From Escherichia phage vB_EcoM_VR25: a stretch of DNA of 64,000 nucleotides. The DNA is taken from the sequence record NC_028925.1; one strand, 5' to 3'. The translations under genes and the position numbers were made by a program. This document shows, piece by piece, positions 1 through 64,000 of the stretch. A model generated the notes under the pieces. It was not told where the DNA came from and did not search any database. It saw only the letters and a program-made list of their open reading frames with translations. How positions within the stretch are numbered: position 1 is the first letter of the stretch; every line of letters starts with the position of its first letter.

Positions 1-2
1 TT

Positions 3-509
<507 letters not shown>

Positions 510-538
510 AAGTAAAGCAAACTATTAGAGGACTCAAA

Positions 539-2518
539 ATGGCTTTATTATCCCCGGGCATTGAGCTCAAAGAAACAACGGTCCAAAGCACTGTTGTTCG
601 TAACGCGACGGGTCGTGCGGCGCTGGTTGGTAAATTCCAGTGGGGCCCAGCTTTCCAGGTAACTCAGATTACAAACGAAGTGGAACTTGTTGATTTGTTT
701 GGTGGCCCGAACAATATCACAGCTGACTACTTTATGAGTGGAATGAACTTCCTTCAATATGGTAATGACCTGCGCACAGTTCGTGTAGTTAACCGCGACC
801 ACGCTAAAAACGCATCCCCGGTAGCAGGGAACATCGAAAGTACAATCGCTACTGCAGGTTCTAACTATGCAGTCGGTGACGTTATCCAGGTTAAACACAA
901 CCAGACTGTTGTTGAAACTTCTGGCCGTATTACCAAGGTTGACGTTGACGGGAAAATCCTCGCGGTCTTCATTCCGTCTGACAAAATTATTGCCTTTGCA
1001 AAATCTGTAAACCAGTATCCGGACCTTGGTCCAGCATGGACTGCTGAAATCCTGACCACTTCTTCAGGTGTGTCTGGTACGATTACCCTTGGGAAAATTG
1101 TCACCGATTCTGGTATCCTGTTGACCGAAGCAGAAAATAGCGAAGAAGCTATTACCTCTTTGGAATTCCAGGCTTCCCTGCAGAAATATGCAATGCCAGG
1201 TGTTGTTGCTCTTTATCCTGGTGAAATCGGTTCGACTCTCGAAGTTGAAATCGTTTCCAAAGCTGCATATGATGTTGGCGCTTCGAAGATGCTTGACATT
1301 TATCCGAATGGTGGTTCCCGTGCTTCTGTTGCTCGTGCGGTGTTTAACTATGGTCCGCAGACTGACGACCAGTATGCAATCATCGTTCGTCGTGATGGCG
1401 CTATCGTTGAAAACGTTGTTCTGTCAACCAAAGAAGGCGATAAAGACGTTTACGGCAACAACATTTATCTGGACGACTACTTTGCAAAAGGTACTTCCAA
1501 TTACATCTATGCAACTTCTCTGAACTGGCCAAAAGGCTTTGCAGGCATCATCAATCTGATGGGTGGTATTTCTGCAAACGACCAGGTTACTGCTGGTGAT
1601 TTGATGCAAGGTTGGGACCTGTTTGCTGACCGTGAAGCACTGCATATTAACCTGCTTATCGCTGGTGCAGTAGCTGGTGAAGGTGATGCAACCGCTTCAA
1701 CTGTTCAGAAGCACGTGGTTTCTATCGCTGACGAACGTCAGGATTGCCTGGCATTTATCTCTCCACCAAAAGGCCTTCTGGTTAACGTTCCTCTGACCCG
1801 TGCAGTGGATAACCTGATTGACTGGCGTACAGGTGGCGGCTCATTCGATACTGATAACATGAATATCAGCACGACTTATGCAGCGATTGATGGCAACTAT
1901 AAATATCAGTATGATAAATATAACGACGTTAACCGTTGGGTTCCTCTGGCAGCTGATATGGCTGGTCTGTGTGCTCGTACTGATGATGTTTCTCAGCCTT
2001 GGATGTCTCCGGCCGGTTATAACCGTGGTCAGATTCTGAACGTACTGAAATTGGCTATCGAACCTCGTCAGACCCAACGTGACCGCATGTATCAAGAAGC
2101 TATCAACCCGGTTGTTGGTTTCGCAGGTGGTGATGGTTTTGTTCTTTACGGTGATAAGACTGCAACTAAAGTTCCATCTCCGATGGACCATATCAACGTT
2201 CGTCGTCTTACGAATATGCTGAAGAAAAATATCGGTGACGCATCCAAATATAAACTGTTTGAGCTTAACGATAACTTCACTCGTGCATCATTCCGTATGG
2301 AAACTTCTCAATACTTGGATGGTATTCGTGCGCTCGGTGGCATTTATGAAGGTCGTGTGGTTTGTGATACTACCAACAACACCCCGTCGGTCATAGACCG
2401 AAATGAGTTTGTTGCTAGCATTTATTTTAAACCTGCGCGCAGCATCAACTACATCACACTTAATTTCGTAGCCACAAGCACTGGTGCTGATTTTGATGAG
2501 CTGATTGGGCCGCAATAA
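539..2518 (+). CDS. 18: Tail sheath protein
   Basis: 659-aa ORF; length and position match T4 gp18; follows gene 17 and a late promoter. Confidence 0.93.
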   Translation: MALLSPGIELKETTVQSTVVRNATGRAALVGKFQWGPAFQVTQITNEVELVDLFGGPNNITADYFMSGMNFLQYGNDLRTVRVVNRDHAKNASPVAGNIESTIATAGSNYAVGDVIQVKHNQTVVETSGRITKVDVDGKILAVFIPSDKIIAFAKSVNQYPDLGPAWTAEILTTSSGVSGTITLGKIVTDSGILLTEAENSEEAITSLEFQASLQKYAMPGVVALYPGEIGSTLEVEIVSKAAYDVGASKMLDIYPNGGSRASVARAVFNYGPQTDDQYAIIVRRDGAIVENVVLSTKEGDKDVYGNNIYLDDYFAKGTSNYIYATSLNWPKGFAGIINLMGGISANDQVTAGDLMQGWDLFADREALHINLLIAGAVAGEGDATASTVQKHVVSIADERQDCLAFISPPKGLLVNVPLTRAVDNLIDWRTGGGSFDTDNMNISTTYAAIDGNYKYQYDKYNDVNRWVPLAADMAGLCARTDDVSQPWMSPAGYNRGQILNVLKLAIEPRQTQRDRMYQEAINPVVGFAGGDGFVLYGDKTATKVPSPMDHINVRRLTNMLKKNIGDASKYKLFELNDNFTRASFRMETSQYLDGIRALGGIYEGRVVCDTTNNTPSVIDRNEFVASIYFKPARSINYITLNFVATSTGADFDELIGPQ

Positions 2519-2561
2519 TTATCATCGCTTAGAATTTAATTAGTAGTGAAACCGTAGAACC

Positions 2562-2589
2562 ATTATACAGTGTTATAAATAAAAGCATA
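2562..2589 (-). promoter_or_regulatory. Possible antisense middle-type promoter (TATAAT plus MotA-box-like TGCTT) between genes 18 and 19
   Basis: Minus-strand TATAAT at 2562-2567 with TGCTT-containing box at 2581-2589 about 13 nt upstream; embedded in a 10-bp inverted repeat (2552-2561 / 2593-2602). Confidence 0.3.
2574..2581 (+). promoter_or_regulatory. Late promoter box TATAAATA (first of two upstream of gene 19)
   Basis: Exact TATAAATA; lies in the loop of the inverted repeat. Confidence 0.5.
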
Positions 2590-2660
2590 ATCGGTTCTAC
2601 GGGCTCCTGTAATCAATTCTGGGAAGCCATTATCTTGAGATGATGAATCATATTACCTAG

Positions 2661-2668
2661 TATAAATA
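2661..2668 (+). promoter_or_regulatory. Late promoter box TATAAATA upstream of gene 19
   Basis: Exact TATAAATA about 50 nt upstream of the chosen gene 19 start. Confidence 0.6.
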
Positions 2669-2720
2669 CATGCATCAGGGACGCGTTCGCGCGACCTGTG
2701 TCTATAAAGAGGATTCCTTA

Positions 2721-3212
2721 ATGGAGTTGACCGATATCACACGCGCTTTCGAATCCGGTGACTTTGCTCGCCCTAACCTGTTCGAAGTCGAAATCCCATT
2801 CCTGGGTAAAAACTTTGCTTTCCATTGTAAAGCAGCCCCGATGCCTGCTGGCATTGTAGAAAAAGTACCAGTTGGTTATATGAACCGTAAAATCAACGTT
2901 GCGGGAGACCGTACATTTGATGACTGGACTATTACGATTTATAACGACGATGCTCATAAAGTTCGTCAAGCAATTGTTGATTGGCAAAATATGTGTCACG
3001 GTATGACTAACGAAATTACCGGTGCAGCTCCTGCTGATTATAAGAAAACCGCTACTGTCCGCCAGTTCCATCGTGATGGCAAGACCATTACTAAAGAAGT
3101 TGTTATCACCGGCATGTGGCCAACTAACGTTGGGGAAGTCCAGATGGATTGGGATTCGAATAATGAGATTGAGACATTCGAAACTACGTTTGCAATTGAC
3201 TGGTGGGAATAA
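2721..3212 (+). CDS. 19: Tail tube protein
   Basis: Internal ATG at 2721 preceded by AAAGAGGA; product MELTDITRAFESGDFARPNLFEVEIPF... closely matches remembered T4 gp19 N-terminus; the ORF-track start at 2670 sits inside the promoter and is rejected. Confidence 0.93.
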   Translation: MELTDITRAFESGDFARPNLFEVEIPFLGKNFAFHCKAAPMPAGIVEKVPVGYMNRKINVAGDRTFDDWTITIYNDDAHKVRQAIVDWQNMCHGMTNEITGAAPADYKKTATVRQFHRDGKTITKEVVITGMWPTNVGEVQMDWDSNNEIETFETTFAIDWWE

Positions 3213-3213
3213 G

Positions 3214-3221
3214 TATAAATA
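3214..3221 (+). promoter_or_regulatory. Late promoter box TATAAATA upstream of gene 20
   Basis: Exact TATAAATA; followed by a GAGGC-TTCG-GCCTC hairpin at 3231-3246 in the 5' leader. Confidence 0.6.
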
Positions 3222-3269
3222 AAGTTATTATGAGGCTTCGGCCTCATTTCCCAAACTTCGGAGACTCTA

Positions 3270-4844
3270 ATGGCAGGTTTTAATACAATACTAAATTTTC
3301 TTAAGCCTTGGGCTAAAGAAGATGAACAAGAATATAAGCAACAAGAAAAAAATAATTTAGAGTCAATGACCGGGCCGAAGTTTGATGATGGGGCTCGCGA
3401 AATTGAGTCACAAGAACAAAACGTCCCGTATAATGCATTGATGCAACAGATGTTCGGGAGCAACGAACCGGAAGTAAAAAACACCAGGGAATTAATTGAC
3501 ACATACCGCAACCTACTAAATAATTATGAAGTTGATAACGCGGTGCAAGAAATTGTGTCTGATGCTATCGTTTTTGAAGATGGTAAAGATGTCGTAGCTC
3601 TTAACCTTGATGCTACTGAATTTAGTCAGAAAATTAAAGACCGAATTCTCGAAGAATTCTCGGAAGTTAATAACCTCCTTAATTTCGAGCGTAAAGGTTC
3701 TGACCACTTTAAACGTTGGTATGTGGATTCTCGAATTTTCTTCCACAAAATTATCAACCCTTCAAAACTTAAAGAAGGCGTTCAAGAACTTCGTCGCCTT
3801 GACCCAAGACAAATCCAGTTCATCCGTGAAATCGTTACACGCATGGAAAATGGTACGAAAATTGTTGACGGTTACAGAGAATATTTTGTATACGATACTG
3901 GACATGAAAGCTATTGTGCCGATGGTCGTATATATGAAGCGGGTACTAAAATAAAAATTCCTCGTGCGGCAATTGTATATGCACATTCCGGATTACTTGA
4001 TTGTTGCGGTAAGAATATCATCGGATACCTGCAACGAGCAATCAAACCTGCAAACCAATTAAAACTATTAGAAGATGCTTTAGTCATTTATCGTATAACT
4101 CGTGCGCCAGACCGCCGAGTCTTTTATATCGATACTGGGAATATGCCGTCTCGTAAAGCAGCAGCACATATGCAACATATTATGAACACGATGAAAAACC
4201 GTGTCGTATATGATGCAACTACGGGTAAAATCAAAAATCAACAGCATAATATGTCAATGACAGAAGACTATTGGTTGCAACGTCGTGACGGTAAAGCAGT
4301 CACTGAAGTTGATACTCTCCCAGGTGCACAAGGCATGTCGGATATGGACGATGTTCGCTGGTTTAAGAACAACCTATATCAGGCTCTCAGAATTCCATTA
4401 TCTCGTATCCCTAATGACCAGAACAGTGGCGTTATGTTTGATGCGGGGGCGACAATTACTCGCGATGAATTGAATTTCTCTAAATGGATTAGACAACTAC
4501 AGAATAAATTTGAAGAAGTTTTCCTCGACCCGCTTAAAACCAACCTTATCCTGAAAAAAGTTATTTCAGAAGAGGAATGGGACAAGGAACTAAATAATAT
4601 TAAAGTTACGTTCAACCGTGATAGCTATTTCACCGAAATGAAAGATGCAGAAATCATGGAACGCAGAATCAATATGCTAACGATGGCTGAACCGTTTATC
4701 GGTAAATATATTTCGCATCAAACTGCAATGAAGGATTTCCTCCAGATGTCTGATGAAGAAATTAATCAAGAAGCTAAGCAAATTGAATTGGAGTCCAAAG
4801 AGGCTCGTTTCCAAAACCCTGAAGAAGAAGAAGAGGATTTCTAA
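3270..4844 (+). CDS. 20: Portal vertex protein
   Basis: 524-aa ORF, same length class and position as T4 gp20. Confidence 0.93.
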
Positions 4845-5098
4845 TGGATGATTTATTTGAAGCCATTAAATCAAACGACCTCGTAGCCGTTCGCAAATAT
4901 TTTGCTGAAAACATTGGCCCAGTATGCGGTAGTTTGATTGAAGAACGTAAGATTGAAATTGCACGTTCCATCATGATTGAAGGTGAAGAGCCTAAAGAAG
5001 ATGATGAAAACAAGGACGACAAAGCAGAAAAGAAAGACAAAAAAGAATCTGACGACGCTGACGAAGGCGACGACGATGAAGATGAGGACGATGAATAA
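4844..5098 (+). CDS. 67: Prohead core protein (acidic C-terminus)
   Basis: Small ORF with poly-D/E tail in the gene 67 slot; start overlaps gene 20 stop. Confidence 0.8.
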
Positions 5099-5526
5099 TG
5101 TTTATTATCCCTGACGATTACGAATTAACTCTTGAAAACATCGAAAGTGTTTCCGAAGAAGCTCAGGGACAATTTGATTCATTATCTGAAGCCTTAGAAA
5201 AAGACGATATAAATATTATTGTAGAAAACATGTTTGCAGCCGGTGAATATGAAAAAGCAACGGTTATCGGCGCACTGAATGAAGGTGTTCAGCTTAACGA
5301 ATTTATCGTTAAACATGTATCGTCTCGCGGTGAGTTAACCCGCACAAAAGACCGAGCTACTCGTAAGCGTAATGCTTTCCAAACAACTGGTCTTTCTAAA
5401 GCTAAACGTCGTCAAATTGCCCGACTGGCTACTAAAACGAAAAGAGCAAACCCATCTACGCAAATCAGAGCAGAGCGCAAGCGTAAAAAAGCTCGAGCTA
5501 AGCGTAAAGCATTCGGACTTGATTAA
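5098..5526 (+). CDS. 68: Prohead core protein
   Basis: 142-aa ORF in the gene 68 slot, translationally coupled (TAATG) to neighbours. Confidence 0.8.
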
Positions 5527-6164
5527 TGGAACAGAAACCAGAGTTACTAATCGAACACTGGGGTCAACCGGGCGAAATTAAAGATGGTGTACCGATGTTG
5601 GAATCTCATGATGGTTCCAGCAGCGGTTTAAAGCCAGGACTTTATATTGAAGGTATTTTCCTACAAGCTGAAGTTGTTAACCGTAATAAACGACTTTATC
5701 CTAAACGTATTTTGGAAAAAGCCGTTGCGGACTATATCGCCGAACAGGTTGAAACCAAGCAGTCTCTTGGAGAATTAAACCATCCACCTCGTGCAAACGT
5801 TGACCCTATGCAGGCAGCAATTATTATCGAGGAAATGTGGTGGAAAGGGAATGATGTATATGGCCGCGCGCGTATTATCGAAGGCGACCATGGTCCAGGT
5901 GATAAACTTGCTGCGAATATAAGAGCGGGTTGGATTCCTGGTGTATCTAGTCGTGGGCTCGGTTCCCTGACTAAATCAGCAAAAGGTTATAACATCGTCA
6001 ATGAAGGTTTTAAATTGACGGTTGGAGTAGATGCAGTATGGGGGCCAAGTGCTCCGGACGCTTGGGTCAAACCAAAGCAGATTACAGAATCACAAACGGC
6101 GGAAGCCGATACAAGTGCCGACGACGCCTTTATGGCTCTCGCAGAGGCTTTAAAGACGTTATAA
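5526..6164 (+). CDS. 21: Prohead core scaffold protein and protease
   Basis: 212-aa ORF in T4 gene 21 position between 68 and 22. Confidence 0.9.
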   Translation: MEQKPELLIEHWGQPGEIKDGVPMLESHDGSSSGLKPGLYIEGIFLQAEVVNRNKRLYPKRILEKAVADYIAEQVETKQSLGELNHPPRANVDPMQAAIIIEEMWWKGNDVYGRARIIEGDHGPGDKLAANIRAGWIPGVSSRGLGSLTKSAKGYNIVNEGFKLTVGVDAVWGPSAPDAWVKPKQITESQTAEADTSADDAFMALAEALKTL

Positions 6165-6167
6165 ATA
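6160..6167 (+). promoter_or_regulatory. Late promoter box TATAAATA upstream of gene 22
   Basis: Exact TATAAATA overlapping the gene 21 stop, about 30 nt before the gene 22 ATG. Confidence 0.55.
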
Positions 6168-6196
6168 AATGTATATCTTAACAACAGGACTACAAA

Positions 6197-7015
6197 ATGC
6201 TTAAAGAACAACTCATTTCTGAAGCTCAAAACATCGATGCTTCCGTTGCTCTCGATAGTATTTTCGAATCAGTTAATTTGTCCCCGGAAGCGAAAGCTAC
6301 CTTCGGCACTGTATTCGAAGCTACCGTCAAGCAACACGCCATCAAACTGGCAGAATCTCACATTCACGCCATCGCTGAAAAAGCTGAAGAAGAAGTCGAA
6401 AAGAATAAAGAAGAATCCGACGAAAAAGCAGAGAAAAAACTGAAAGAATCTGCAGCTAAATTCCTGGACCACGTTGCTAAAGAATGGCTTGCTGAAAACA
6501 AACTGGCTGTCGACCGTGGCATTAAAGCTGACCTGTTCGAATCCATGTTTACCGGCATGAAAGAACTGTTCGTTGAGCACAACGTTGTTGTTCCAGAAGA
6601 ATCTGTTGATGTTGTTGCAGAAATGCAGGAAGAACTGGAAGAGCAAAAAGCTGAAACCGCTAGTCTGTTCGAAGAAGTTTCTAAGCGTGATGCTTATATC
6701 AATTATGTCCAGCGCGAAGTTGCGTTGACTGAAGCGACCAAAGACCTGACCGAATCTCAAAAAGAAAAAGTTGGTTCTCTGGTAGAAGGTATGGATTATT
6801 CCGATGCGTTCGGTACCAAAATTGGCGCTATCGTTGAAATGGTTAAAGGTCAGGTAGACACCGCCGAAAAACCTATCACCGAAGCAGCTATAAATAATTC
6901 TGTAGACGATGCTGCGGCACTGAATTACATCTCAGAAGCAGTTGAAGAAAAAGGCGCCAAGCCTACCCTGTCCTTCGCGGACTTGTCTGCTCTCGCAGCA
7001 TCACGAATTTCTTAA
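6197..7015 (+). CDS. 22: Prohead core scaffold protein
   Basis: 272-aa acidic, coiled-coil-like ORF in the gene 22 slot. Confidence 0.9.
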   Translation: MLKEQLISEAQNIDASVALDSIFESVNLSPEAKATFGTVFEATVKQHAIKLAESHIHAIAEKAEEEVEKNKEESDEKAEKKLKESAAKFLDHVAKEWLAENKLAVDRGIKADLFESMFTGMKELFVEHNVVVPEESVDVVAEMQEELEEQKAETASLFEEVSKRDAYINYVQREVALTEATKDLTESQKEKVGSLVEGMDYSDAFGTKIGAIVEMVKGQVDTAEKPITEAAINNSVDDAAALNYISEAVEEKGAKPTLSFADLSALAASRIS

Positions 7016-7036
7016 TTTAATAAGGTTATACAACAC

Positions 7037-8596
7037 ATGAAAAAGAATGCATTAGTTCAAAAATGGTCCGCTCTGCTGGAAAACGAAGCTCTTCCTGAAA
7101 TCGTTGGTGCTTCTAAACAAGCTATCATCGCTAAAATCTTTGAAAACCAGGAACAAGATATCCTGACCGCTCCTGAATACCGTGACGAAAAAATCTCCGA
7201 AGCATTTGGTTCTTTCCTGACTGAAGCTGAAATCGGTGGTGACCATGGTTATGATGCTACCAATATCGCGGCTGGCCAGACCTCTGGTGCAGTAACTCAG
7301 ATTGGGCCGGCAGTTATGGGTATGGTTCGTCGTGCTATCCCGCATCTGATTGCGTTTGATATTTGTGGCGTGCAGCCTCTGAACAACCCGACTGGCCAGG
7401 TATTTGCCCTGCGTGCAGTTTACGGTAAAGACCCTGTAGCTGCTGGTGCTAAAGAAGCTTTCCACCCGATGTATGCTCCGAACGCTATGTTCTCTGGTCA
7501 GGGCGCTGCTGAAGCTTTCGAAGCTCTGGCTGCAAGCAAAGTTCTTACCGTTGGTAAAATTTATTCTCACTTCTTCGAAGCAACCGGTTCCGCACACTAC
7601 CAGGCTGTTGAAGCTGTAACCGTTGATGCTGGCGCTACTGATGCTGCTAAACTTGACGCTGAAGTTACCAAACTGCTCGAAGCTGGTAAACTGGCAGAAA
7701 TTGCTGAAGGTATGGCTACCTCTATCGCCGAACTGCAGGAAGGTTTCAACGGTTCTCAGGATAACCCGTGGAACGAAATGGGCTTCCGCATCGATAAACA
7801 AGTTATCGAAGCTAAATCCCGTCAGCTGAAAGCAAGCTACTCTATCGAACTGGCACAGGACCTGCGCGCTGTTCACGGTATGGACGCTGATGCTGAATTG
7901 AGTGGTATTCTGGCTACTGAAATTATGCTGGAAATCAACCGCGAAGTTATCGATTGGATTAACTACTCCGCACAGGTTGGTAAATCTGGTATGACCAACA
8001 CCGTTGGCGCTAAAGCTGGTGTGTTTGACTTCCAGGACCCAATTGATATCCGTGGCGCTCGTTGGGCTGGTGAAAGCTTCAAAGCTTTACTGTTCCAGAT
8101 TGATAAAGAAGCCGCTGAAATCGCTCGTCAGACCGGTCGTGGTGCAGGTAACTTCATCATCGCTTCCCGTAACGTAGTTAACGTACTGGCTGCAGTTGAT
8201 ACCTCCGTATCTTATGCTGCTCAGGGTCTGGGTAAAGGTTTCAACGTTGACACCACTAAAGCTGTGTTCGCTGGTGTTCTGGGTGGCAAATACCGTGTCT
8301 ATATCGACCAGTATGCTCGCGCAGATTACTTCACCATCGGTTACAAAGGCGCTAACGAAATGGATGCTGGTATCTACTACGCACCATATGTTGCACTGAC
8401 CCCGCTGCGTGGCTCTGACCCGAAAAACTTCCAGCCGGTTATGGGCTTCAAAACCCGTTACGGTATCGGTATTAACCCGTTCGCTGACCCGGCAGCTCAG
8501 GCTCCGACCAAGCGTATTCAAAACGGCATGCCGGACATTGTTAACAGCCTCGGCTTGAACGGTTACTTTAGACGTGTATATGTAAAAGGTATCTAA
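7037..8596 (+). CDS. 23: Major capsid protein
   Basis: 519-aa ORF; paralogous to the downstream gp24 ORFs (shared SRKLK..S..ELAQDL and YYAPY motifs); T4 order. Confidence 0.95.
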   Translation: MKKNALVQKWSALLENEALPEIVGASKQAIIAKIFENQEQDILTAPEYRDEKISEAFGSFLTEAEIGGDHGYDATNIAAGQTSGAVTQIGPAVMGMVRRAIPHLIAFDICGVQPLNNPTGQVFALRAVYGKDPVAAGAKEAFHPMYAPNAMFSGQGAAEAFEALAASKVLTVGKIYSHFFEATGSAHYQAVEAVTVDAGATDAAKLDAEVTKLLEAGKLAEIAEGMATSIAELQEGFNGSQDNPWNEMGFRIDKQVIEAKSRQLKASYSIELAQDLRAVHGMDADAELSGILATEIMLEINREVIDWINYSAQVGKSGMTNTVGAKAGVFDFQDPIDIRGARWAGESFKALLFQIDKEAAEIARQTGRGAGNFIIASRNVVNVLAAVDTSVSYAAQGLGKGFNVDTTKAVFAGVLGGKYRVYIDQYARADYFTIGYKGANEMDAGIYYAPYVALTPLRGSDPKNFQPVMGFKTRYGIGINPFADPAAQAPTKRIQNGMPDIVNSLGLNGYFRRVYVKGI

Positions 8597-8614
8597 GCCT
8601 TAAAAATTAAAAAA

Positions 8615-8637
8615 GGGACCTTCGGGTCCCTTTCTTG
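8615..8637 (+). terminator. Rho-independent terminator after gene 23
   Basis: GGGACC-TTCG-GGTCCC stem followed by T-rich tract. Confidence 0.7.
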
Positions 8638-8640
8638 TTT

Positions 8641-8934
8641 TCATACCATACCATTTAAATGAACTTCTACCCGGCGCTTGATGAGGTCTCTGAAATTAAC
8701 ACTGTTCTCTTGAAGTTTCAACCAGTTACCTGATTTGTCTTTGGTGTGAGTAGAATAATTACCATTCCACCAAAAATCAGTATCATATGCTAAGTTTTCA
8801 TATTTTTTAACTAGTTTGTTCAGAGCATTACCATTAACACCATTTGGGTATTTGTTGACCAATGCAACAACTTCAATTTCCAGATTTTTAAAGGTATTCC
8901 GAAGGAAAGATACTTTGTTCATTTTAGACTCCAT
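8641..8934 (-). CDS. Hypothetical protein (97 aa), opposite strand between genes 23 and 24
   Basis: ORF with GGAG 6 nt upstream of ATG and an early-type promoter upstream; no recognisable domain. Confidence 0.55.
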   Translation of the reverse strand: MESKMNKVSFLRNTFKNLEIEVVALVNKYPNGVNGNALNKLVKKYENLAYDTDFWWNGNYSTHTKDKSGNWLKLQENSVNFRDLIKRRVEVHLNGMV

Positions 8935-8958
8935 TGTTTGGTAACTCAGTATGAAATC

Positions 8959-8988
8959 ATTATGTCTTATCTTAATCGGGTTGTAAAC
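8959..8988 (-). promoter_or_regulatory. Early-type promoter (TTTACA-17 nt-CATAAT) on minus strand
   Basis: -35 TTTACA and -10 CATAAT with 17-nt spacer; near-identical copy at 34682-34711. Confidence 0.45.
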
Positions 8989-8994
8989 AACTTT

Positions 8995-9002
8995 TATAAA
9001 TA
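8995..9002 (+). promoter_or_regulatory. Late promoter box TATAAATA upstream of gene 24
   Basis: Exact TATAAATA 25 nt upstream of the gene 24 ATG. Confidence 0.6.
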
Positions 9003-9027
9003 AAGTATATCACAAAAGGAAAGCGCA

Positions 9028-10308
9028 ATGGCAAAGATTAACGAACTGCTGCGCGAGTCAACTACCACTACCAGCAACTCCTTGGGCCGCCCGAATCTTG
9101 TTGCTTTGACCCGTGCTACAACCAAATTGATTTACCGCGATATTATCGCTGAACAACGTACTAACCAGCCAGTTGCGGCTCTGTACGGTGTTAAATATCT
9201 TACTCCTGATAATGAATTCAGTTTCCAGACTGGTGCTACTTATGGTGGTGAAGTCGGTTCTAAAGACCGTACAACTATTCCAGAATTAGCTACAGCTACT
9301 CAGCCTGTTGCTAAAGGCGAATATGTAAAATATCAAAATATCGTTTACAAAGCTCTGGTGGATAATCCATTTGCAACAACCACAGAAACAGTATTATCTG
9401 ATGTTCTACAGGAAGGTCTTATTGCATCGACTATTCGTTTAGTTCCTGATGCAGCGCATACCGAGAAATTTGAAGCCGGTGATGTTGAAATTAGTAACGC
9501 CGTGTTCCAGGTTAATAAATGGAATGCTCCTGTTAAATCCCGTAAATTGAAAACTGCACTGACTGTTGAACTTGCTCAGGATATGGAAGCAAACGGTTTT
9601 AATGCTCCTGCTTTCCTGGAAGACCTGCTTGCAACTACCATGGCAGACGAAATTAACAAAGATGTTCTGCAGTCTCTGATTACCGTTTCCAAGCGTTATA
9701 AAGTCACTGGCGTTTCTGATAAAGGTTTCATCGATTTGACATATGATTCAGCTCCAGAAGGCGCACGTAAACTATACGAACTGGTTTGCGAAATGAACTC
9801 TGAAATTCAGAAAACTACATCTTACTCTGGTACATTCGTTGTTGCCTCAAGTCGTGTGGCCGCGATGCTCGCCGGTTCCGGTTGGTTGAAACATAAACCT
9901 GAAGATGAACAATGGCTCCCGGAAACCGCGTACGGCTATTTGATTAATGGTCTTCCTGTATTCTGTGATGTTAACAGTCCATTGGATTATGTAACCGTTG
10001 GCGTTAAAGAAAATTACGGTGGAAACGAAGTCGTAGGCTCAATCTTCTATGCTCCTTATACCGAAGGCCTGGACTTAGATGATGAAGAACATGTAGGTGC
10101 GTTTAAGGTCATTGTGGACCCAGACAGCTTGCAGCCATCTATCTCCTTGATGGTTCGATATGCACTTTCAGCTAACCCTTACACCGTTGCTAAAGACGAC
10201 AAAGAAGCTCGTATTATCGATGCAACTAATATGGATTTAATGGCCGGCCAGAGCAACATGTCTTATCTGCTCGGTGTTAAACTTCCACCAATCATTTATG
10301 AGGCGTAA
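9028..10308 (+). CDS. 24: Head vertex protein gp24
   Basis: 426-aa ORF; N-terminus MAKINELLRESTTT..SLGRPNLVALTRATTKLIY matches remembered T4 gp24. Confidence 0.93.
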   Translation: MAKINELLRESTTTTSNSLGRPNLVALTRATTKLIYRDIIAEQRTNQPVAALYGVKYLTPDNEFSFQTGATYGGEVGSKDRTTIPELATATQPVAKGEYVKYQNIVYKALVDNPFATTTETVLSDVLQEGLIASTIRLVPDAAHTEKFEAGDVEISNAVFQVNKWNAPVKSRKLKTALTVELAQDMEANGFNAPAFLEDLLATTMADEINKDVLQSLITVSKRYKVTGVSDKGFIDLTYDSAPEGARKLYELVCEMNSEIQKTTSYSGTFVVASSRVAAMLAGSGWLKHKPEDEQWLPETAYGYLINGLPVFCDVNSPLDYVTVGVKENYGGNEVVGSIFYAPYTEGLDLDDEEHVGAFKVIVDPDSLQPSISLMVRYALSANPYTVAKDDKEARIIDATNMDLMAGQSNMSYLLGVKLPPIIYEA

Positions 10309-11592
10309 ATGCAAAAGATTAACGCACTAATTCACGAATCAACATTAACGGCGGCCAACCAGGTCGCCCGTCCTAATTTGCTTTCTTATACTCGGGCTAC
10401 GAATAAACGAATTTTTAAAGCTCTTGTGGCCGAACAGAAAACTACTCAGCCAGTCGCAGCGCTGTATGGCGTTCGTGTTCTGAACCCAGATGATAAAATG
10501 ACTTATCTTGGTGGAGCAACATTTGCAGGCCAGATTGGTATGTTCGAGCGTAAGAATATTCCAGAATTTACGAACAAAGACGAAGCTTATGCAGTCGGCA
10601 ACATGTTCCAGTTTGAAAGCATTGTATTCAAAGCTTTGGAAGCTTCTCCTTTTGCCGGGACCCTCGAAACTGATTTGGGTGAAGTTATTTCTGAAGCCAT
10701 TGCGGCTGGCCATATAAGAATGATGTCAGATGCGGCTTTCACTGATAAATTTGAACAAGGACATCCTGAAATTGCTGAAGCCGGTTTCCGTATTGATAAA
10801 TGGCAGACTGAAGTTAAATCCAGAAAACTGAAAACCTCTTTAACCGTTGAGCTTGCGCAAGACCTGGAAGCAAATGGTTTCGACGCAACAGATTTTATTG
10901 ATAATATCCTTGGTATTCAAATGGCAGAGGAAATTAATAAGGACGTACTGCAATCTTTAATTACCGTGAGTTCGCGTTTTAAAGTCCAGGGTGTTTCCGA
11001 AAAAGGTGTACTTAATCTTACTGATGCCGCTTATGATAATGCTCAGGACCGTGCTCGAACTCTGTATTATTATATGTGCGAAATGAATTCCGCAGTTCAA
11101 CGTCAGACTTCGTTCGCTGGTACATATGCAGTCGCTTCTTCCCGTTGTGCAGCTATTTTAGCAGCTTCTGGCTGGGTTGAGAAAAAGGAAGACCAAGATG
11201 AATTGGCCTATGGTGTTCTGAAGAACGGTTTGCCACTTTATGCAGATATGAATAGCCCGTGCGATTATGTTATTGTTGGTGTAAATGCTGATATGGGTGA
11301 AGGTCAGACAGTCGCATCTTTGTATTATGCGCCTTATACGGAAGGTCTTAGTGAAGTTGATGATGAGGGTGACACCTCGGTTGGGGAATTCAAGGTTATC
11401 GTTGACCCCGAAAGTTTACAGCCTACAGTTGCACTGTTAGCTCGTTATGCACTGACTGCAAACCCTTACACCGTTGCTAAAGACGATAAAGAAGCTCGCA
11501 TTATTGATGGAGCTGATATGGATAAGATGGCTAACCAAAGCCAATTGAGTTCTTATCTTGGTGTTAAACTTCCACCACTGGAAAAAGAATAA
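10309..11592 (+). CDS. Second, diverged gp24-like head vertex protein (tandem paralog)
   Basis: 427-aa ORF starting on the TAAATG junction; clearly homologous along full length to upstream gp24 (MQKINALIHESTLT..., shared C-terminal ANPYTVAKDDKEARIID). Confidence 0.88.
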   Translation: MQKINALIHESTLTAANQVARPNLLSYTRATNKRIFKALVAEQKTTQPVAALYGVRVLNPDDKMTYLGGATFAGQIGMFERKNIPEFTNKDEAYAVGNMFQFESIVFKALEASPFAGTLETDLGEVISEAIAAGHIRMMSDAAFTDKFEQGHPEIAEAGFRIDKWQTEVKSRKLKTSLTVELAQDLEANGFDATDFIDNILGIQMAEEINKDVLQSLITVSSRFKVQGVSEKGVLNLTDAAYDNAQDRARTLYYYMCEMNSAVQRQTSFAGTYAVASSRCAAILAASGWVEKKEDQDELAYGVLKNGLPLYADMNSPCDYVIVGVNADMGEGQTVASLYYAPYTEGLSEVDDEGDTSVGEFKVIVDPESLQPTVALLARYALTANPYTVAKDDKEARIIDGADMDKMANQSQLSSYLGVKLPPLEKE

Positions 11593-11612
11593 GGGCCTTG
11601 CGGCCCTTTTTA
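11593..11612. terminator. Bidirectional terminator between gp24 paralog and rnlB
   Basis: GGGCC-TTGC-GGCCC stem flanked by A-run and T-run. Confidence 0.7.
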
Positions 11613-12617
11613 TTAACTAATTAATGCAATCCAAACATGTCTTAATGTATCTCTTACATTTGCAATGAGTTGCTTTTTAACTTCAACAGGATTTTCCGTC
11701 TGGGTTAATTCAAGGCCTTCCCGACCTGCTTCTTCCAAAATATCTTGAACAGTCAAACCCATTACCTTTCCAAAATCCTTTGGCGTTACTTCCCCAATTT
11801 TACTGATAACATTGTTGATGCGGTTAACAGTCACATAATCAGTGAACTTCCATAAAATGTCCAGGTCTTCCTGGGACAACACAACAGCAGCCTTGATAGG
11901 CTTATCAGACTTTTTCTTTTCGCTGAATTTAGAGTTCTTACATTTAATCGCTACGCGCTCACCATTAGGTAACCAGGCCGGAGTATCAGGTTTAAGAACA
12001 TACCCTTCTGCAGTGAATACTTTACCTTCAACCTTTGCGTCAAAATCGGTGGTATTCGCGGTAGTCAAACCCGCATTATCTACTGTAAAATTGTAATCAG
12101 GAACCACAGAATCCAGGTCGTTAGGGAGCTTAATCAAGTCTTCAAAGCTACCCGTAGCCAGTCGTGGGGCAACCTTAAATTTATGGATAATACAGAAGGC
12201 TTCCATCAATGAATCAGTCAAAACAGATTCAGAGCCATCTTCCTTAGTAACGCGGATATCAAATACATAGAAATCTTTGTCACCATAATCAACATTCTTC
12301 TGGATACCCGCCCCGGCAAACTCACCATAAATTTGGTATGATTGATAATTAATATCCTGTAAAAGTCTCTGCACAGTTTTAATGGAATCTGCATAGTTCT
12401 TGAGTACAATTTCGTAGCCATAGAAATCTTCTGCAGGTAGGATAGGTCCAGTGCGTTTCGCACATGTCACATTGTCTTGTTCAATGATTAATGAAAAGTT
12501 GGTGCCATGAATTTTCTCACGCGCTACCCATTCACCGCTGGTGAAGCCTTGCAGGCGAATCTTTTCAATGAACTTGTTGTTATAGTGATTTTCAAGGCTG
12601 TTGTATTTCTTAAACAT
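11613..12617 (-). CDS. rnlB: RNA ligase 2
   Basis: 334-aa ORF; [13 protein letters not shown]...[10 protein letters not shown] (ligase lysine motif) matches remembered T4 Rnl2. Confidence 0.92.
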
Positions 12618-12714
12618 AATCTCTCACTTTTGATGTTATAAATATCATTATAAATTATACCCTCTATACTTTCTTTCTCTGAAAGGAATTAATCGTATCG
12701 GAAGGTCTAGAACC

Positions 12715-12742
12715 ATTATACCACAATTTTATTTGAAGCAAA
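12715..12742 (-). promoter_or_regulatory. Middle-type promoter (MotA-box-like TTTGCTTCA plus TATAAT) upstream of rnlB
   Basis: Minus-strand TATAAT at 12715-12720 and TGCTT box at 12734-12742; followed by GGTTCTAGACC box seen at other promoters. Confidence 0.4.
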
Positions 12743-12746
12743 AAGG

Positions 12747-13010
12747 TCAGAATTTTACATACAATGTTGGCTTGTTTTCTTGCCAATTATAATTCCAGGT
12801 AAATGATGTAAATTTTTCTGCCCGCAGAAAATCAGATATCTTTGTGCGGTTTCCTTCTTCATACTCTTTTTCAGAAACTGCCATATTAACAGCATCTTTG
12901 CCATTCTCGGCAGCGGCAATAGCCACTTTGCGAAATATAACAATAAAGTCATTTGCAACTTTATCTTGTGATTCTTTAGCCATTTGGCGTAGTTCTTCTG
13001 CGAATGTCAT
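12747..13010 (-). CDS. Hypothetical protein (T4 24.2-position)
   Basis: 87-aa ORF, position only. Confidence 0.6.
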   Translation of the reverse strand: MTFAEELRQMAKESQDKVANDFIVIFRKVAIAAAENGKDAVNMAVSEKEYEEGNRTKISDFLRAEKFTSFTWNYNWQENKPTLYVKF

Positions 13011-13210
13011 TTCTTCACCTTTTTGTTAAACAACCGCTTGCGGTATACGATTTTCTCTCGTGACTTGAACTTTTCTTTAGCTTGTTCAACATCAACCCAT
13101 GCCTTTGCCATTTCTTTAGCGGTCCCGCCTAATACCTTGGCGATTTCAATAAATGTCATACCAGTTTCATGCAGGAAATGTACTTTAACCTTATTCATAA
13201 CCATTCTCAT
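13007..13210 (-). CDS. Hypothetical protein (T4 24.3-position)
   Basis: 67-aa basic ORF overlapping downstream gene by 4 nt. Confidence 0.6.
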   Translation of the reverse strand: MRMVMNKVKVHFLHETGMTFIEIAKVLGGTAKEMAKAWVDVEQAKEKFKSREKIVYRKRLFNKKVKK

Positions 13211-13347
13211 GTTGAGTTAGTGAAGCTATCTTAACATGGAATTTTTAACTTGTAAACAGGAGTTTTATGCCAGATATTCTTGAACGTAAAGATTTACTTT
13301 ACAACCGCCACTACTTTAATAAATATTAAATTAATAACGGAGGATTT

Positions 13348-14928
13348 ATGACACAAACTACAGGTGAAAAAGAAGGCGTATTTTACGGTTATTCTCTTTA
13401 TGATTTGAATAAAGAAAAACTAATAACTTTTGATGAATTACTTACAGGTGTTCAAGGAGAGCCCGGAGAAAATGGCGATATTGGACCAAAAGGCCCTATT
13501 GGTTTAACAGGTCCTCAAGGACCGAAAGGTGATACCGGGTCAAAAGGTATTAAAGGTGATACCGGCCCTCAAGGTATTCAAGGGCCCGCTGGCCCACAAG
13601 GTCCTCAGGGAGAAAAGGGAGTCCAAGGTTTAGCTGGAGTCCAAGGCATTCAAGGACCAGTCGGCCACCAAGGAGTGAAAGGTGATACCGGCCCTCAAGG
13701 TATTCAAGGACCGAAAGGTGATACAGGTCCTCAAGGCCCACAAGGTGACAAAGGCGAAATGGGTCCGGTGGGTCCGGCTGGTCTAACATGGAAAGGAACA
13801 TGGGACGCTGATGTAGAGTATTCTATAAATGAGGCTGTCGGATATGGTGGTTCTTTATATTTCGCCAAAACAAAAGTTCCTAATGGCGAAATACCAACAC
13901 CGACTTCTAACTATTGGGGTGTTTTGGCTACCGAGGGTCCACAAGGTCCACAAGGTCAACAAGGTCTTAAAGGTGATACCGGTCCTCAAGGTATTCAAGG
14001 ACCTGTAGGGCCTGTAGGGCAGCAGGGTATTCAGGGACCAAGAGGACTTCAAGGGTCAGAAGGTGAAATAGGACCGCGGGGTATTCAAGGGCTAAAAGGC
14101 GAAACTGGGCCCGCTGGTCCACAGGGTATTCAAGGGCTAAAAGGCGAGGTGGGTGCTCAGGGTCCTTCTGGTTCTCCTGGACTTACAGGACCAGAAGGAC
14201 CTCGTGGGTTAACAGGCGAAGCTGGAGCTCAAGGACCTCGTGGTGCTATAGGTCCTATCGGTTTAACAGGTCCTATCGGTTTAACGGGTCCTCAAGGTAT
14301 TCAAGGTCCTAAAGGTGATACAGGTCCTCAAGGCTTACAAGGTCCTCAAGGCTTACGAGGTATTCAAGGAGCTCCTGGAGTAAAAGGAGAAGCGGGTGCA
14401 CAAGGTCCTATCGGTTTAACAGGTCCGAAAGGTGATACCGGTCCTCAAGGTATTCAAGGACCGAAAGGTGATACAGGAGCACAAGGTCCTATTGGTTTAA
14501 CTGGACCTAAAGGTGATACAGGCCCGAGCCCTTATACTGTTTATAATTATTCTAATGTTGCAACTGGTTATGCTGAAATGGTTATGCCTGGTGTGTCATC
14601 AAACACAGTATTTAGACTTCGTTCAGTTGGAACTAATATAGAATATAGTGTTCTAAGTAAAGGCGGAGCTAATAGATATGTAGATTGGCACTTTTCAATT
14701 CCAAGTGTTTCCGGCAATACAGTAAGTACTAATAGCGGAACTAATACATTAACTCCTACAGGTAATTTTACTATTGTGGCGACCGCTTATAATGGACTAA
14801 GGGGATTTACAATAACATTATGCGAGTGGGGTTCAAGAGCTATTGTTGATATCACTGTTTATCATCATGGGCGTTCGGGAGACACAACCAAAGCTGTGGC
14901 TATTCGTATGACTACTACAAAATACTAA
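13348..14928 (+). CDS. Collagen-like (Gly-X-Y repeat) protein with aromatic globular insert and C-terminal globular domain
   Basis: 526-aa ORF, GGAGGA RBS; two long uninterrupted G-X-Y blocks (about 13450-13790 and 13930-14525) separated by a W/Y-rich segment; about 135 aa non-collagen C-terminus. Confidence 0.85.
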   Translation: MTQTTGEKEGVFYGYSLYDLNKEKLITFDELLTGVQGEPGENGDIGPKGPIGLTGPQGPKGDTGSKGIKGDTGPQGIQGPAGPQGPQGEKGVQGLAGVQGIQGPVGHQGVKGDTGPQGIQGPKGDTGPQGPQGDKGEMGPVGPAGLTWKGTWDADVEYSINEAVGYGGSLYFAKTKVPNGEIPTPTSNYWGVLATEGPQGPQGQQGLKGDTGPQGIQGPVGPVGQQGIQGPRGLQGSEGEIGPRGIQGLKGETGPAGPQGIQGLKGEVGAQGPSGSPGLTGPEGPRGLTGEAGAQGPRGAIGPIGLTGPIGLTGPQGIQGPKGDTGPQGLQGPQGLRGIQGAPGVKGEAGAQGPIGLTGPKGDTGPQGIQGPKGDTGAQGPIGLTGPKGDTGPSPYTVYNYSNVATGYAEMVMPGVSSNTVFRLRSVGTNIEYSVLSKGGANRYVDWHFSIPSVSGNTVSTNSGTNTLTPTGNFTIVATAYNGLRGFTITLCEWGSRAIVDITVYHHGRSGDTTKAVAIRMTTTKY

Positions 14929-14937
14929 GGAGCTTTA

Positions 14938-15801
14938 ATGGAACCGGTTAAAGCTGTGTTAGAGCCTGATGTAATAGATGTGGAATATGGTAATACATAC
15001 TCGGCTACTGTAACTCTGTCTCCTATAGAAAATATTCCAGATGGTTCCGTGATAAGATATGATTGGGTTGTTAATAACAAGTTCGTTGGTACGGGTGAAG
15101 CTACTCGTACCACCCAACCATCTCAGACCGGAAATTATGTATTATCATGTAGAGTATTCATTACTCCGCCTAATGAAAATACTGTAATGATAACAACTAA
15201 TAAATCATATGGGTATGTATATAAAAATTCCGATACAAGTCCAGTAGATGCAGAAATATTATATGATAACAAGATATACCAAATAGGAAGCAAAGTTAGA
15301 TTATTAGCCGTTGCCAATAACCCAGATACCAACTTTGTTAAAGGTATTATATGGAAGGATGCTGATGGTAAGATAATAGGTATAGGTCGGGAATATATCC
15401 ATACAATGCAATCAGAGTATGATATAGTTCGAGCTAAAGTTACAATGGATTCGCCTATAAGAGATGAATTTAGTAAGAACTTTACTATACATTTGTACGC
15501 TATAAATGTTCAAGAAGGAACATGTATAAGATATATTCATCCTTTAGACCACAGGGATGCAGGATTTATCTGGTGTGGTTGGTGGGTTATGGATGAAATC
15601 CAACGAGCGATAAAACTTGGGCTGGATTGGAAAAATCCAAAAGAGCTAGATTTAAATTACAAGTGTGATTTAGAGACATTAGCGTTATTGCTCAAGACAT
15701 ATCCTGAAGCCGAAGTTCAAGAATCAAGACACGGATATATAATAACCAGACTACAAATTGAGACTGGCGAAATATATAAAAAACCATATGAAGTAAAATA
15801 A
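14938..15801 (+). CDS. Hoc-like capsid decoration protein (second hoc paralog)
   Basis: 287-aa ORF, AAGGAG RBS; C-terminal region (HPLDHR..IWCGWWVMDEIQ..YPEAEVQESRHGYII) shares the capsid-binding domain with the canonical Hoc downstream. Confidence 0.85.
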   Translation: MEPVKAVLEPDVIDVEYGNTYSATVTLSPIENIPDGSVIRYDWVVNNKFVGTGEATRTTQPSQTGNYVLSCRVFITPPNENTVMITTNKSYGYVYKNSDTSPVDAEILYDNKIYQIGSKVRLLAVANNPDTNFVKGIIWKDADGKIIGIGREYIHTMQSEYDIVRAKVTMDSPIRDEFSKNFTIHLYAINVQEGTCIRYIHPLDHRDAGFIWCGWWVMDEIQRAIKLGLDWKNPKELDLNYKCDLETLALLLKTYPEAEVQESRHGYIITRLQIETGEIYKKPYEVK

Positions 15802-15803
15802 AA

Positions 15804-15817
15804 GGGCCTTGCGGCCC
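15804..15817. terminator. Bidirectional terminator between convergent hoc-like and hoc genes
   Basis: GGGCC-TTGC-GGCCC stem with flanking A/T tracts. Confidence 0.65.
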
Positions 15818-15824
15818 TTTATCA

Positions 15825-16928
15825 TTAATAGACGTAATCGTATATAATACCAGCTTCCAATGCCGAACGGTGGACGATACGACCGTTACGAGATTCCTGT
15901 ACATCAACTTCCGGGTAATCACTAAGCATTTTGGCTAATACCGCCAGATGACAATAATATGGTGTATCCTCTTTAGTGGCTTTTTTCCAATCTGTACTTT
16001 CAGATGTTAATTTCTGAATAGCGTCCATAACCCACCAGCCACACCAAATATACGCAGTATTACGGACAGGAAGTGGATGTACATAAATTAAAGGGCATTC
16101 TTCTGGAATAACAGGCTCTGCTTCTTCCACAGTAACGGACTTAGTACCTGATTTAACTGAATTTGTAAAGCCTGTTTGTGATGCGGTAACTTCACAAGTA
16201 TATGTCTTCAAGCCTTCAGTGGATTCCGTTATTGCTCTTGTTGCTTCTGTTGAGTTGTCGTCCCATTTATATGCAAGAGTCGCACCAGGGATAGCAGGGG
16301 ACACAGAAGCTGTCAAATTGAATGGAACATCAACCGTTGCAGTAGACGGGCCTGAAATCTCAACAGTGAACTCAGGAAATGTATTGTTTTCGACCGTAAC
16401 AACTACTGCCTCAGGATTAATAACTTGATTGTCATAATCTGCCGCAGAAACGGTAATTTGGCAAGTTAAAGAAACTGGTCCTGCGTCAGTAGCAGCACGA
16501 GTAATATCTTTAGTAATTTCACCAGTAGACCACAAATATGCTATTGTAGCTCCACCGGGTTCACCTGTTACATTAGCCGAAGCGTTATATTCCTGACCAA
16601 CTTTAACAGTAGGAGTGGAAGTTGTTAATGTTGCTGTTGCAGCCATAGTCTTATTATTAACCGTAATGGTTGTTTGAGCCTCTGCCGTTTCAGGCTCTCC
16701 TTCTTCCGGCGTTGTGGTGGCAACAACTTTAATTACTTTTGAACCTGCTGGGCCAGCTGCAATATAATCCATAGTAGCAATAACAGAATCTTGTGGAACA
16801 TCATCAACGGTCCATACAAAAGATTCGGTACCAGCGACAGCGGCTCCAGCCCCAGTAGCAGTAAAATTAGTTGTTGCACCTATAACCGCTGTAGGTGTTA
16901 AAGGGGCAATTGATACAGTATAAGCCAT
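15825..16928 (-). CDS. hoc: Highly immunogenic outer capsid protein Hoc
   Basis: 367-aa ORF, Ser/Thr/Ala-rich Ig-like repeats plus C-terminal YVHPLP..YIWCGWWVMD..YPEVDVQESRNG motif as in T4 Hoc. Confidence 0.92.
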   Translation of the reverse strand: MAYTVSIAPLTPTAVIGATTNFTATGAGAAVAGTESFVWTVDDVPQDSVIATMDYIAAGPAGSKVIKVVATTTPEEGEPETAEAQTTITVNNKTMAATATLTTSTPTVKVGQEYNASANVTGEPGGATIAYLWSTGEITKDITRAATDAGPVSLTCQITVSAADYDNQVINPEAVVVTVENNTFPEFTVEISGPSTATVDVPFNLTASVSPAIPGATLAYKWDDNSTEATRAITESTEGLKTYTCEVTASQTGFTNSVKSGTKSVTVEEAEPVIPEECPLIYVHPLPVRNTAYIWCGWWVMDAIQKLTSESTDWKKATKEDTPYYCHLAVLAKMLSDYPEVDVQESRNGRIVHRSALEAGIIYDYVY

Positions 16929-16956
16929 AAAACCTCCAAGGGCCGAAGCCCTTTTG

Positions 16957-17637
16957 TTAATTTAAACGAATAAAAGATGAGTTACGTGTTTCACGAATAA
17001 GAATGGAACCGTCACGATTGATATAGTAAATCAAACTAAACAATGTTTGGTGTGCGCTTGCATGAGTAAAAGAAGTAGGGCGTTCTTTCCAGTCCGGGGT
17101 CTCTTTAATCCACTGGTAAATCCACCAAGGGAGAGTACAATATCCAGGAGCTTTGCCCAGCATAAGCAGATTGGGGCTAAAATTTTTAGGCAGTGTAAAT
17201 TTAGGAGTTTCAGCTTCGATGATTTGAGCGACAGCTTCTTCAAAGTCTTCGGAAACAAACGGCACTTCAATTTCAACGAGTTTAACTTCTGATTCAGGAA
17301 CAACTTCCTGGGTAACTTCGACTACTTCAACGGGTGCTTCTGGAGCATCAAACAAAAGAACAGCTTCAGGTTTAGCTGATTCTTCACCTTCAAACTTACC
17401 ACCTGATAATTCATCATCGGCATTAATAAGGTCGGTGATGCTTAAGCCTTCGTTATCGTCCGGCATAGGCATGTCAGCAAATGCTTGCAGCCCGGCTTCC
17501 AGGTCAATCAACATATTATCGAAAGTTTTTGTTTTCTTAACATCAACACCAAGCGATGATGCATATTCAGCTAATTTTTCTTTGGCTTCTTTTTTCTCGA
17601 GGACACGAATTTCCTCAATATAGTTCTTATCAATCAT
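16957..17637 (-). CDS. inh: Probable Inh (inhibitor of prohead protease)
   Basis: 226-aa ORF in the T4 inh slot between hoc and uvsW; assignment by position and size. Confidence 0.65.
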   Translation of the reverse strand: MIDKNYIEEIRVLEKKEAKEKLAEYASSLGVDVKKTKTFDNMLIDLEAGLQAFADMPMPDDNEGLSITDLINADDELSGGKFEGEESAKPEAVLLFDAPEAPVEVVEVTQEVVPESEVKLVEIEVPFVSEDFEEAVAQIIEAETPKFTLPKNFSPNLLMLGKAPGYCTLPWWIYQWIKETPDWKERPTSFTHASAHQTLFSLIYYINRDGSILIRETRNSSFIRLN

Positions 17638-17655
17638 AATGAACCTCGGTTATTG

Positions 17656-17663
17656 TATAAATA
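17656..17663 (+). promoter_or_regulatory. Late promoter box TATAAATA upstream of uvsW
   Basis: Exact TATAAATA about 28 nt upstream of the uvsW ATG. Confidence 0.55.
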
Positions 17664-17691
17664 TAGATATATTTATTACCTTGGAATCATC

Positions 17692-19191
17692 ATGGATATC
17701 AAAATCAACTTTTTAAATTTTAGTCATGTACATGTTGAATGTGAAGATAGTATCTTCTATGAACTCCGTGACTATTTCAGTTTTGAAGCCGAAAACTATC
17801 GGTTTAACCCTAAATTCAGAGCGGGAGTTTGGGACGGACGTATCCGTCTCCTGGATTATAACCGTAAATTACCGTACGGCTTAGTTAACCAGATTAAAAA
17901 ATTCGCTGACCAGTTTGGTTATTCATTTTGGATTGACCCTCAAATCACCGAGAAAGAGGAAATCTCCCGTGTGGATTTCGATAAATGGGTCGAGTCAAAA
18001 GAAATCTATTCAGGCCATACCAAGATTACTCCCCATTGGTACCAAACAGACGCCGTATACGACGGTCTGGTCAACAGAAGAAAGATATTGAACTTACCTA
18101 CGTCTGCAGGTAAAAGCCTCATCCAGGCGCTCCTGGCGCGATATTATCTCGAGAACTATGAAGGCAAGGTTCTTATCCTTGTACCTACAACCGCGCTCGT
18201 TGACCAGATGATTAACGATTTCGTCGATTACAGATTGTTCCCTCGAGAAGCCTGTCTCGGTATCCGCTCCGGAACTAAACGTGATTCGGATGCAATGATT
18301 TATGTGTCTACTTATCAGACGGCAGTAAAACAACCTAAAGAATGGTTTTCACAGTTCGGTCAGTTTATGAATGATGAATGTCATATGGCTACTGGTAAAT
18401 CCATTTCGACCGTTATCGAAGGCCTGACTAATTGTATGTTTAAATTTGGTCTCTCTGGTTCTCTCCGTGATGGCAAAGCAAACCTTATGCAATATATGGG
18501 TCTGTTTGGTGATATCTTTAAACCCGTATCCACATCCCAATTAATGGATGAAGGCCAAGTTACTGACCTTAAGATAAATAGTATTTTCCTTCGTTACCCT
18601 GATGAATTCACCATTAAAATGAAAGGCAAATCTTATCAAGATGAAATCAAGGTAATTACAAAAGCTACGCGTAGAAATAAATGGGTAACAAACCTTGCAC
18701 TCAAGCTTGCTAAAAAAGATGAAAACGTCTTTTTGATGTTTAAGAATATCGAGCACGGTAAATCGATGTTTGAAATGCTTAAGGAAGCTGGTCATGAGAA
18801 TGTGTATTATGTTTCCGGGGAAGTTGATACAGAAACACGTAACGCATTAAAGGTCATGGCAGAGAATGGAAAGGGAATTATCGTTGTAGCTTCATATGGT
18901 GTATTCTCGACGGGAATTTCCGTTAAAAACCTCCATCATATTATTTTCGCTCACCCGGTCAAGTCAAAGGTAATTGTACTCCAGACAATTGGTCGTGTAC
19001 TTCGAAAACATGAATCCAAATCGACCGCAAACGTGTGGGACATCGTGGACGATATGGGGGTCAAACCCAAATCAGCAAACGCTAAAAAGAAATATGTTCA
19101 CTTGAACTTTGCACTGAAACACGCATTAGAACGTATTCAGCGGTATGCAGACGAAAAATTCAATTATATCATTAAACAGGTGGAAATATAA
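17692..19191 (+). CDS. uvsW: UvsW DNA/RNA helicase
   Basis: Start moved to ATG at 17692 (MDIKINF..., matching T4 MDIKVHF); Walker A LPTSAGKS, DECH box; the 13 upstream codons of the track ORF overlap the promoter. Confidence 0.92.
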   Translation: MDIKINFLNFSHVHVECEDSIFYELRDYFSFEAENYRFNPKFRAGVWDGRIRLLDYNRKLPYGLVNQIKKFADQFGYSFWIDPQITEKEEISRVDFDKWVESKEIYSGHTKITPHWYQTDAVYDGLVNRRKILNLPTSAGKSLIQALLARYYLENYEGKVLILVPTTALVDQMINDFVDYRLFPREACLGIRSGTKRDSDAMIYVSTYQTAVKQPKEWFSQFGQFMNDECHMATGKSISTVIEGLTNCMFKFGLSGSLRDGKANLMQYMGLFGDIFKPVSTSQLMDEGQVTDLKINSIFLRYPDEFTIKMKGKSYQDEIKVITKATRRNKWVTNLALKLAKKDENVFLMFKNIEHGKSMFEMLKEAGHENVYYVSGEVDTETRNALKVMAENGKGIIVVASYGVFSTGISVKNLHHIIFAHPVKSKVIVLQTIGRVLRKHESKSTANVWDIVDDMGVKPKSANAKKKYVHLNFALKHALERIQRYADEKFNYIIKQVEI

Positions 19192-19418
19192 TGAAGTCAT
19201 TTGAAGAAATTATGTATGAAGCGGCAATTGAAAGCTTCATGTCTAAGATAGGTTCTTGTCAGACCATGGACGGTCTGAAGGAGCTGGAAGGTTATTATAA
19301 AAAGCGCAGCAAAGAAGCTGAATTGAAAGATTCCGATGATATCAGTGTTCGCGATGCTCTAGCGGGTAAACGTGCCGAGCTTGAGGATATGGACGACGAA
19401 GAAGACGAAGATTTCTAA
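19191..19418 (+). CDS. uvsW.1: UvsW.1-like small acidic protein
   Basis: 75-aa ORF coupled to uvsW stop; acidic C-terminus. Confidence 0.75.
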   Translation: MKSFEEIMYEAAIESFMSKIGSCQTMDGLKELEGYYKKRSKEAELKDSDDISVRDALAGKRAELEDMDDEEDEDF

Positions 19419-19425
19419 ATAAAAA

Positions 19426-19455
19426 GGCCCCAACCAAAAAGGAAGGGGCAAAACC
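19426..19455. terminator. Hairpin / bidirectional terminator after uvsW.1
   Basis: GCCCC...GGGGC stem with A/T flanks. Confidence 0.45.
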
Positions 19456-19481
19456 AAAATGGTTAACAACACTAGCTAAAT

Positions 19482-19643
19482 TAAAAGTTGGGTCTCGTTC
19501 AGTTGCTCTTGTGTATTTTCCGTAACTGGCAAACTCTGAACATAATTATAACAGGCGCCCGGATGCACCGGACCTTGGTCTGTATCCACAACCAATGCAG
19601 AATCGATTGGAGTTTTACAGACAACACAAATCTTATCTGACAT
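19482..19643 (-). CDS. Small hypothetical protein (53 aa, uvsY.-2 position)
   Basis: Hand-translated ORF MSDKICVVCKTPIDS...; below the ORF-track length cut-off. Confidence 0.4.
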
Positions 19644-19776
19644 GATTGTCTCCTCAGTTAAACTTACATATCTATTTAGTGCTTCTTTAATGCGGCATTA
19701 ATAAACTGTTGAAATTCACGCATCTTCTCTTCAGAAGGTTTTAATGGTTTTCTAATATTTGCTTTACGACAACCCA

Positions 19777-20211
19777 TCATTTACCTGCCTCAAATTGTCT
19801 TATTTCTAACATATGTTTAAGCGCGAAACTTCGTGACTTAACACCATCTAATGCAGCGCTACAGAAGTCCTGGAGCAGTGCCCAATATTGAATTGAAGTA
19901 TCAATCTTAAGCACGCTTGAATCTGCAGCCATGACTGTTTTCAATTCTGACTTCTCGTACACATCCATGCATACTTCTTCCCCTGGGTCACCCCTTCCTG
20001 TATAATGGTCAAGCCTCTTTTTAAGAGCTGTTTTCTTCTGAATCTCAAGACGCATTATTTCTTTCTTGCAGTTAGTATACAATCTCAACCATTTGCTATG
20101 CAACAAAACGTTGTTTTGTGTTTCATATTGAATTTGTGTACCATCAATTTTTAAATCTGCATCCAACTCATCCTGAAATACTTCCAACTTATATTCAATC
20201 TCTGTTTTCAT
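19777..20211 (-). CDS. uvsY: UvsY recombination mediator
   Basis: Internal start at 20211 chosen because the upstream ATG (20241) sits inside the promoter -10; C-terminus ...IRQFEAGK matches remembered T4 UvsY. Confidence 0.85.
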   Translation of the reverse strand: MKTEIEYKLEVFQDELDADLKIDGTQIQYETQNNVLLHSKWLRLYTNCKKEIMRLEIQKKTALKKRLDHYTGRGDPGEEVCMDVYEKSELKTVMAADSSVLKIDTSIQYWALLQDFCSAALDGVKSRSFALKHMLEIRQFEAGK

Positions 20212-20239
20212 AATGTATCCAATGTAAGGGTCTAGAACC

Positions 20240-20266
20240 ATTATACAGCCATAAAATTAAAGCATT
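20240..20266 (-). promoter_or_regulatory. MotA-type middle promoter upstream of uvsY
   Basis: Minus-strand AATGCTTTA box (20258-20266) about 12 nt upstream of TATAAT (20240-20245). Confidence 0.5.
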
Positions 20267-20654
20267 AACCATTTTGACTTAACTGAATCCTGATTTGTTC
20301 GAGGGTGTCAGGGTCATCAACAATGCTGAACTGAACCGTTACGATGATGGAGTTATCATCATACATAGGGACAACCGCAACCTGTAGATTGCTTATCCTT
20401 GGTTCGAAGTTCCGCACCGCGGAGACGATGTTGCGTTTAATAGTATCTGTGATTAATGGAGTGATATTCTCAAAAAGCTGATTACTTATATCACATCCAA
20501 ATTCAGGCATAAAAGGCCTTGACCCTTTTCTTGTGGTGATTATTCCCAGAAGACTGTTCTTAACAGACCTTGCACCAGTTACTTTAGCAACGTCTTTATC
20601 CCAACTCATTGACAAGTCGGGAGGCACATCGCTATACATTTTGTTTATATTCAT
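20265..20654 (-). CDS. 25: Baseplate wedge subunit gp25
   Basis: 129-aa ORF; MNINKMYSD...LLGIITTRKGSRPF.PEFGCD matches remembered T4 gp25. Confidence 0.92.
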   Translation of the reverse strand: MNINKMYSDVPPDLSMSWDKDVAKVTGARSVKNSLLGIITTRKGSRPFMPEFGCDISNQLFENITPLITDTIKRNIVSAVRNFEPRISNLQVAVVPMYDDNSIIVTVQFSIVDDPDTLEQIRIQLSQNG

Positions 20655-21278
20655 TTACATAAACTTAAAGAATTCTTTAAGCCCCTTAATTACATGGACA
20701 GAATGCGCTCCACACTCACAAGAGATAGGAATAGCCATTTGGACCTGTGGCTTGAGAAGTTCTTCCGTTAGTGCATTGATATCATCGAGGGTAATTGCAT
20801 TGTACAGGTCCTCGATTTCGGCCTCATTTAAGTCATCAACAACGATGCGCTCGCCGCCTTCCGTGATAATATATTCAATGCAACAAGCAATCATTTTTCC
20901 TTTATCACCGTCTTCAAACAGCCCAGGATAACGGAATTTGATTTTAAACGACCCGAAATCACGAATAACTTCAGACTCGTCCACGATGCTCGCACGGCTA
21001 ATCGTTACCGGAATATCTTGTTCCTTTCCACACTCACATACCCATGTATGCTCGACGTTGACAGCTCCGAGACTATTTGCCCAGAGATTAATAAGAAGCA
21101 GTTCAGCTTCCTGTTTGTTTAACCCTTTAGCATCAGTGCATTTATTAAGCAGTTCAATTATTGCAGGTTCCATACGCTTTTCTAATTTTGCCTGAAGCAA
21201 ATCTTTATATTCGCGCAAGGTAAAAGCCCTACAATTTATAGTTTTATTTTTAATTTGGACAATAAATTCATAAGTCAT
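20655..21278 (-). CDS. 26: Baseplate hub subunit gp26
   Basis: Start at internal ATG 21278 preceded by AAGGAG; position between 25 and 51. Confidence 0.8.
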   Translation of the reverse strand: MTYEFIVQIKNKTINCRAFTLREYKDLLQAKLEKRMEPAIIELLNKCTDAKGLNKQEAELLLINLWANSLGAVNVEHTWVCECGKEQDIPVTISRASIVDESEVIRDFGSFKIKFRYPGLFEDGDKGKMIACCIEYIITEGGERIVVDDLNEAEIEDLYNAITLDDINALTEELLKPQVQMAIPISCECGAHSVHVIKGLKEFFKFM

Positions 21279-21295
21279 AATTTGCTCCTTTACTG

Positions 21296-21307
21296 TATTT
21301 ATAAATA
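21296..21307. promoter_or_regulatory. Overlapping divergent late promoters (palindrome TATTTATAAATA) for gene 26 (minus) and gene 51 (plus)
   Basis: TATAAATA read on both strands at 21296-21303 (minus) and 21300-21307 (plus). Confidence 0.5.
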
Positions 21308-21331
21308 TCAATAAAGATAAAAGGGGATTCT

Positions 21332-22084
21332 ATGGCCAATATCGTAAGATGTGAAATGCCAGACGGAGTTCATCGTTTCAAACCGTTTACAGTCGCTGAT
21401 TACCGTGATTTACTGCTTGTGCGAAACGACATGAACAACAAACCCGTCGAAGAACAAAAACAATTATTAGACGAACTGTTAGAAGATTATTTTGGAGAGT
21501 ATCCGAAAGCATGGAGACCTTACATATTCTTGAAGGTATTCACTTCCTCTATCGGCAAGACAAAAGTCCCGGTAGCGTTCGAATGTCAAAAATGTAAAAA
21601 GACAAAGCAGACTTTGTTTAACATGAGTCAAGGCCCATTGATAAATCCAACGATGGAAACCGCAGGGATAAAAATACAATTTAAGTTCCCTGAAATGGAA
21701 TATAAAGATAAGTCGGAGCTTGTTCTAAACACCATCCAGACTGTCGAAGACTCAGAACAAAAGTACAATTGGGAAGACCTTCCTGAAGAAACGAAGATGC
21801 AGGTTATTGATGCCATTGATATAGAGAGTCTCGAAGAGCTCCTTAAGAAAATGCACTCGATTTATCTTCCATTTACATATGGTTGTTGCGAAAAGCACAA
21901 AACCGAATACACTGACCTGCTTGATGTCTTTAAGCTCATCCTTAACCCGGATGAAGTCTTTATATTTTACCAAATTAACCACTTGCTGGTAAAGAATCAA
22001 TATTCGCTGGATAGCATCATGCACATGATTCCTATCGAACGAGGTATCGCTTTATCGTTAGTTGAGAAGGACTTGAAGAAATGA
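21332..22084 (+). CDS. 51: Baseplate hub assembly catalyst gp51
   Basis: 250-aa ORF in the T4 gene 51 slot, divergent from 26. Confidence 0.85.
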
Positions 22085-23250
22085 CAGCTAAATCTATGCA
22101 GCGCGAAGGCTTTCCTAATATCAGCATACGCCTTTACGAAGATTATGATGCCTGGCTTGAACACCGTTTTGTAGAACTGGCTGCAACATTTACAACGTTA
22201 ACCATGCGTGATTCCCTTTATGGAAGAAACGAGGGGCTGTTGCAATTCTATGACACAAAGAACTTACATACAAAAATGAATGGCGAACAAATTATTCAGG
22301 TCTCCGTTAAGAATGCCAACTCAGACCGAACCCAATCCAGGATATACGGAAGCAAGCACTTTGCTGTTTCTGTGGATGCAAAGGGTGATAACATAATTAC
22401 AATTCAACTGGCACCGATTCATGAAATTGAGGACCTGAAATTTAGCCGTATGTTTTACCCGAGTGTACAAGAAACATTAGTCGAAATGACCGGGGTAATT
22501 TATCAGGACCGACCATTACTTGCTCCTCCGATAAACGGCATAAACGTTTATGCTCCTAATGTTCCATGGTGTGATTCGATGAACCAATATATGGAATTCA
22601 TAAGGGAAGTAGGTCTTGCGGTTGAGTCTGATAAATTTGTATTTGTTTGGGAAGATATCGATGGCATAAGTATTCAGGATTATGAGTGGTTAACCACCCA
22701 AGAGCCGATTAATTTTGTGGTAGGAGAACCTCGATTGGTTGGTCAGTTTGTACAAAACCTCGAGACTCCGTTAGCCTTCGATTTTGAATGGTTAACAAAA
22801 GCAAACCAACATACAAGAAAACCATATGAAAACGCAACCGTGTACGCGCATTCATTCCTTGACAAGAATGCAACCAGAATAACTTTTGGGGAAGGACAAA
22901 ACAGCATTCTGGTATCTCGTTCCGGGGGCTATTCGGATTACACATACCGAAATGGTTTCGAGGAAGCACAACGATTAATAACCATGTCTCAATATGATGG
23001 TTACGCGCACTGCAAAACATACGGGAACTTTGAATTAACCCCGGGTGATAAGATTAACTTCTATGACCCGAAGAACCAATTCAAATATGATTTTTACGTA
23101 GACGAAGTTATTCATGAAGTGAGTAACAATACATCAATTACAAACCTCTATATGTTTACCAATGGTAAGCCTATCGAAGTTGAAGAACCACCGAAGGTTA
23201 AAAATGAACTTAAAACTGATTCTGCCGACGAAGAAAATACAGCTGGGTGA
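22081..23250 (+). CDS. 27: Baseplate hub subunit gp27
   Basis: 389-aa ORF; ...[28 protein letters not shown]... matches remembered T4 gp27. Confidence 0.92.
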
Positions 23251-23722
23251 TAAAGAGATTCACGTTCCTAAGCTTGGACTCAAGCATCACAATCTGATTA
23301 AAAACGAGGCCAACCCTTACGCTGCATTAAGAAAGGTTATGCAATCGATATTCCCTAATCTTACGGCAGCCGAATCCGACTTTGTATCCTTACATCTTCT
23401 GGAATTCAATGGCAAGCTAAAAGACAAACGCGAGATTAATGGATTTACATATAAGCTGGACGATGTTTATATCTGCCAACGTCTTGAATTCTCTTATCAA
23501 GGAAAGACATTTAAATTCCGCTCGAATAAACCGTATGAAGAATTCGGGCCAGTTGACAATCTTCTGGAGACTCTTTATCTCGGGGAAGATGTTCCAGACT
23601 TTCTGGATATGCCTGCTTTTGTTGCTAAGTGGGCAGACGATATCACAAGCACATTAGCAATCCCGGGCCCGAATGGTCCTGTTAAGGGGTTACTGAAAAT
23701 AATGGAACTCCTAAATGAATAA
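23204..23722 (+). CDS. 28: Baseplate hub distal subunit gp28
   Basis: Start placed at ATG 23204 (GAAGG upstream), overlapping the 3' end of gene 27 in another frame; position. Confidence 0.75.
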
Positions 23723-25460
23723 GAACTCCGAACAAACGAGCTTCAGACGCGGTGGACCGAATAAAAAGCTTATCGAAGAATTAGCACCACAAAGGAGGGC
23801 GGAAGCCCTCTCTGCTGAACAGAATGATGAACTATCGAATCTGAATACGACTCTTACAAATACTCAGGCTGCGACCGAACTTGTATCGGAAGCTATTGAG
23901 GATAAGGGTAATCAGATTATCGAGAATATCCAAACCAATAATGGAGTCCTCCAGGATATCAGTGCCGGGGTCGAACTGACGGCTGAAGCCACCGAGAAGA
24001 CTCAACAAGGGATTAAAAACCTCACGGATATTCTCTCGGATAAGCTCGACAAACTCAGCGCAATGATAAGCGGTAAAATAGGCGTCACGTCTCCTGTGGC
24101 TGGTTCTGAAAGCCTTAAACCCGTTGAGGATGCATTACCAGAGCCTGAAGAGAATAAGCCCACAGCGAGCGTTCCAGCGCTTATACCACCCGAAGAACAA
24201 AAGCCAGATGCAGACTTCATACCGGAACCGGAGCAGCCAAAGAATGATGCAGAAGGTAAAGAGACTAACACTTGGTCTCTCGGCGATAAGCTTGACACTC
24301 TTTCGAAGATAACCGAAAAAGGATTTAAGGCATCGGTTTCTGTAGCCGACCGAATCTCAGGGATGCTGTTCAAATACACAATAACTGCGGCAGCAGAAGC
24401 AGCTAAATTAATAGGCGGATTATTGTTGTTGGTATTCGGTATCGATGCAATACGAGTTTACTTCCAATATTTTATGAAGCAATTTGAAGCTGGTTGGAAA
24501 GAATTTAATGATAAGTTCAAAGAGTGGGGGCCGTTACTCGAAGGATTAATGACTTGGGCTAAGAATGCTGAAGCTATGTTTAGTGAAAGAAATTGGCTTG
24601 GGCTGGCAGAAGCTATTATCCGTGGAATGGTTAACTTAACGAAGAATATGGCTCAACTTCTTATGCTTGGTATTTCAAAATTAATCTCGGCTATCTTAAG
24701 TAAAATCCCTGGGATGGGTGACCTGGCAGATAATGTGGAAGCCTCTGCGTTGATGTCTTATCAGCAAAACACGGGCGCAGCCCTTGATGATGAAGACCAA
24801 ACGAAGATAGCTAAGTATCACGATAAACGTTCGGCCGAAGCAATGAAAACTGCGGAGAAGATGAATAAGAAGTATAAGGATAAACCTGAACTGATTAATC
24901 AAGCCGAAAAATATGGCAATCTTACCAAGGAACAAGCTGACCAGCTTCGTGCGGGTGGTATTGACACAAGCTTCAGAGACCTTCCAGAAGAAGAACGTCT
25001 GGACTATTTCAAGAAGCGTGATAAAACCCAAGCCGATATTATTCGTTTAACCCAGACTGCAGATAACTTAATGAAGCCAGATGCAACCGATAAAAAGAAT
25101 GCTGAAGCCTCATATAAAGCAATCCAGGAACAGTTGGCTGACCCTGTTATGGCAAAAGGTGGAGCCCCGAAAGACCTTAATATGCATGCCCTCCTGGAAA
25201 AACTCGATAAGTCTCTTGAGAAGTTCAAAGACGAACCGAAAGTTAAACCACCTGATGTTAAGGCTTCTCCGGATGCACAACAAGCTGCGAAGGTTGACGA
25301 AGGCATGAAGGCCAAAGAAAATAAATACAAGGATGCACCAGCTAATGCGCAAATTAACACGGTCAATAATATTCAGAAGACTTCCAGGACGCAATACAAT
25401 ATGCCTCCTCAAAGTTCAACCCCTGCCCCTGGCATGAGACAGGCCACGAGAATTAACTAA
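23715..25460 (+). CDS. 29: Baseplate hub subunit / tail length determinator gp29
   Basis: 581-aa ORF in gene 29 slot. Confidence 0.88.
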   Translation: MNKNSEQTSFRRGGPNKKLIEELAPQRRAEALSAEQNDELSNLNTTLTNTQAATELVSEAIEDKGNQIIENIQTNNGVLQDISAGVELTAEATEKTQQGIKNLTDILSDKLDKLSAMISGKIGVTSPVAGSESLKPVEDALPEPEENKPTASVPALIPPEEQKPDADFIPEPEQPKNDAEGKETNTWSLGDKLDTLSKITEKGFKASVSVADRISGMLFKYTITAAAEAAKLIGGLLLLVFGIDAIRVYFQYFMKQFEAGWKEFNDKFKEWGPLLEGLMTWAKNAEAMFSERNWLGLAEAIIRGMVNLTKNMAQLLMLGISKLISAILSKIPGMGDLADNVEASALMSYQQNTGAALDDEDQTKIAKYHDKRSAEAMKTAEKMNKKYKDKPELINQAEKYGNLTKEQADQLRAGGIDTSFRDLPEEERLDYFKKRDKTQADIIRLTQTADNLMKPDATDKKNAEASYKAIQEQLADPVMAKGGAPKDLNMHALLEKLDKSLEKFKDEPKVKPPDVKASPDAQQAAKVDEGMKAKENKYKDAPANAQINTVNNIQKTSRTQYNMPPQSSTPAPGMRQATRIN

Positions 25461-25468
25461 GGAATAAC

Positions 25469-26569
25469 ATGAAAGTAAAAGAACTCGATTTCGATTTAGA
25501 TATTGCGGGTTTATTTAACGGAGGTTCTAAGACCTCCGCTGGGCAGTCAAAAGCTGCCCAGACTCAAGCTACTATTGTGGCGCAATATCCAGCAGAACGA
25601 GCTTCCGGTAATGATTCTTCAGATGATATGCGAGTTAATGACCTTTATAAAAATGGTCTGTTATTCACGGCATACAATTTCAGTTCAAGAACATCTCCGG
25701 AATTACGCTCAGACCGGTCAAGCCAATTGACTTCATTAAAGAAAGTTTCCAATGGTGCTTCATTTAACCCGGTTAAAAGTTTAACATCTTTTGCTAAATC
25801 AAAATTAACCGGCTCCGGTTCAACAGGTAAAAGTTTTGATTCGAACGCTGTTGCAAATATCCTGTTGCCTCGTTCGAAGTCTGATGTAGAATCCGTATCG
25901 CATCGATTCAATGATGTTGGCGAATCTCTTGTTACGAAAGGCGGCGGCTCAGCCACTGGTATTCTTAGTAACATCGCATCGACTGCAGTTTTTGGCGCGC
26001 TCGAATCAGTTACAAACGGTGTAATGGCCGACCATGGCGAACAGATTTACACAACGGCAAGAAGCATGTATGCTGGTCCGGATAACAGGACAAAAGTTTA
26101 CACATGGGAAATGACTCCACGTAGCGCGCAAGACTTAATCCAGATAGTGAAGATATACGAGATTTTCAACTATTATTCTTATGGTGAAACTGGTAAAAGC
26201 TCCTTTGCTTCCGAGCTGAAAGATAAAATCGATACGTGGTATAAATCCACCTTCAAAAAGGAAGCAATCGATAACTTTGATGGTAAGTTGCTCGGTGAAG
26301 AGATAACAAGCTTCTTAACGAACGTTCTGGTGGTCTCTAACCCTACTATCTGGTATATCCGCAACTTCGGTGATACAAGCTCATACGATGGCCGTGGGGA
26401 GCTATTTGGGCCATGTCAGATTCAGAGCATAAGATTCGATAAATCTCCGGATGGTCATTTCGGTGGATTAGCTATTGCTCCTAACCTGCCATCGACTTTT
26501 GTACTTGAAATCACTTTCCGTGAAATCATTACGCTTAACCGTGGCTCATTATATGCGGAAGGTTTCTAA
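25469..26569 (+). CDS. 48: Baseplate tail tube cap gp48
   Basis: 366-aa ORF in gene 48 slot. Confidence 0.88.
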   Translation: MKVKELDFDLDIAGLFNGGSKTSAGQSKAAQTQATIVAQYPAERASGNDSSDDMRVNDLYKNGLLFTAYNFSSRTSPELRSDRSSQLTSLKKVSNGASFNPVKSLTSFAKSKLTGSGSTGKSFDSNAVANILLPRSKSDVESVSHRFNDVGESLVTKGGGSATGILSNIASTAVFGALESVTNGVMADHGEQIYTTARSMYAGPDNRTKVYTWEMTPRSAQDLIQIVKIYEIFNYYSYGETGKSSFASELKDKIDTWYKSTFKKEAIDNFDGKLLGEEITSFLTNVLVVSNPTIWYIRNFGDTSSYDGRGELFGPCQIQSIRFDKSPDGHFGGLAIAPNLPSTFVLEITFREIITLNRGSLYAEGF

Positions 26570-27528
26570 TGTTTACTTTACAAGAATTTCAAACACAAGC
26601 GATTAATATCGACTTGCAGAGGAATAACCTTTTTAGCGTGGTCTTCGCGACCGCGCCTTCCTCTAAATCTCAGAATCTATTGGACCAGTTCGGTGGTGCG
26701 TTATTCAGTAACCTTCCTGTTAACTCGGATTGGTTTGGTTTAACGCAAGGCGACTTAACCCAGGGAATAACAACTCTTGTTACTGCCGGGACACAAAAGC
26801 TTATTCGTAAATCAGGGATAAGCAAATATCTTATAGGGGCAATGAGTAACCGTGTTGTGCAATCATTATTAGGGGAATTTGAGGTTGGTACTTACCTGCT
26901 TGATTTCTTTAATATGGCTTATCCAACTGCTGGGCTATTAGTTCACTCCGTTAAGCTTCCGGACAACACATTGAACTACGAAATGGACCTTAACCATAAC
27001 GCGCCAAATATCAAGATAACAGGGAGAGAATATTCTCCGTTGGTATTAAGCTTTAGAATGGATTCAGAGGCAGGGAACTTCAGAGCATTTAACGATTGGG
27101 TTAACTCTGTACAGGACCCAGTTACCCAGCTAAGGGCTTTGCCTGAAGATGTTGAAGCAGATATTCAGGTCAACCTTCACTCACGTAATGGATTGCCACA
27201 CACGGTTGTTATGTTAACTGGTTGTGTTCCTGTAAGTGTATCTGCACCTGAATTGAGTTATGAAGGGGATAATCAGATAGCTACATTTGATGTGACTTTT
27301 GCTTATCGCGTTATGTCAACTGGGGCGGTGGGAAGAAATGCTGCATTAGAATGGTTAGAAGATAAGGTTATTAAGGGTGTATCTGGTATTAGTTCAGATA
27401 ACAACTTGAACGCAGAAGTTGCCAAATTGAGTCGCCTGTCTGGTGCCCAATCTGGATTAACAAGTCTGTACAATACGTTCACTGGTTCTGGGAGAGCAGT
27501 CTCTGGTGGAAGTCAACGTATATTATAA
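26569..27528 (+). CDS. 54: Baseplate tail tube initiator gp54
   Basis: 319-aa ORF in gene 54 slot, coupled TAATG junction with gene 48. Confidence 0.88.
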   Translation: MFTLQEFQTQAINIDLQRNNLFSVVFATAPSSKSQNLLDQFGGALFSNLPVNSDWFGLTQGDLTQGITTLVTAGTQKLIRKSGISKYLIGAMSNRVVQSLLGEFEVGTYLLDFFNMAYPTAGLLVHSVKLPDNTLNYEMDLNHNAPNIKITGREYSPLVLSFRMDSEAGNFRAFNDWVNSVQDPVTQLRALPEDVEADIQVNLHSRNGLPHTVVMLTGCVPVSVSAPELSYEGDNQIATFDVTFAYRVMSTGAVGRNAALEWLEDKVIKGVSGISSDNNLNAEVAKLSRLSGAQSGLTSLYNTFTGSGRAVSGGSQRIL

Positions 27529-27535
27529 AAAGAAA

Positions 27536-27557
27536 GGGACCCGAAGGTCCCTTTTTT
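27536..27557. terminator. Bidirectional terminator after gene 54
   Basis: GGGACC-CGAA-GGTCCC stem followed by T6. Confidence 0.7.
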
Positions 27558-27846
27558 ATTTGCGGAATGAAATGAAACCTGCTACAGTCATTACAGCTTC
27601 TTTCTTAACAAAGACTGTAATCGCAATTGGTGCTTCAGATTCAAGCTGTCCAGTTACTATACCATTAAAAATATTTTCTGTTTGTTCAGAATTTACAAAG
27701 TTTTCAACAGGGCGAAGGTCGAACTTCTTATCTTCACCAAATACACGTCGTAATTCATTACCCACTGCGCTGTCAAACTCTTCTGAAGCTGGGATAACAT
27801 TCTCAACTACCAGTTCCTGACCATTAAAGCGAAAAGATGATTTCAT
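27556..27846 (-). CDS. Hypothetical protein (alt.-N position)
   Basis: Internal start at 27846 with GAGGA RBS; early-type promoter 27878-27907 upstream. Confidence 0.55.
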   Translation of the reverse strand: MKSSFRFNGQELVVENVIPASEEFDSAVGNELRRVFGEDKKFDLRPVENFVNSEQTENIFNGIVTGQLESEAPIAITVFVKKEAVMTVAGFISFRK

Positions 27847-27877
27847 TTTGTTTTCCTCATGTGCAATTGATATGAAC

Positions 27878-27907
27878 ATTGTATCGCACTTCCTTGTGCT
27901 TGTAAAC
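27878..27907 (-). promoter_or_regulatory. Early-type promoter (TTTACA-17 nt-TACAAT)
   Basis: Minus-strand -35/-10 with 17-nt spacer just upstream of the 27846 start. Confidence 0.4.
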
Positions 27908-27909
27908 CC

Positions 27910-29961
27910 CTACGAAAGGAATTTAGGAGGAATACTTTCCAAATTAATACAACTAGCAAGAATACCAAGGCCTTGGTTGACTTTCTTCGTCACCCTGGAG
28001 GATGCAAACGATGCGAAGTCAACAGATTCTTCTGGTTCCTCGCCTTTATAAACGACAAGCTCGCCAGTTTCCATCAACACATCACCATCATAGATAACTG
28101 CATTTTCATCCAGTTGGTCAGTGGTCTGAATGTCAGCTTCCAGCATTTTGACGTTCGCATTTCCTTGATACGACGCATCCGTAATTTTTGTAATCTTAAC
28201 TATAGTTCCACGAGGAAGAATAACTTCTTGCTCGGTCGGGTTTCCTGACAATTCACCAGGAACAATTACGTTAATTAAGTCCGCTCCAGAAATTTTCCAA
28301 CCGACATGCATCATTACGTGGTCGCGGCGGGCATCCGGCATATCTGGTAAAACAATTTCGTCATCAGCCTGGAAAGATGTCCCATCACGATAGTCCTGAT
28401 GAACTGCGGCCATAGCAACGTTCGCCACCCAGCCACCAAAGATAATCGGTTTAAACGACGTTGATACATAGTTCCTGAAATAAAATAATTTAGATTTCTT
28501 AATTTTATCAAATGTAGGAACGTTTAAATATTGACCACGCCAAAGAGTTGTATTAGGCGGCAACTTATGTCCAATTTCAAAGGCCGAATCCAATTCCTTA
28601 ATTGTTTCGACAACTCTGTCTAGATTTAGGAATTCAGCTTCTTCTTCATAATATTTGCCCATCAAATAATTATTAATATCGGCATAGTTTGCTCCACAAT
28701 AATCTGCAATTGCTTCTCGCTGGCCATAATGGAAACGGTTGTCAGTATACCCTGCTGTGAAATTAAGAGTATTTTCTGATGCTTCTTCGGCAAAGTCTTT
28801 AACTGCAACACGAATGGCGCTTGTGTATTCTTTTTCCCAGAGCGAGGCTGCATAAGTGGCTGCATCCAGGTTAGGAGGAGCATCATTCATTTTTCTTTCG
28901 ATAAATGCGGCTTTGCGAAGGTTAAGAATCTCTGCGCATGATTCGGCAAAAATCTGCATCTGCTTCATGCTACCAACTGGGGCACGTTTAAGTTCACGAT
29001 GCATACGGTTAAAAATTGGGTCAGTGTCTTCAACACGAATTTCTTCTTTCCAAACACCATTTGCTCGCATAGCCGTATCCGCGGCGCGCATACGAGCCAT
29101 AGTATTCGTTTCAGAAGGCCGGACGAAAATTTCCAGTTCTTCGGCATCATCAATTAATTCAGCAGTTGCAGGTCGACTAAATTTAGCAGCTTCTGCATCA
29201 ATTTCGTCCCAACCTTCTGGCACGGAATCACTTGGTGCGTACTGGGCTTGTGCAATAGCTCGGCGACTGATTTTAGTTTTCTGTGCAACAGAAGCATCAG
29301 TCTTTTTGTTTGCGGCATCAATCAGAACTTCGGCTGCAATTTCTTGTTTGGAGACTTGTGCACCGTTATCTTTATTAGTGAATACGTCGCCAACTTTTGT
29401 TGTGACTTTTTGATATTTCTCAGGGACTGGTGGCATACCATCAACCGAAAGTAAGTCAACCCCCTTTTTGTACATAATTACATAAGCGTTCTTTTTACCG
29501 AGACCAGATGCATTCGGAAGAACATGATAACGCCCGGAAGTTTTCATTTGAATCAGTCGATTCATAATACGAATAACAGCTTGCTCTTGACCTTTCATCT
29601 TTTTGGAGGGGAAACGGAACAAGACTACATCAGGTTTGCCTAGCTTAATACTTTCCCAGACTGTGGTAAAAATCAGGTTAATCGCATCAAGAGGTTTTTC
29701 ACCTAGGCCGCCTTTCAGAGGAACAGCATGACCATGTGAAGTCCCGGATAACAGGAATACCTCAGCAATTGCATCACCGCGTTTATATTGTTTAACTGTT
29801 TCTTTACCCGTGAATTGCATCAAACGAGCCATAAGAGAATTGGTCCCAGGAACACCGAATTGCCACACCTGTGGGACCTTGTATTTCGGGTTCATATTAA
29901 TGACAGGATAACCGAAGACTTCGATATATTTGTCAAAGAGTTCATTTAATTGTTCAGACAT
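27910..29961 (-). CDS. alt: Alt-like mono-ADP-ribosyltransferase (virion-packaged in T4)
   Basis: 683-aa ORF in the alt slot between 54 and 30; C-terminal Arg / STS / E-x-E arrangement (WRGQ, YVSTSF, EQEVILP) typical of R-S-E ADP-ribosyltransferases. Confidence 0.8.
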   Translation of the reverse strand: MSEQLNELFDKYIEVFGYPVINMNPKYKVPQVWQFGVPGTNSLMARLMQFTGKETVKQYKRGDAIAEVFLLSGTSHGHAVPLKGGLGEKPLDAINLIFTTVWESIKLGKPDVVLFRFPSKKMKGQEQAVIRIMNRLIQMKTSGRYHVLPNASGLGKKNAYVIMYKKGVDLLSVDGMPPVPEKYQKVTTKVGDVFTNKDNGAQVSKQEIAAEVLIDAANKKTDASVAQKTKISRRAIAQAQYAPSDSVPEGWDEIDAEAAKFSRPATAELIDDAEELEIFVRPSETNTMARMRAADTAMRANGVWKEEIRVEDTDPIFNRMHRELKRAPVGSMKQMQIFAESCAEILNLRKAAFIERKMNDAPPNLDAATYAASLWEKEYTSAIRVAVKDFAEEASENTLNFTAGYTDNRFHYGQREAIADYCGANYADINNYLMGKYYEEEAEFLNLDRVVETIKELDSAFEIGHKLPPNTTLWRGQYLNVPTFDKIKKSKLFYFRNYVSTSFKPIIFGGWVANVAMAAVHQDYRDGTSFQADDEIVLPDMPDARRDHVMMHVGWKISGADLINVIVPGELSGNPTEQEVILPRGTIVKITKITDASYQGNANVKMLEADIQTTDQLDENAVIYDGDVLMETGELVVYKGEEPEESVDFASFASSRVTKKVNQGLGILASCINLESIPPKFLS

Positions 29962-29985
29962 AATAGGTTCCTTATAAAATATGAT

Positions 29986-29993
29986 GTATTTAT
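29986..29993 (-). promoter_or_regulatory. Late promoter box TATAAATA (minus strand) upstream of alt
   Basis: Exact TATAAATA on minus strand about 25 nt upstream of the alt ATG. Confidence 0.55.
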
Positions 29994-30001
29994 ACTAAAA
30001 A

Positions 30002-30013
30002 AGGGCCGAAGCC
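30002..30013 (-). terminator. Terminator after gene 30
   Basis: GGGCCGAAGCCC hairpin followed (minus strand) by T-run. Confidence 0.6.
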
Positions 30014-30019
30014 CTTTTG

Positions 30020-31552
30020 TTATTTTAACCCCGTCTGTGACCAGTCGCCAAATACTTCTTCGAAAGTATCTGCCTTATCTTTATCGAATCTGAAACCTTT
30101 GATAATCGGAAGGAACAGTTTAACGGTATTATCTTTACGAGTTTCAGAAGTCAACCAACCATTACATTCACAATCAGCAATCATTCCAACTAATTCACCT
30201 TTGCGAGCCTTAATCATAAGAGCTTCGCGGTCCATTTCATGACGCTCATCAATTGGGATAATAGTCCATTTCTTAGTCTTCGGGTCTTTGACTTGTGTTG
30301 TATCTTTGAAGCCTGACCCACAATTGGTAACAATTTTACCGCAAGAAGATTGAAGTACAACACCACCAATTTTATTTGGGTCTTTCTCGTGCTCATAGAA
30401 TCCGATAATTTCCAAAGCGATGTCAATAACTTCTTTGAACTTGTACATATTCTTAGAACGCTTGTTTTCCCAAGGAGCTGCAGTGTTTTTAAGAATAATA
30501 CCTTCGAGTTTTAAAGCAATATATTTCTTATAGATGGCTTTGGCTTCTTCGAGGTTATTAACCACGTGGTTTTCAATCAGAATCATACGGTCGTAGCCAT
30601 GAAGCACCACGTTATCTGCAATCATCTTCTCTAATACCGCGAACCGCACATCATATTTCAGAGGGTTAAGAATTTTAACATCTGAATACACTTCAATCAA
30701 CGGAACATAATCCCAGACCTGGAATTTCATGCCAGCTGCTTCAACCGCAGTGATAGTTCCTTTTAATGATTTGTTCGCTAGACCGTTTGACTTAGTACGA
30801 GATTCCGCAGATTCAATTTGAGTCTCGGCTTGCTCTGTATCGCCAAAAAGGAAGCCCAAACCGTCATTCTGGGGAGCTACTTTCTGTTCATGGTATACTA
30901 ACTCGCCATCAATTAAAACGCCCTCAGGATGTCTCTCACGCGCTTCACGGGTAGCTTCAATCAATTCCTTTTTAAGGAGGTCAAGCTTAAGGTATTCGTT
31001 ACCAGCTCGGGATAGCAATCGAACATCATCCAACTCATCGCCACGAACTTCTGCAAAACACCGAGCACCATCGGCTTTCAATTGTGCAAAGGCCGGGAAC
31101 TTAATGTTCTTGGCAATACCGGCTTCATCATAGGAAGAAGCGAGCATCTGCGGTTGTTCGGGAATTAAACCTTTCCAAACTTTATTCGCAATCGATACGG
31201 ATGCACCACATTCCAGGTCACGCATCATCACACGGCGCAGGACTTCAACATCATCTTTTTTACCATCAGCAATATAGCCAGATAATTCCTCAATTGCAGC
31301 ATTACCTGTTAATTTACGAGGTGCCAATGTAAATTCGATAAAGTCAAGCATATCATCGATATTCAACATGCCAAAGCTTTGAGTCGTTGTCCCGGGTTTT
31401 GGCCATTTCTTGATATAAAACTGAATACCTTTGGAATATGTCAAACGATATACACGTTTAAGGGTTTCATTTTCAGAATACGATTCCAGGATAGCTTGTT
31501 TCTCTTTCGTAGAATCGGTTGCAGCAATTTCATTTAAAATATCTAAAATCAT
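30020..31552 (-). CDS. 30: ATP-dependent DNA ligase
   Basis: 510-aa ORF; MILDILNEIAA..STKEKQAIL... and KADGARC adenylation motif match remembered T4 ligase. Confidence 0.95.
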   Translation of the reverse strand: MILDILNEIAATDSTKEKQAILESYSENETLKRVYRLTYSKGIQFYIKKWPKPGTTTQSFGMLNIDDMLDFIEFTLAPRKLTGNAAIEELSGYIADGKKDDVEVLRRVMMRDLECGASVSIANKVWKGLIPEQPQMLASSYDEAGIAKNIKFPAFAQLKADGARCFAEVRGDELDDVRLLSRAGNEYLKLDLLKKELIEATREARERHPEGVLIDGELVYHEQKVAPQNDGLGFLFGDTEQAETQIESAESRTKSNGLANKSLKGTITAVEAAGMKFQVWDYVPLIEVYSDVKILNPLKYDVRFAVLEKMIADNVVLHGYDRMILIENHVVNNLEEAKAIYKKYIALKLEGIILKNTAAPWENKRSKNMYKFKEVIDIALEIIGFYEHEKDPNKIGGVVLQSSCGKIVTNCGSGFKDTTQVKDPKTKKWTIIPIDERHEMDREALMIKARKGELVGMIADCECNGWLTSETRKDNTVKLFLPIIKGFRFDKDKADTFEEVFGDWSQTGLK

Positions 31553-31562
31553 TAATCACCTC

Positions 31563-31841
31563 TTAGTCGTTGGCTCTATTATATGCCACGTCTTCCAAAA
31601 GCAAATCCAGACGCTTATGATATGAGAACACAAATTTCGTGGCACCATCTGGTTTCATTTTAGTCATGAAGTGAACATAAATGAATCCTTGCTCAACACA
31701 TTCACGCCAAACGGGATTATCTTTAGCCGGATTAATATCAAACGAGTAATCATGATTCACATGACGAATAAACTGGTTAACATGACCATAATCCATCGTG
31801 GTGGTTGGACCACGGTCAGAAATAGTATGAACGACAAACAT
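31563..31841 (-). CDS. Hypothetical protein (30.1-position)
   Basis: Internal start at 31841 with GGAAGGGG RBS, stop-start junction TAATATG with upstream gene. Confidence 0.55.
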   Translation of the reverse strand: MFVVHTISDRGPTTTMDYGHVNQFIRHVNHDYSFDINPAKDNPVWRECVEQGFIYVHFMTKMKPDGATKFVFSYHKRLDLLLEDVAYNRAND

Positions 31842-31842
31842 A

Positions 31843-32655
31843 TTAACCCCTTCCACAGGTCGGTTGATTATACCAGTATTCAATACCAGTACCTACGCCA
31901 TATTGGTATGGATATGCTGGATTATATCCAGGAGTCCATGGCTGACCTGGCTGCCAGCCTTGTTGCATTTGTTGCTGAAGACGTCGAGTTTCACGAAACA
32001 GTTCTTCCAGTTTACGGAGTTCATCTGGTGTGAATTCTGGTTTGGTCGGTTCATCTTTGTGTTTCAGTTTAAGCTGTCCAGCAACATCGTCCCAATTAAA
32101 AACTTTGGAAGCTGTTTTAGGAATAGCATCACGTTCACCACGAGCCATCCAATAAACCGGAACTGCAAGGATTTCACTCGCATGGTCACAATGGTGTGCA
32201 AGGTCATCAATATAACAAATGACATTATATTTGTCTTTTGCCTTCTGGAACAACTCCTCTTTAGAGGCTGTATGACCACACATCATAACTTCTTTAAACG
32301 CACCAGGGAACAAAGCATTCAGGTTGAATTGACGATTCAGGCGGGCGTCAATGGAATCACCCAGGGCTGTAACGGCCACAAAATCATATTGTTCTTTGAG
32401 GTTATTAATAACCCTTAACGCATCTGCATAAGGAGACAAATAACGAATAAAATCTGAACAGTTATATTTCTCAATCAACTGTGCGCCCAACTCTTCATCA
32501 CAATTGAACAGTTTGCCCGGGGTCACAAATTTTTCATCCTGAATCATCTTAAGGATATGTTCCAGGGGTAAATTGTATTTTTGAGCGAAATAAGGCAAGC
32601 CAGATTGCCATGACAAACATACGCCATCAATGTCTGTTAAAATAACGGGTTTCAT
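31843..32655 (-). CDS. HAD-superfamily hydrolase-like protein with Q/P/Y-rich C-terminal tail
   Basis: N-terminal ILTDIDGV (DxDG motif I of HAD phosphatases/nucleotidases); low-complexity tail QQQMQQGWQPGQPWTPGYNPAYPYQYG. Confidence 0.65.
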   Translation of the reverse strand: MKPVILTDIDGVCLSWQSGLPYFAQKYNLPLEHILKMIQDEKFVTPGKLFNCDEELGAQLIEKYNCSDFIRYLSPYADALRVINNLKEQYDFVAVTALGDSIDARLNRQFNLNALFPGAFKEVMMCGHTASKEELFQKAKDKYNVICYIDDLAHHCDHASEILAVPVYWMARGERDAIPKTASKVFNWDDVAGQLKLKHKDEPTKPEFTPDELRKLEELFRETRRLQQQMQQGWQPGQPWTPGYNPAYPYQYGVGTGIEYWYNQPTCGRG

Positions 32656-33119
32656 AATGCATCTCTCAATTGGTTAAGTATGTCAATAAATTCTTGTTCA
32701 GTCAATATTGTATCATGAACAGTAAGGTGGCTCGCCATCGAATGCTTTAAAACTTTGCCCTTTGTAGCTTGTAGTGCGTCGCGGAATCCTTTGTTTTGGA
32801 GAGCTGCTTCAAAATATGCACTTGTATACAACTCTTTCCATGCTGCAGAGTATCTTGAAAAGGGAATTCCAAGCCAGAAAAGCGTCCCACGGTCCGCAGC
32901 TCTTGCATAAGCTCTTCCAGTTTGTTGTGCGACCAGTCCGGACATCCCAAATATACGTTTTTGTTGTTCATGATTTCTCACCTTGCACCCTTGGAGGAAA
33001 CCTTCAAGACCTCCAAACTGGATACCATCCATAACAAAAGGCCATTTGGCAAAGTTACTTAATGCACATGATGGCCACGGAAAATTGCTTCTGATTTCTA
33101 ACTCAGACATCTTTGACAC
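32652..33119 (-). CDS. NADAR (YbiA-like, DUF1768) domain protein
   Basis: Pattern SNF..P...LSNFAKWPF..DG..F...E.FLQ..K closely parallels E. coli YbiA FSNFAAWP..DGKTWPTSEHYFQAQKF. Confidence 0.6.
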   Translation of the reverse strand: MSKMSELEIRSNFPWPSCALSNFAKWPFVMDGIQFGGLEGFLQGCKVRNHEQQKRIFGMSGLVAQQTGRAYARAADRGTLFWLGIPFSRYSAAWKELYTSAYFEAALQNKGFRDALQATKGKVLKHSMASHLTVHDTILTEQEFIDILNQLRDAL

Positions 33120-33315
33120 TGATAATATCTACATCAGCCCAATGACCATAACCAGGTAGACGGTCTGCAATGGATAAACCGCCGTCAGATTTCAGCATTT
33201 TAATTGTTTTAGTATATGGTTCAATATTTCGGGCCCATGGACTTACGTCAGTCACGCGATAAGTCACTTCAACCATTTCTGTGCCCAAAATTTTCTGAAT
33301 CAGTTTCTTAAACAT
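33103..33315 (-). CDS. Hypothetical protein (70 aa)
   Basis: ORF in compact operon, no recognised domain. Confidence 0.5.
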   Translation of the reverse strand: MFKKLIQKILGTEMVEVTYRVTDVSPWARNIEPYTKTIKMLKSDGGLSIADRLPGYGHWADVDIISVKDV

Positions 33316-33316
33316 A

Positions 33317-33511
33317 TTATCCTCGCCTTAAACATTTGATTACAGATAGTTCACCGTCCATGCGAACGTCTTCAGTTCCATCAACCCACAAGACTAAATA
33401 CGCTTCTTTAATTACAATACCACCGAATTTAAAAGCAGGCAAGACCTTAGAAATCATTCCAGGAATACCTACACCTTTTAACTGAACAGTTTGTGATAAG
33501 AATAGTTGCAT
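33317..33511 (-). CDS. Hypothetical protein (64 aa)
   Basis: ORF in compact operon. Confidence 0.5.
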   Translation of the reverse strand: MQLFLSQTVQLKGVGIPGMISKVLPAFKFGGIVIKEAYLVLWVDGTEDVRMDGELSVIKCLRRG

Positions 33512-33828
33512 TAGAACCTCGTCAGGAAACCGCGTGATTTAACATTTTTGCCATTAATATCAGATGAATTAATTTCACGCGCTGAAATTGGGTCAATATC
33601 AATGTCGCGACTAAGCTTGGTGATTGCCAGAGTATCGCGTCCATTAACAGTCCTGAATTCAACTGGGCAAACTATATCCGCATAGTTTTTAATGGATTCT
33701 TTAGTTGGTTCGCACCCAGCAGGAACATTAGGGCCTTTTTTAGAGAAAACAACTTCACAGAAATTTTTACGTGTATCAAAGTAAGTAGTCATAAACATAG
33801 TATTTTCCTCAAGGGGCTTTCGCCCCAT
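33511..33828 (-). CDS. Hypothetical protein (about 100 aa; start uncertain)
   Basis: ORF in compact operon; alternative internal ATGs near the N-terminus. Confidence 0.5.
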   Translation of the reverse strand: MGRKPLEENTMFMTTYFDTRKNFCEVVFSKKGPNVPAGCEPTKESIKNYADIVCPVEFRTVNGRDTLAITKLSRDIDIDPISAREINSSDINGKNVKSRGFLTRF

Positions 33829-33834
33829 TTAAGA

Positions 33835-34200
33835 TTAGATATCAAATTCATTAAGAACTACATCAAAGATTGCTTCCAGGTGTTCAGGTTTTGCTTTGTT
33901 ACCCAGGATATGGCGAATCCAAGTTTTAACCAACAGCTTGCGATTAACACCATTCCAACAAGGATGAGTCCCTAAATCACGCTCACGGAAATCATCATCT
34001 AAAGCAATTTTAAAGTTGGAACCAGTCATTGTGATTGAAAGAGTGATACCATTTTCAAATCGCATATAAACGTAGTTAGGAGTCATATACTGTTCAATTT
34101 CACACACTGAACCATTTTTATGTTTCCACAGGCAAATAACTTCAGAAGAACCTGGGATGCAGTTAGAAACATATTTGCGTTCAAAGTTGATGTAGTTCAT
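33835..34200 (-). CDS. Hypothetical protein (121 aa)
   Basis: ORF in compact operon. Confidence 0.55.
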   Translation of the reverse strand: MNYINFERKYVSNCIPGSSEVICLWKHKNGSVCEIEQYMTPNYVYMRFENGITLSITMTGSNFKIALDDDFRERDLGTHPCWNGVNRKLLVKTWIRHILGNKAKPEHLEAIFDVVLNEFDI

Positions 34201-34271
34201 TTTATTCTCCAGTTGTTTTCATTTGTTGGTACAGGTCTATAATATCATAACCTGTACCAAAGTAAACTGTT

Positions 34272-34640
34272 TTATGCGACTTTAATCCAATTATCTAAAT
34301 TTAATTCACCCTTAGCTTTCATTTTTTCAATCAAATCATCAGCAGTGGTGCGACCATTTTGATACCATGTAACATCTTCAGAATAACCAGTTTCTTCATC
34401 TTCATAGGTCTTACAACGAATCTTACCAAGAATCAAAGTTTTCAGTTCGTAGGTATCACCAGTAAAAAAGTTAGTTAACATAATTTTCCAAGAGAAATCA
34501 TCAGAAGGACCTTCAGGAGTCATACAACCTACAAATTCAAATTGTTCTTTGTATAAGTGCCATTGCATTTCTTTAGTTTCGATAGCTTTATAACCGTCGT
34601 GGTCTTTACCTTTGATGTATGAGTTAAGATTGATTTTCAT
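34272..34640 (-). CDS. Hypothetical protein (122 aa)
   Basis: ORF with GGAG RBS downstream of early-type promoter 34682-34711. Confidence 0.55.
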   Translation of the reverse strand: MKINLNSYIKGKDHDGYKAIETKEMQWHLYKEQFEFVGCMTPEGPSDDFSWKIMLTNFFTGDTYELKTLILGKIRCKTYEDEETGYSEDVTWYQNGRTTADDLIEKMKAKGELNLDNWIKVA

Positions 34641-34681
34641 TTTATTCTCCAGTGTTTTATTGTGTAACTCAGTATGGAATC

Positions 34682-34711
34682 ATTATGCACTGGACCAACC
34701 CTGTTGTAAAC
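34682..34711 (-). promoter_or_regulatory. Early-type promoter (TTTACA-17 nt-CATAAT), copy of the 8959-8988 element
   Basis: Same -35/-10/spacer and same downstream leader motif CATACTGAGTTAC. Confidence 0.45.
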
Positions 34712-34719
34712 CCCTTTAT

Positions 34720-34750
34720 GGAAAATAAAAAAGGGACTCCGAAGAGTCCC
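34720..34750 (-). terminator. Terminator after the small basic-protein gene
   Basis: GGGACTC-TTCG-GAGTCCC stem followed (minus strand) by T6. Confidence 0.6.
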
Positions 34751-34755
34751 TGAAC

Positions 34756-34917
34756 TTATGCTTTCGGCTTACCAAAGCAAGCTGCATCGGCACGCAATAC
34801 CGCACGAGCACGAGCCTGAAGTTTATCAGTTACCTGATTGATTCGCTTGTTGGACGCACGCTTGTAACCAGCGCGTTTGGAGGAGCCATCAACAACTTTA
34901 ACTTCTTTCTTAGCCAT
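34756..34917 (-). CDS. Small basic hypothetical protein (53 aa)
   Basis: Hand-translated MAKKEVKVVDGSSKRAGYKRASNKRINQ...; below ORF-track cut-off; terminator immediately downstream. Confidence 0.4.
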   Translation of the reverse strand: MAKKEVKVVDGSSKRAGYKRASNKRINQVTDKLQARARAVLRADAACFGKPKA

Positions 34918-35213
34918 ATTAAATTCTCTTTAAAATAGAATGCAGGACTTATTGACATTGCCTGCGCAAGCCCTCGAAGGGAACATTAGGTTTCGGATAT
35001 TTAACGACAGGATAACCATAAACCTCGTCATCATACCAACCACGGCTTAGACAGATAACCTTTTTCTGACGCGTGATAGTACAAAATACATTCAAGAGGT
35101 ACACCGTAAAACTGCTGGGGTCTTAAAACTATAATGATTCGCAAATCATTAATCAGACAGTTCGACGGCTCCTCGATTTTCTAGCCGCACTAAGGTAGCG
35201 AATCACCTACAGC

Positions 35214-35468
35214 TTACTTCAGGGTTACGACAAAATGGCGAACAGCTTTGCGGGCAGCAGATGCCAGCGGCTTAGCAAATTTCAGTTCATCTTTTGCTTC
35301 GAGTACAGCGCGAAGGTCGGTTTGTACCGGGTTAAGATGTTTGAAATACTGCAGGATTTCCAGTGCTTCGGCTTCAACATCAATAGATGCGCCGTAGTTT
35401 TCGTGACCGTTATTCCATGCAGTGCGTTGCAGTTCAAGAGCGTGTTGTAATTGTTTGTTTAAAGACAT
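35214..35468 (-). CDS. rIII: rIII lysis-inhibition accessory protein
   Basis: Internal start 35468 (GAGG RBS): MSLNKQLQHALELQR..AWNNG.ENYGASIDVEAEALEIL.YFKHLNP... matches remembered T4 RIII; the upstream 45 codons of the track ORF are rejected. Confidence 0.85.
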   Translation of the reverse strand: MSLNKQLQHALELQRTAWNNGHENYGASIDVEAEALEILQYFKHLNPVQTDLRAVLEAKDELKFAKPLASAARKAVRHFVVTLK

Positions 35469-35608
35469 TTTAGAAGCCTCAATATGAGGTGAATATTTGG
35501 TGGACACGTTCTTCTGAATTTCACTTCCTTTCGGCAAGTCTCTCAGTTGTAGTCCACCGTTTAGGATTCTCCGGGTAACTAACTGGTCCGGCAGCCAATC
35601 CATATTAT

Positions 35609-35616
35609 TATTTATA
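35609..35616 (-). promoter_or_regulatory. Possible late promoter box TATAAATA (minus strand) upstream of rIII
   Basis: Exact minus-strand TATAAATA; about 140 nt upstream of the rIII ATG. Confidence 0.35.
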
Positions 35617-35625
35617 ACGCTAATT

Positions 35626-35973
35626 TTACTTATAAAGACAAGGAACAGCTTTATAATGACAGGTCACAAATTTCTGCTTAACTTCTTTAGCCTGCTTAAG
35701 TCCCAGAGCAACCAGAGGATGTGGAACGTTTGCAATCTTGCCAACCGGAAGAGGAGTCAAATCACCTACTTCACAGAAGCCTTCAGGAACATCTGAACCA
35801 ATCGAAAATACTTCACACATCTCGGGAATTTCACCCTGATGGAGTTTTCCGATAACGATACCTGATGCCGTAGTTTCTTCATCACCAGCTTGCTTTGGCT
35901 CAGAAACCAAAATAATATATTCACCTACTGCTTTAATTGGTAATTCCATATTTAATCCATGTTGTTTGGTCAT
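35626..35973 (-). CDS. 31: Co-chaperonin (GroES-like) gp31
   Basis: C-terminus ...[32 protein letters not shown] matches remembered T4 gp31; start may be at 35973 or internal 35949. Confidence 0.88.
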
Positions 35974-36004
35974 GTATTAATAATAACACGCGTTGTTTGA
36001 AGCA

Positions 36005-36304
36005 TTAAAGGACGAGCAGAGTCTCGGTCTGTAATCCATTCACAGAAATCAATTTATTGAAACAGAATGAACGCCACTCATTAAGCTTGGTATCAAATAC
36101 CCTGATATAGCTAACCGGTTCTTTACTAGTTTCTGGTCCAGGGGCCTGGATTTCTTTATACGGCAGCAGGTCCAGGTCGCGAGTACAAGTCATACGACGG
36201 GTGCTGCCATCTGCTTTTTCAAACAGAACTTCGTGAAAACCAACAGACAAGATAGTCTTGACTTTTTCACGGAGGTGAATTGTTTCTTGTTCAGTTAAAA
36301 TCAT
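36005..36304 (-). CDS. Hypothetical protein (31.1-position)
   Basis: 99-aa ORF, position. Confidence 0.6.
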   Translation of the reverse strand: MILTEQETIHLREKVKTILSVGFHEVLFEKADGSTRRMTCTRDLDLLPYKEIQAPGPETSKEPVSYIRVFDTKLNEWRSFCFNKLISVNGLQTETLLVL

Positions 36305-36306
36305 AA

Positions 36307-36540
36307 TTATTCCAAAACAGTTTTAATGGTGGTTGTACCGCGCGATTTTAAAGCGCTCAACAGGTTTTTACATTTTTCAAAAACTGGGTCCGTTTTATAC
36401 TTAATGCTTTCATCAATCCATTCGGATTTATAGTAAGACTTCCAGCGAGAGAAAAAGTTCTTTTTGTATTCTACTGAAAAAGCAATTATACCAGTTCCTC
36501 TTGAACTAAGCCCGGATATTTTAACCATACGAAATTTCAT
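36307..36540 (-). CDS. Hypothetical protein (31.2-position)
   Basis: 77-aa ORF, position. Confidence 0.6.
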   Translation of the reverse strand: MKFRMVKISGLSSRGTGIIAFSVEYKKNFFSRWKSYYKSEWIDESIKYKTDPVFEKCKNLLSALKSRGTTTIKTVLE

Positions 36541-37121
36541 TATTCACCACAAAATTCGTTAATGTTTTCCCAGTTCAATTTGTCTAGACTACGCTTAGGC
36601 ACATTGAACACCTCAATTCCTGCATTCTTCAGGATATCATCCCAACCAGGAATATTCTTGTCATACGTTTCACAGTAAACCAATTTCTTGATTCCTGATT
36701 GAGAAATTGCCTTTGCACAATCAGGGCAAGGAGAAAGCGTCACGTACATAGTAGCGCCTTCAATTGACGACCCCATCCTTGCTGCAAACAAAATCGCATT
36801 AAGTTCTGCGTGGATTTCGTTGTTCTTTGACCATGCAGAATGTTCTTCACGATGAGCTTTCGCCAATACAAAACGGTCAACCTTACTGAATCTCACACAT
36901 TCTGGCTTGTGGCCAGGGACGAGAACAGGTTTAGGTTTATTCAGTAACCAACCTTGCTCCTCTGCATGCTCGCAACAGTTAACCCCACCTGCAGGGGAAC
37001 CATTATACCCTGTAGAAATAATGCGACCATTCTTTTCAATAACAGCTCCCACTTTCCAGGAGCAGCATTTTGATTCTTGAGATACAAGGTACGCGATTTG
37101 CAGAACAGTAGTTGGTTTCAT
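36540..37121 (-). CDS. cd: dCMP deaminase
   Basis: 193-aa ORF with zinc-binding deaminase motifs CEHAE and SPCPDC. Confidence 0.92.
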   Translation of the reverse strand: MKPTTVLQIAYLVSQESKCCSWKVGAVIEKNGRIISTGYNGSPAGGVNCCEHAEEQGWLLNKPKPVLVPGHKPECVRFSKVDRFVLAKAHREEHSAWSKNNEIHAELNAILFAARMGSSIEGATMYVTLSPCPDCAKAISQSGIKKLVYCETYDKNIPGWDDILKNAGIEVFNVPKRSLDKLNWENINEFCGE

Positions 37122-37460
37122 TTACATCACCATGATATAGGCAGATTTATCAGTTTCAACACGATATAATTCATGTCGCAATTTCGTGATTGATTTAACA
37201 CGTGAGGTTAATATACCATAACCATCTTTAAAGCGTTTTTTCTTATCAAAGAATACCACGCCTGATAATGAATTACCGATTTCAACTGGTAACATAGTCA
37301 ACAACACGCCATCATAATCAGCTGGGCTAATGCTTTTAAACAAAGTATCATTCATCAACAAAGCCCGGATAAATTGTATAGCACCATCAGAGAGACCTCG
37401 ATGGTCTCCATCCTTGTCTTCCTGTAATGCAGTGGTAATAGCTTCTACTAAACTAATCAT
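37122..37460 (-). CDS. Hypothetical protein (cd.x cluster)
   Basis: 112-aa ORF, coupled junctions. Confidence 0.6.
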   Translation of the reverse strand: MISLVEAITTALQEDKDGDHRGLSDGAIQFIRALLMNDTLFKSISPADYDGVLLTMLPVEIGNSLSGVVFFDKKKRFKDGYGILTSRVKSITKLRHELYRVETDKSAYIMVM

Positions 37461-37690
37461 TGAATGTACACTCGCTGCGCTTCAACCAGACCATCAGAAC
37501 CCAATTTCAATTGAGTAAACTGGTCACCATCTTTTGGATTAATGACAATCATAAAACTACGTGCAGATTCCTGAATAACTTTCAGAGTCGCATCAGGAAA
37601 TCGCTGTGATACATGGTTAATCATCGCTTGAGCAAATGCCTTCACTTTTTCGTGGAACTCTTCAACAGTAATTGGGGTTTCGCTAAGCAT
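37457..37690 (-). CDS. Hypothetical protein (cd.x cluster)
   Basis: 77-aa ORF. Confidence 0.6.
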   Translation of the reverse strand: MLSETPITVEEFHEKVKAFAQAMINHVSQRFPDATLKVIQESARSFMIVINPKDGDQFTQLKLGSDGLVEAQRVYIQ

Positions 37691-38232
37691 CAGATTGTCT
37701 CCTGTTTTACTTGTTTAACGATAGAAGCTTTTGTTATATCACCTTTGATAATATAACAATCTTCTGCAGTACCACGGCTTAACAGACGCTCTGCTTCGCC
37801 TTCCGCATATTCTTTTGACACATGACGAGAGTTAATCTCAATCTTGCCATTTTTAACTACAAGCAATTTCCAAACTGATGCAAGTTTTACTGGCACAGGT
37901 TCAACTTCTGGCTTAACACCAACTTCCGCCTGGATGAAATAATCAAATTCATCAGACAATGGACCAGCAGAAACAAACAGCGCACCATGATGCCTGTTCT
38001 GTGTGCCAGATATTTTTGGCAAATCCACAAAATCATTTTCATCAATCAAACGGATTTCACAAACTTTTTTACCACCGCTGATGGCATCAGGTACAATTTT
38101 CACTTCAAACGGAGTCATACCGATGTATCCAGCAATTTGGTAATTAGCTGCCCAGCCTCCGGCAATAAATTGTTTTTTAGCATTTTCAGACGTGAACTTG
38201 TAAAACTTACCTTCTTCAAAGAAATCACTCAT
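37690..38232 (-). CDS. Hypothetical protein, member of GKFY...AKKQFIAG paralog family
   Basis: 180-aa ORF; N-terminal motif shared with ORF 51091-51456. Confidence 0.6.
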   Translation of the reverse strand: MSDFFEEGKFYKFTSENAKKQFIAGGWAANYQIAGYIGMTPFEVKIVPDAISGGKKVCEIRLIDENDFVDLPKISGTQNRHHGALFVSAGPLSDEFDYFIQAEVGVKPEVEPVPVKLASVWKLLVVKNGKIEINSRHVSKEYAEGEAERLLSRGTAEDCYIIKGDITKASIVKQVKQETI

Positions 38233-38261
38233 TTTGTTTTCCTCATGTGTTGATGAAATTC

Positions 38262-38290
38262 ATTATACACCATCCATGGTGAAAGTAAAC
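38262..38290 (-). promoter_or_regulatory. Early-type promoter (GTTTAC-17 nt-TATAAT)
   Basis: Minus-strand -35 and -10 with 17-nt spacer about 30 nt upstream of the 38232 start. Confidence 0.45.
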
Positions 38291-38298
38291 ACTTTAAA

Positions 38299-38577
38299 TT
38301 AAATTGCTTCGACAACTACTGTTTGTTTCTGGAAGTCCATTTTGCATGAAATAGTCAAAATGTGGTTATCAATTTTAAATGGAACAATTGCAAATGCTGC
38401 ACCAGGGTGGAGCTGGACAGTGATTGCATCAACTGCATCCGGGAACATGATTTCCAGAATAGCAGACAAACGACCATGCACTTTTAGTTCAGTCGACACG
38501 TCGACGATTTCGTATAGATAATCAGATACAATCTGACTAAAAACTAATTTAACAATTTCAGAATATGTAGGAAACAT
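38299..38577 (-). CDS. Hypothetical protein (92 aa)
   Basis: ORF; promoter-like TATAAT/GGGTCTAGG element at 38624-38650 upstream. Confidence 0.55.
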   Translation of the reverse strand: MFPTYSEIVKLVFSQIVSDYLYEIVDVSTELKVHGRLSAILEIMFPDAVDAITVQLHPGAAFAIVPFKIDNHILTISCKMDFQKQTVVVEAI

Positions 38578-38648
38578 TTCTTTTCTCGCTTAGTTATTGG
38601 GATTATCCAAAGGACCTAGACCCATTATAACATAAAATTTTTAAAGCG

Positions 38649-38864
38649 TTAATGAACGGTGTGAACCCGAACATCAACAACGAATCGGTCGGTGATTTCG
38701 ACCAGCGGTGCAAACTCTACATGATATTCACCTTTATATCTTGTGTTCATATCATTACGAATTTTTACCAGCTCATTAATCAGGGCAGGTGACATTCCTT
38801 GCCCAGCTAGTTTGTTAAGGAAGCCGTATGCTTCCTCTTTAATTTCATCGTGTTTATCGTACAT
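38649..38864 (-). CDS. Hypothetical protein (71 aa; internal start chosen)
   Basis: ATG 38864 with GGAAGAG RBS; avoids 80-nt overlap with upstream gene. Confidence 0.5.
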   Translation of the reverse strand: MYDKHDEIKEEAYGFLNKLAGQGMSPALINELVKIRNDMNTRYKGEYHVEFAPLVEITDRFVVDVRVHTVH

Positions 38865-39054
38865 AATGCTCTTCCAGGAAGTCCAGGAGGGCCGTGGCGG
38901 AGGTAAAGATACCACCATCAACCTTGTCTTCATCTTTATAGTCCATCACATCCAGACCGATACGTCCATCAGTTAGCGGCCATACGCTGAAAAAGTATTC
39001 ATAACCTTTTTCAATTTCTTCAATCTTGCGAAAAATCTTTTCGATATTGTTCAT
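38854..39054 (-). CDS. Hypothetical protein (about 66 aa; start 39054 or 39066)
   Basis: ORF upstream of cd.x cluster. Confidence 0.45.
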   Translation of the reverse strand: MNNIEKIFRKIEEIEKGYEYFFSVWPLTDGRIGLDVMDYKDEDKVDGGIFTSATALLDFLEEHYVR

Positions 39055-39080
39055 AGGTTTCCACATCTCTACTACTTGAG

Positions 39081-39088
39081 TATAAATA
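39081..39088 (+). promoter_or_regulatory. Late promoter box TATAAATA upstream of the HNH endonuclease gene
   Basis: Exact TATAAATA 27 nt upstream of the ATG at 39115. Confidence 0.55.
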
Positions 39089-39114
39089 TAGTATATCACC
39101 AAAGAGGACATACA

Positions 39115-40954
<1,840 letters not shown>

Positions 40955-40958
<4 letters not shown>

Positions 40959-41491
40959 ACACCAAGCTCCTTATAAAGTTCTTCGCGACAAGTTTTCAGA
41001 ATTTTACCAGTTTCATAAGCTGTGCTTTCAGAAACATCACCAAGTGCAGCGGCAGCTTGCATTTGGCCATGGCGTTTAGCAGCATATTCAAAACTTTTTA
41101 CTAGCTCACGAATACGTTCTTTTTCATTGTATTCTTCAATAAATTCTGGATATTCCCAAACAGGTCGCATCATACGATACCACAGTTGGATGGTAATATA
41201 ATTACTTCCATCCAGATTAATAATTTGTGAAGGCTTAATAGCGCCAGGAGCATAAAAAGTTACCTGTCTTACTACATCAATACCATCCACAATAGCCCAA
41301 GCAAAATCGAAGGTGGCCTTCTTTTCAATTGGCGTGCTCGCACAAGACCCTAACTTTAAGAGCTTTTGTAATACAGGAGATTTAACTCCTGAAATGTACA
41401 CAGGATTAGCTACAAAGCTGTTATCACGTAATGACATAATAGTTTCCTCAAATATTTTATAATCCGTGGGAGCATTATACTCTGCTCCCAA
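40955..41491 (-). CDS. Hypothetical protein (178 aa)
   Basis: ORF between pseT.1-position gene and spanins. Confidence 0.6.
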
Positions 41492-41602
41492 GAGTTTGTA
41501 AACTACTTTCCAAAAAGACCATCAATACACATGCTGAATACAATTCCAAAACAAAAGCATGCAAAACCCAATCTAAAAACATCCCACCCATCGATACAGG
41601 CT

Positions 41603-41896
41603 TCAATCATGACAACGCTCCTCTTTTAGTTCAGAACGATAATAACATAACATACCTTTTTGGTCATGTACATATCTTTTTACATCATTCATCCAAATCC
41701 GGAATTCTTGCGATGCTTCAAAAGGCATACCAACCCATGGTTGACCGTCAATTACCTTCACTTCCCATTGCTGACGGTATTCCATTAATGTCTGTGGCCA
41801 ATTAGGATGAACTTGAATTGTGGGCTCCACAACGGGCTTCTGGGCGCATGAAACAAGTCCAATAGCCAAACATACTGCCATGATAGATTTCATCAT
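41603..41896 (-). CDS. pseT.2: Outer-membrane spanin (Rz1-like lipoprotein)
   Basis: Signal peptide with lipobox GLVSC; follows i-spanin with 4-nt overlap. Confidence 0.7.
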   Translation of the reverse strand: MMKSIMAVCLAIGLVSCAQKPVVEPTIQVHPNWPQTLMEYRQQWEVKVIDGQPWVGMPFEASQEFRIWMNDVKRYVHDQKGMLCYYRSELKEERCHD

Positions 41897-42246
41897 TTGG
41901 TGAGCTCCTGGAAGTCCTGGGCGAACTTATCAAATGACTGGTTAATTTGTTTTTCAACTAATTTAGGCTTAGCTGCCACAACCTTAGTACGTTTTGCATC
42001 TGCACGAAGTTTATCATTTTCCTTCTGCAGAAGTTCAACATATTCCTGGCGCTCCTGGTCAAGGAGATTAATTTGATTGACCTGGTCTTTTATTGATTGC
42101 AGATTTTTCGCGTTATCTTCTGCAACTTTGGTGACCGCAGCCACCTCTGTCTTGAGATTATCCACTTTTGCTTTTAGATAGAAACCACTACCAGCAGTTA
42201 CTACCAGGGCGAGCATAAGCCCCGCAGTGATATTACTTATTTGCAT
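41893..42246 (-). CDS. pseT.3: Inner-membrane spanin (Rz-like)
   Basis: N-terminal transmembrane helix then coiled-coil-rich periplasmic domain. Confidence 0.7.
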   Translation of the reverse strand: MQISNITAGLMLALVVTAGSGFYLKAKVDNLKTEVAAVTKVAEDNAKNLQSIKDQVNQINLLDQERQEYVELLQKENDKLRADAKRTKVVAAKPKLVEKQINQSFDKFAQDFQELTK

Positions 42247-42740
42247 AACTTGATGATTACCTCAACAATATCATCCTGGGATAAACCATTCAGGAGGATG
42301 TGATTTGTACTGTCAGATGCTGAAATGCGGAACTGATTACCAACTTCATCCGCCATATCATCCTGGGTTAACACTGGGTGCTTAATTCCCAGGCGGTGTT
42401 GAAGTGTCAGGGGTTCAACCACAACATAACAAACACATCCATTGATATGCACATTAGGTTGGGTCTGATTGATGAACACTTCTGCATCATATTTAACCAA
42501 ATGGTTCTTTAAGAAGTCAACCATTTCAGGAACAGATTCATGAAGGGCTTCTTTCCGCTCTTCTGATTTCTTATTGCGATATTCCTTCTGTTTGGTCTTC
42601 AACTTATTATCAGACGCCAGTTTCTTTCTTAAGTCAGTAAGGAACCCAACATTTTTGGAACCTTTATAAACATAGATTCCGTCATGGCGGTCACCATATA
42701 CATCAACAATCATATCATTTGAAATCAGTTGCATATTCAT
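42237..42740 (-). CDS. alc: Probable Alc (host transcription shut-off) protein
   Basis: Internal start 42740 (GAGGA RBS) gives 167 aa, the length I remember for T4 Alc, in the slot between pseT.3 and rnlA; assignment by position and size only. Confidence 0.5.
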   Translation of the reverse strand: MNMQLISNDMIVDVYGDRHDGIYVYKGSKNVGFLTDLRKKLASDNKLKTKQKEYRNKKSEERKEALHESVPEMVDFLKNHLVKYDAEVFINQTQPNVHINGCVCYVVVEPLTLQHRLGIKHPVLTQDDMADEVGNQFRISASDSTNHILLNGLSQDDIVEVIIKLCK

Positions 42741-42750
42741 AATATTTTCC

Positions 42751-42984
42751 TCAATAGCGGTTATAACCTCTAGGACCAAAAGAGTTTGCACCCAGGCGCT
42801 CATCTTTCTTTTTGGCTCTTGCTCTAAACCCAGAATCACCTGTTTGGTCTTTCAGTTCTTTTAACAATTTGGCCTTCAGGTCAGTAATGAAACCAATCCG
42901 GCGGTCTCCCTTGTAGACATAGATTCCATCATTTCTGTCACCATATGCCTTTGTAACTCTGTCATTTGAAATTAAGTTTAACAT
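42751..42984 (-). CDS. Small protein paralogous to the N-terminus of the adjacent Alc-like protein
   Basis: MLNLISNDRVTKAYGDRNDGIYVYKGDRRIGFITDLKAKL vs MQLISNDMIVDVYGDRHDGIYVYKGSKNVGFLTDLRKKL; GAGGA RBS. Confidence 0.55.
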   Translation of the reverse strand: MLNLISNDRVTKAYGDRNDGIYVYKGDRRIGFITDLKAKLLKELKDQTGDSGFRARAKKKDERLGANSFGPRGYNRY

Positions 42985-43032
42985 GTTTTGGTCCTCATCA
43001 GTAGTTGATGGAACCATTATGTATAGAAAGAA

Positions 43033-43050
43033 GGGGCTTGTACACCCCTT
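43033..43050. terminator. Hairpin / terminator after rnlA
   Basis: GGGG-CTTGTACA-CCCC stem flanked by A/T runs. Confidence 0.5.
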
Positions 43051-43054
43051 TTTA

Positions 43055-44191
43055 TTATTCAGGCATGATTACATCCGCTTGGTAGTCCGCTGGGATGTAA
43101 AGTTTATGATTTTTAAGGAAAACATTATTGATTTGAGCGATAGTTTGCTCTGTTTCCTGGGGACGTTGATATGTGTTCATTAATACAGAGAACAAACCCG
43201 GATATGGTTTACACAGTTCTTGACCTTTAATCGCAAACTCGCGTCGGTCTTTTCCTGCCAACTGTTTCTGGGCATCAAGCAACAGTCCCAGGGTATTGGA
43301 CAGATAATCCAGATGGGTCAAAGTAAAGGCATTAACTTTTTCACGAGCATAATCATCGCCAGTAAACATGGCAATAACATCATCTGCACCGCCTGCAACA
43401 ACAACTTCAAAAAGACGCTGGTTATTGTTAACAGAATCCTTTGTATGGTGTAAAGCACAATACCATTCTGTCTTAACTTTAAATTTGCGACCATCGACCA
43501 GCTCATAGACAAAGCCTTCAATCTCTTTCATATCACGGACGTTTTCAATTGTAGCCGGGTCATATGCTTCAACCAGGAATGGACGAAGCGCTGCATCTTT
43601 AAACAAATCCTGATAAGGGATATATTCACCAGTTTCATTATGGCGAACGTTCAGTAAAATCAGGTCACGTTCCTGGTAAGGCAAAACAATGCGGTTGGTT
43701 GGTGCAACATATTCCATATTGCATGTATAACCAGCTTCAGTAATTTCAGTTACACGCTCACGGAAAGCTATACGGTGTTCTTGTTTGAATACCTGCAGGG
43801 CTTCTGCTGCCTGGGAGCTTTTGATTGACCCTTTGGATTTAAAAGCAATATTGGTCTGGTCCATATAAGTGGAGACAAGAGAGCCATCAGCCTTGGTCAT
43901 GACCAGCGCAACTTCATCCATATTGATATTCATGGTCAACGGATTTTCGCCCAAGTTAAAGAACTTTTCCATAGGACGAGCCGCAATACGAACTGGACCA
44001 TCTGCATCCATTTCAAACATAATGCCGCGACATTCAAGTGCATCATCAAGGAGCCAATCACTATAGGAAGCATAGTTATAGCTAAAGATACGGAACTTAG
44101 TTTCAAATGGAGAAACGAAATCAGTATAGAAAAACTTACCTTTTTCAGATTCAGCGCACAGCTTCATTAAGTTGTCATATAATTCAATCAT
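43055..44191 (-). CDS. rnlA: RNA ligase 1
   Basis: 378-aa ORF; ...RIFSYNYASYSDWLL.DALECRGIMFEMD... matches remembered T4 Rnl1. Confidence 0.92.
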   Translation of the reverse strand: MIELYDNLMKLCAESEKGKFFYTDFVSPFETKFRIFSYNYASYSDWLLDDALECRGIMFEMDADGPVRIAARPMEKFFNLGENPLTMNINMDEVALVMTKADGSLVSTYMDQTNIAFKSKGSIKSSQAAEALQVFKQEHRIAFRERVTEITEAGYTCNMEYVAPTNRIVLPYQERDLILLNVRHNETGEYIPYQDLFKDAALRPFLVEAYDPATIENVRDMKEIEGFVYELVDGRKFKVKTEWYCALHHTKDSVNNNQRLFEVVVAGGADDVIAMFTGDDYAREKVNAFTLTHLDYLSNTLGLLLDAQKQLAGKDRREFAIKGQELCKPYPGLFSVLMNTYQRPQETEQTIAQINNVFLKNHKLYIPADYQADVIMPE

Positions 44192-44604
44192 TTCTTCACC
44201 TTATGTTGGTAGTTCCACGGGGGATTAAAAAGCTTTATGAACATCGGCTCTTCCAGAGACATAGTTTCGACTGACATCGTACCAAGCTCATTGGTCATTG
44301 ACAGATTGAAACATTGTCGTGCATAGAATACCACCTTTTTACCTGCTTGTAAAGCCTCATGAATCATCCGGGATTTGTTTGAATCACTCGTTTGTTCTAT
44401 ACGATTGATTGCAGTCCGGTAATAATTGATTCGCTTCTTCAGGTTGTTCGTCTTACCAATATACACTAGTTCGTCGTCAACTGAAATAGCGTAGATAACA
44501 TTTTTCTTGTTCGCGAGTGTAAGGGTAGGGATTTTACCATCGACTAACTCTAACTCCGCATATTTTATAAAACTGTATTCGTCAGCGATTTGTTTCATAG
44601 ACAA
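44188..44604 (-). CDS. denA: Endonuclease II (GIY-YIG family)
   Basis: 138-aa ORF with VIYAI...VYIGKT GIY-YIG motif, T4 position. Confidence 0.85.
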   Translation of the reverse strand: MSMKQIADEYSFIKYAELELVDGKIPTLTLANKKNVIYAISVDDELVYIGKTNNLKKRINYYRTAINRIEQTSDSNKSRMIHEALQAGKKVVFYARQCFNLSMTNELGTMSVETMSLEEPMFIKLFNPPWNYQHKVKK

Positions 44605-44605
44605 A

Positions 44606-44622
44606 AAGGGCCGAAGCCCTTT
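44606..44622 (-). terminator. Hairpin between nrdB and denA
   Basis: GGGC-CGAA-GCCC stem followed by T-run on minus strand. Confidence 0.5.
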
Positions 44623-44624
44623 CC

Positions 44625-45803
44625 TTATAGATATTTACGGAAACCAGCAAGAACATTCTCATCGACGTCATTGTCAATCTGGGCTACCAGGTAAGCGGAC
44701 AACTCAACTTCTTGTGGCGCAGATTGCACATTATCAGAATTGAGATATTCGCGAATCCATGGAATCGGGTGCTTAGTAGATTCTAACACGATTTCACAAG
44801 GGAGACCGCATTGCTTCATACGAGAAACTGTCAGGTAATCGATGAACCGGTTAAGAATCTCGACGCTCAGCCCGGGGAGTCCACCATCTTTAAACAGATG
44901 CACAGCCCATTCTTTTTCCTGGCGATTGACTTCCATGAAAATAGCTGCGGCTTCTGCTTCACATTCTTGAGCGATTTTAACCCATTCATCACCGTCAACA
45001 CCAGTCTGCAGCTGACGAAGAATATATTGGGTCCCCTTAAGGTGAAGCTGTTCATCACGGGCGATGAACTTCATTATCTTCGCATTGCCTTCCATGATTT
45101 CCATGTTCTTATGGAAGTTGAAAGTACAAGCAAAAGATACATAAAAACGAATTGCTTCCAGGGCGTTAATGACATGCAGGCAGAGATAAAGAGATTTCAT
45201 CAATGCTCGTTTGGCAATAGCTTCTTGTTTGATAGCTCGTTCCAAACGTTGGTCCACTTCGGGAGTTTCTTTGGCCAGTTCAACAAAAGCAATCTGGTTT
45301 TGCCATTGACGAGTTTTATTCAGAACATCATCATAGTAATAGCCAATTGATTCGGCTCGCTTCATGATTGCATCATCTAACAGGATTTCGTCGAATACCT
45401 TCGCCGGGTCTGTATAGAGATTTCGCATGATGTGTGTATAAGAACGAGAGTGAATTGTCTCGCTGAATGTCCAGGTCTGAATCCATGTATCAAGACTCGG
45501 GTCAGAAACTAATGCGGCTAATGCTGCAGCTGGAGCACGACCCTGGATACTATCCAGAAGTGATTGGTACTTCAGGTTATTGGTAAAAATATTTTGTTGA
45601 TGTTCAGGAAGCTTATTAAATTGAGCTCCGTCCATCATCAAGTTTACTTCCTCGGGCCGCCAGAAAAATGATAATTGCTTTTCTGTTAATTCTTCAAAAA
45701 CTTTATGACGCTGGATATCATAACGAGCGATGCCCAATCCTGAACCAAAAAACATCGGCTCGGCTAAAACATCCACCGGAGTGGTATTAAAAACTGTACT
45801 CAT
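44625..45803 (-). CDS. nrdB: Ribonucleotide reductase small subunit (uninterrupted)
   Basis: 392-aa continuous ORF; no intron. Confidence 0.95.
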   Translation of the reverse strand: MSTVFNTTPVDVLAEPMFFGSGLGIARYDIQRHKVFEELTEKQLSFFWRPEEVNLMMDGAQFNKLPEHQQNIFTNNLKYQSLLDSIQGRAPAAALAALVSDPSLDTWIQTWTFSETIHSRSYTHIMRNLYTDPAKVFDEILLDDAIMKRAESIGYYYDDVLNKTRQWQNQIAFVELAKETPEVDQRLERAIKQEAIAKRALMKSLYLCLHVINALEAIRFYVSFACTFNFHKNMEIMEGNAKIMKFIARDEQLHLKGTQYILRQLQTGVDGDEWVKIAQECEAEAAAIFMEVNRQEKEWAVHLFKDGGLPGLSVEILNRFIDYLTVSRMKQCGLPCEIVLESTKHPIPWIREYLNSDNVQSAPQEVELSAYLVAQIDNDVDENVLAGFRKYL

Positions 45804-45841
45804 TTTATTTCCTCAATAGCTCATCCATGAGCATAATTATA

Positions 45842-48097
45842 TCAAAGTTTACAGGCGGAGCAGTCTTCTGCTTTAGGAGCTTCGATTTCGTAATCGTCTG
45901 TTCCGGAACCGTCTCTAGTGTTATGATAATAAAGGTTTTTTCCACCAAAATACCAGAAGTACATCAAGTCGTCAAGCATAACTGACATCGGAACTTTTCC
46001 TTTCGGAAAAATCTGCGGGTCATAGTATGTGTTTGCTGAAGCTGATTGACATACCCATTTCAACATAATAGCTACCATCGTAAGATAAGGTTTATTACCT
46101 TTCTTAGCTAGCACCCATGCATAATCGTACAACCCTATGTTGTGCTCAATATTGGGCACGACTTGATTAAAGGAACCCTCTTTTGACTCTTTAATAGAGA
46201 CTGGTCCACGCGGAGGTTCGATACCGTTTGTACTGTTAGAAACTTGGGAAGATGACTCACACGGCATAAGTGCTGATAATGTGCTATTACGGATGCCGTG
46301 TGCAACCAGGTCTTCCCGCAACTGCGCCCAGTCACAAACGTAGTTTGGAGCTGCGATTTGGTCAATCTTTTTATTGTACCAGTCGATAGGTAATTCGCCT
46401 CGAGCCCAACGAGTGTCTGAATAATATTCGCAAGGTCCTTTTTCTTTGGCGAGCTTGATTGATGCTCGGATAAGGCCATATTGTAATCTCTCAAATAATT
46501 CATGGGTTAAATCGTTTGCATCAGCGTAAGAAGCGAAATTGCTTGCCAGCCATGCAGCATAGTTAGTAACCCCAACACCCAGGTTGCGACGCTTTTTGGC
46601 TTTCAGAGCTTCTTTAACCGGATAACCCTGGTAGTCCAACAGATTATCAAGAGCACGAACTTGAACTTCGGCCAGCTCGTTAATCTTATCTTGGTCCTGC
46701 CAGTCAAAACTATCCAGAACAAATGCAGACAATGTGCACAATCCGATTTCAGCGTCTTCGCTGTTTACATCAGTAGTCGGGATTGCAATTTCACAACAAA
46801 GGTTCGATTGGCGAATCGGAGCCTTATCGCGGATGAACGGAGTATAGTCATTCACGTTATCAACGAACTGTGGATAAACTCGGGCAGTGCCGGAACGTTC
46901 GGTCATGAATAATTCGAACAGGTCTTTTGCTTTGATGCGCTTCTTACGAACTGTCGGGTCTTTTTCCAAGGCTTCGTATAACTCACGGAATTTATCCGGG
47001 TTATCAAAATATGAATAATACAATTCACCACCGGCTTCGTGTGGACTAAACAGAGTGATGTAATCATTCTTAGCCAGTCGTTCCATCATCAGGTTATTAA
47101 GCTGGACACCATAGTCCATATGTCTGATACGGTTTTCTTCAACGCCCTTGTTGTTCTTCAGAACGAGTAAATTTTCAACTTCCAAATGCCATAAAGGATA
47201 ATAAGCAGTAGCAGCGCCGCCACGGATTCCACCTTGTGAACAGGATTTAACAGCCGTTTGGAAATGTTTCCAGAACGGAATAACACCAGTATGGCGAACT
47301 TCACCCATACCGATTTTCGAACCTTCAGCACGAATCATACCAACGTTGATGCCGATACCCGCACGCTTACTGATATATTCGATGATTGAATTGGCCGTCT
47401 TATTAATTGACTTCAGGGAGTCAGCAGCTTCGATAACCACACAGGAACTGAACTGCCTGGTAGGTGTTCTGGCGCCCGCCATGATGGGCGTGGGCAACGA
47501 AACCTGTCTTGTGGATACTGCATCATAAAAACGGCAAACGTGCTTCAGACGGTCCGTTGGTTCATCCTGGTGCAGTGCCATGCCGATAGCCATGATAGCG
47601 AATTGTGGAGTCTCGTAGATTTTCCCAGTGGTTTTATCTTTAACCAGGTATTTCTCTTTCAACTGCATCGCGCCTGCATAAGTCAGGTCAAAATCACGTT
47701 CGTGCTTGATACGAGATTCCAGATAAGTAATCTCTTCGGCAGAATAGCTTGATAACAGTTCCGGGTCATATTTGCCTTCATTAACACAATAAGAAATCTG
47801 GTCAATAAAAGAACGTGGCTCGAACTGGCCATAGACATCTTTACGCAGAGCAAACATCGTAGCTTTAGCCGCAACATATTGGTAATCTGGTTCTTCAACC
47901 GAGATAAGTCCAGCAGACACTTTGATGATAACCGTCTGAATATCGCGAGTAGTCATACCATCGCGCAGATGTGGTTTGATTGTTTCGTATAATTCATACG
48001 GGTCGATATTAGTTCCTTCACATGACCAGGAAAGAACTTTAATAATTTTCTGGCCATCAAAATCTTGAGATACGCCACTACTTTTTTGTACTTGCAT
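45842..48097 (-). CDS. nrdA: Ribonucleotide reductase large subunit
   Basis: 751-aa ORF with C-terminal redox cysteines (...CSACKL). Confidence 0.95.
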   Translation of the reverse strand: MQVQKSSGVSQDFDGQKIIKVLSWSCEGTNIDPYELYETIKPHLRDGMTTRDIQTVIIKVSAGLISVEEPDYQYVAAKATMFALRKDVYGQFEPRSFIDQISYCVNEGKYDPELLSSYSAEEITYLESRIKHERDFDLTYAGAMQLKEKYLVKDKTTGKIYETPQFAIMAIGMALHQDEPTDRLKHVCRFYDAVSTRQVSLPTPIMAGARTPTRQFSSCVVIEAADSLKSINKTANSIIEYISKRAGIGINVGMIRAEGSKIGMGEVRHTGVIPFWKHFQTAVKSCSQGGIRGGAATAYYPLWHLEVENLLVLKNNKGVEENRIRHMDYGVQLNNLMMERLAKNDYITLFSPHEAGGELYYSYFDNPDKFRELYEALEKDPTVRKKRIKAKDLFELFMTERSGTARVYPQFVDNVNDYTPFIRDKAPIRQSNLCCEIAIPTTDVNSEDAEIGLCTLSAFVLDSFDWQDQDKINELAEVQVRALDNLLDYQGYPVKEALKAKKRRNLGVGVTNYAAWLASNFASYADANDLTHELFERLQYGLIRASIKLAKEKGPCEYYSDTRWARGELPIDWYNKKIDQIAAPNYVCDWAQLREDLVAHGIRNSTLSALMPCESSSQVSNSTNGIEPPRGPVSIKESKEGSFNQVVPNIEHNIGLYDYAWVLAKKGNKPYLTMVAIMLKWVCQSASANTYYDPQIFPKGKVPMSVMLDDLMYFWYFGGKNLYYHNTRDGSGTDDYEIEAPKAEDCSACKL

Positions 48098-48228
48098 GTT
48101 TTCCTCTGTTATAAAATGGGGTCATGCTTATACTAACACATGACCCCTGGAGCGGAATCGTATTTATAGAAGGAAGTTAAGTCCGACCATTACGACCAAA
48201 AATAAAATGCCAGCAATTTGAATTTTCA

Positions 48229-49887
<1,659 letters not shown>

Positions 49888-49891
<4 letters not shown>

Positions 49892-50229
49892 TTTAATTCC
49901 TTAACTGCCTTTTTGATGGCAGTAAAATCTTTGCGAATATCGAGAACCAATTTGTAAAGATGTTTAATTGTATCTGTATCAAAATATGATACCGCGCAAC
50001 GTGATTGGCGAATATCTTCTAATGAATACTTGCTTTCACTTGTGCCATATCCAATGATACCACTAATGCACTTGTCATTAAGCGTATACTTCTGGGGGAC
50101 ATCAATAATATTTTTAGGATAGATGTAAAGGCTCCAATCAAATTTTTGTTCAAGCGTATTAACCTTAACTTCAAGAATCAGTTCAGGATGCGCATCATCT
50201 TTAGCAAAACAAGTGTATTCAGCAAGCAT
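49888..50229 (-). CDS. Hypothetical protein (113 aa; internal start chosen)
   Basis: ATG 50229 with GAGGA RBS; the longer track ORF would overlap the next gene. Confidence 0.55.
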
Positions 50230-50239
50230 TATATTTTCC

Positions 50240-50479
50240 TCACGCTTTCTTAGCGATTTTCCAGTCAGCTTTAAATTGGTCAACATCAGAGTGGTGAATC
50301 CAGAAACCAGATGAGCTACCATCTTCATAAAGAGGACAACCATCACACTCATCTTTCCAACCCATTGCACACAAAGTTTCTTCTGCTTTTTCCAGAGCTT
50401 CAGGATTGTTACCTTGGATTGTGAAGTACCATTTGCCTTTAACTTCTGAATCTTTGATGCTCTCACGTTTTAATTTCAT
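50240..50479 (-). CDS. Hypothetical protein (79 aa)
   Basis: ORF with Cys-rich segment CAMGWKDECDGCP. Confidence 0.55.
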   Translation of the reverse strand: MKLKRESIKDSEVKGKWYFTIQGNNPEALEKAEETLCAMGWKDECDGCPLYEDGSSSGFWIHHSDVDQFKADWKIAKKA

Positions 50480-50538
50480 TTTATTCTCCTCAAGTTGATA
50501 AGGCTATAGTATCACTACCATAGCCCTGTTGTAAACAT

Positions 50539-50784
50539 TTATTTTTGAATTAAGCCCATATAAAATTCAGCATCTTCAACATGCATACCATCGCAATACT
50601 CGTCAGTCATAAAACGAGTAAGGTCTTCAAGAGGACCTTGGACTTCAATTTGGATACTGAAGAATTGAGTATCTTTGATGTAAGTCATACTCAAAGAAGG
50701 ATAACGATTACGGATAACTTCATAAGTGTATTCAAAATCAACGATATCAATATTAACTTTAGCCATTTTATTTTCCTCACTCAT
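50539..50784 (-). CDS. Hypothetical protein (81 aa)
   Basis: ORF preceded by promoter-like palindromic element. Confidence 0.55.
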
Positions 50785-50834
50785 TAGTTGATAGGTCTAT
50801 AGTATCTCAACCATAGACATTGTACACTACTTTT

Positions 50835-51101
50835 TTAAATTTTATCAAGCCATTTGCCAAGTTTGGTCATTTCTTTAGTAGCTTTTTCCAGACTTCTGAA
50901 CTTGACTAACAAAGGATAAGTATCTACACCCATAACTAAAGTGGTTACAAGACTATGCTCGCCTACAAGCCATAGAGAATACGTTTGAACATCAAGTCCG
51001 TAATTTCGGTCTTTATGAACACGTACACCCATCACTTCAAACTGTTCGCTGGCTTTTTCTACTGCATCCAGGAAATCATCTTTAGTCATATTAAATTCCA
51101 A
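50835..51101 (-). CDS. Hypothetical protein (88 aa)
   Basis: ORF. Confidence 0.55.
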   Translation of the reverse strand: MEFNMTKDDFLDAVEKASEQFEVMGVRVHKDRNYGLDVQTYSLWLVGEHSLVTTLVMGVDTYPLLVKFRSLEKATKEMTKLGKWLDKI

Positions 51102-51456
51102 AGGTAGCTTTAATCAGGGCAATGACTTCAGCAGCATTTTTGTGATTGACTTGCACATGAATGGTTTGCGTGTCAACAACAGGAGCATCACCATCAACTT
51201 CCAGGAAGTGGCGGAATTCCCATTCAGCGAGTTCAAAGTACTCATCAGCATCATCCATACTATCCAAGATGGTACCATCTTTCATTTCAACTTTTTCAAC
51301 AAAATAATCGCCATCAATAAAGCACATATCCAGGACTTTGAAGGAACTGCCATGCTGTCCCATCAGCTTGACCATGCGCGAATTGTCATCAGGACTACCA
51401 GCGATGAATTGTTTTTTGGCAGCAGGGTCTAATACGTAAAATTTACCAGTTTCCAT
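51091..51456 (-). CDS. Hypothetical protein, member of GKFY...AKKQFIAG paralog family
   Basis: Shares N-terminal motif with ORF 37690-38232 and central GSSFKVL segment with ORF 51522-51779. Confidence 0.6.
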   Translation of the reverse strand: METGKFYVLDPAAKKQFIAGSPDDNSRMVKLMGQHGSSFKVLDMCFIDGDYFVEKVEMKDGTILDSMDDADEYFELAEWEFRHFLEVDGDAPVVDTQTIHVQVNHKNAAEVIALIKATFGI

Positions 51457-51521
51457 TTTAATTTCCTCATATTCAATTGAGGGAACATACTATCATGTTC
51501 CCATTTGTTTGTATACTACTA

Positions 51522-51779
51522 TTATACTTCGCTAAAGAATTTAAATTCGCTATCCAGAATTTCAAAACAGTTCACACCAAAATCATCACTTGATGCGATT
51601 ACACCGTTAGGAAATTCAACGCAATCAACAATCAGCGTATCCATAAACTTGTTAATGCTCAGGACTTTAAAGGAACCGCCATTCTTGTTAATCAGATTAA
51701 CCATATCACAATTCTTTGCATCTTCGCGCTTGTATTCGTTAATCAGATTGTTCAGAGTGTAAGTTTTAAAAGTTTGCAT
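51522..51779 (-). CDS. Hypothetical protein (85 aa), partial paralog of the previous gene
   Basis: GGSFKVLSINKFMD resembles GSSFKVLDMCFID. Confidence 0.55.
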   Translation of the reverse strand: MQTFKTYTLNNLINEYKREDAKNCDMVNLINKNGGSFKVLSINKFMDTLIVDCVEFPNGVIASSDDFGVNCFEILDSEFKFFSEV

Positions 51780-51851
51780 TTCATATCCTTTAGTGTATCA
51801 GCAGTTGATGGAATCATTATGCCTTAGCTCAAAGGACTTGTACACTACTTT

Positions 51852-51882
51852 TTGAAAATAAAAAAGGGACCCGAAGGTCCCC
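51852..51882 (-). terminator. Terminator after gene 32
   Basis: GGGACC-TTCG-GGTCCC stem followed (minus strand) by T6. Confidence 0.65.
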
Positions 51883-51887
51883 TTATA

Positions 51888-52799
51888 TTAAAGGCCAGCC
51901 AGAAGGTCGTCAAGACCATCATCAGAAGGCTCTGGAGTGCTTGGAGCAGTCGCAGTGCGTTCAGACTTAGCAGGTTTACTGGAAGTGAAGTCTTCCATAT
52001 CTTTATCAAAATCGTCCAGGTCAGCGCCCAGTTTATCAGCTTGTGCAGCAGCTTTAGAAGCAGCACCGCCGAGAGCAGCTGTACCCATTACTTTAGAGAA
52101 TTTCTTCTGATTCTCTTCAAGGGATTTAAACACCAGCAATTCGTTCAGGTCAGACATTTCGTCCCAAAGTTTTTTCTGGAATGCTTCATCATTGATGCCA
52201 GCGATTTCAGACTGGTTCATGAATTTGGAATCATCGTAGTTTTTATAACCGGAAACCATTTTAGATTTCAGTACGAAGTTCGCACCTTCAAAAGGACAAG
52301 TTACATCAATAGCTGTTTCGCCCATGTCAACATCGACTTCAACCATCTGGTTGATTTTGTCCATGATTTTCTTACCGAAGCGGTATTTGAATACTTGGCC
52401 TTCGTTAGATGGAACAGCAGGGTCTTTAATGACCAGGATGTTAGCCCAGTAAGAAGTATTACGCTTCAGTTTACGATATTCGGATTCGTTTGTATTGTAC
52501 AGGTCATTCTTATTCATGTACGCACACACAGGACAGTTTTCATAGTCGCCGTGAGTAGAAGTACAGTTTTCAATATACCATTGACCAGCATTTTTAAAGC
52601 CGTGGTTAACCAACTTAATGAACGGAGATGGATTTTCTTCATTCTTAGAAGGCAGGAAACGAATAACCGCAGAGCCGACGCCATCAGTATCTTTCAGTTT
52701 CCATTCTTTTTTATCGTCAGAAGAGAAACCAGAACCACCTTTCAGAGCATTCAGGGAAGCGGCGAGGTCAGCTGGGTTTTTACGTTTAAACATAGACAT
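51888..52799 (-). CDS. 32: Single-stranded DNA-binding protein
   Basis: 303-aa ORF with acidic C-terminal tail, T4 position. Confidence 0.93.
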
Positions 52800-52858
52800 A
52801 GTGATTTCCTTTGATTATTTGATTTTAACAGTTGTTTTGATTACGTATTAATTATACT

Positions 52859-53527
52859 TCAGAGTGATTGAAGCGTTATTTGACAGTTTTTAACCGTCTC
52901 AATGAAAAGCTTACGAGCTTCAAGAGCATCTATATTTAAGATTTTCTTATAAGCATTTAGTTTGGTTGAATACTTGTCCCAAACCAAATCGTTAGTCTGT
53001 TCATCATGTTTATTTATTATATGCAAAAATGAGTCAAGCAAACAAAACGTTTCAAATGAGATAACATTCGATTGGAGAAGTTTGAAAATATAACTCGTGT
53101 TCACTTTAGTATTATACTCGAAAATCTCTTGAAGCGATTTGACTTCAACTTTCTTACTAAAGTAATAGATGTTCTTTATATCATCTTCGTATACTTGTTT
53201 AATTCTTTTAAGTCTGCCGATGTATTCCCTATAAAATATCAGAGCATCGGCATCACTTATATCACCTATCCATGCATCCTGGTTCGCGACCAGGTTTGAC
53301 ATGAATATTAACGTTAATTCTTTGAGAGTATACTTATCGCTAAGCTTTTCGAAAAAATACTTATCGCGGCGTTTTTGATAAGCACTATCGGAGATTCGCA
53401 TGGTCCAGTTATATTTGATAATATCATAACGACCCGAAAAATGCTGTTTGATGGATAAGTACAGTTGATATACTGATTTACCATTTATGTATCGGTTGTT
53501 ATTTGGAGGCATGCGAATCGTAATCAT
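52859..53527 (-). CDS. 59: Helicase loader gp59
   Basis: 222-aa ORF, position. Confidence 0.88.
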   Translation of the reverse strand: MITIRMPPNNNRYINGKSVYQLYLSIKQHFSGRYDIIKYNWTMRISDSAYQKRRDKYFFEKLSDKYTLKELTLIFMSNLVANQDAWIGDISDADALIFYREYIGRLKRIKQVYEDDIKNIYYFSKKVEVKSLQEIFEYNTKVNTSYIFKLLQSNVISFETFCLLDSFLHIINKHDEQTNDLVWDKYSTKLNAYKKILNIDALEARKLFIETVKNCQITLQSL

Positions 53528-53817
53528 AACAAAAAGTCCAGCGTATTAGTTTTCTGTGTACGAGACATACTCGGACGAAGCAGGTTATCATCATATGCTT
53601 CGTTCATAATCTTATCAATGATTCCCGCGGGAATGTATCGCGCAAAATTACCCTCAGGAACGCCACGTTCTTCTAACCAGGCAGTCGTAGCTTCCAGATA
53701 AGACATTTCAGTTGACTCAACCATGGCTTCAATATCAAGCCCGTTTTGCTGCTTACTAATCGCCCCGGAAGGCGATTCAGTTTTCTGTGTATCAAAATTA
53801 ACTAAAGAGGACATCAT
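53524..53817 (-). CDS. 33: Late-promoter transcription accessory protein gp33
   Basis: C-terminus ...MSYLEATTAWLEE...NLLRPS...KTNTLDFLL matches remembered T4 gp33; start at 53817 has GGAG RBS. Confidence 0.8.
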   Translation of the reverse strand: MMSSLVNFDTQKTESPSGAISKQQNGLDIEAMVESTEMSYLEATTAWLEERGVPEGNFARYIPAGIIDKIMNEAYDDNLLRPSMSRTQKTNTLDFLL

Positions 53818-54067
53818 AGAGCTCCACAGCTTCGGTTTTTTCATCTTCAAAACGCTCACGAGTACCTTTATGATACAAGCCGAGCTGTGTATTGAACATC
53901 TTACCGTCAACACCTAATTCAGTTTTTGCCTTATCTTTAAGGTCTTTAATTTCGTCCGCGTATGCTTCCATTTTTAATTTAGTATCGGAAGCAGCTTTAA
54001 TCAGCTTGGCCAGTTCAGCACCGTGAGTATCAGGACAAAATTCAACTTTCACTTTTTTCTCTTTCAT
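53798..54067 (-). CDS. dsbA: Double-stranded DNA-binding protein
   Basis: 89-aa ORF in the dsbA slot. Confidence 0.8.
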   Translation of the reverse strand: MKEKKVKVEFCPDTHGAELAKLIKAASDTKLKMEAYADEIKDLKDKAKTELGVDGKMFNTQLGLYHKGTRERFEDEKTEAVELYDVLFS

Positions 54068-54075
54068 AATATACC

Positions 54076-55020
54076 TTAATAAAATTCAGCAATATTTGCA
54101 GTTAGTTTAGACAGACCAGACTTAACAAAGTAAGGATAAACTTTACTTTTGGCTGGAATAGTGTAGTTATTATATCGTTCTAAGATTGAAGCGGATATTT
54201 CCGTTGGGATAAAGTCCATATCAATCAACAATTGGTTTTCACAGAATCTATTATATTGCTCTTCTGTTAAAAGCGTTTTCAGGACGTCATGGTCGTAATA
54301 GTTGAGCGCAATTTGTTCAAGCTCAGCAGCACGGGTCGGTGGAGTACGTTCCCCTTCTTCGTGAGTGTAATAAAAATCACCACGAACTTTGATGCTTGAC
54401 ACGTTATCTTTTTTGTCGCCTTTAACAACTTTTGTTACGCAATCCATAAGGGCATCGCCAGATTTTGTTTTTACATATTTTTTCTGCATCGGGGACCATT
54501 GTTTTACCCCAGGGAATTTATGCAACTGGGTAAAGTCACCATCCGAAGAAACAATCATAACCGGATGTCCGAGACCGGTGAGCAACTTCGTTAATACTGC
54601 AATATGGTCGTCTGCCTCAACTTTATCCATATTCATCACGATGTAAGGCATGTATTTTTCCATTTCATCAATGATGATGTGCATGGCAGCATGTAGACCT
54701 TCCCAATCGAATTGAGACTCTTCACGAGCTTTCGCACGGTTTTTCTTATAATAATAAGATTTCGTCCGGCGCCAATAACCATTCTTCGAGTTATCAACAC
54801 AAATAATTGGAATCGTATAACCGAGCTTCTTGAACTGCACAATATTTTTTCTGATGGAGTTCAGAACCAGGTGGCGGGTCATTGCGGTTGTTACCTTTGG
54901 ATAACCAGCGTCTTTGCCGAATTCCTGGAATGCCGCAGCCATGATTAGCTGACTAAAATCGAGTAACTGAAAACCTTCTTTTTGACGGTCTTCTTCAGGG
55001 AGTAAAAAATCTAAATTCAT
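54076..55020 (-). CDS. rnh: RNase H / flap endonuclease
   Basis: 314-aa ORF; ...LGYT.....DN...GYWRR..YYYKKNR.KAREES.WDWEG... matches remembered T4 RNase H. Confidence 0.92.
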   Translation of the reverse strand: MNLDFLLPEEDRQKEGFQLLDFSQLIMAAAFQEFGKDAGYPKVTTAMTRHLVLNSIRKNIVQFKKLGYTIPIICVDNSKNGYWRRTKSYYYKKNRAKAREESQFDWEGLHAAMHIIIDEMEKYMPYIVMNMDKVEADDHIAVLTKLLTGLGHPVMIVSSDGDFTQLHKFPGVKQWSPMQKKYVKTKSGDALMDCVTKVVKGDKKDNVSSIKVRGDFYYTHEEGERTPPTRAAELEQIALNYYDHDVLKTLLTEEQYNRFCENQLLIDMDFIPTEISASILERYNNYTIPAKSKVYPYFVKSGLSKLTANIAEFY

Positions 55021-55077
55021 ATGAACCTCTGTTCAATTAGTTGACTCGATTATATTAGCATAAAATTTTTAAAGCAA

Positions 55078-55085
55078 TATAAATA
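55078..55085 (+). promoter_or_regulatory. Late promoter box TATAAATA upstream of gene 34
   Basis: Exact TATAAATA 31 nt upstream of ATG. Confidence 0.6.
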
Positions 55086-55115
55086 CACGTATACCAATCA
55101 ATAAGGATAAAGCAC

Positions 55116-58100
55116 ATGGCCGATATTTTAAAACCAGCATTCAGAGCAACATCCGGTCTCGATGCTGCTGGTGAGAAAGTCATTAATGTCGCGAAAGCTG
55201 ATTACTCAGTTTTGTCAGACGGCGTGAACGTAGACTTCTTTATAGAAGAAAACACAATTCAACAATATGATGCAACACGCGGATATAAGAAAGATTTTGC
55301 AGTTATCTATGATAACCGTATTTGGGTTTCCCAACGCGAAATCGCAGAACCAGCTGGCTCATTTGTTCAGCAATATTGGACTGCAACCCGTACTGACCCG
55401 AAATGGGAAACTGTTGCATCACCGACTCGTCAGCTTAATTCCGGGGAATTTATCGCGGTCGACTCAGCTGCAAGCTTTACCACATTTACATTGCCTCCGA
55501 ACCCGACTGATGGTGATACCATCGTTATTAAAGATATCGGCGGCAATACCGGTTATAATGAAATCAAAGTTCAATCGAGCAATGTGCCTGGTCAAGGTAA
55601 CCAAAAAATTGTTCGTTTTGGTAATCAGTATTCAGAAGTTTTAATTACCAAACCGTTCTCTTATAACATGCTTATTTTCTCCAACCGTTTATGGCAGTTC
55701 TGGGAAGCAGGTAACGAAGAACGTGGAATAAGAATTGAACCAAGCTCTGGTAAATATCGTGCTCAGGCTGCAGACTTTATTATGCGCCGTTACACGACTG
55801 CAGAAAAAATTACATTTGTTCTTCCTAAGTATGCTAACCAAGGTGATATTGTCAAATCAGTAGACATAGATGGATTAGGGCCATTATATCACCTGGATGT
55901 TGAAACGTTTGACGAGTCAAGCTCTCTGGGTAAACAGGGTCAGCACAGTATGGAATTCCGTACAACTGGTGATGGCTTCTTCGTTTATAATGCCACTGAA
56001 AAACTGTGGGTGACTTGGGATGGTGATAACAAAACTCGCCTGCGTGTAATCCGTGACAGTGTGAAATTGCTGCCAAACGAAAGCATTATCGTATTTGGTA
56101 ATGATAACAGCACTCCACAGACAATTAACATCGACCTTCCAACGGGTGTTCGTTCTGGGGACGTAGTTAAGATTGCTCTGAACTATCTTCGCAAGGCACA
56201 GACTGTTAATATTAAGGCCACCGCGCTTGATAAAATCGCGTCTTCTGTTCAGCTGCTTCAGTTCCCGAAACGTTCGGAATATCCACCTGACACTGAATGG
56301 GTATTGGTTGACTCTTTGACTTTCAACGGTAACATAAGTTATACTCCGGTTATCGAATTAAGTTATCTTGAAGATACAGTTAGGAACATTAACTATTGGG
56401 TTGTTGCGCAAAACGTTCCGACTGTCGAGCGTGTTGACTCTAAAGACGATTTGACCCGTGCTCGTCTGGGTGTTATTGCACTGGCTAACCAGGCACAAGC
56501 AAACGTTGACCATGAAAATAACCCTGAAAAAGAATTAGCAATTACCCCGCAAACTTTAGCTAACCGTGTGGCTACTGAATCACGCCGCGGTATTGCACGA
56601 ATCGCTAACACAGCACAGGTTAACCAGGATACGACTTTTGCTTTCCAGGATGATATTATCGTTTCTCCGAAAAAGTTAAACGAACGTACAGCTACAGAAA
56701 CAAGACGTGGACTCGCAGAAATCGCCACACAGCAAGAAACTGATGCAGGTATAGATGATACCACAATCATCACTCCACGCAAGCTACAAGCTCGTCAGGG
56801 CTCTGAAAGCTTATCTGGTATTGTCAAGTATGTGCCGACTGTTGGAACTACTCCAGCCGCAAGTCGTATTACCGTTGGGACCAACATTTATAATAAGAAC
56901 ACAACTACTTTAGTTATTTCTCCTAAAGCTTTAGACCAATATAAAGCTGACCAGAATAACCAAGGTGCTGTATATCTAGCAACTCAGTCAGAAGTTAACG
57001 CAGGGGCAACAAATACAGGATTCAGTAACTCGGCCGTGACTCCTGAAACATTAGGTGCCCGCAGAGCAACAGATTCAAACCACGGTTTAATCGAGATTGC
57101 AACTCAGGTTGAAACTAATGCCGGTACTGATTATACCAGAGCTGTTACTCCTAAAACGTTGAATGACCGTAAAGCAACAGAATCATTATCCGGCATAGCC
57201 GAGATTGCTACGCAATCAGAATTTGATACTGGCACTGATGATACTCGTATTGCAACGCCATTAAAAATTAAAACTAGACTTAATAATACTGCTCGTACTT
57301 CTGTTATTGCTGCAAGTGGTTTAGTAGAAACAGGGACGCTCTGGGACCATTATACGCTGAATATTCTTGAAGCAAATGAGACTCAACGTGGCACCGCAAG
57401 ACTGGCTACTCAGCTTGAAGTTAATACTGGTACTGACGATAAAACAATCGTTACTCCGCTTAAGTTGATGTCGAAAAAAGCTACAGAAGGCACCGAAGGT
57501 ATTGTTCGCATCGCAACTCGTGCCGAAACCATCGCAGGAACAAGTTCTGTTCTGGCTGTTTCTCCTGTTAGTCTGAAATGGATTGCACAGTCCGAACCAA
57601 CATGGGCGGCAACCACGACGACCCGCGGCTTTGTTAAGATGTCTGAAGGCGCAATTACTTTTGTCGGTAATGCAACCGCAGGTTCTACTCAGGCCCTTGA
57701 CCTGTACGAGAAAAATAGCTATGCTATCTCTCCGTATGAGTTAAACAAAACCCTTGGTAACTTCCTGCCACGTCTGGCTAAAGCAGCGGACTCGGATAAA
57801 CTGGACAACCTGGATAGCACGCAGTTTATTCGTCGTGATATCGACCAAATCGTTGAAGGTACATTAACCCTTAGAAAGAACATAAGAGTTGATGGTCAAC
57901 TGGCAACCGGCGGTACTGGTGAATTTGGTGGCTCATTAGCTGCTAACTCAACATTTACTATCCGTAACACAGGTGCTTCAACTCGTTTGATATTTGAAAA
58001 AGGACCACAAACTGGAAATAACCCGTTTCAAACCATGAATATCCGAGTATGGGGTAACCAATTCGCTGGTGGTTCTGATACAAGTCGTTCTACGATATTT

Positions 58101-59015
58101 GAAGTTGGCGATGAAACATCCAACCACTTTTATTCGCAACGTAATAAAGACGGTAATATAGCGTTTAGCATTAATGGTACTGTAATGTCAATAAATGTTA
58201 ATGCTTCCGGTTTGTTGAATGTGAATGGCGTTGCAACATTCGGTCGTTCAGTTACTGCTAACGGTGAATTCATTAGCAAGTCTGCAAATGCTTTTAGAGC
58301 AATTAATGGTGATTACGGATTCTTTATTCGCAATGATGCTGCTACCACCTATTTTATGTTAACTAATTCAGGTGACCAGACTGGTGGATTTAATGGATTA
58401 CGGCCTTTAGCTATTAATAATGCCTCCGGTTTAGTAACTATTGGCGAAAGTTTGATTATTGCTAAAGGTGCAACGATTAATGCTGGCGGTTTAACAGTTA
58501 ACTCGAGAATTCGTTCACAAGGTACTAAACCCGCTGACCTTTATTCGAGAAAACCTAATGCAGATAATACAGGCTTCTGGTCTGTTGAAGTTAATGACTC
58601 TGCTACATATAATCAGTTCCCGGGTTATTTCAAAATGGTTGAAAAGACCAACGAAGTAACTGGTCTGCCTTATTTGGAGCGTGGTGAAGAAGTTAAATCA
58701 CCGGGTACATTAACTCAGTTTGGTAACACACTGAATTCACTCTATCAAGACTGGATTACTTATCCGAATACGACCACAGCAAGCACCACTCGCTGGACTC
58801 GTACATGGCAGCAGAACAAAAACGCATGGTCTGGTTTTGTTCAGGTATTTGATGGCGGTAACCCACCACAGCCTTCAGATATCGGTGCATTGCCTGCTGA
58901 TAACGCTTCGATGAGCAACCTGACTATCAGAGATTGGTTAAGAATCGGTAACGTACGTATTGTTCCGGACCCAGTAACTAAATCCGTTAAATTCGAATGG
59001 ATTGATACACCATAA
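55116..59015 (+). CDS. 34: Long tail fiber proximal subunit
   Basis: 1299-aa ORF; size and position as T4 gp34. Confidence 0.95.
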   Translation: MADILKPAFRATSGLDAAGEKVINVAKADYSVLSDGVNVDFFIEENTIQQYDATRGYKKDFAVIYDNRIWVSQREIAEPAGSFVQQYWTATRTDPKWETVASPTRQLNSGEFIAVDSAASFTTFTLPPNPTDGDTIVIKDIGGNTGYNEIKVQSSNVPGQGNQKIVRFGNQYSEVLITKPFSYNMLIFSNRLWQFWEAGNEERGIRIEPSSGKYRAQAADFIMRRYTTAEKITFVLPKYANQGDIVKSVDIDGLGPLYHLDVETFDESSSLGKQGQHSMEFRTTGDGFFVYNATEKLWVTWDGDNKTRLRVIRDSVKLLPNESIIVFGNDNSTPQTINIDLPTGVRSGDVVKIALNYLRKAQTVNIKATALDKIASSVQLLQFPKRSEYPPDTEWVLVDSLTFNGNISYTPVIELSYLEDTVRNINYWVVAQNVPTVERVDSKDDLTRARLGVIALANQAQANVDHENNPEKELAITPQTLANRVATESRRGIARIANTAQVNQDTTFAFQDDIIVSPKKLNERTATETRRGLAEIATQQETDAGIDDTTIITPRKLQARQGSESLSGIVKYVPTVGTTPAASRITVGTNIYNKNTTTLVISPKALDQYKADQNNQGAVYLATQSEVNAGATNTGFSNSAVTPETLGARRATDSNHGLIEIATQVETNAGTDYTRAVTPKTLNDRKATESLSGIAEIATQSEFDTGTDDTRIATPLKIKTRLNNTARTSVIAASGLVETGTLWDHYTLNILEANETQRGTARLATQLEVNTGTDDKTIVTPLKLMSKKATEGTEGIVRIATRAETIAGTSSVLAVSPVSLKWIAQSEPTWAATTTTRGFVKMSEGAITFVGNATAGSTQALDLYEKNSYAISPYELNKTLGNFLPRLAKAADSDKLDNLDSTQFIRRDIDQIVEGTLTLRKNIRVDGQLATGGTGEFGGSLAANSTFTIRNTGASTRLIFEKGPQTGNNPFQTMNIRVWGNQFAGGSDTSRSTIFEVGDETSNHFYSQRNKDGNIAFSINGTVMSINVNASGLLNVNGVATFGRSVTANGEFISKSANAFRAINGDYGFFIRNDAATTYFMLTNSGDQTGGFNGLRPLAINNASGLVTIGESLIIAKGATINAGGLTVNSRIRSQGTKPADLYSRKPNADNTGFWSVEVNDSATYNQFPGYFKMVEKTNEVTGLPYLERGEEVKSPGTLTQFGNTLNSLYQDWITYPNTTTASTTRWTRTWQQNKNAWSGFVQVFDGGNPPQPSDIGALPADNASMSNLTIRDWLRIGNVRIVPDPVTKSVKFEWIDTP

Positions 59016-59023
59016 GAGGTATT

Positions 59024-60160
59024 ATGGAAAAATTTATGGCTGAATTTGGACAGGGATATGTCCAGGTTCCCGTGCTTTCTGAAAATAACGCAGTAAGATA
59101 TAAATTGTCGATTGCAGGGACTTGTACTAAATCGCCAAACTATCCCTACGTTAAGTTTCAAGATGAGGCCTTCGGGCCTCAGAACTTCCAGAATGGATTA
59201 AACCTTATTGAAATCAACCCTGTAACAAATACAATTACAGCAACCAAAAACTATGGTTTCACAAAGGATTATGATGTAATTTCACAAGCTTTTGTGACTT
59301 ACATTAATTCAATCCCGGCTGGTAGAATTGTTTGTTTGATATCACAGGGTAAATTAAATGCATCACAGACTTTAATTGATTGGTTTCGTGCTCATGGCTC
59401 GACTGCATTCCCAGATAAGTGGTTAATCGACCAGGTTGACACATCTTATGCAGCCTTTTATATCACCGGACGAAATGCAATCGTTAAAGAACATGTATTG
59501 TATAATGATGGGGTAACTGTTGAGGATGTATTGACTCCATTGGAAATGGTGTACGACGACTTTGCTGATGTTGGTGGCACAGGCTTCCCCCTGCGCATCG
59601 TGGAAGACGAAAATACATATTACAGTAATGTTACACAAGAAATAAAACGCTTCCCCACAGACGACCCTATCACTCCTGTGGCCACATATAATATGGCTCC
59701 TGGTGATACTTTTTATTTGAAGTTTCAACTGACTTATGACCAGGCGTTAAAAGACCTTGGGACAACTCAGATGTCTGTACGATTCTTTACTGGTCAGACA
59801 ATGATTCAGTCAAATGATTATGATATCCCGGCGACTGGTCAGGCAAGTCCGCCCGCTGGAGCATGGATGACATTTGAACGCTATGTTGTTGTTCCACCGA
59901 ATGCTGATGGATTTACATTATATGCAAGGAAGACTGTAACCACAGGTCAGGGTGGAGTAAGGAATATTTTCTTCACAGAAATAGCGAGACAAGAAACTCA
60001 AGCCAAATCTGCTGAAATTGGTGTCAACGGTATAAGAATGGTTGTTGCCGGAGAACCAGGTAATATGGGTAATGTCATTGCACAATTGAATGATAAAAAT
60101 GCAACAAGGTCCAGTCAAGCTGGATTCGTATTTGCGGCTGAATTCAGAGAAAAACAATAA
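59024..60160 (+). CDS. 35: Long tail fiber hinge connector
   Basis: 378-aa ORF in gene 35 slot. Confidence 0.9.
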   Translation: MEKFMAEFGQGYVQVPVLSENNAVRYKLSIAGTCTKSPNYPYVKFQDEAFGPQNFQNGLNLIEINPVTNTITATKNYGFTKDYDVISQAFVTYINSIPAGRIVCLISQGKLNASQTLIDWFRAHGSTAFPDKWLIDQVDTSYAAFYITGRNAIVKEHVLYNDGVTVEDVLTPLEMVYDDFADVGGTGFPLRIVEDENTYYSNVTQEIKRFPTDDPITPVATYNMAPGDTFYLKFQLTYDQALKDLGTTQMSVRFFTGQTMIQSNDYDIPATGQASPPAGAWMTFERYVVVPPNADGFTLYARKTVTTGQGGVRNIFFTEIARQETQAKSAEIGVNGIRMVVAGEPGNMGNVIAQLNDKNATRSSQAGFVFAAEFREKQ

Positions 60161-60180
60161 GGACCTTCGGGTCCTTTTTT
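60161..60180 (+). terminator. Terminator after gene 35
   Basis: GGACC-TTCG-GGTCC stem followed by T6. Confidence 0.65.
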
Positions 60181-60183
60181 CGT

Positions 60184-60191
60184 TATAAATA
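60184..60191 (+). promoter_or_regulatory. Late promoter box TATAAATA upstream of gene 36
   Basis: Exact TATAAATA 26 nt upstream of ATG. Confidence 0.6.
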
Positions 60192-60216
60192 CTCCTATCT
60201 AATAAGGGGAACTAAT

Positions 60217-60876
60217 ATGGCCGATTTAAGAGTAGGCTCAACGACTGGCGGGTCAGTAATATGGCACCAGGGTAATTTTCCGTTGACGCCGGTTAGCAAC
60301 GATGTTTTTTACAAAACATACAAAGTATACACAGAATTTAATAAACCACAAGCAGCAGATAACGACTTTGTTTCTAAAGCAGCAGGTGGGACATATCTGA
60401 ACACTGTAGGGTTTGATAAAGATTTACAGTTTAAAGACACCGATGGGTATTGGGTTAAATTAGGACGTAAAGTAAACAACTCCCCAATGTCTGCTACATA
60501 TTCTTTCTCATTTAGAATGAGCAAAGGTATGGGTCTTGAGACATCGGATGGTACACCGTTTGTAATTTTTGACCCGAGCACTGTTGTAGGTGCAAACAGA
60601 CTTACTGTTATGGGTGATATCCTTGGTCGTCAAATTAAAGATGAATCAGGGAGAGTATTTTCTCCAGGGAATACTCCGTCAAAAGCACAAGTTGGATTAA
60701 GTGATGTGGATAACGCAAAACAGGTCCAAATAAATAATAGTAACATACAATCTATGGCTGGTGTTCTTTCAGCCCCGAATTTTATATCTAGGAACCCAGG
60801 TACATTGAACGAACACGTTCCTCGTATTGACCAGGTTGTTCTTAGAGGCACATACGAAGATTTTGGATATTATTAA
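60217..60876 (+). CDS. 36: Long tail fiber distal connector gp36
   Basis: 219-aa ORF in gene 36 slot. Confidence 0.9.
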
Positions 60877-60884
60877 GAGGCAAT

Positions 60885-63800
60885 ATGGCTACTTTAAAAG
60901 CGATACAATTTAAAAGAAGTAAGACAGCTGGTGCCAAGCCTACTGTAGACCAGTTGGTTGAAGGTGAACTGGCTATTAACTTACGCGACCGCACGATTTA
61001 TACCAAAACCGACCAGAACCAGATTATCGACCTTGGATTTGCTAAAGGTGGTCAGGTTGATGGTGATATTCTCCAGAACGGCACATTTAACCTCAATGGT
61101 AATATGTTCGTTTACGCTGGTAAGTATATTGAATTCCTGCCTAAAACTGCCGGTAATGGCGCATGGTCCAACCAGCACTTGAATAAAGCTCCTATCTTTG
61201 CAGATTTAAGTTCAACTACCTCAGTATCAGAATACCATCCTCTGATTAAGCAACGTTATAAAGACGGTACTTTTTCTGCCGGTACATTAGTAAATGAAGG
61301 TAGTTTTAAATTCCATTATATTGATGAAACTGGTCAATCTAAATATTGGACATTTGCGCGCTCAGGTAATTTTCAAGTTGATTCTGGTAATTTATTAGTA
61401 TCTGGTGGGTATTTAGTCGCTCAGAATAATATTGAAACAAGAACAGGTTCTTTGATTGGTCCATCTGTTGTAACTAAAAATATTTCATTTGATACAAAAG
61501 CGTTCGGACAATACGATTCGCAGTCATTAGTTCAATATGTTTATCCTGGAACAGGTGAAGAAAATGGTATAAACTATCTTCGTAAAGTTCGAGCTAAATC
61601 AGGTGGAACCATTTACCATGAAATCGCTTCAGCTCAAACTGGTAAGAATGATGAAATTTCTTGGTGGAATGGAAATACACCTACTACTAAATTAATGGGT
61701 CTTCGTAATGATGGCGCCATGGTATTACGTCGTTCACTTGCTATTGGCACAATTACTGCTGACGAAAATACTAACAACTACGGCTCTCCTACTCCATTGG
61801 GAGAAAGATATATTGCTTTGGGCGATGCTGCCACTGGTTTAAAATACATTAAGCAGGGCGTTTATGATTTAGTAGGTAATTGGAATTCTGTCGCATCTAT
61901 TACACCTGACAGTTTCCGCAGTACTCGCAAAGGTTTATTTGGACGTTCAGAAGACCAAGGCACTACATGGATTATGCCTGGAATCAACGCCGCTCTTTTA
62001 TCAGTCCAAACTCAGGCTGATGTGAATAACGCAGGTGATGGTCAGACGCATATTGGCTATAACTCTGGTGGAAAAATGTCACATTATTTCCGCGGTAAAG
62101 GTCAAACGAATATTAACACTCAAGAAGGCATGGAACTTAATCCAGGTATTCTTAAACTGGTAACCGGTGCAAATAATGTACAATTTTATGCTGACGGCAC
62201 TATTTCTTCTATCCAACCTGTTAAATTAGACAACGAATTATTTTTAAATAGTTCTAATAATACTGCAGGCCTTAAACTTGGTGCCCCTAGCAAAGTTGAT
62301 GGCTCGAGAACTATCCAGTGGAACGCCGGGACCCGTGCAGGACAAAATAAAAGTTATCTGACTATGAAAGCTTGGGGTAATGCATTCGACTCCACTGCCG
62401 GCGAACGCGAAACTGTATTTGAATTGTATGACGGCCAGGGCTATCATTTTTATTCTCAACGTTTAGCTCCGACGGGTTCTGAAACTGTCGGTACTCTTCA
62501 ATTCAGAATTTCTGGCGCTTTACGTGTAGGTGGCGGTATTATATCGGCAGGTTCTATTGTTACTGAATCAAGTTTAGTTGCAAATAATGGATTATCTGTA
62601 AACGGACAAGCTAAATTCGGTGGAACAGCAGATGCATTAAGAATTTGGAATGCTGAATACGGTGCTATTTTCCGTCGTTCAGAAGCAGCATTGCATATTA
62701 TTCCAACTCCTAAAGACGCTGGTGAAAGCGGTGGAATAAGTAATCTCCGTCCATTAAGTATCAGCCTTAATAATGGTATGGTGCAAATGCGACATTCTGT
62801 TACGTTAGGCGATGATGGAGCTGGCGGTAATATGATTACTGTGGACAATGACGGTAAACTTGTTGTTGTTACGAGTCATAGTCGCATTTCTCCTAATTAT
62901 AATATGCAATTAGGACAAAATGCTTATATAGATATTGAGGCTACTGAAGGTGCACGCCCGGCGGGTTGGGGTTCATTTGCATCTCAGAACGATGCAAATG
63001 TCAGGGCTCCGATTTATATGAATATAGACCGTGCCGCTACTTCTGAATATCTCCCTATTATCAAACAACGTTACGTACAGGGCGATAGTACTTATTCTAT
63101 GGGCACCTTAATTTCTCGAGGAGACTTCCGCATCCATTATCACCAAGGTAATAGTACTACCGGCACTGATTTAAGCTGGGAATTCCGCCGCGACGGTGAT
63201 TTCCGCGCTTCGGGTAAAATTATTGCCGGTTCTGTTACTCTTGACCATGATGGTAACATCACAGGTGGTTCTGGTAATTTTGCTAACTTGAACAGTACAA
63301 TTGAATCACTTAAAACCGATATTGTATCAAGCTATCCAATTGGTGCTCCTATTCCATGGCCAACAGATACTCCTCCTGCGGGTTATGCTTTAATGACGGG
63401 TCAGCCCTTTGACAAGAGCACATATCCCAAGCTTGCCGTTGCTTATCCATCAGGTACTATTCCGGATATGCGTGGACAAACTATTAAGGGTAAACCGAGT
63501 GGTCGTGCCGTGCTGAGTGCGGAAGCTGATGGTATTAAGTCTCATAATCATAGTGCTTCTGCATCTAATACTGATTTGGGTACTAAAACCACATCAAGCT
63601 TTGATTATGGTACTAAAACCACATCAAGCTTTGATTATGGTACTAAGACCAGTAATACCACTGGTAACCATAACCATACAGTAAGTGGAACTACTGCCGC
63701 TGCAGGTAACCACCAACACGCGCGTTCAGGTCCTCAGGTACAAGGCGGCATACCCACTAGCGTATTCTATGACGGATACAATACTGTAGGTCCAAACGGC

Positions 63801-64000
63801 AACGCTAAATTCACTGCAACCGTGAGCGGTGCTACTGCATCGTCGAATATGGCCAAAACATCAACAGAAGGTAACCATACTCATACTTGGTCAGGTACTA
63901 CTAGCGCTACGGGTAACCATGCTCATACTGTAGGTATCGGTGCTCACACTCACACTGTAGGTATCGGTGCCCACTCGCATTCAGTAGCGATTGGTTCGCA
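60885..64000 (+). CDS. 37: Long tail fiber distal subunit gp37 (3' end beyond window)
   Basis: Open frame from ATG 60885 to window end; [41 protein letters not shown]... matches remembered T4 gp37; C-terminal His-box region present. Confidence 0.93.
63579..63650 (+). repeat. Tandem 30-bp direct repeat inside gene 37 (two full copies plus a partial third)
   Basis: GGTACTAAAACCACATCAAGCTTTGATTAT repeated head-to-tail, encoding [10 protein letters not shown] twice; followed at 63927-63978 by a 25-bp direct repeat encoding His-box motifs. Confidence 0.85.

Follow-up and report, generated by a model that had tools for sequence, protein, structure and literature searches.

The 202-nt spacer between the tail-sheath gene 18 and the tail-tube gene 19 of Escherichia phage vB_EcoM_VR25 contains an inverted repeat with promoter-like sequences for both strands between its arms, which raises the question of whether a promoter points back into gene 18 and of what role the repeat would then have. 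A preliminary description of this DNA had claimed that a perfect 10-bp repeat encloses both a late promoter and, on the opposite strand, a middle-type promoter facing gene 18. Here we examine these claims in 64,000 nt of the phage genome from record NC_028925.1, which we refer to as the window, and in related phages. The features discussed below are collected in Table 1. We assign the phage to Gaprivervirus (the VR7/SP18/VR20 group of T4-like phages). Phages of this genus, these three among them, match the region at 90-97% identity, and no record was identical to it.

Table 1 Coordinates of genes and of observed and predicted elements at the gene 18-19 junction of the window
Feature	Position	Strand	Basis or remark
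Gene 18, tail sheath, 659 aa	539..2518	+	ORF and annotations of relatives
Predicted antisense RNA leader, ~76% A+T	2519..2551	-	between the promoter and the gene 18 stop codon
Left arm CCGTAGAACC	2552..2561	.	sequence; on the minus strand, initially transcribed sequence of the predicted antisense promoter
Predicted transcription start A, 7th nt after the -10	2555	-	inferred from the mapped T4 PuvsY and P34i starts
-10 hexamer TATAAT	2562..2567	-	ATTAT on the plus strand also lengthens the stem with 2587-2591
Distal late-promoter -10 TATAAATA	2574..2581	+	in the hairpin loop; predicted start ~2587-2589
MotA box TTATGCTTTT (consensus wwwTGCTTtA)	2581..2590	-	pattern match 2589-2562
Right arm GGTTCTACGG	2593..2602	.	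sequence
Proximal late promoter TATAAATA	2661..2668	+	for gene 19 (ATG 2721), in the second conserved island
Gene 19, tail tube, 163 aa, ATG 2721	2721-3212	+	
Gene 20	3270-4844	+	

Results

A perfect inverted repeat in the gene 18-19 spacer is predicted to form a stable hairpin

The two arms, CCGTAGAACC and GGTTCTACGG, lie 31 nt apart and are 100% complementary over 10 bp, so that the claim of a perfect repeat is borne out. Folding extends the stem by pairing ATTAT (2562-2566) with ATAAT (2587-2591), with C2592 bulged, which gives 15 bp and a 20-nt loop. The preliminary description had proposed RNA folding of the 18-19 region as a check, and this returned the stable 15-bp stem, with -20.8 kcal/mol for the plus-strand RNA (z = -4.4 against shuffled sequence) and -25.0 kcal/mol for the minus-strand RNA (z = -5.8). 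A further, outward pairing of 2528-2536 with 2615-2623 is present in the window and absent from some relatives. Perfect 10-bp inverted repeats with loops of 3-40 nt occur at 7 loci in the window (10 overlapping pairs), against an expectation of ~3.2 pairs per window from first-order Markov simulations. A perfect 10-bp repeat is thus not rare per se, and the significance of this one comes from the elements that it encloses and from its conservation. The arms are single-copy, with no second occurrence as a pair within the window.

Elsewhere in the window, a late promoter followed by a hairpin also precedes gene 20 (3214-3260, GAGGC-TTCG-GCCTC). Farther on, a 526-aa ORF (13348-14928, plus strand) consists mostly of collagen-like G-x-y repeats (GPQG, GDTG and similar), with the rnlB/24.x block on one side and two Hoc-like ORFs (14938-15801, plus strand, and 15825-16928, minus strand) on the other; the T4 annotation has no collagen-like ORF between 24.3 and hoc.

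The minus strand carries a predicted MotA-type middle promoter that faces gene 18

About 60 MotA/AsiA-dependent middle promoters have been mapped in T4 (Hinton 2010, PMC2988021); they have a MotA box, wwwTGCTT(t/c)A, centred near -30 and separated by 12 +/- 1 bp from an excellent sigma-70 -10 element (PMC2988021). Read along the minus strand, the region between the arms presents TTATGCTTTT (2590-2581), a 13-nt spacer (2580-2568) and TATAAT (2567-2562), followed by GGTTCTACGG. The box agrees with the MotA consensus at 9 of 10 positions, its last base being T rather than A, and both the 13-nt spacer and the perfect TATAAT satisfy the spacing and -10 requirements. The preliminary description had given the arrangement as TGCTT, 13 nt, TATAAT. 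That order is correct, and the distance holds when counted from the end of the TGCTTTT heptamer or of the consensus (2581), but from the bare TGCTT it is 15 nt. The promoter is without a TGn extended -10; an initial reading of TGTATAAT as such an element (TGn-TATAAT) was withdrawn, its TG being one position off.

How specific this arrangement is can be judged from a scan of both strands of the 64 kb with a strict middle-promoter pattern, WWTGCTTNN-N11-13-TATAAT. It matched six times, always on the minus strand, whereas chance would give 0.08 matches. Besides the present element, the matches are the orthologs of five T4 promoters, P34i/oriG, P32, P30, PuvsY/oriF and PrnlB, each of which has been mapped experimentally as MotA-dependent (Table 1 of PMC2988021), and the predictive value of the pattern in this genome is therefore very high. 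Orthology was established by direct sequence comparison for P34i and by the downstream genes for PuvsY and PrnlB; the P32 ortholog is the promoter inside gene 59 ahead of gene 32, and the P30 ortholog lies ahead of the DNA ligase gene 30. The P34i/oriG ortholog (57376-57349, minus strand) differs from T4 by two mismatches over the 28-nt pattern and has similar flanks, and the PuvsY/oriF ortholog lies at 20240-20266.

The likeness that had been claimed to two minus-strand sites, 12742-12715 and 20266-20240, stands in part. Both sites are real, and TATAATGGTTCTA is common, exactly, to the element and to the PuvsY and PrnlB promoters of this phage; beyond it, the comparison promoters go on with G and the element with C, so that the continuation is GGTTCTAG and not GGTTCTAC. 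Several middle promoters share a start region, TATAATGG(T/G)TCTAG(A/G)(C/T)C, close to the palindrome GGTCTAGACC (minus strand, 12708-12720, 20233-20245 and 38617-38629), in place of which T4 PuvsY has TATAATGAATCTAAG.

The mapped starts of T4 PuvsY and P34i are an A seven nt past the hexamer, and the same rule predicts A2555 as the antisense start. This prediction agrees with the start near 2555 that had been proposed before. MotA and AsiA are annotated in VR7, of the same genus, which is evidence at the level of the genus, the two genes lying outside the window; a literature search found no transcript mapping for any Gaprivervirus. Taken together, box, spacing and hexamer indicate that the spacer very probably holds a phage-activated (MotA-type) promoter pointing back into gene 18, which is the late gene that the predicted transcript would enter.

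The late box between the arms may be a second promoter for gene 19

On the plus strand the octamer TATAAATA falls in the antisense promoter's spacer and precedes the ATG of gene 19 by 147 nt. This octamer occurs 16 times on the plus strand of the window and 4 times on the minus strand, against 2.4 expected per strand, and most copies directly precede late genes; of the 16 on the plus strand, chance would account for ~2.4. The loop thus contains the late-promoter box that had been described there, but the main candidate for the gene 19 promoter is instead the proximal one. A second, distal late promoter for gene 19 is a plausible reading of the box in the loop, and the T4 18-19 spacer likewise has two TATAAATA boxes.

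Several further features surround the late promoters. After the proximal one, the gene 19 leader forms a conserved hairpin with a UUCG loop (2672-2701, GCA-CAGG-CGCG-UUCG-CGCG-CCUG-UGU), with variation within it in TH15, TH54, TH57 and P479. Upstream of the same promoter, the motif GATGAT(G/A)AAT(C/T)ATATTACC (2642-2660) is common to distant T4-type clades (L028, L029 and L035 in our set of loci); in the window it also yields TTGAGA, 17 nt, TAGTAT, a sigma-70-like site on the plus strand, weak and overlapping the late promoter. Late promoters enclosed by hairpins are found elsewhere as well: in VR7 (locus L001, 1720-1786) as GCGCGTA-TGATATAAA-TACGCGC; upstream of the 19.1 ORFs of L037 and L040 as GGCTCTCTATAAATA...TATAGAGAGCC; as AGCCGATATAAATAGCTATATCGGCT in L036; and likewise in L074. 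Their recurrence indicates that TATAAATA within a hairpin is a repeated design and not exclusive to the window.

The element is conserved across Gaprivervirus and the predicted promoter outlives the repeat in VR26

We aligned the spacers of 16 Gaprivervirus phages and that of VR26, and counted variable columns over the 12 sequences, that of the window among them, that have no ORF inserted. Of 63 columns in the core (2549-2609), 3 vary; the count is 13 of 33 in the flank on its left and 6 of 32 in that on its right. Positions 2642-2720 form another conserved island, which comprises the proximal late promoter and the gene 19 leader. Within the core, none of the 17 aligned relatives, VR26 among them, departs from the TATAAT of the -10 hexamer; the TGCTT of the MotA box is likewise constant in the relatives (in the VR7 clade a 2-nt insertion lies just upstream of the box), as is the distal TATAAATA in all of them. 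The three variable sites of the 13-nt spacer all fall outside TATAAATA, for which we estimate a chance of about 0.06, and this weakly suggests that the late box may also be constrained.

The arms are conserved to a similar degree within the genus and behave differently in VR26. The left arm is unchanged in 15 of 16 relatives, the exception being a metagenome contig with C2560T, which keeps a G-U pair in the plus-strand RNA; the right arm is invariant in the 16. In VR26, by contrast, the left arm is altered at 4 of 10 positions and the right arm is precisely deleted. Yet VR26, despite the loss of the repeat and flanks that defy alignment, keeps a 30-nt block that begins with the -10 and ends with the MotA box, with a single mismatch. 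The extent of this block fits a middle promoter and not the 8-nt late box alone, and this is our main reason for regarding the antisense promoter as the unit that is selected. In the VR7 clade, both flanks of the core have been replaced and the core survives. By these comparisons we take the element to be real and under selection.

No compensatory double changes were found in the stem among the aligned relatives and the metagenome contig, which we attribute to the closeness of the relatives and the uniformity of the genus. The only changes within the structure are two transitions compatible with G-U pairing, C2560T in the metagenome contig and T/C at 2573. A scan of viral contigs for further relatives returned VR20 and VR26 only, and a scan of metagenomes returned one true contig and one false match (18S rRNA).

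The repeat is better read as the hairpin that follows gene 18 in T4-type phages

We fetched 79 T4-type 18-19 loci for comparison and computed folds among them. In every T4-type spacer examined, folding places a hairpin directly 3' of gene 18, and the order from there is A+T-rich stretch, second hairpin, late promoter. The repeat is the only hairpin candidate at this position in the window, and VR26, which is without the repeat, has a hairpin of its own, GGGGA-TGAAAG-TCCCC, directly after the stop codon. Conversely, the repeat flanks this middle promoter and no other middle promoter of the phage, so that flanking repeats are rejected as a general trait of such promoters. Because a hairpin after gene 18 is universal and the other middle promoters have no repeat, we read the arms as a plus-strand mRNA hairpin. 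The right arm has a promoter role on neither strand and is conserved nonetheless, which also argues for a hairpin. Thus, of the earlier proposal of a middle-type promoter facing gene 18, the promoter itself finds support in its box, spacing, -10 and conservation, but the repeat does not appear to be part of it; it is better read as the local version of the post-gene-18 mRNA hairpin.

Several other identities of the hairpin were considered and rejected. Past the stem, the plus strand continues with GCUCCUG and the minus strand with UUUCAC, the loop measures 20-31 nt, and a scan for intrinsic terminators made no call at the repeat; with its unusually large loop and no U-tract, the hairpin is not a canonical terminator, and a Rho-independent terminator reading is rejected. 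A known structured RNA family is rejected too, since covariance models of Rfam 15 gave no match at E <= 1 on either strand of 2000-3300. Single-copy arms and the lack of a flanking target-site duplication speak against a miniature transposon.

The spacers of T4 and other T4-type phages are built likewise, with a hairpin straight after the gene 18 stop codon and then one or two late promoters before gene 19. The T4 hairpins, however, are short (6 bp with a 6-nt loop) and stand beside the late promoters, whereas the repeat in the window encloses its late box. In T4, hairpins with an internal late promoter unmask translation of the lysozyme gene e, soc, gene 49 and I-TevI: the 3' arm holds the ribosome-binding site of the next gene, read-through transcripts carry both arms, and transcripts from the internal late promoter carry only the 3' arm. 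The repeat resembles these hairpins in that a late promoter lies between its two arms. It differs in that the right arm is ~110 nt upstream of the gene 19 ribosome-binding site, which is GAGG near 2710, and no ORF starts near it. A hairpin that masks a ribosome-binding site is therefore rejected, since the right arm sequesters neither the Shine-Dalgarno sequence nor the AUG of gene 19.

Backward-facing promoter elements appear to recur at the 18-19 junction of other T4-type phages

Among the T4-type spacers compared, the antisense MotA-type promoter is confined to Gaprivervirus. T4, the RB69-like phages and most other T4-type phages have no antisense promoter at the 18-19 site, which indicates that its function is dispensable or specific to a lineage. 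Parts of the element nevertheless have counterparts elsewhere. The sequence CATTATAC (GTATAATG on the minus strand) recurs, in different stems, within the first 18-19 hairpin of the JS98-like phages and of a clade comprising loci L029 and L035; its context is the extended -10 TGGTATAAT in the JS98-like phages and L035 and TAGTATAAT in L029. In the JS98-like phages, CTAAAACCATTATACCATG lies at the same place within nested repeats and reads TGGTATAATGG, an extended -10, on the minus strand; in these spacers (L016, L017, L019, which is JS98, and L020) the repeats around minus-strand TGGTATAATGG are CCCAGGC/GCCTGGG (outer) and AACCA/TGGTT (inner). The JS98-like element looks like a homolog of the one in the window, minus 19 nt containing TATAAATA and the MotA box. 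In the L029/L035 clade, CATTATAC forms part of a hairpin of 14 bp, and on the minus strand a TTGCTAAA box precedes it by 13 nt.

A perfect TATAAT is present on the minus strand in 10 of 34 distinct 18-19 spacers (five clades) and on the plus strand in 2 of 34 (one clade). Given this excess on the minus strand, and the JS98, L029 and L035 cases, backward-facing promoter elements look like a recurrent, lineage-limited trait of the 18-19 junction.

The predicted antisense transcript has no gene of its own and resembles that of T4 P34i

Nearly all mapped middle promoters of T4 precede a gene on the same strand, whereas the element in the window precedes none, and we read the antisense promoter as an orphan that no minus-strand gene follows. 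Neither the ORF list nor the sequence showed an ORF with a preceding Shine-Dalgarno sequence on the minus strand downstream of the promoter. A hidden gene was rejected, since the candidate in the window, a 75-aa ORF with a TTG start (2515-2288), lacks a Shine-Dalgarno sequence and runs antisense to gene 18 in the codon-aligned frame. In UPEC07 and DCP80, some pipelines annotate small ORFs on the minus strand at this place; these were rejected too, because they start upstream of the predicted transcription start. The predicted RNA leader is the least conserved part of the region, with indels among its 13 variable columns, which argues against a sequence-specific function of the RNA.

Among the mapped T4 middle promoters, the only orphan antisense one that we found is P34i, which serves the replication origin oriG. 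P34i is a MotA-dependent promoter inside the late gene 34 that fires against this gene (PMC2988021), and the oriG primer RNA runs opposite to gene 34. The element in the window is like P34i in being of the middle mode, on the early/middle strand within a block of late genes, and directed against a late gene with no downstream gene of its own; in both, TATAATGG is followed by an A start at +7. P34i differs in lying within coding sequence, with neither a flanking repeat nor an overlapping late promoter, and in having an origin function that experiments have demonstrated.

A middle promoter and an unwinding element that is A+T-rich but of any sequence suffice for the T4 origins oriF and oriG (PMC3016281); with needs so few, an origin-like role of the element is conceivable. 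A predicted middle-mode promoter, as in an R-loop origin, is present here at the sequence level. From +1 to +40 of the predicted transcript (2516-2555), the DNA is 72% A+T and at the 5th percentile of duplex stability, but +1 to +100 is average. The oriG ortholog is average too by the nearest-neighbour measure, and nearest-neighbour stability was rejected as a test for an unwinding element, since it does not separate origin promoters from ordinary ones.

Mobile ORFs abut the conserved core

Mobile ORFs of one family, gp19.1 (194-227 aa, phrog_5104, plus strand), make the 18-19 spacer a hotspot. The family is present in VR7 (L001, 1787-2392), VR26 (L004, 2643-3326) and loci L010, L014, L015, L031, L037 and L040, and absent from the window; its members occupy two alternative positions, one directly after gene 18 and one in which the ORF stops 0-3 nt short of the ATG of gene 19. 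In the VR7 clade, a 201-aa ORF 19.1 lies between gene 18 and the core, and the mobile ORFs abut the left edge of the core there and the right edge in VR26. Pfam returned no match for the inserted 19.1 ORFs, and PHROGs returned phrog_5104 together with an endonuclease VII-like family, the latter weakly; the gp19.1 ORFs behave like free-standing homing endonuclease genes.

Modules of a stem-loop and an early or middle promoter (PeSLs and PmSLs) mark sites of cassette exchange in T4-like phages (PMC2839356, PMC4122927), and PmSLs with TGCTT boxes have been described (Comeau 2014, PMC4122927). PeSLs consist of a compact terminator stem-loop upstream of a promoter, followed by a Shine-Dalgarno sequence and a start codon (Arbiol 2010, PMC2839356), and are present in many copies, mostly in hyperplastic regions (PMC2839356, PMC4122927). 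The element shares with them the form of a small, conserved intergenic stem-loop and promoter beside indels between close relatives, with mobile ORFs at the edges of the core and replaced flanks. It differs in that its arms enclose the promoter, are single-copy, lie in a block of structural genes and have no gene after them. One arm precedes the MotA box and the other follows the -10, in place of a terminator upstream of the promoter (in VR26, a stem-loop does lie just upstream of the promoter block), and the minus strand continues with a 36-nt spacer and then gene 18 antisense, in place of a Shine-Dalgarno sequence and start codon. Since the defining layout is lacking, we do not file the element as a PeSL.

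Discussion

The motifs of the 61-bp island 2549-2609, their non-random occurrence and strand bias, their conservation and the positional equivalence of the hairpin are observations. The joint reading that we prefer, and to which we give a probability of roughly 55%, is that the island is a two-way promoter module within the post-gene-18 hairpin. The island is a fresh example of known T4 parts. From these parts we infer the firing of the promoters, their start positions and the action of the antisense RNA, as follows. A few minutes after infection, the MotA/AsiA-dependent promoter would start near A2555 on the minus strand, and a non-coding RNA would traverse the A+T-rich leader and enter gene 18 at its 3' end, as an orphan 'anti-late' transcript that would probably end within a few hundred nt, by Rho or at a weak hairpin (2187-2173). 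The TATAAATA box in the loop would act as a distal late promoter for gene 19, back-to-back with the middle promoter, so that one stretch of 30 bp would serve two divergent promoters, each at its own time. The arms, in turn, may act in plus-strand late mRNA reading out of gene 18, by protecting a 3' end or by weakly attenuating read-through.

The simplest alternative is that the repeat is just this lineage's post-gene-18 hairpin, with an A+T-rich loop whose promoter-like words are unused. The universality of a hairpin at this place in the T4-type phages examined would fit, as would its significantly stable fold, the compatibility of both variable sites of the structure with G-U pairing on the plus strand and the frequency of TATAAT-like words in A+T-rich spacers. 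We nevertheless consider it improbable: VR26 has kept the -10-to-MotA-box block almost intact without the repeat, the loop is conserved as much as the arms, unlike a passive loop, and the strict pattern is expected so rarely by chance, and has mapped-promoter orthologs as its five other matches, that unused words are hard to credit. The same low expectation, with the conservation of the island, weighs against pure coincidence, in which a chance repeat would have met chance promoter-like words. Several perfect 10-bp repeats are expected by chance per 64 kb, but only ~0.01 in a 200-nt spacer, and the fold z-scores are likewise far from those of shuffled sequence, which makes coincidence very unlikely indeed.

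The island could also be a recombination linker, or the relic of one, a PeSL/PmSL-like cassette or remnant serving as a patch of homology for swaps of mobile ORFs. The phrog_5104 hotspot with its ORFs abutting either edge of the island, the mosaic flanks and the precedent of PmSLs with TGCTT boxes speak for this. We think it doubtful, however, because the arms flank the promoter with no terminator upstream, neither a Shine-Dalgarno sequence nor a gene follows, the pair of arms occurs once in the window, the mobile ORFs are on the strand opposite to the promoter, and conservation across the genus is tighter than a relic would lead one to expect. A further idea bears on the purpose of the transcript. 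The orphan promoter could prime replication through an R-loop in the A+T-rich leader, as at T4 oriG and oriF, its RNA being a primer and not a regulator. The only orphan antisense middle promoter found in T4 is that of an origin, the leader is A+T-rich and variable in sequence, and the -10 and start region are the same as in PuvsY of this phage; against this, ordinary promoters such as PrnlB have the same start sequence, the site is not at a switch of transcription strand, and duplex stability does not discriminate, the oriG ortholog being average and the present site ordinary past +40. An extra R-loop origin at the gene 18/19 junction, specific to Gaprivervirus and Dhakavirus, in which the repeat might open the DNA or hold the R-loop, therefore seems to us a long shot.

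Returning to the two-way module, its most direct consequence, if the antisense promoter fires, would be a programmed antisense RNA directed at the 3' end of a late gene that ranks among the most highly expressed, at a site where T4 makes no such RNA. The island would also be a case of tight signal packing, with two promoters of different temporal classes and an RNA hairpin in ~50 bp. For annotation, the strict MotA-box pattern finds, in an experimentally unexplored genus, the orthologs of middle promoters that have been mapped in T4. Natural controls exist among the relatives: some have the repeat, VR26 does not, and in the VR7 clade a mobile ORF separates the promoter from gene 18. Since the only other orphan antisense middle promoter found is that of oriG, a second, naturally variable case could help with an old question, namely whether the purpose of such 'anti-late' transcription from middle promoters is mainly replication priming, regulation or nothing.

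Follow-up and report, generated by a model that had tools for sequence, protein, structure and literature searches.

A predicted gene 23 late promoter within gene 22 of Escherichia phage vB_EcoM_VR25 and its counterparts in T4-like relatives

Genes 22 and 23 of Escherichia phage vB_EcoM_VR25 encode the scaffolding core and the major capsid protein of the head. The 21-nt gap between them (7016-7036) was scanned and holds no late-promoter box; an exact copy of the 8-bp box TATAAATA lies further upstream, within the coding sequence of gene 22. Is this embedded box a late promoter for gene 23, or an 8-mer that arose by chance in coding DNA? All coordinates below refer to the window, by which we mean the whole stretch of 64,000 nucleotides analysed from record NC_028925.1. 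The original prediction placed an exact box inside gene 22, about 140 nt from the gene 23 ATG, and described the short gap as free of exact boxes. Both statements hold, the distance to the ATG at 7037 being 140 nt from the box end and 148 nt from the box start. The features first needed are these:

6889..6896, + strand: late-promoter TATA box TATAAATA, assigned to -13 to -6; an exact match, orthologous to the T4 box and subjected to a codon-choice test.
6897..6902, + strand: spacer ATTCT at -5 to -1, plus the predicted start G6902 (+1), placed by the -13 to -6 rule.
6197..7015, + strand: gene 22, head scaffolding core protein, host of the predicted promoter (272-codon ORF; PHROG E = 2e-90; VR7 annotation).
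7037..8596, + strand: gene 23, major capsid protein, which the promoter would serve (PHROG major head protein, E = 7.5e-174; VR7 annotation).
6160..6167, + strand: late-promoter box P22 before gene 22, at the same position in T4 (locus L001, 1583-1590) and RB69.

Within gene 22 the box is read as gcT ATA AAT Aat, giving A-I-N-N. Over 6197-7400 the window shares 98.7% identity with Escherichia phage vB_EcoM_VR7 (Gaprivervirus, Tevenvirinae); identity to T4 is about 80% across the first half of gene 22.

A T4-type late promoter is taken here to be the 8-bp box, with T or A tolerated at -13, lying about one helical turn upstream of the start and requiring no -35 element; the placement of the box at -13 to -6 follows Nolan 2006 (PMC1524935) and Shi 2021 (PMC7892883). 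The sequence at 6889-6896 is such a box, on the + strand and upstream of the late structural gene 23. The corresponding machinery is also present, one component being encoded in the window itself:

53524..53844, - strand: homologue of gene 33, for the late-transcription co-activator (E = 2e-28 to PHROG 254, 'late promoter transcriptional regulator').

The genes for gp55 and gp45 fall outside the window and were assessed by proxy in VR7, which encodes gp55, gp45 and gp44/62. When VR7 gp55 is aligned with T4 gp55 (PDB 7D7C), residues N13, L54, R57, F86, H95, Y97 and T99 are all kept, and these seven residues form the pockets for bases -12, -9 and -8 in T4 (Shi 2021, PMC7892883). Other signals were sought around the box. 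A scan of 5000-9500 for -35/-10 hexamers at 16-18-nt spacing, with MotA boxes outside its scope, found no sigma-70-type promoter near 6889, and the 7 sigma-70 consensus sites in the scanned region compare with 6.4 expected by chance. No internal terminator was found near 6889, terminator counts being at the level of shuffled sequence.

The window contains 20 exact boxes where 4.6 are expected, a number reached in 0 of 100 shuffles. Fifteen of these fall entirely in the 11% of the DNA outside called ORFs, most of them 17-63 nt 5' of an ATG on the same strand, and the window-wide excess is due mainly to such intergenic boxes. Only three boxes lie wholly within coding sequence (1898, 5208 and 6889), against about four expected by chance. 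For the 6889 box, window counts alone are compatible with chance, and the original prediction, which held that a chance 8-mer could not be excluded, was on this evidence rightly cautious.

The two other intragenic boxes differ from each other in their relation to T4. The one at 5208-5215 (+) lies inside gene 68 (5098-5526), 318 nt before the gene 21 ATG, in the frame gaT ATA AAT Att (D-I-N-I). T4 has an orthologous box (locus L001, 634-641; D-I-N-T), 315 nt before gene 21, and on these sequences the 5208 box is probably another conserved intragenic late promoter. The TATAAATA at 1898-1905 (+), inside gene 18 (539-2518), was considered as an embedded promoter and rejected: T4 has CATAAGTA there. 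Read in the frame TAT AAA TAt (Y-K-Y), it looks like a chance occurrence and serves as a negative control.

Several further boxes and neighbouring genes in the window deserve mention in their own right. Tandem boxes at 2574-2581 and 2661-2668 (+) precede gene 19, as in T4 (locus L081, 3052 and 3111). The longest-ORF ATG for gene 19 in the window is at 2670; the gene is 492 nt long in the VR7 annotation and may therefore begin near 2721 instead. The divergent ORFs 20655-21278 (-) and 21332-22084 (+) are separated by a region in which two boxes, one on each strand, overlap at 21296-21307 (TATTTATAAATA). This arrangement suggests a back-to-back pair of late promoters, and Nolan et al. (PMC1524935) list comparable +/- pairs for RB69 and RB49. 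The box at 39081-39088 (+) is 26 nt before the ATG of an ORF at 39115-39840 (+), set among - strand genes, whose HNH-like motif SHHVVPQCLGG...EEHYLAH makes it look like a late-expressed gene of the homing-endonuclease type. Downstream of gene 23 are tandem paralogues of gene 24 (capsid vertex protein) at 9028-10308 and 10309-11592 (+), which encode 426 and 427 aa and appear in the VR7 annotation as 24(1) and 24(2); T4 has a single gene 24.

The gene 22 box has a direct counterpart in T4. In NC_000866 an exact box occupies 104803-104810, inside gene 22 (104117-104926). It lies 142 nt from the ATG of gene 23 and is read as agT ATA AAT Act (S-I-N-T); no other exact box occurs between gene 23 and the promoter box of gene 22. 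No promoter features are annotated in the T4 GenBank records, and the link of this site to the promoter P23 rests on a published oligonucleotide sequence together with reviews. Shi et al. 2021 (PMC7892883) used DNA carrying the T4 late promoter P23 for transcription and cryo-EM, and the 64-nt non-template strand of the EMSA oligonucleotide with which they assayed promoter binding by gp55 matches T4 104772-104835 at 60 of 64 positions. That span is within gene 22 and centred on the box, and the four mismatches are accounted for by a GAGCTC stretch in place of native T4 bases. Geiduschek and Kassavetis 2010 (PMC2988020) in turn name 'the consensus gene 23 promoter'. RB69 has its box at 107497-107504, likewise inside gene 22 and 144 nt ahead of the ATG of gene 23; it falls within Pl:107472, one of the late promoters predicted by Nolan et al. 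2006 (PMC1524935, Additional File 5).

The VR25 site shares with T4 P23 an identical 8-bp box, the same gene 22 frame (xxT ATA AAT Axx), a nearly equal distance to the gene 23 ATG (148 nt here, 142 nt in T4), the T(-1)/G(+1) context, the neighbouring genes and the terminator that follows them. It differs in its flanks, which are identical at 30 of 64 positions over the span of the P23 oligonucleotide, and in the residues around the dipeptide (A-I-N-N here, S-I-N-T in T4). RB69 Pl:107472 is orthologous in position and frame and, like the VR25 site, is a computational prediction. The intergenic late promoters of the window (6160, 8995, 17656, 55078 and 60184 among them) carry an identical box, oriented towards the late genes that follow; unlike the 6889 box, which is embedded in a coding region and would give a 135-nt leader, they lie in non-coding DNA 17-63 nt before an ATG. 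The segment at -5 to -1 (ATTCT) is less A+T-rich than that of most intergenic boxes in the window and richer than that of T4 P23 (CTCCT). Judged by sequence, position and frame, the 6889 box is the counterpart of T4 P23, a real element and already known biology.

To place the box in a wider set of phages, a gp23-based scan of viral contigs gave 75 loci; the counts that follow are on distinct sequences, with gp23 identity from 100% to 51%. Loci were divided into those with a short gap between genes 22 and 23 (12-25 nt) and those with a long one (78-115 nt). The core TAAATA lies inside gene 22, 123-161 nt before the gene 23 ATG, in 43/43 distinct short-gap loci. In most of these the complete 8-mer reads TATAAATA; variants with A or C at -13 also occur, as do ATTAAATA and GCTAAATA. 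The five distinct long-gap loci all have a box in the gap itself, 49-62 nt before the ATG, and in one of them (L027) gp22 has no Ile-Asn dipeptide. Every genome sampled thus keeps a box about 50-160 nt from gene 23, and by this comparison its location tracks the space available. It is the comparative evidence from relatives that removes the doubt about chance, and the internal gene 23 promoter originally proposed for the 3' end of gene 22 now has behind it the T4 orthologue, the RB69 prediction and all 43 short-gap relatives.

The short gap is itself highly conserved among relatives. In VR25 its sequence is TTTAATAAGGTTATACAACAC, and it is near-invariant though the C-termini of the relatives' gene 22 products have diverged widely, which suggests that initiation of gene 23 translation keeps this sequence under constraint.

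When gene 22 is aligned by codon with MAFFT, the box 8-mer ranks only 64th of 809 in conservation; strongly conserved protein motifs dominate, and distant sequences are misaligned. In place of this global rank we used a synonymous-codon test anchored on the box, with 30 distinct genes 22 as the sample. Isoleucine in the box is encoded by ATA in 27 of 27 sequences; the other three of the 30 have leucine, as TTA or CTA, the only leucine codons that keep TAAATA. Of the 1441 other isoleucine codons in genes 22 and 23, 2 are ATA (0 of 1048 in gene 23), and each of the 29 remaining conserved isoleucine columns mixes ATT and ATC, which shows turnover at synonymous positions among these sequences. The asparagine of the box is AAT in 30/30, and the remaining conserved asparagine columns of gene 22 are mixed. 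The codon after it always begins with A, whether the amino acid is Thr, Asn, Lys or Ile. The residue before the isoleucine varies (A/S/G/D/V/E/T), the third position of its codon being mostly T.

Conservation extends beyond the box. Among 29 distinct orthologous sites anchored on the box, G(+1) is found in all 29 and T(-1) in 27, even though -1 is the third position of codons for seven different amino acids. The conservation profile is variable at -13 and fixed from -12 to -6, matching the published information profile of late promoters (Nolan 2006; Geiduschek and Kassavetis). Position in gene 22 and reading frame are thus kept beyond what the protein sequence needs.

How else might these observations be read? 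Were the box a functionless chance 8-mer in moderately AT-rich coding DNA, gene 23 would be expressed solely by read-through from promoters before genes 22 and 21. The number of fully intragenic boxes, close to the shuffle prediction for coding DNA, is in keeping with this, as is the 1898 box in gene 18, unconserved in T4. Such a reading does not account for the retention of TAAATA in every short-gap relative and its shift into the gap in every long-gap one, for a site held on the rarest isoleucine codon while 29 control columns turned over, or for the use of DNA from the T4 orthologue in the promoter-binding assay of a P23-based study (Shi 2021, PMC7892883). On the comparative data it is refuted, and we give it practically no credence. 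The conservation might also reflect a need of the gp22 protein or of its translation. Ile-Asn could be a motif adjoining a cleavage site for the gp21 protease ([I/L/V]-x-E), and the dipeptide, with isoleucine or leucine first, is indeed conserved 1-3 residues after a conserved motif of that form; or ATA and CTA, which are rare codons in E. coli, could make ribosomes pause near the end of gene 22. Part of the Ile-Asn conservation could be at the protein level. A protein requirement leaves unexplained, however, the invariant synonymous choice of ATA and AAT, the invariant A of a next codon that specifies four amino acids, and the mostly-T third position of the preceding codon under seven amino acids, together with T(-1)/G(+1); a rare-codon pause leaves unexplained the preference for AAT over AAC. 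In L027, moreover, the box has moved to the gap and the dipeptide has been lost, so the dipeptide is dispensable for gp22. As the whole explanation, a protein or translation requirement is therefore very improbable.

A different possibility grants that the site is a genuine gp55-type promoter and makes it a minor one, most gene 23 mRNA arising by read-through from one box before gene 22 (6160) and another within gene 68 (5208). Those upstream boxes exist, no terminator-like hairpin with a good T tract lies between genes 21, 22 and 23, and Geiduschek and Kassavetis (PMC2988020) describe the relative rates of late promoters in vivo as undetermined. The strong purifying selection on the embedded box throughout the group argues instead for a substantial contribution, and the T4 orthologue was active enough to be chosen for in vitro transcription and structural work. 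We regard a merely minor role as unlikely. We prefer to read the 6889 box as a late promoter for gene 23 that corresponds to T4 P23 and depends on gp55, gp33 and gp45; the evidence as a whole makes this very probable.

Under this preferred reading the initiation of gene 23 transcription would proceed as follows. At late times the host core RNA polymerase, with the sigma-like gp55 bound, would recognise TATAAATA at -13 to -6, a recognition for which a -35 element would be unnecessary. Promoter opening would be stimulated by the co-activator gp33 together with gp45, the sliding clamp loaded on DNA, and late transcription would in this way be coupled to DNA replication. The start is predicted at about G6902, a position derived from sequence that agrees with the 5' end originally expected near 6905. 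We infer this start site, the gp55 dependence in VR25 and the promoter's share of gene 23 mRNA from the comparisons above. Two further features describe the predicted message:

6902..7036, + strand: predicted 135-nt 5' leader of the gene 23 mRNA, which follows from the predicted start.
8609..8636, no strand assigned: GC-rich hairpin after gene 23 with T runs on both strands, the probable end of the P23 transcript.

The transcript would begin with a leader made up of the final 114 nt of gene 22 plus the 21-nt gap, in which the ribosome-binding site AAGG lies, and would continue through gene 23 to the hairpin, giving a monocistronic capsid mRNA of about 1.7 kb. Each of the six genomes compared by Nolan 2006 (PMC1524935) has a predicted terminator following gene 23, and the hairpin in VR25 is probably where the P23 transcript ends. 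No regulatory RNA fold was found in the predicted leader region 6902-7066 (z = -0.74; no covarying pairs in 12 relatives). The P23 message would add to the longer read-through from the upstream boxes at 6160 and 5208, and output of gene 23 would exceed that of gene 22.

A promoter placed within coding sequence imposes the codons xxT-ATA-AAT-Axx, and hence a fixed Ile-Asn dipeptide, on the scaffold protein. We think it likely that the promoter's frame has been fixed across the sampled T4-like relatives (gp23 identity down to about 51%), that it dictates the Ile/Leu-Asn dipeptide, and that it explains nearly all ATA codons in genes 22 and 23. On the same view the dipeptide becomes dispensable once the promoter moves to an enlarged gap, as in L027, and the gene 68 box at 5208 represents the same frame solution.

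There is thus a high probability, judged from the sequence comparisons, that the element is real and functional. For annotation, gene 23 of VR25 has its own predicted late promoter inside gene 22, and recoding or deleting the 3' end of gene 22, as in phage engineering or codon optimisation, would cut transcription of the capsid gene. The result confirms known T4 biology in a Gaprivervirus-type relative; its mildly new angle is confined to the strength of the constraint that the promoter places on codon choice in the scaffold protein. If that constraint is as we propose, the locus would be a clean natural case of a transcription signal shaping a protein sequence.

Follow-up and report, generated by a model that had tools for sequence, protein, structure and literature searches.

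The capsid vertex locus of Escherichia phage vB_EcoM_VR25, analysed here within a stretch of 64,000 nucleotides (the window; NC_028925.1), belongs by its tree positions and gene arrangement to a conserved two-gene vertex cassette of Gapriver-, Dhaka-, Gelderland-, Kanagawa- and Marfavirus, in which copy 1 is immediately followed by copy 2 and the copy-1 and copy-2 orthologue clades each receive 100% bootstrap support. We consider it likely that copy 1 of this cassette carries out the ancestral role, that copy 2 has a specialised penton-type role, and that T4 reached its single-gene state by loss or replacement.

The tandem pair as such is not new, since it is already annotated in more than 100 related phages and about 117 of 1416 gp24-bearing phage records (about 8%) contain two gp24 places. 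The window comes from a Gaprivervirus with 98.4% nucleotide identity to VR7 over the region and 96% to VR26, and the pair is annotated as 24(1)/24(2) in VR7, 24a/24b in JS98, gp108/gp109 in S16 and 'capsid vertex protein I/II' in VR5, VR20 and VR26; F48, CIP9 and P896 are likewise annotated with two vertex genes. The abstract of a 2004 paper on JS98 reportedly mentions the duplication of gene 24 in that phage. The duplication is, to judge from the early branching of copy 2, not specific to the lineage of the window; it is textbook-level annotation for this phage group, and its rediscovery adds nothing by itself.

The locus and its two genes

The features of the locus are as follows.

7037..8596, plus strand: gene 23 (major capsid protein), a distant paralogue on the upstream side; context outside the pair
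8995..9002, plus strand: T4-type late promoter motif TATAAATA, 26 nt 5' of where copy 1 starts
9016..9021, plus strand: Shine-Dalgarno AAGGAA for copy 1, read from sequence
9028..10308, plus strand: gene 24 copy 1, alias 24(1)/24a (ORF list, BLASTP, Pfam, PDB match, trees)
10300..10303, plus strand: Shine-Dalgarno GAGG for copy 2, inside the last copy-1 codons (Tyr-Glu-Ala)
10309..11592, plus strand: gene 24 copy 2, alias 24(2)/24b (ORF list, BLASTP, Pfam, PDB match, trees)
11591..11608, both strands: bidirectional intrinsic terminator, GC-rich hairpin plus T-run, with a 7-pair stem including 5 G-C pairs
11613..12617, minus strand: rnlB, RNA ligase 2 (PF09414 and PF18043); convergent downstream neighbour, context

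The gene order is 20-67-68-21-22-23-(small ORF)-24(1)-24(2)-rnlB-hoc. The earlier note had described two full-length gp24-type ORFs of 426 and 427 aa, head-to-tail with a TAAATG junction and homologous over their whole length despite strong divergence. The ORF list, with two plus-strand, ATG-start frames at 9028..10308 (426 aa) and 10309..11592 (427 aa), and a reading of the junction bear out the first part of this description; the pairwise calculation bears out the second, as BLASTP aligned the copies end to end with 242/428 identities (57%), 75% positives and E=3e-176. Identity of gp23 to each copy amounts to 28-29% over about 250-280 residues. Both products match Pfam PF07068 (E=3e-99 for copy 1, E=3e-98 for copy 2) and, across residues 1-424, T4 gp24 (PDB 1yue; E=1e-197 for copy 1, 4e-148 for copy 2), while the gp23 chains in the PDB match both copies far more weakly (E about 1e-11). 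These results show that each gene is an intact representative of the gp24 lineage within the HK97-fold capsid family and confirm, at the level of sequence, a gp24-type kinship of both copies that is far beyond chance.

A shared late operon

The signals around the pair show it to be laid out as one bicistronic late operon, with a single late promoter, predicted coupled translation and a single terminator, and this layout is common to five genera. Exact copies of the promoter motif TATAAATA occur 20 times in the window against 4.6 expected; the motif stands at the same distance before copy 1 in VR7, P896, JS98, S16, CIP9 and F48, and, with no exact match to it between 9003 and 12636, a single late promoter motif would serve both genes. 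The copy-1 Shine-Dalgarno is kept as (A/G)AGGAAA in 7/7 representatives, and the GAGG site within the end of copy 1 is conserved across the five genera. At the junction, which reads ...GAGGCG TAA ATG CAA..., the stop of copy 1 (10306-10308) is immediately followed by the copy-2 start at 10309, and in all loci examined the two genes either abut, are separated by a 1-nt gap or overlap by 1 or 4 nt. The GAGG site and the TAA-ATG junction at 10306-10311 thus predict translational coupling of copy 2. The hairpin at 11591..11608 closes both the 24(1)-24(2) operon and the convergent rnlB, and a hairpin is found directly 3' of the copy-2 stop in 7/7 representatives; gene 23 has its own terminator hairpin at 8612-8633. 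Codon adaptation of the two genes is alike (0.50 for copy 1 and 0.44 for copy 2).

Age of the pair and selection on its copies

The earlier note had further proposed an old duplication, rather than a recent repeat, that is maintained by selection, and both parts of this proposal hold. At the DNA level the copies share 62% identity, with dS about 1.9, and synonymous sites are saturated, since identity at third codon positions is only 41%; across seven genomes the third-position identity between copies was 0.39-0.44. Gene conversion or concerted evolution was considered and rejected, as no conversion tracts were found and similarity is limited to short protein-constrained stretches. Such stretches also explain the 'two-piece' and 'two places' hits seen with BLAST.

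In comparisons of the window with VR7, P896 and JS98, Nei-Gojobori dN/dS was 0.056, 0.050 and 0.048 for copy 1 (0.05) and 0.017, 0.028 and 0.021 for copy 2 (0.02-0.03); the single gp24 of T6 against that of a Mosigvirus gave 0.035. Inactivating changes, which the earlier note had allowed for in one of the copies, were found in neither, and both reading frames are intact in 11/11 lineages examined. The copy-1 and copy-2 trees mutually agree. These comparisons show both copies to be under strong purifying selection and to evolve independently of each other.

Were the second copy only a spare or a duplicate in decay, without a separate function, this would be in keeping with the fact that T4 and most of its relatives manage with one gene, which in T4 is itself bypassable by point mutations in gene 23 (PMC9958956; PMC10580926). 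However, the selection data effectively refute such a spare, which we regard as extremely improbable: besides its low dN/dS and intact frames, copy 2 has been kept in at least six lineages with orthologues only 65-84% identical, and the agreement of the two trees and the lack of gene conversion speak against it as well.

Two subfamilies of vertex protein

The trees show copy 1 to be the orthologue of T4 gp24, and thereby the presumptive conventional capsid vertex (penton) protein. It clusters with T4-type gp24 at 95-99% bootstrap and is 70% identical to the gp24 of T6 and Mosigvirus and 99% identical to 24(1) of VR7. From the 70% identity to T4-type gp24 we infer an HK97-type gp24 fold for copy 1.

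Copy 2, on the same trees, is shown to represent a separate, older sister subfamily of gp24 that invariably stands second in the pair. The copy-2 proteins all fall into a single clade (100% bootstrap); that of the window shares 55-57% identity with T4-type gp24 and with copy 1, and 99.8% with 24(2) of VR7. No copy-2-type gene without copy 1 directly in front was found among GenBank phages, IMG/VR, metagenome contigs and Logan assemblies. Ten fixed residues are shared by 11/11 copy-2 proteins and occur in none of 21 other gp24, and the private states, which include L34R, Y57V, P244Q, E335Q and L415Y (T4 numbering) together with one private insertion of a single residue after position 353, fall at sites that are otherwise invariant across gp24 and at which copy 1 keeps the ancestral state. 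There are 46 fixed differences, with a suggestive clustering in the N-terminal arm. Clustering of the strict copy-2 signature residues in that arm was not significant (p=0.11, residues 20-70); as these residues are not concentrated in any region, the sequence offers no pointer to changed contacts.

An AF2 model of copy 2 of moderate quality (pLDDT 69.6, pTM 0.65) has chains of T4 gp24 as its top Foldseek matches (5vf3_a, 7vrt_he and 1yue; TM 0.72-0.86), with TM values of 0.81/0.83 to 5vf3_a and 0.77/0.86 to 7vrt, as against about 0.53-0.62 to gp23 chains. In this model copy 2 appears to keep the HK97-type fold with the gp24-specific elaborations.

In T4, a 10-residue N-terminal propeptide of gp24 is removed after Glu10 by the gp21 prohead protease. 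The corresponding motif, L-(L/I)-x-E↓S, is present at residues 7-11 of every copy 1 and copy 2, and reads LLRE↓S and LIHE↓S here; one metagenomic copy 2 (M61) reads E↓SN at this place. The copy-1 N-terminus, MAKINELLRE↓S, equals the first 11 residues of T4 gp24, and that of copy 2, MQKINALIHE↓S, retains the I-x-E↓S motif. The gp21 prohead protease would be expected to remove the first 10 residues of both products.

The ten private substitutions and the private insertion at otherwise invariant gp24 positions could also be read as a sign that copy 1 alone builds the vertices and that copy 2 acts outside the shell, for instance as a prohead assembly factor, in triggering or regulating the gp21 protease, or as a host-defence decoy. 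A regulatory sub-role is conceivable, since binding of T4 gp24 to the prohead vertices is thought to trigger activation of the protease (PMC9958956). However, copy 2 is still a full-length gp24 in its architecture, with the fold and the cleavage motif preserved and no large indels; its signals for late, coupled expression match those of copy 1, as does roughly its codon adaptation; and it is under tighter constraint than copy 1, as is usual where a protein is held by many contacts in a lattice. A non-shell function of copy 2 thus seems to us quite improbable.

Origin of the pair

In neighbour-joining trees the copy-2 clade received 100% support and the grouping of copy 1 with T4-type gp24 99%; with Erwinia FBB1-like pairs added, T4-type gp24 was nested inside the copy-1 proteins (95-96%). 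Maximum-likelihood topology tests were run with a home-made, simplified model (BLOSUM62-derived Q+F+G4) and fixed within-clade topologies. Under it, an origin of copy 2 from copy 1 after the split from T4 was worse by 36.5 lnL (KH z=2.9, RELL 0.001), and by 45 lnL when the FBB1-like pairs were included (z=3.0, RELL 0.000). In this phylogeny across T4-like phages, a check that the earlier note had named, copy 2 branches off before copy 1 and T4-type gp24 separate, and the trees show the copy-1/copy-2 split to be older than that between copy 1 and the gp24 of T4, Mosigvirus and Karamvirus.

A recent, fast-evolving duplicate was considered as the cause of the deep position of copy 2, and was rejected on the ML topology tests and the root-to-tip lengths. 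The latter are similar for copy 2 (0.45), copy 1 (0.5) and T4-type gp24 (0.37), so that copy 2 is not merely a fast-evolving recent copy.

Since the copy-1/copy-2 split predates that between copy 1 and T4-type gp24, the single gene 24 of T4 is probably the outcome of a loss of copy 2 or of replacement of the cassette by a single-gene allele. The trees suggest that the two-gene state is ancestral to the single-gene state of T4, RB69 and Karamvirus. The earlier statement that T4 has a single gene 24 stands insofar as T4-type phages have one copy (T6 locus; tblastn, one place per record), but the difference most likely reflects a loss in T4 and not a gain here.

Nesting of T4-type gp24 within copy 1 was favoured (NJ 95%, RELL 0.87) but not significant, as the alternative, with T4-type gp24 as sister to all copy 1, was only 9.5 lnL worse (z=1.1). 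The latter topology would allow copy 2 to have been acquired from an unsampled phage, with no loss in T4 required. Copy 2 would then be a xenologue from a diverged, unsampled T4-like phage, inserted behind a resident gene 24, and T4 would never have had it. Several observations fit such a capture: copy 2 branches outside the group of copy 1 and T4-type gp24, near the Jiaodavirus node; it shares 63-65% identity with JD18 gp24 compared with 56-57% with copy 1; the topology that allows the capture is not rejected; and the vertex locus clearly moves between lineages. However, no single-copy donor phage with a copy-2-type gene was found among GenBank phages, IMG/VR, metagenome contigs and a set of 5.8 billion proteins, and copy-2-type genes, down to 65% identity, came second in a pair in every case. 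In addition, branch lengths are clock-like, and in the best tree T4-type gp24 falls inside copy 1, so that a loss or replacement on the way to T4 is required however copy 2 arose. We therefore hold a foreign origin of copy 2 to be unlikely and prefer an ancestral pair reduced in T4.

Mobility of the locus is apparent from its flanks. In the tree of the flanking RnlB, Gapriver- and Dhakavirus cluster with T4 and Mosigvirus (99%), and in the gp23 tree S16 joins a Karamvirus (100%); the gp23 tree, being poorly resolved and discordant as a proxy for the species tree, was used for mosaicism alone. Despite these discordant flank trees, copy 1 of all enterobacterial two-copy phages forms a single clade (100%). 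This suggests that the vertex locus has been traded between phage lineages as a cassette, and such swaps might proceed via recombination in the conserved flanks.

Proposed role in the capsid

In T4, pentamers of gp24 occupy the 11 non-portal capsid vertices. For the two-copy phages, we propose that both products would be made late in infection in comparable amounts and would both enter the shell as subunits of the pentons at these 11 positions. Copy 1 would do the ancestral job and copy 2 would be specialised but still penton-type, likely arrangements being separate homopentamers on a subset of the vertices or mixing with copy 1. Structurally, 11 apparently equivalent penton positions would be served by two strongly conserved, non-interchanging paralogues. 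A more far-reaching version, which we put forward as a speculation with little probability behind it, is that the paralogues are both shell components but not interchangeable, each forming its own pentamers at geometrically non-equivalent vertices of the prolate head. The vertex classes concerned may be the single axial apex versus the ten shoulder vertices, or a portal-proximal versus a distal ring. If true, this would be the first example among tailed phages of penton paralogues dedicated to particular vertex classes, and the uniform vertices of T4 would be a secondary simplification.

A literature search returned no paper on the pair and no virion proteomics or cryo-EM of a two-copy phage; virion proteomics has been published for single-copy Jiaodaviruses (PMC13119998), and among the PDB matches the gp24 structures were those of T4 gp24 only. 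Should the two-gene ancestry be confirmed, T4 would be a simplified derivative, and the culturable phages VR7, JS98 and S16 would represent a ready system for the adaptation of HK97-fold proteins to distinct lattice positions.

Comparison with known systems

The pair most like the one described here is 24(1)/24(2) of VR7 (HM563683), with the same locus, order and junction, from which nothing of substance differs; the window represents a distinct isolate that joins the set of VR7, JS98, S16, VR5, VR20 and VR26. The Erwinia FBB1-like pairs (loci L059-L063) have the same tandem arrangement of gp23, copy 1 and copy 2, in which the two copies overlap by 1 nt, and their copy 2 clusters with that of the window (100% bootstrap). 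However, they represent a deeper lineage, with 65-70% identity in copy 2 and 63-64% in copy 1, and have extra plus-strand genes 3' of copy 2.

The pair may also be likened to gp23 and gp24 themselves, in which an HK97-fold shell protein was duplicated and then specialised for a distinct lattice position (PMC9958956). Whereas gp23 and gp24 share about 20-29% identity and are processed differently and unequal in length, the two copies of gp24 are collinear with 57% identity, any distinct lattice position for copy 2 being hypothetical. Lastly, T4 gp24 (PDB 1YUE, 5VF3, 7VS5) shares with the two copies its family, fold, length, position after gene 23, late promoter and 10-residue propeptide motif, and is 70% identical to its orthologue, copy 1; yet T4 has one gene 24, whereas the window has in addition a copy 2 (55% identity), which bears private fixed residues and lacks a counterpart in T4.

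Two vertex genes in one predicted late operon

Two gp24-type ORFs had been described in the earlier note as lying head to tail, and this arrangement is borne out by the ORF list, by the junction between the copies (GAGGCG-TAA-ATG) and by the 57% identity of the two products from end to end (75% similarity, E=3e-176), the C-terminal half of gp23 being merely 28-29% identical to either copy. Both copies match PF07068 in Pfam and residues 1-424 of T4 gp24 (PDB 1yue), with E=1e-197 for copy 1 and E=4e-148 for copy 2, while the gp23 chains in the PDB were far weaker matches for these queries (E about 1e-11).

Features of the gene 24 region
7037-8596, + strand: gene 23 (gp23, major capsid protein), upstream neighbour of the pair
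8612-8633: predicted terminator of gene 23 itself
8995-9002: predicted T4-type late promoter, TATAAATA (motif match), 26 nt 5' of the copy-1 start
9028-10308, + strand: gene 24 copy 1, 426-aa ORF
10300-10303: putative ribosome-binding site of copy 2 (GAGG), within the last three sense codons of copy 1
10309-11592, + strand: gene 24 copy 2, 427-aa ORF
11591-11608: GC-rich hairpin with T-run, immediately 3' of the copy-2 stop

The window holds 20 matches to the late promoter motif versus 4.6 expected, and a motif scan found none between copy 1 and copy 2. Copy 1 has its own ribosome-binding site, read from the sequence as AAGGAA, and codon adaptation relative to gp23/gp22 usage is similar for the two genes (0.50 for copy 1 and 0.44 for copy 2). 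Promoter, ribosome-binding site, an abutting or 1-4-nt overlapping junction and hairpin are common to VR7, P896, JS98, S16, CIP9 and F48. Judged by these signals, 24(1)-24(2) is predicted to be a bicistronic, translationally coupled late operon.

The pair is annotated as 24(1) and 24(2) in Escherichia phage vB_EcoM-VR7, as 24a and 24b in JS98 (Dhakavirus), and also in Salmonella phage S16 (Gelderlandvirus), Klebsiella phage F48 (Marfavirus), Enterobacter phage CIP9 (Kanagawavirus) and P896, and is therefore already known; a 2004 paper on JS98 reportedly mentioned the gene 24 duplication. By megablast against GenBank phages, 8600-11700 has 98.4% identity to VR7 and 96% to VR26, two phages of the genus Gaprivervirus. 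With copy 2 as tblastn query, 1533 places in 1416 phage records were hit, which implies two gp24-type genes in roughly 117 records (about 8%). T4-type genomes carry a single gp24 gene, as the earlier note held for T4 and as T6 exemplifies. The pair as such would not surprise specialists; what is added here is the conserved operon architecture, and evidence for a split predating the T4 gp24 lineage and for cassette exchange.

Copy 2 is a distinct and constrained gp24 subfamily

Copy 1 is 70% identical to the gp24 of T6/Mosigvirus, versus 56% for copy 2, and its N-terminus, MAKINELLRES, is identical to T4 gp24 at all of residues 1-11. The N-terminus of copy 2, MQKINALIHES, retains the prohead-protease context (L/I)-x-E|S, a cleavage motif kept in all orthologues; in T4 gp24, 10 residues are removed by the prohead protease (PMC9958956). 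When 11 copy-2 proteins were compared with 21 other gp24 proteins, ten positions (T4 numbering) were fixed in the former and absent from the latter, namely L34R, Y57V, T68G, P244Q, K328N, 334G, E335Q, 414S, L415Y and 425K, and their clustering in any one region was not significant in this comparison. Copy 2 also has one private single-residue insertion after 353 (T4 numbering), and Y313F is the only private residue of the copy-1 proteins in two-copy phages. An AF2 model of copy 2 (pLDDT 69.6) matched T4 gp24 chains best, with TM 0.72-0.86 versus about 0.55-0.6 for gp23 chains. Taken together, these data identify copy 1 as a conventional gp24 and copy 2 as a distinct gp24 subfamily that has kept the whole gp24 architecture.

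Both genes are under purifying constraint. Between the window and VR7, P896 and JS98, dN/dS was 0.056, 0.050 and 0.048 for copy 1 and 0.017, 0.028 and 0.021 for copy 2, respectively, with 0.035 for the single gp24 of T6 versus a Mosigvirus; if anything, copy 2 is the more constrained. Decay of either copy is thus ruled out. The two copies are saturated at synonymous sites (dS about 1.9), being 62% identical in DNA and, across seven genomes, 39-44% identical at third positions; similar DNA stretches are short and all encode invariant peptide. Recent gene conversion is thereby excluded. The view of an old duplication kept by selection, not a recent repeat, is therefore sound.

Age and origin of the pair

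In a neighbour-joining tree of 24 gp24 proteins, the copy-1 clade (100%) was sister to the T4/Mosigvirus/Karamvirus clade (99%), and the copy-2 clade (100%) fell outside both, near Jiaodavirus JD18. Maximum likelihood, run in our own small program with a BLOSUM62-derived exchange matrix, empirical frequencies and four gamma categories, gave (JD18,(copy 2,(copy 1,T4-type))) as the best topology (lnL -8621.1), and forcing the two copies together as sisters was 36.5 lnL worse (KH z=2.9, RELL 0.001 vs 0.999). Measured from that node to the tips, branch lengths are 0.45 (copy 2), about 0.5 (copy 1) and 0.37 (T4-type), which rules out that copy 2 is merely a fast-evolving recent copy.

Remoter copy-2 relatives at 65-69% identity, including Erwinia phage FBB1, were found in a set of 5.8 billion proteins, and their contigs have the order gp23, copy 1, copy 2 with a 1-nt overlap. 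With these pairs added, copy 2 was still one clade (100%), and opposite it stood a group in which FBB1-type copy 1 branched first, followed by the T4-type single gp24 together with enterobacterial copy 1 (96% and 95% support). Nesting of T4-type within copy 1 was also best by likelihood (lnL -11073.4, RELL 0.87); T4-type as sister to all copy 1 was 9.5 lnL worse (z=1.1) and not rejected, and an origin of copy 2 after the T4 split was rejected (45 lnL worse, z=3.0, RELL 0). These trees are evidence that the copy-1/copy-2 split is older than the T4 gp24 lineage, and hence that the second gene was probably lost in T4. Copy 2 may alternatively have been captured from a phage not yet sampled; across GenBank phages, IMG/VR, metagenome contigs and Logan assemblies, copy-2-type genes always lie directly 3' of a copy-1-type gene, and no donor phage with copy 2 alone was seen. 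The most economical reading of the sequences is an ancient duplication, followed by loss of copy 2 or cassette replacement on the branch leading to the T4-type gene.

Possible roles in the capsid

Two intact, co-oriented and coupled gp24-family genes, both constrained, lie behind a predicted late promoter, and the cleavage motif and gp24 fold are present in both; we infer that both products would be processed penton subunits of the capsid. They may build separate pentamers for different vertex classes of the prolate head, mix within single pentamers, or serve under different conditions. In T4, gp24 is added at the 11 non-portal vertices when the prohead is nearly assembled; it is believed to set off activation of the protease, it makes the head resistant to acid and proteases, and mutations in gene 23 can bypass it (PMC9958956; PMC10580926), so that structural specialisation and a regulatory sub-role are both conceivable. 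A lattice-bound role is favoured by the tight constraint and the full gp24 architecture, and the structural question is directly testable in culturable phages.

Further genes lie downstream of the pair.

13348-14928, + strand: collagen-repeat protein, 526 aa, mostly Gly-X-Y repeats (PF01391, E=2e-50, six stretches)
14938-15801, + strand: Hoc-like gene, 287 aa
15825-16928, - strand: Hoc-like gene, 367 aa

The convergent Hoc-like head-decoration proteins are 28% identical (E=6e-28), with a common C-terminal region of about 90 residues, and neither has a Pfam match. Both genes are annotated as Hoc-like in VR7. JS98 has a single hoc though it has two gp24 genes, so VR25 has a second duplicated capsid protein, independently of the gp24 pair. 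The collagen-repeat gene sits between rnlB/24.3 and the Hoc-like genes; its VR7 homologue has 427 aa, so close relatives differ in repeat length.

Probable exchange of the vertex locus

Window 5000-17000 was compared with loci L059-L063 (FBB1-like) and L002-L016. Trees of the flanking genes conflicted both with the gp24 trees and among themselves: RnlB placed Gapriver/Dhakavirus with T4/Mosigvirus (99%), and gp23 placed S16 with Karamvirus CkP1 (100%) and F48 with another Karamvirus (86%). Despite this discordance, copy 1 of all enterobacterial two-copy phages formed one clade (100%), and the copy-1 and copy-2 trees were congruent. The discordance suggests that the vertex locus exists in two alternative allelic forms, with one gene or with two, apparently swapped through recombination in conserved flanks, and it points to gene-by-gene mosaicism in the Tevenvirinae head-gene region.

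The slot between genes 23 and 24 appears to be an insertion hot spot.

8641-8934, - strand: antisense ORF, 97 aa, between genes 23 and 24

No Pfam family matches this ORF, and its annotation in VR7 and JS98 is hypothetical. A homing endonuclease gene occupies the slot in T6, Acinetobacter phage 133 and a Tegunavirus, and S16, F48 and JD18 have nothing there.

On the other side of the pair, the FBB1-like metagenomic loci carry two extra + strand genes (about 340 and 165-280 aa; L059 4845-6382, L061 4826-6341 and L063 2676-4506) with no Pfam match or only a faint collagen match, the latter directly 3' of copy 2 at L063 2676-3674. These genes lie between copy 2 and the convergent rnlB, whereas the enterobacterial two-copy phages are without them.

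Follow-up and report, generated by a model that had tools for sequence, protein, structure and literature searches.

The best-described relatives of the locus studied here are the Hoc head-decoration proteins of T4-like phages. T4 Hoc (PDB 5vf3, 8t1x), encoded in the hoc/inh locus, carries three Ig-like domains N-terminal to its capsid-binding domain. The T4-like phages Muldoon and PG7 have a second and shorter Hoc that shares this capsid-binding domain and for which display of other ligands has been proposed (Fokine et al. 2023, PMC10385173); the two hoc genes of Muldoon lie in tandem on one strand without a collagen gene, and PG7 has a GDSL lipase fused to the capsid-binding domain. A precedent for a collagen-like trimer on a capsid is SPP1 gp12, a non-essential 6.6-kDa protein whose collagen segment is short and which, as a homotrimer, binds the capsid protein directly at the hexamer (hexon) centre. 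In phiTE, a phage without Hoc, pTE217 (phiTE_217) is the putative 'Pagoda' hexamer-centre decoration protein, a capsid assignment made by mass-spectrometry abundance only; it has no collagen repeat, and its homologues, the CR3 gp010-type proteins, have G-X-Y repeats after the N-terminus. Finally, phi24B gp61, which attaches to the tail by a coiled-coil N-terminal rod, and the head fibres of the flagellotropic phage 7-7-1 are long and flexible, with a small distal globular domain, and make the first host contact.

In the window analysed here, a 64-kb stretch of DNA from Escherichia phage vB_EcoM_VR25, we identified a collagen-like gene followed by a second hoc gene, hoc2. Its product resembles T4 Hoc in placing Ig-like domains before the binding domain and in being encoded at the hoc/inh locus, but has two, not three, such domains, is a second copy on the opposite strand, and always accompanies a collagen-like gene. 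Unlike in PG7, the candidate cargo is a separate, predicted trimeric polypeptide, and, although it can be likened by function as described to SPP1 gp12, it has 526 residues, 104 collagen triplets, a knob and a tip. The N-terminal motif of this protein (the N-motif) is absent from phi24B gp61 and the fibres of phage 7-7-1, whereas the N-termini of pTE217 and the gp010-type proteins (roughly 35 aa) show a weak similarity in register with it, and their genes adjoin collagen genes that carry it. We propose, with a confidence just short of even, that the two genes form a horizontally exchanged capsid-surface module, with a fibre placed on the head, most likely via Hoc2 as adaptor.

Layout and distribution of the cassette

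The two genes are co-oriented on the plus strand and slotted between 24.3 (DUF2774) and canonical hoc, with minus-strand neighbours on either side (rnlB, 24.2 and 24.3 on one, hoc and inh on the other), and the ORF coordinates bear out the original prediction of such a cassette (Table 1). SP18, a relative without the cassette, shows the T4 gene order on which that prediction relied, with 24.3 adjoining hoc. Both of the ribosome-binding sites proposed, GGAGGA and AAGGAG, were found, and the intergenic gap measures 9 nt, not the 10 nt given before. The cassette had also been described as sharing a hairpin terminator with canonical hoc; a hairpin does lie between the convergent stops, with analogous hairpins in Kosakonia phage 305, but a consensus terminator scan scored it for the minus strand (hoc) only, because the plus-strand T-tract is short.

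Table 1. Features of the cassette and its surroundings, in positions of the window.
Feature	Position	Strand	Properties and basis
gp23, major capsid protein	7037..8596	+	carries the Hoc docking segment
T4-type late-promoter box TATAAATA	12637..12644	+	exact; rnlB/24.2 intergenic region; points via antisense of 24.2/24.3 to the cassette
AATAAATA	13318..13325	+	7/8 match to late-promoter box; 22 nt upstream of collagen gene ATG
Shine-Dalgarno GGAGGA	13339..13344	+	of collagen-like gene
Collagen-like fibre gene (ORF1)	13348..14928	+	526 aa, 52.6 kDa; ORF call, Pfam, PHROG
N-motif (TGEKEGVFYGYSLYDLNKEKLITFDELLTG)	13348..13446	+	aa 1-33; presumed virion anchor or trimer nucleus
Collagen block 1	13447..13788	+	aa 34-147; 38 G-X-Y triplets, about 33 nm
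Internal globular knob, CBM5/12-like	13789..13935	+	aa 148-196
Collagen block 2	13936..14529	+	aa 197-394; 66 G-X-Y triplets, about 57 nm; 18/36-bp DNA repeats
C-terminal tip domain	14530..14925	+	aa 395-526; basic (pI 9.4) 10-strand beta-sandwich; exchangeable module
Shine-Dalgarno AAGGAG	14927..14932	+	of hoc2; overlaps collagen gene stop codon
hoc2 (ORF2), second Hoc-family head-decoration gene	14938..15801	+	287 aa; PHROG, phmmer, AF2 model
Two tandem Ig-like domains of Hoc2	14938..15507	+	aa 1-95, 100-190; AF2 model, Foldseek
Hoc capsid-binding domain of Hoc2	15523..15798	+	aa 196-287; 48% identity with canonical Hoc of this phage
GC-rich hairpin AAAGGGCC-ttgc-GGCCCTTT	15801..15820		between convergent stops of hoc2 and hoc
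Canonical hoc	15825..16928	-	367 aa, pI 4.3

The cassette is probably expressed late. The TATAAATA box may serve as a late promoter towards it, and is conserved in VR26, VR7, Kosakonia phage 305 and the metagenome-derived genome L014, but also in cassette-less SP18, and therefore does not mark the cassette as such. No exact copy of TATAAATA immediately precedes the cassette, only 7/8 matches, which counts against the reading proposed here; AATAAATA is kept in VR7 and VR26, and in Kosakonia phage 305 and L014 the box at about this distance is CATAAATA. The region directly upstream of the collagen gene in KIT01 and JS10 contains no such box, and AATAAATA is a weak candidate for the promoter of the cassette.

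Comparison of gene order identified the pair as an accessory insertion that is missing from relatives such as SP18. It is annotated in VR7, VR5, VR26, ESCO10, KIT01, JS10 and Kosakonia phage 305 and is rare: of the roughly 1,160 records in which a Hoc-like match occurs, those of about 8 phages contain it. The novelty implied by the original prediction was overstated, the cassette having been annotated in GenBank from JS10 and VR7 onwards, and second Hoc-like proteins having been described by Fokine et al. 2023. In the literature searched we found no experimental work on the cassette and no virion proteomics or electron microscopy for these phages; the VR26 biocontrol paper mentions neither cassette gene.

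In all nine T4-like genomes found to have the collagen gene (this phage, VR26, VR7, VR5, ESCO10, KIT01, JS10, Kosakonia phage 305 and L014), it is followed directly, on the same strand, by a gene of the Hoc2 clade, and none of the T4-like genomes found has the collagen gene alone. This pairing spans three genera and Hoc2 identities of 41-98%. The presence of the cassette varies among near-identical Gapriverviruses.

Hoc2 and its capsid-binding surface

Judged by its sequence, Hoc2 is a genuine member of the Hoc family with an intact capsid-contact surface, as had been predicted from its C-terminal domain. It matches PHROG 1149, 'Hoc-like head decoration' (1e-57), and T4 Hoc (PDB 5vf3_Z) by phmmer (3e-26). 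The AF2 model (pLDDT 87) comprises two beta-sandwich Ig-like domains and an alpha/beta C-terminal domain, and Foldseek matched it to tandem (two-Ig-domain) receptors with E of about 1e-6. Of the 15 published capsid-contact or loop residues of T4 Hoc, 13 are identical in Hoc2 and two are conservatively changed. Among the contact and loop residues, Y293, H295, H299, R300, W306, W309, W310, D313, Q354, E355, S356, R357, G359 and Y360 are retained, with Y304 replaced by F and N358, within the E-S-R-N-G loop, by H. The partner surface is similarly conserved, the docking segment of gp23 (T4 G326-R344) being identical at 18 of its 19 positions, D336 and R344 among them.

Kosakonia phage 305 has Hoc2 as its only Hoc, its canonical hoc being cut to an 11-codon remnant. 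We infer that Hoc2 is a working Hoc and predict that it binds at hexamer centres, where the canonical Hoc of this phage (pI 4.3, against 5.3 for Hoc2) would be a competitor for the same sites. The Hoc2 proteins of this phage and VR7 are 41% identical overall, and 36% and 27% identical in the two Ig domains.

Architecture of the collagen-like protein

The collagen-like protein consists of four parts: an N-terminal motif of 33 residues, a Gly-X-Y shaft, an internal knob and a beta-sandwich tip. Its Pfam Collagen match (PF01391; cutoff 27.2 bits) has an E-value of 1.9e-50, and the protein is dominated by Gly-X-Y as described before. The 38 + 66 uninterrupted triplets of the two blocks amount to 104, or 312 residues, which is 59% of the protein and about 90 nm, and probably form a homotrimeric triple helix. 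In VR26, the second block is six triplets shorter.

The knob may be CBM5/12-like through transitive homology only: by phmmer it is related to parts of P0070 and P0013 with a CBM_5_12 score in Pfam, whereas residues 140-204 of this protein gave no match to CBM_5_12 (PF02839) at E<=1, below the gathering score. A BclA or C1q-TNF-like jelly-roll fold was considered for the tip and rejected. Searched alone against 5.8 billion proteins, the tip domain returned nothing, and with the full-length query the output of that search was swamped by unrelated collagens; a local phmmer search identified five proteins with the tip domain and two with the N-motif. Among VR7, KIT01, VR26, JS10, L014 and also members of other phage families, a conserved N-terminus is combined with C-terminal domains that have been exchanged, which is the polarity that phage fibres usually show.

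The N-motif is 92-97% identical in VR7 (97%), VR5, VR26 and KIT01, 59% in Kosakonia phage 305 and 41-63% in Vequintavirinae. We identified about 14 true family members among 1.84 billion representatives, in all of which the motif starts at residue 1 and is followed by G-X-Y repeats; what appears to be new here is its restriction to the beginning of collagen proteins. Alignment of the motif with the Pagoda/gp010 N-terminus by hhalign gave a probability of 88% (E 3e-6, 35 columns in register, 29% identity), whereas an hmmsearch of Pagoda N-termini with the motif gave a non-significant 4.4 bits, and no similarity to Pagoda extends past the N-terminus.

Position of the fibre on the virion

In the arrangement that we propose, the C-terminal domain of Hoc2 would dock after head expansion, one copy per gp23 hexamer centre and in competition with canonical Hoc, such that Ig-domain stalks of two different kinds would be mixed on the capsid. 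The collagen-like protein would form a homotrimeric fibre of about 90-100 nm, its conserved 33-residue N-terminus proximal to the virion, its shaft interrupted by the CBM5/12-like knob, and its exchangeable basic beta-sandwich tip forming the distal, ligand-binding end. This fibre would stand on the head and not the tail, with Hoc2 in T4-like phages most likely the adaptor to the hexamer centre, and would serve as a 'hair' of long range and low affinity, taking hold of cells or polysaccharide surfaces ahead of the tail fibres. Mucus or glycan binding by the cassette, as originally suggested, is speculation.

RefSeq and PHROG 5073 label the collagen gene 'tail fiber', and the protein may accordingly be an accessory tail, baseplate or neck fibre, with Hoc2 an independent decoration and the adjacency of the two genes reflecting co-transfer into a permissive insertion hotspot. 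Many other collagen-containing PHROGs share this label, lateral tail fibres, phi24B gp61 among them, often have a collagen shaft, the fold of the tip recurs in proteins named tail fiber, and the N-motif does not co-vary with Hoc2. The PHROG label, however, is propagated by similarity only, and the match to PHROG 5073 begins at profile position 59, indicating that the family's DUF1737-type N-domain is missing from this protein. Beyond collagen, residues 1-33 match nothing in Pfam or PHROGs, including any known domain for tail or baseplate attachment, and no second copy of the N-motif occurs within the window. The genomic context of the relatives also points away from the tail. In Vequintavirinae, genes with the N-motif have the major capsid protein or decoration genes on one side and the head-tail adaptor on the other, and are found next to gp010-type genes or instead of them; in a Rogunavirus the gene for a protein with the same tip domain is directly upstream of the major capsid gene. 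The genes of the T4-like phages, Rogunavirus and Vequintavirinae thus sit in head or neck blocks in three phage families, all of them elsewhere than in a fibre module with a neighbouring assembly chaperone, and strict pairing with Hoc2 in about nine genomes is hard to put down to chance. Because the relatives are in the head/neck module and the N-terminus may resemble that of Pagoda, the comparison speaks more for a head fibre than for the 'tail fiber' of the annotation, and we regard a tail, baseplate or neck position as unlikely.

How a head fibre would be held is a separate question. Docking on Hoc2 is suggested by the strict co-inheritance of the two genes in about nine T4-like genomes. 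In its most specific form, Hoc2 would be a dedicated adaptor whose Ig-like stalk or C-terminal domain captures the collagen N-motif; a monomer bound at the hexamer centre would then carry a fibre of ~90 nm as a hetero-oligomeric 'hair'. Anchor, shaft and tip would each be exchanged among T4-like, rV5-like and T1-like phages, and the unmodelled 'Pagoda' density of phiTE would be accounted for by this anchor motif as well. We consider this version possible but doubtful. The N-motif also occurs in Vequintavirinae, where, as at the Rogunavirus locus, no Hoc-like ORF is found nearby, and it is therefore not an obligate Hoc2-binding peptide; in this phage and VR7, motifs that are 97% identical go with Hoc2 proteins of only 41% identity, which gives no sign of co-evolution; and a trimer on monomeric Hoc2 would require a symmetry mismatch, which counts against docking.

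Alternatively, the collagen trimer may bind the capsid directly by its N-motif, at the hexamer centre or another symmetric site, Hoc2 being no adaptor and the genes being co-selected in that both remodel the same capsid surface. SPP1 gp12 binds in this manner, Pagoda/gp010-type proteins with a possibly related N-terminus apparently occupy hexamer centres in a phage without Hoc, and the motif is conserved whatever the Hoc2 allele. However, the motif is 50-60% identical between phages whose capsid proteins, T4-type gp23 and that of Vequintavirinae, are very different, the hexamer centre of T4-like capsids is already the Hoc site, and the constant companionship of Hoc2 would be left unexplained; we judge direct binding to be improbable. 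That the cassette is selfish or decaying cargo, its products non-functional or, for example, secreted at lysis and not part of the virion, would fit its variable presence among near-identical Gapriverviruses but is very improbable, given that both ORFs are intact, with strong ribosome-binding sites, in about nine genomes of three genera, that the capsid-contact residues are conserved and the G-X-Y periodicity is unbroken over 312 residues, and that Hoc2 has replaced hoc in Kosakonia phage 305.

If the fibre is indeed head-borne and docked on Hoc2, T4-like phages would own a natural two-component capsid display, in which a Hoc-type anchor is combined with an exchangeable long fibre. This would bear on first contact with cells, flagella or mucus, on what the unassigned capsid densities and head fibres elsewhere (phiTE Pagoda, phage 7-7-1) are and on Hoc-based display engineering, and would correct the 'tail fiber protein' label that has spread through RefSeq. 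Should the fibre not stand on the head, the locus would be no more than an uncommon accessory insert within a hypervariable region.

We additionally considered two possible correlates of the cassette. Its distribution does not follow the 'low-temperature' phenotype of the VR phages, since VR20 is without it and JS10 and KIT01, which we take to be ordinary 37 °C phages, carry it. Nor is it linked to the duplication of gp24, as KIT01 has the cassette together with a single gp24.

A collagen-hoc2 gene pair between 24.3 and hoc

Two plus-strand genes lie between 24.3 (DUF2774) and hoc, and all their neighbours are on the minus strand: rnlB and 24.2 as well as 24.3 before them, hoc and inh after them. 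Each is preceded by a strong Shine-Dalgarno site, that of ORF2 overlapping the ORF1 stop codon. This layout agrees with the original prediction, save that the intergenic gap measures 9 nt rather than 10.

Features in and around the cassette
Feature	Coordinates	Strand	Remarks
gp24 (capsid vertex protein), first paralogue	9028-10308	+	tandem
gp24, second paralogue	10309-11592	+	tandem
Exact late-promoter box TATAAATA	12637-12644	+	700 nt upstream of cassette; antisense through 24.2 and 24.3
Insert of ~80 bp	13245-13347		upstream of collagen-like gene
Mini-ORF MPDILERKDLLYNRHYFNK	13268-13327		19 codons; inside insert; own CAGGAG site
7/8 late-box match AATAAATA	13318-13325		upstream of collagen-like gene
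ORF1, collagen-like	13348-14928	+	526 aa
ORF2, hoc2	14938-15801	+	287 aa
Hairpin AAAGGGCC-ttgc-GGCCCTTT	15801-15820		convergent stops of hoc2 and hoc meet here
Hairpin AAGGGC-cgaa-GCCCTT	16938-16953		between hoc and inh

The window phage is a T4-like coliphage of the genus Gaprivervirus, with structural genes 97.6% identical to those of VR7, in which the two genes are annotated as gp196 ('collagen triple helix repeat domain protein') and gp197 ('similar to T4 Hoc'). Both are also annotated in VR5, VR26, ESCO10, the Dhakaviruses KIT01 and JS10, and the Kanagawavirus Kosakonia phage 305, and the pair recurs in a 173-kb metagenomic T4-like contig; the closest cassette is that of VR26 (98.7% nucleotide identity where the two can be aligned). 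The close relatives SP18, VR20, CJ20, TH54 and P896 lack it despite near-identical flanks, and in SP18 24.3 directly adjoins hoc, as in the T4 gene order. With about 8 phages among some 1,160 records containing a Hoc-like match, the cassette is thus real, accessory and rare. It is a known but uncharacterised annotation rather than a discovery, and our searches of the accessible literature turned up no experiments on it. Second Hoc-like proteins have already been noted in Muldoon and PG7, and the capsid-binding domain was proposed to be redeployed there for the display of other ligands (Fokine et al. 2023, PMC10385173). Two gp24 copies are also found in VR7, VR26, JS10 and Kosakonia phage 305, and a single copy in KIT01 and SP18; this duplication is not correlated with cassette presence.

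Late expression of the cassette is plausible. We found no exact T4 late box directly upstream; the 7/8 match has a counterpart, CATAAATA, in Kosakonia phage 305 and the metagenomic contig. The distant exact box is conserved in cassette-bearing relatives, but also in SP18, and might give rise to antisense RNA or to transcripts that read through into the cassette. At the other end, the hairpin had been proposed as a terminator shared with hoc; both genes do converge on it, but a terminator scan scored it for the hoc strand only. The ~80 bp insert is present in the window phage, VR7 and VR26 and absent from KIT01 and JS10, whose collagen-like gene begins at the CAGGAG site that serves the mini-ORF in the window. 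The second, GC-rich hairpin is plus-strand terminator-like by score, yet hoc and inh are both on the minus strand.

Hoc2, a second Hoc-family protein

The ORF2 product, Hoc2, matches the PHROG family 'Hoc-like head decoration' (1e-57) and T4 Hoc (3e-26). In its AF2 model (pLDDT 87), residues 1-95 and 100-190 each form an Ig-like domain, and after a linker comes an alpha/beta C-domain (residues 196-287); the Foldseek matches are tandem-Ig receptors. When the capsid-contact and loop residues of T4 Hoc were mapped through a phmmer alignment, Hoc2 was found to retain Y293, H295, H299, R300, W306, W309, W310, D313, Q354, E355, S356, R357, G359 and Y360, with conservative substitutions at Y304 (to F) and N358 (to H). 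The Hoc-bound gp23 segment (T4 G326-R344, including D336 and R344) is identical at 18 of 19 positions in the window phage. Because the contact residues and docking segment are conserved, Hoc2 is very probably competent for hexamer-centre binding, as its assignment to the Hoc-type capsid binders had implied, in which case it would have to compete with canonical Hoc for sites.

All that is left of canonical hoc in Kosakonia phage 305 is an 11-codon piece of its C-terminus (LEAGTIYSYVY*; minus strand, 7290-7322 of that locus), followed by ~300 nt of unannotated sequence; the gene has decayed, and the cassette Hoc2 is the phage's sole Hoc. The cassette Hoc2 proteins group in one clade, marked in the C-domain by the signature IRYIHPLDHRD and YKC[D/E]L. 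Serratia phages 92A1 and X20, which have a single, ordinary Hoc, show this signature in it as well, so hoc2 appears to have come in as a hoc allele from another T4-like lineage. The canonical Hoc of the metagenomic contig (5871-8753, minus strand), at 960 aa, is ~2.5x as long as usual and contains many Ig-like repeats.

A modular collagen-like fibre and its N-terminal motif

The ORF1 product, predicted to be rich in Gly-X-Y, indeed matches Pfam Collagen (1.9e-50). It consists of an N-terminal motif (N-motif, aa 1-33), 38 uninterrupted G-X-Y triplets, a knob (aa 148-196), a further 66 triplets and a tip (aa 395-526); at 0.286 nm per residue, its collagen blocks would span ~33 + 57 nm. The knob is homologous to segments of relatives scored as CBM_5_12 by Pfam, itself falling below the Pfam threshold. 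VR7 and KIT01 keep the N-motif and have unrelated tips. The tip shared by the window phage and VR26 is found again in JS10, Kosakonia phage 305, the Vequintavirinae phage A5-4 and Rogunavirus e4/1c, and the tip in the metagenomic contig is similar to the one in gp011 of Cronobacter phage CR3. Shaft lengths differ because of repeat-driven indels, VR26 having six triplets (18 aa) fewer in the second collagen block. This difference (14250-14480) is located in tandem DNA repeats of 18/36 bp, so repeat slippage or recombination appears to account for the variation in fibre length. In phage fibres, a conserved N-terminus is classically the virion-proximal anchor and an exchangeable C-terminus the distal receptor-binding tip; by analogy, we infer the same polarity here.

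A search of the N-motif profile against 1.84 billion representative proteins identified ~14 true members with at least five tip types, all carrying the motif from residue 1 and G-X-Y repeats directly after it. Among sequenced phages it is confined to the T4-like cassettes and the Vequintavirinae CR3, CR8, PBES 02, SSBI34, POP15-18 and A5-4, where the gene lies within the head/neck block (decoration, major capsid, Inh_N-like, ~1,093-aa, 216-aa, sometimes ~103-aa, N-motif collagen, head-tail adaptor). The ~103-aa protein (CR3 gp010) is a homologue of phiTE_217, which a cryo-EM study of phiTE put forward, from mass-spectrometry abundance, for the unmodelled 'Pagoda' density at hexamer centres. 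The N-terminus of these two proteins (MAAIGG-SLG-TGY-IMDQ-TG--KTISELF-GG) aligns in register with the N-motif (hhalign 88% probability, E 3e-6, 35 columns), and in CR3 gp010 a short collagen stretch comes next; plain hmmsearch of the N-motif against the Pagoda N-termini gave a non-significant 4.4 bits. A link between the fibre family and the Pagoda protein is possible. In CR3, gp010 (103 aa, 6637-6948) and gp011 (456 aa, 6992-8362) are adjacent, each with an N-motif and then collagen repeats, and might form short and long fibres at one attachment site, or heterotrimers.

Location and attachment of the fibre

The identification of a Hoc-type binder beside a collagen fibre is solid and a surface-display module plausible, so that the original prediction is partly supported overall; its suggestion that the fibre serves adherence to glycan or mucus is speculative. 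What is added to an already annotated cassette is a new lead, namely evidence for a small cross-family family of head-module fibres, with its possible Pagoda link. Members are encoded among head genes in three phage families; in Rogunavirus e4/1c, a protein with the window-type tip and a DUF1737-type N-domain is encoded immediately upstream of the major capsid gene. This position, with the documented collagen-like trimers of SPP1 gp12 at hexon centres, speaks against the name 'tail fiber protein' given by RefSeq and PHROG, an annotation that has been propagated. A head location is accordingly somewhat favoured, with a tail or neck site less likely.

Specific docking through Hoc2 is somewhat less likely than not. 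Every T4-like genome with the collagen gene has a same-strand Hoc2-clade gene after it (usually 9-12 nt away; 29 nt in Kosakonia phage 305, 127 nt in VR7), across three genera and 41-98% Hoc2 identity, including the genome that has lost canonical hoc, and Hoc2 is the only gene gained along with it; this strict pairing counts for Hoc2 as anchor. Against it, we found no Hoc-like ORF near the Vequintavirinae and Rogunavirus loci, so in the former the N-motif works without one nearby; the N-motif is 97% identical between the window phage and VR7 when the Hoc2 Ig domains are only 27-36% identical, with N-motif, tip and Hoc2 alleles assorting independently; and a trimer on a monomer would be a symmetry mismatch. 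Direct binding of the collagen-like protein to the capsid, with no Hoc2 adaptor, is a less likely alternative. Separately, the first Vequintavirinae gene behind that for the major capsid protein (115-717 in one locus; 3711-4325 in phiTE) contains the Pfam domain Phage_Inh_N, which is the N-domain of Inh, the T4 inhibitor of the prohead protease. In T4-like and rV5-like phages alike, an Inh-like gene is thus a neighbour of the genes for hexamer-centre decoration.

Follow-up and report, generated by a model that had tools for sequence, protein, structure and literature searches.

A putative collagen-like fibre with an exchangeable C-terminal knob encoded beside hoc in Escherichia phage vB_EcoM_VR25

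The head-gene region of Escherichia phage vB_EcoM_VR25, a T4-type coliphage of the genus Gaprivervirus, carries close to hoc a reading frame for a collagen-like protein that ends in a non-collagen domain. The original prediction saw in it a collagen stalk with a globular head of the C1q/TNF or BclA type, in which the head nucleates trimerisation. This raises two questions: what kind of domain the head is, and on which part of the virion, if any, such a fibre would sit. We addressed both by computational analysis of a 64,000-nt stretch of the genome (NC_028925.1), referred to here as the window. Our reading is that the gene product is probably a homotrimeric collagen-like virion fibre with a trimer-registering, exchangeable distal knob, and more likely an accessory head or neck adhesin than a baseplate tail fibre.

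The fibre gene and its neighbours

The gene order is gp24, a second gp24 paralogue, rnlB (-), 24.2 (-), 24.3 (-), the fibre reading frame (+), hoc2 (+), hoc (-), inh (-) and uvsW (+), so that the fibre gene and hoc2 form a two-gene unit between 24.3 and hoc, hoc2 sharing the strand of the fibre gene and following it at a distance of 10 nt. The features of the unit are:

13318..13325, + strand: AATAAATA, candidate T4 late-promoter octamer with one mismatch; the fibre start codon follows after 22 nt
13348..14928, + strand: collagen-like fibre coding sequence, 526 aa, stop codon 14926-14928 (open reading frame list; orthologue of VR7ORF196w and VR26 gp244)
14938..15801, + strand: hoc2, second Hoc paralogue, 287 aa (PHROG 1149 'Hoc-like head decoration', E=1.2e-57)
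15801..15820, no strand: GC-rich hairpin between the convergent hoc2 and hoc, likely a bidirectional terminator closing the fibre-hoc2 unit
15825..16928, - strand: canonical hoc, 367 aa (PHROG 1149, E=2.6e-116; synteny with hoc of VR26 and VR7)

Of the 3.4 kb compared with vB_EcoM_VR26, the first 1.9 kb of the fibre locus aligns, with 98.8% DNA identity. The hoc2 product is identical to VR25 YP_009209939.1 and shares with that of the convergent hoc 28% identity over the whole length, rising to 43% in the C-terminal part that binds the capsid. A search for related loci with the single fibre protein recovered only the VR26 contig, and the fibre-hoc2 pair is also present as a unit in VR7, KIT01, JS10 and Kosakonia phage 305, as it is in VR26. 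The fibre gene is accessory, being absent from most T4-type phages, and the T4-type phages that have it invariably pair it with a Hoc paralogue. A fibre beside hoc had been called unusual for such a region, and it is indeed rare (about eight distinct T4-type phages in a set of 50,697 phage records), but annotations of it in phages such as VR7 and JS10 are long-standing.

The hoc2 product is 93% identical to that of KIT01 and only 41% identical to that of VR7, which indicates that hoc2 is mosaic independently of the fibre knob, and no co-variation of knob type with hoc2 type was seen. Further upstream, tandem + strand genes (9028-10308 and 10309-11592) encode paralogues of gp24, the capsid vertex protein, that are 57% identical; two copies are annotated likewise in VR26, VR7 and JS10, and one copy is present in the KIT01 stretch examined. 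The clustering of an extra vertex protein, an extra Hoc and the fibre gene suggests that the capsid surface has been remodelled.

An exact T4 late promoter, TATAAATA, was not found directly upstream of the fibre gene. The nearest exact octamer on the + strand lies at 12637-12644, between rnlB and 24.2. It is oriented towards the fibre gene, antisense to 24.2 and 24.3, and might serve as a late promoter for the fibre-hoc2 unit. Gapriverviruses have an insertion of about 80 nt (13267-13347, + strand) between the fibre start and the ancestral ribosome-binding site and start, which are used in KIT01 and JS10; within it lie a mini-ORF of 20 codons that has a Shine-Dalgarno of its own (13267-13329, MPDILERKDLLYNRHYFNKY and stop) and the late-promoter-like AATAAATA at 13318-13325.

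Stalk and knob of the fibre protein

The fibre protein has five parts in linear arrangement:

13348..13446, + strand: N-terminal 33 aa, conserved motif GE..GV[FY][YF]GY.[LF]YDL....I.F, candidate virion-attachment segment
13447..13788, + strand: collagen segment 1, residues 34-147, 38 uninterrupted triplets (repeat count, Pfam)
13789..13935, + strand: mid-stalk folded insert, residues 148-196, 49 aa, aromatic-rich, CBM5/12-like (model, profile)
13936..14529, + strand: collagen segment 2, residues 197-394, 66 uninterrupted triplets (repeat count, Pfam)
14530..14925, + strand: C-terminal knob, residues 395-526, 132 aa, all-beta (AlphaFold2, HMMER)

Pfam Collagen (PF01391) matches the full protein in six stretches (E=1.9e-50) and is the only family found in that scan. 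The two collagen segments hold 104 Gly-X-Y triplets in total, with Gly in every first position, and their 312 residues correspond to two helices with a combined length of about 89 nm at 0.286 nm per residue. Three chains would wind into a collagen triple helix of this length. The collagen parts have pLDDT values below 45 in the full-length AlphaFold2 model, as expected where a single chain is modelled; the N-terminal 30 or so residues are at 35-57 as a monomer, and the only helix comprises residues 28-32. The stalk is six triplets (18 aa) longer than that of the VR26 orthologue, at residues ~347-364 (14350-14480 in the window). This indel falls within 18/36-nt tandem DNA repeats, and stalk length appears from the sequence to vary through repeat recombination.

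The stalk interruption at residues 148-196 and the conserved 33-aa N-terminal segment had both been missed in the original prediction. The interruption is modelled as a folded domain (pLDDT 89-93 in the full-length model) and is kept in every homologue. Its match to Pfam CBM_5_12 (PF02839) has E=0.034 and 14.6 bits, below the cut-off of 26.2, and when a profile built from 13 insert sequences was compared with the PDB, chitinase chitin-binding domains took all six top places (E 1.4e-3 to 6.6e-3). The insert may be a carbohydrate-binding node, or a hinge, inside the collagen stalk.

The predicted layout of a collagen stalk followed by a beta-rich C-terminal head is borne out by the perfect triplet runs and by the knob model. 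A non-collagen tail of about 135 aa from 14525 had been proposed; the tail is real, but the last triplet finishes at base 14529, so that it starts 5 nt later, at 14530, and is 132 aa long. AlphaFold2 with 14 aligned sequences gives an ordered monomer (mean pLDDT 93.9, pTM 0.88) folded as a beta sandwich of ten strands with no helix, and the full-length model gives the same boundaries (residues 393-526, pLDDT ~90). Strand 1 starts one residue after the Pro-Ser pair that follows the last collagen Gly, and because it directly follows the last triplet, three knobs would be forced together at the end of the helix. Collagens that lack hydroxyproline need a trimerisation domain, and the collagen proteins of E. 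coli prophages have a C-terminal one (PMC3368898). The model makes a trimer-registering role of the knob plausible: most likely the three knobs would fix the register of the chains, and the zipping of the hydroxyproline-free triple helix would nucleate there and proceed from C- to N-terminus.

An exhaustive HMMER search with the knob, covering 1.84 billion representative sequences, returned 19 proteins at E<=1e-3 (top 5.5e-46), of which about 13 are convincing homologues. All 13 are collagen proteins, and they keep the layout of collagen, CBM-like insert, collagen and knob; conserved knob residues include P20, R49, Y50, D52, W100, G114 and R115. Foldseek against BFVD gave 15 matches at E<=1e-3, every named one a phage protein, among them a 'tail fiber-like protein' from JS10 (TM 0.82), a BECP10 phage protein of collagen-like type, a 'tail fiber protein' from Aeromonas phage 65.2, and proteins of Tenacibaculum phages with 8-18% identity. 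The knob belongs to a small, uncharacterised, phage-only domain family without a close solved relative.

The proposed kinship with C1q/TNF and BclA heads found no support in these comparisons. No Pfam family, C1q (PF00386) and TNF (PF00229) included, matches the knob at E<=1, and all 14 aligned knobs are without a meaningful Pfam match, none matching C1q or TNF. A profile that contained collagen was dominated by collagen when compared with the PDB and so was uninformative for the knob, BclA (1wck) appearing via the collagen region only (chain residues 22-81). The comparison was repeated with a knob-only alignment, and neither this profile nor the single knob sequence matched a PDB sequence, leaving the knob with no detectable homology to the BclA CTD. 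By fold, Foldseek against the PDB yielded nothing at E<=1e-3 and no TM-score above 0.45, and no ten-strand jelly-roll superposition on C1q/TNF structures was obtained. The layout itself is the same, a collagen stalk with a C-terminal beta domain of about 130 aa and ten strands, but on these results it is very improbable that the knob is a C1q/TNF-like or BclA-type trimer-nucleating jelly-roll, a phage counterpart of the exosporium and complement-type collagens.

Exchange of knobs and N-termini among phages

When the 50,697 phage records were searched with the knob by tblastn, 23 records matched. Knob identity is 100% in VR26, 56% in the T4-type phages JS10 and Esco_phi_B-01 and in A7_1 and A5-4 (Vequintavirinae), 52% in e4/1c, RobRod40 and AugustePiccard (Drexlerviridae) and 31% in the T4-type Kosakonia phage 305, with weaker matches in other T1-like phages. 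Nearly all of the Drexlerviridae and Vequintavirinae carriers (52-56% identity) are E. coli phages. VR7, VR5 and ESCO10 have a different knob of 102 aa, found in those phages only, and KIT01 has a third type of 160 aa, found nowhere else, on fibre proteins whose N-termini are 87-97% identical to that of VR25. Similarity of the knob profile to the VR7 and KIT01 knobs was not significant by hhalign (E 0.018 and 0.19), and we therefore treat the three types as different; a short 'A-S/N-R' motif common to them is the sole hint of remote homology.

The opposite end also varies. The 33-aa motif is invariant in the T4-type and Vequintavirinae homologues, its carriers being T4-type phages and many Vequintavirinae (CR3, CR8, PBES 02, Pectobacterium phages, A7_1). 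The JS10 homologue (locus L004, 3386-4393) joins the same knob to an unrelated 85-aa N-terminal segment, and in the Drexlerviridae homologues (e4/1c; locus L006, 3882-5399) the N-terminus before the same knob consists of two DUF1737 repeats (E=2e-9). These differing modules are consistent with lineage-specific anchors, and in VR25 the 33-aa motif would anchor the fibre to the virion. That T4-type and rV5-type phages share the motif fits poorly with a lineage-specific anchor, as those virions differ.

A constant stalk with swappable ends, and a tip common to unrelated phages of the same host genus, is the pattern of a phage-fibre binding tip. The knob family bears the hallmarks of a specificity module, being swapped among near-identical phages and common to three phage families on one host genus. 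Because of this module swapping the knobs would most likely be the distal, exchangeable binding tip, with the CBM-like node perhaps helping. It is unlikely that the knob is a folding and registration module only, possibly removed after assembly, with binding located elsewhere, for instance in the CBM5/12-like node. The trimerisation domain that such a collagen requires (PMC3368898) fits this view, as does a mid-stalk insert that resembles chitin-binding domains and is retained throughout, but Pfam gives no match to Peptidase_S74 or another chaperone domain, and one would not expect a module for folding alone to swap between near-identical phages or to span families that share a host genus.

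Possible attachment to the virion and likeness to known systems

Homologues in the other two families, the T1-like Drexlerviridae and the rV5-like Vequintavirinae, are also found among structural genes. In e4/1c the gene is preceded by those for portal, head morphogenesis and protease and by three small genes, and the next gene after it encodes the major head protein. The CR8 (Vequintavirinae) homologue has the major capsid gene on one side and the neck/sheath genes on the other, far from the baseplate/fibre cluster. Two metagenomic relatives lie outside a head module, one after a holin-like gene and one upstream of terminase. A search for a partner common to T4-type and rV5-type phages that might account for the N-terminal motif they share gave none: the neighbour genes in the rV5-type and T1-type loci matched neither the Hoc proteins nor the rest of the 64,000-nt stretch, and as these loci have no Hoc-like partner, hoc2 is not a universal anchor of the fibre.

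It is decidedly unlikely that the gene encodes a non-virion protein, whether mobile-cassette cargo acting in or on the infected cell or a non-functional product. An accessory gene missing from most T4-type phages might be of this kind, but the frame and the 104 perfect triplets are intact across diverged phages with knobs of 30-68% identity, the neighbours are structural genes in all three families, and neither a signal peptide nor an enzymatic domain was found in the fibre protein.

Where on the virion the fibre would attach is the weakest step of our proposal. Gene context, together with the precedent of SPP1 gp12, which according to a review is predicted to form a collagen-like trimer at the quasi-six-fold positions of the capsid (PMC7602432), makes head or neck attachment more likely than attachment to the baseplate. 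Against it stand the labels in the databases. The VR7 orthologue VR7ORF196w is a 'collagen triple helix repeat protein' in GenBank and a 'tail fiber protein' in RefSeq, and the whole VR25 protein matches PHROG 5073 ('tail fiber protein', VR7 gp196-like) with E=4.2e-154. The knob alone matches PHROG 5073 only (E=1.4e-21, covering positions 386-517 of the 519 in the profile), and in the same PHROG scan both neighbouring genes matched Hoc families, none of which is among the best 25 of the 53 matches of the fibre protein. We also count against the proposal the metagenomic contexts, the want of an exact late promoter directly upstream and the N-terminal motif shared between T4 and rV5 types.

A genuine accessory tail fibre, attached to baseplate or tail and recognising the host directly, its position by hoc an accident of where a mobile cassette landed, is possible but doubtful. 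Besides the PHROG and RefSeq labels, it is favoured by the frequency of collagen repeats in phage tail fibres (PMC3368898, PMC7344957) and by exchangeable C-terminal tips that resemble receptor-binding proteins. However, the label appears to be automatic, and no experimental basis for it was found: a literature search turned up no study of the VR7ORF196w family of fibre proteins, and no proteomic, EM or genetic data on the protein from any phage. A 112-kDa collagen protein has been detected in the CB7 virion proteome (PMC7344957), but it apparently comes from another, larger gene (CR8 gp008-like) and so does not count as evidence for a fibre of the VR25 type. The gene lies in the head/neck module in three phage families, away from baseplate and fibre genes, is in T4-type phages always beside a Hoc paralogue, and has no neighbouring fibre chaperone or adaptor gene.

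Attachment to head or neck thus remains the reading we prefer, and it can tentatively be taken further. In a fuller and less likely form the product would be a true head/neck fibre of T4-type phages, a collagen trimer of ~90-95 nm held on the capsid or neck by the 33-aa motif and co-expressed with hoc2, whose swappable knob and CBM-like node make the initial, reversible contact with glycans of the E. coli surface or with mucus, the cassette having been traded between two myovirus lineages and T1-like siphoviruses. If the fibre does sit on the head or neck beside Hoc, a long adhesin would be added to the capsid decoration repertoire of T4-type phages, of relevance to phage adherence to mucus and cells and to capsid display engineering, and the 'tail fiber protein' label would be corrected; as an accessory tail fibre only, it would be a host-range module of the ordinary sort. 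The VR phages are low-temperature viruses (PMC8307508), and a hydroxyproline-free collagen stalk might suit, or even sense, that lifestyle; this is speculation only, since JS10, KIT01 and other carriers are not described as low-temperature phages.

The gene itself is no discovery, being a member of PHROG 5073 that has been in GenBank for years. As far as we found, what has so far apparently gone undescribed is the knob family, with no Pfam entry and no structure, its exchange among three phage families and the linkage to a Hoc paralogue. The nearest systems are the orthologues VR7ORF196w, VR26 gp244 and JS10 gp176, which share the 24.3-hoc locus and the order of parts; they differ in that VR26 has a stalk shorter by six triplets, VR7 and KIT01 have unrelated knobs and JS10 has a different N-terminus. 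A functional analogue is T4 fibritin (wac), a trimeric accessory fibre with a virion-anchored N-terminus, in which a C-terminal foldon provides both nucleation and register of the trimer. Unlike a collagen fibre, fibritin is a coiled coil, and its foldon, of about 30 aa, is not an exchangeable binding knob.

SPP1 gp12 is only about 64 aa long and, to our knowledge, has no globular knob. Like the proposed VR25 fibre it is a predicted collagen-like trimer of a tailed phage, and it sits at the centre of the capsid hexamer, which is also the site of Hoc (PMC7602432). For the VR25 fibre, capsid binding is at most suggested by gene context, with hoc and hoc2 beside the gene and, in e4/1c, the major head protein gene. 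The EPclA and EPclB collagen-like proteins of E. coli O157 prophages are dumbbell-shaped trimers that carry a trimerisation domain at the C-terminus (PMC3368898), and are side-tail-fibre components of lambdoid prophages. Neither the PfN, Pf2 and PfC domains nor the PCoil coiled coil that mark the EPclP group was found in the VR25 protein, in which Pfam detects Collagen only and which has no long helix.

C1q/TNF proteins and BclA likewise combine a collagen stalk with an all-beta C-terminal head of similar size and a probable role in registering the triple helix. Their heads form trimers, as is proposed for the knob. They differ in that their heads have no detectable similarity to the knob in sequence or fold, in that the fibre stalk is broken by a CBM-like node, and in their setting, a spore surface or serum rather than a virus. 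The VR25 fibre would work like a known class of phage fibres, the collagen-like trimers that end in a C-terminal knob, and its likeness to C1q and BclA is one of layout only.
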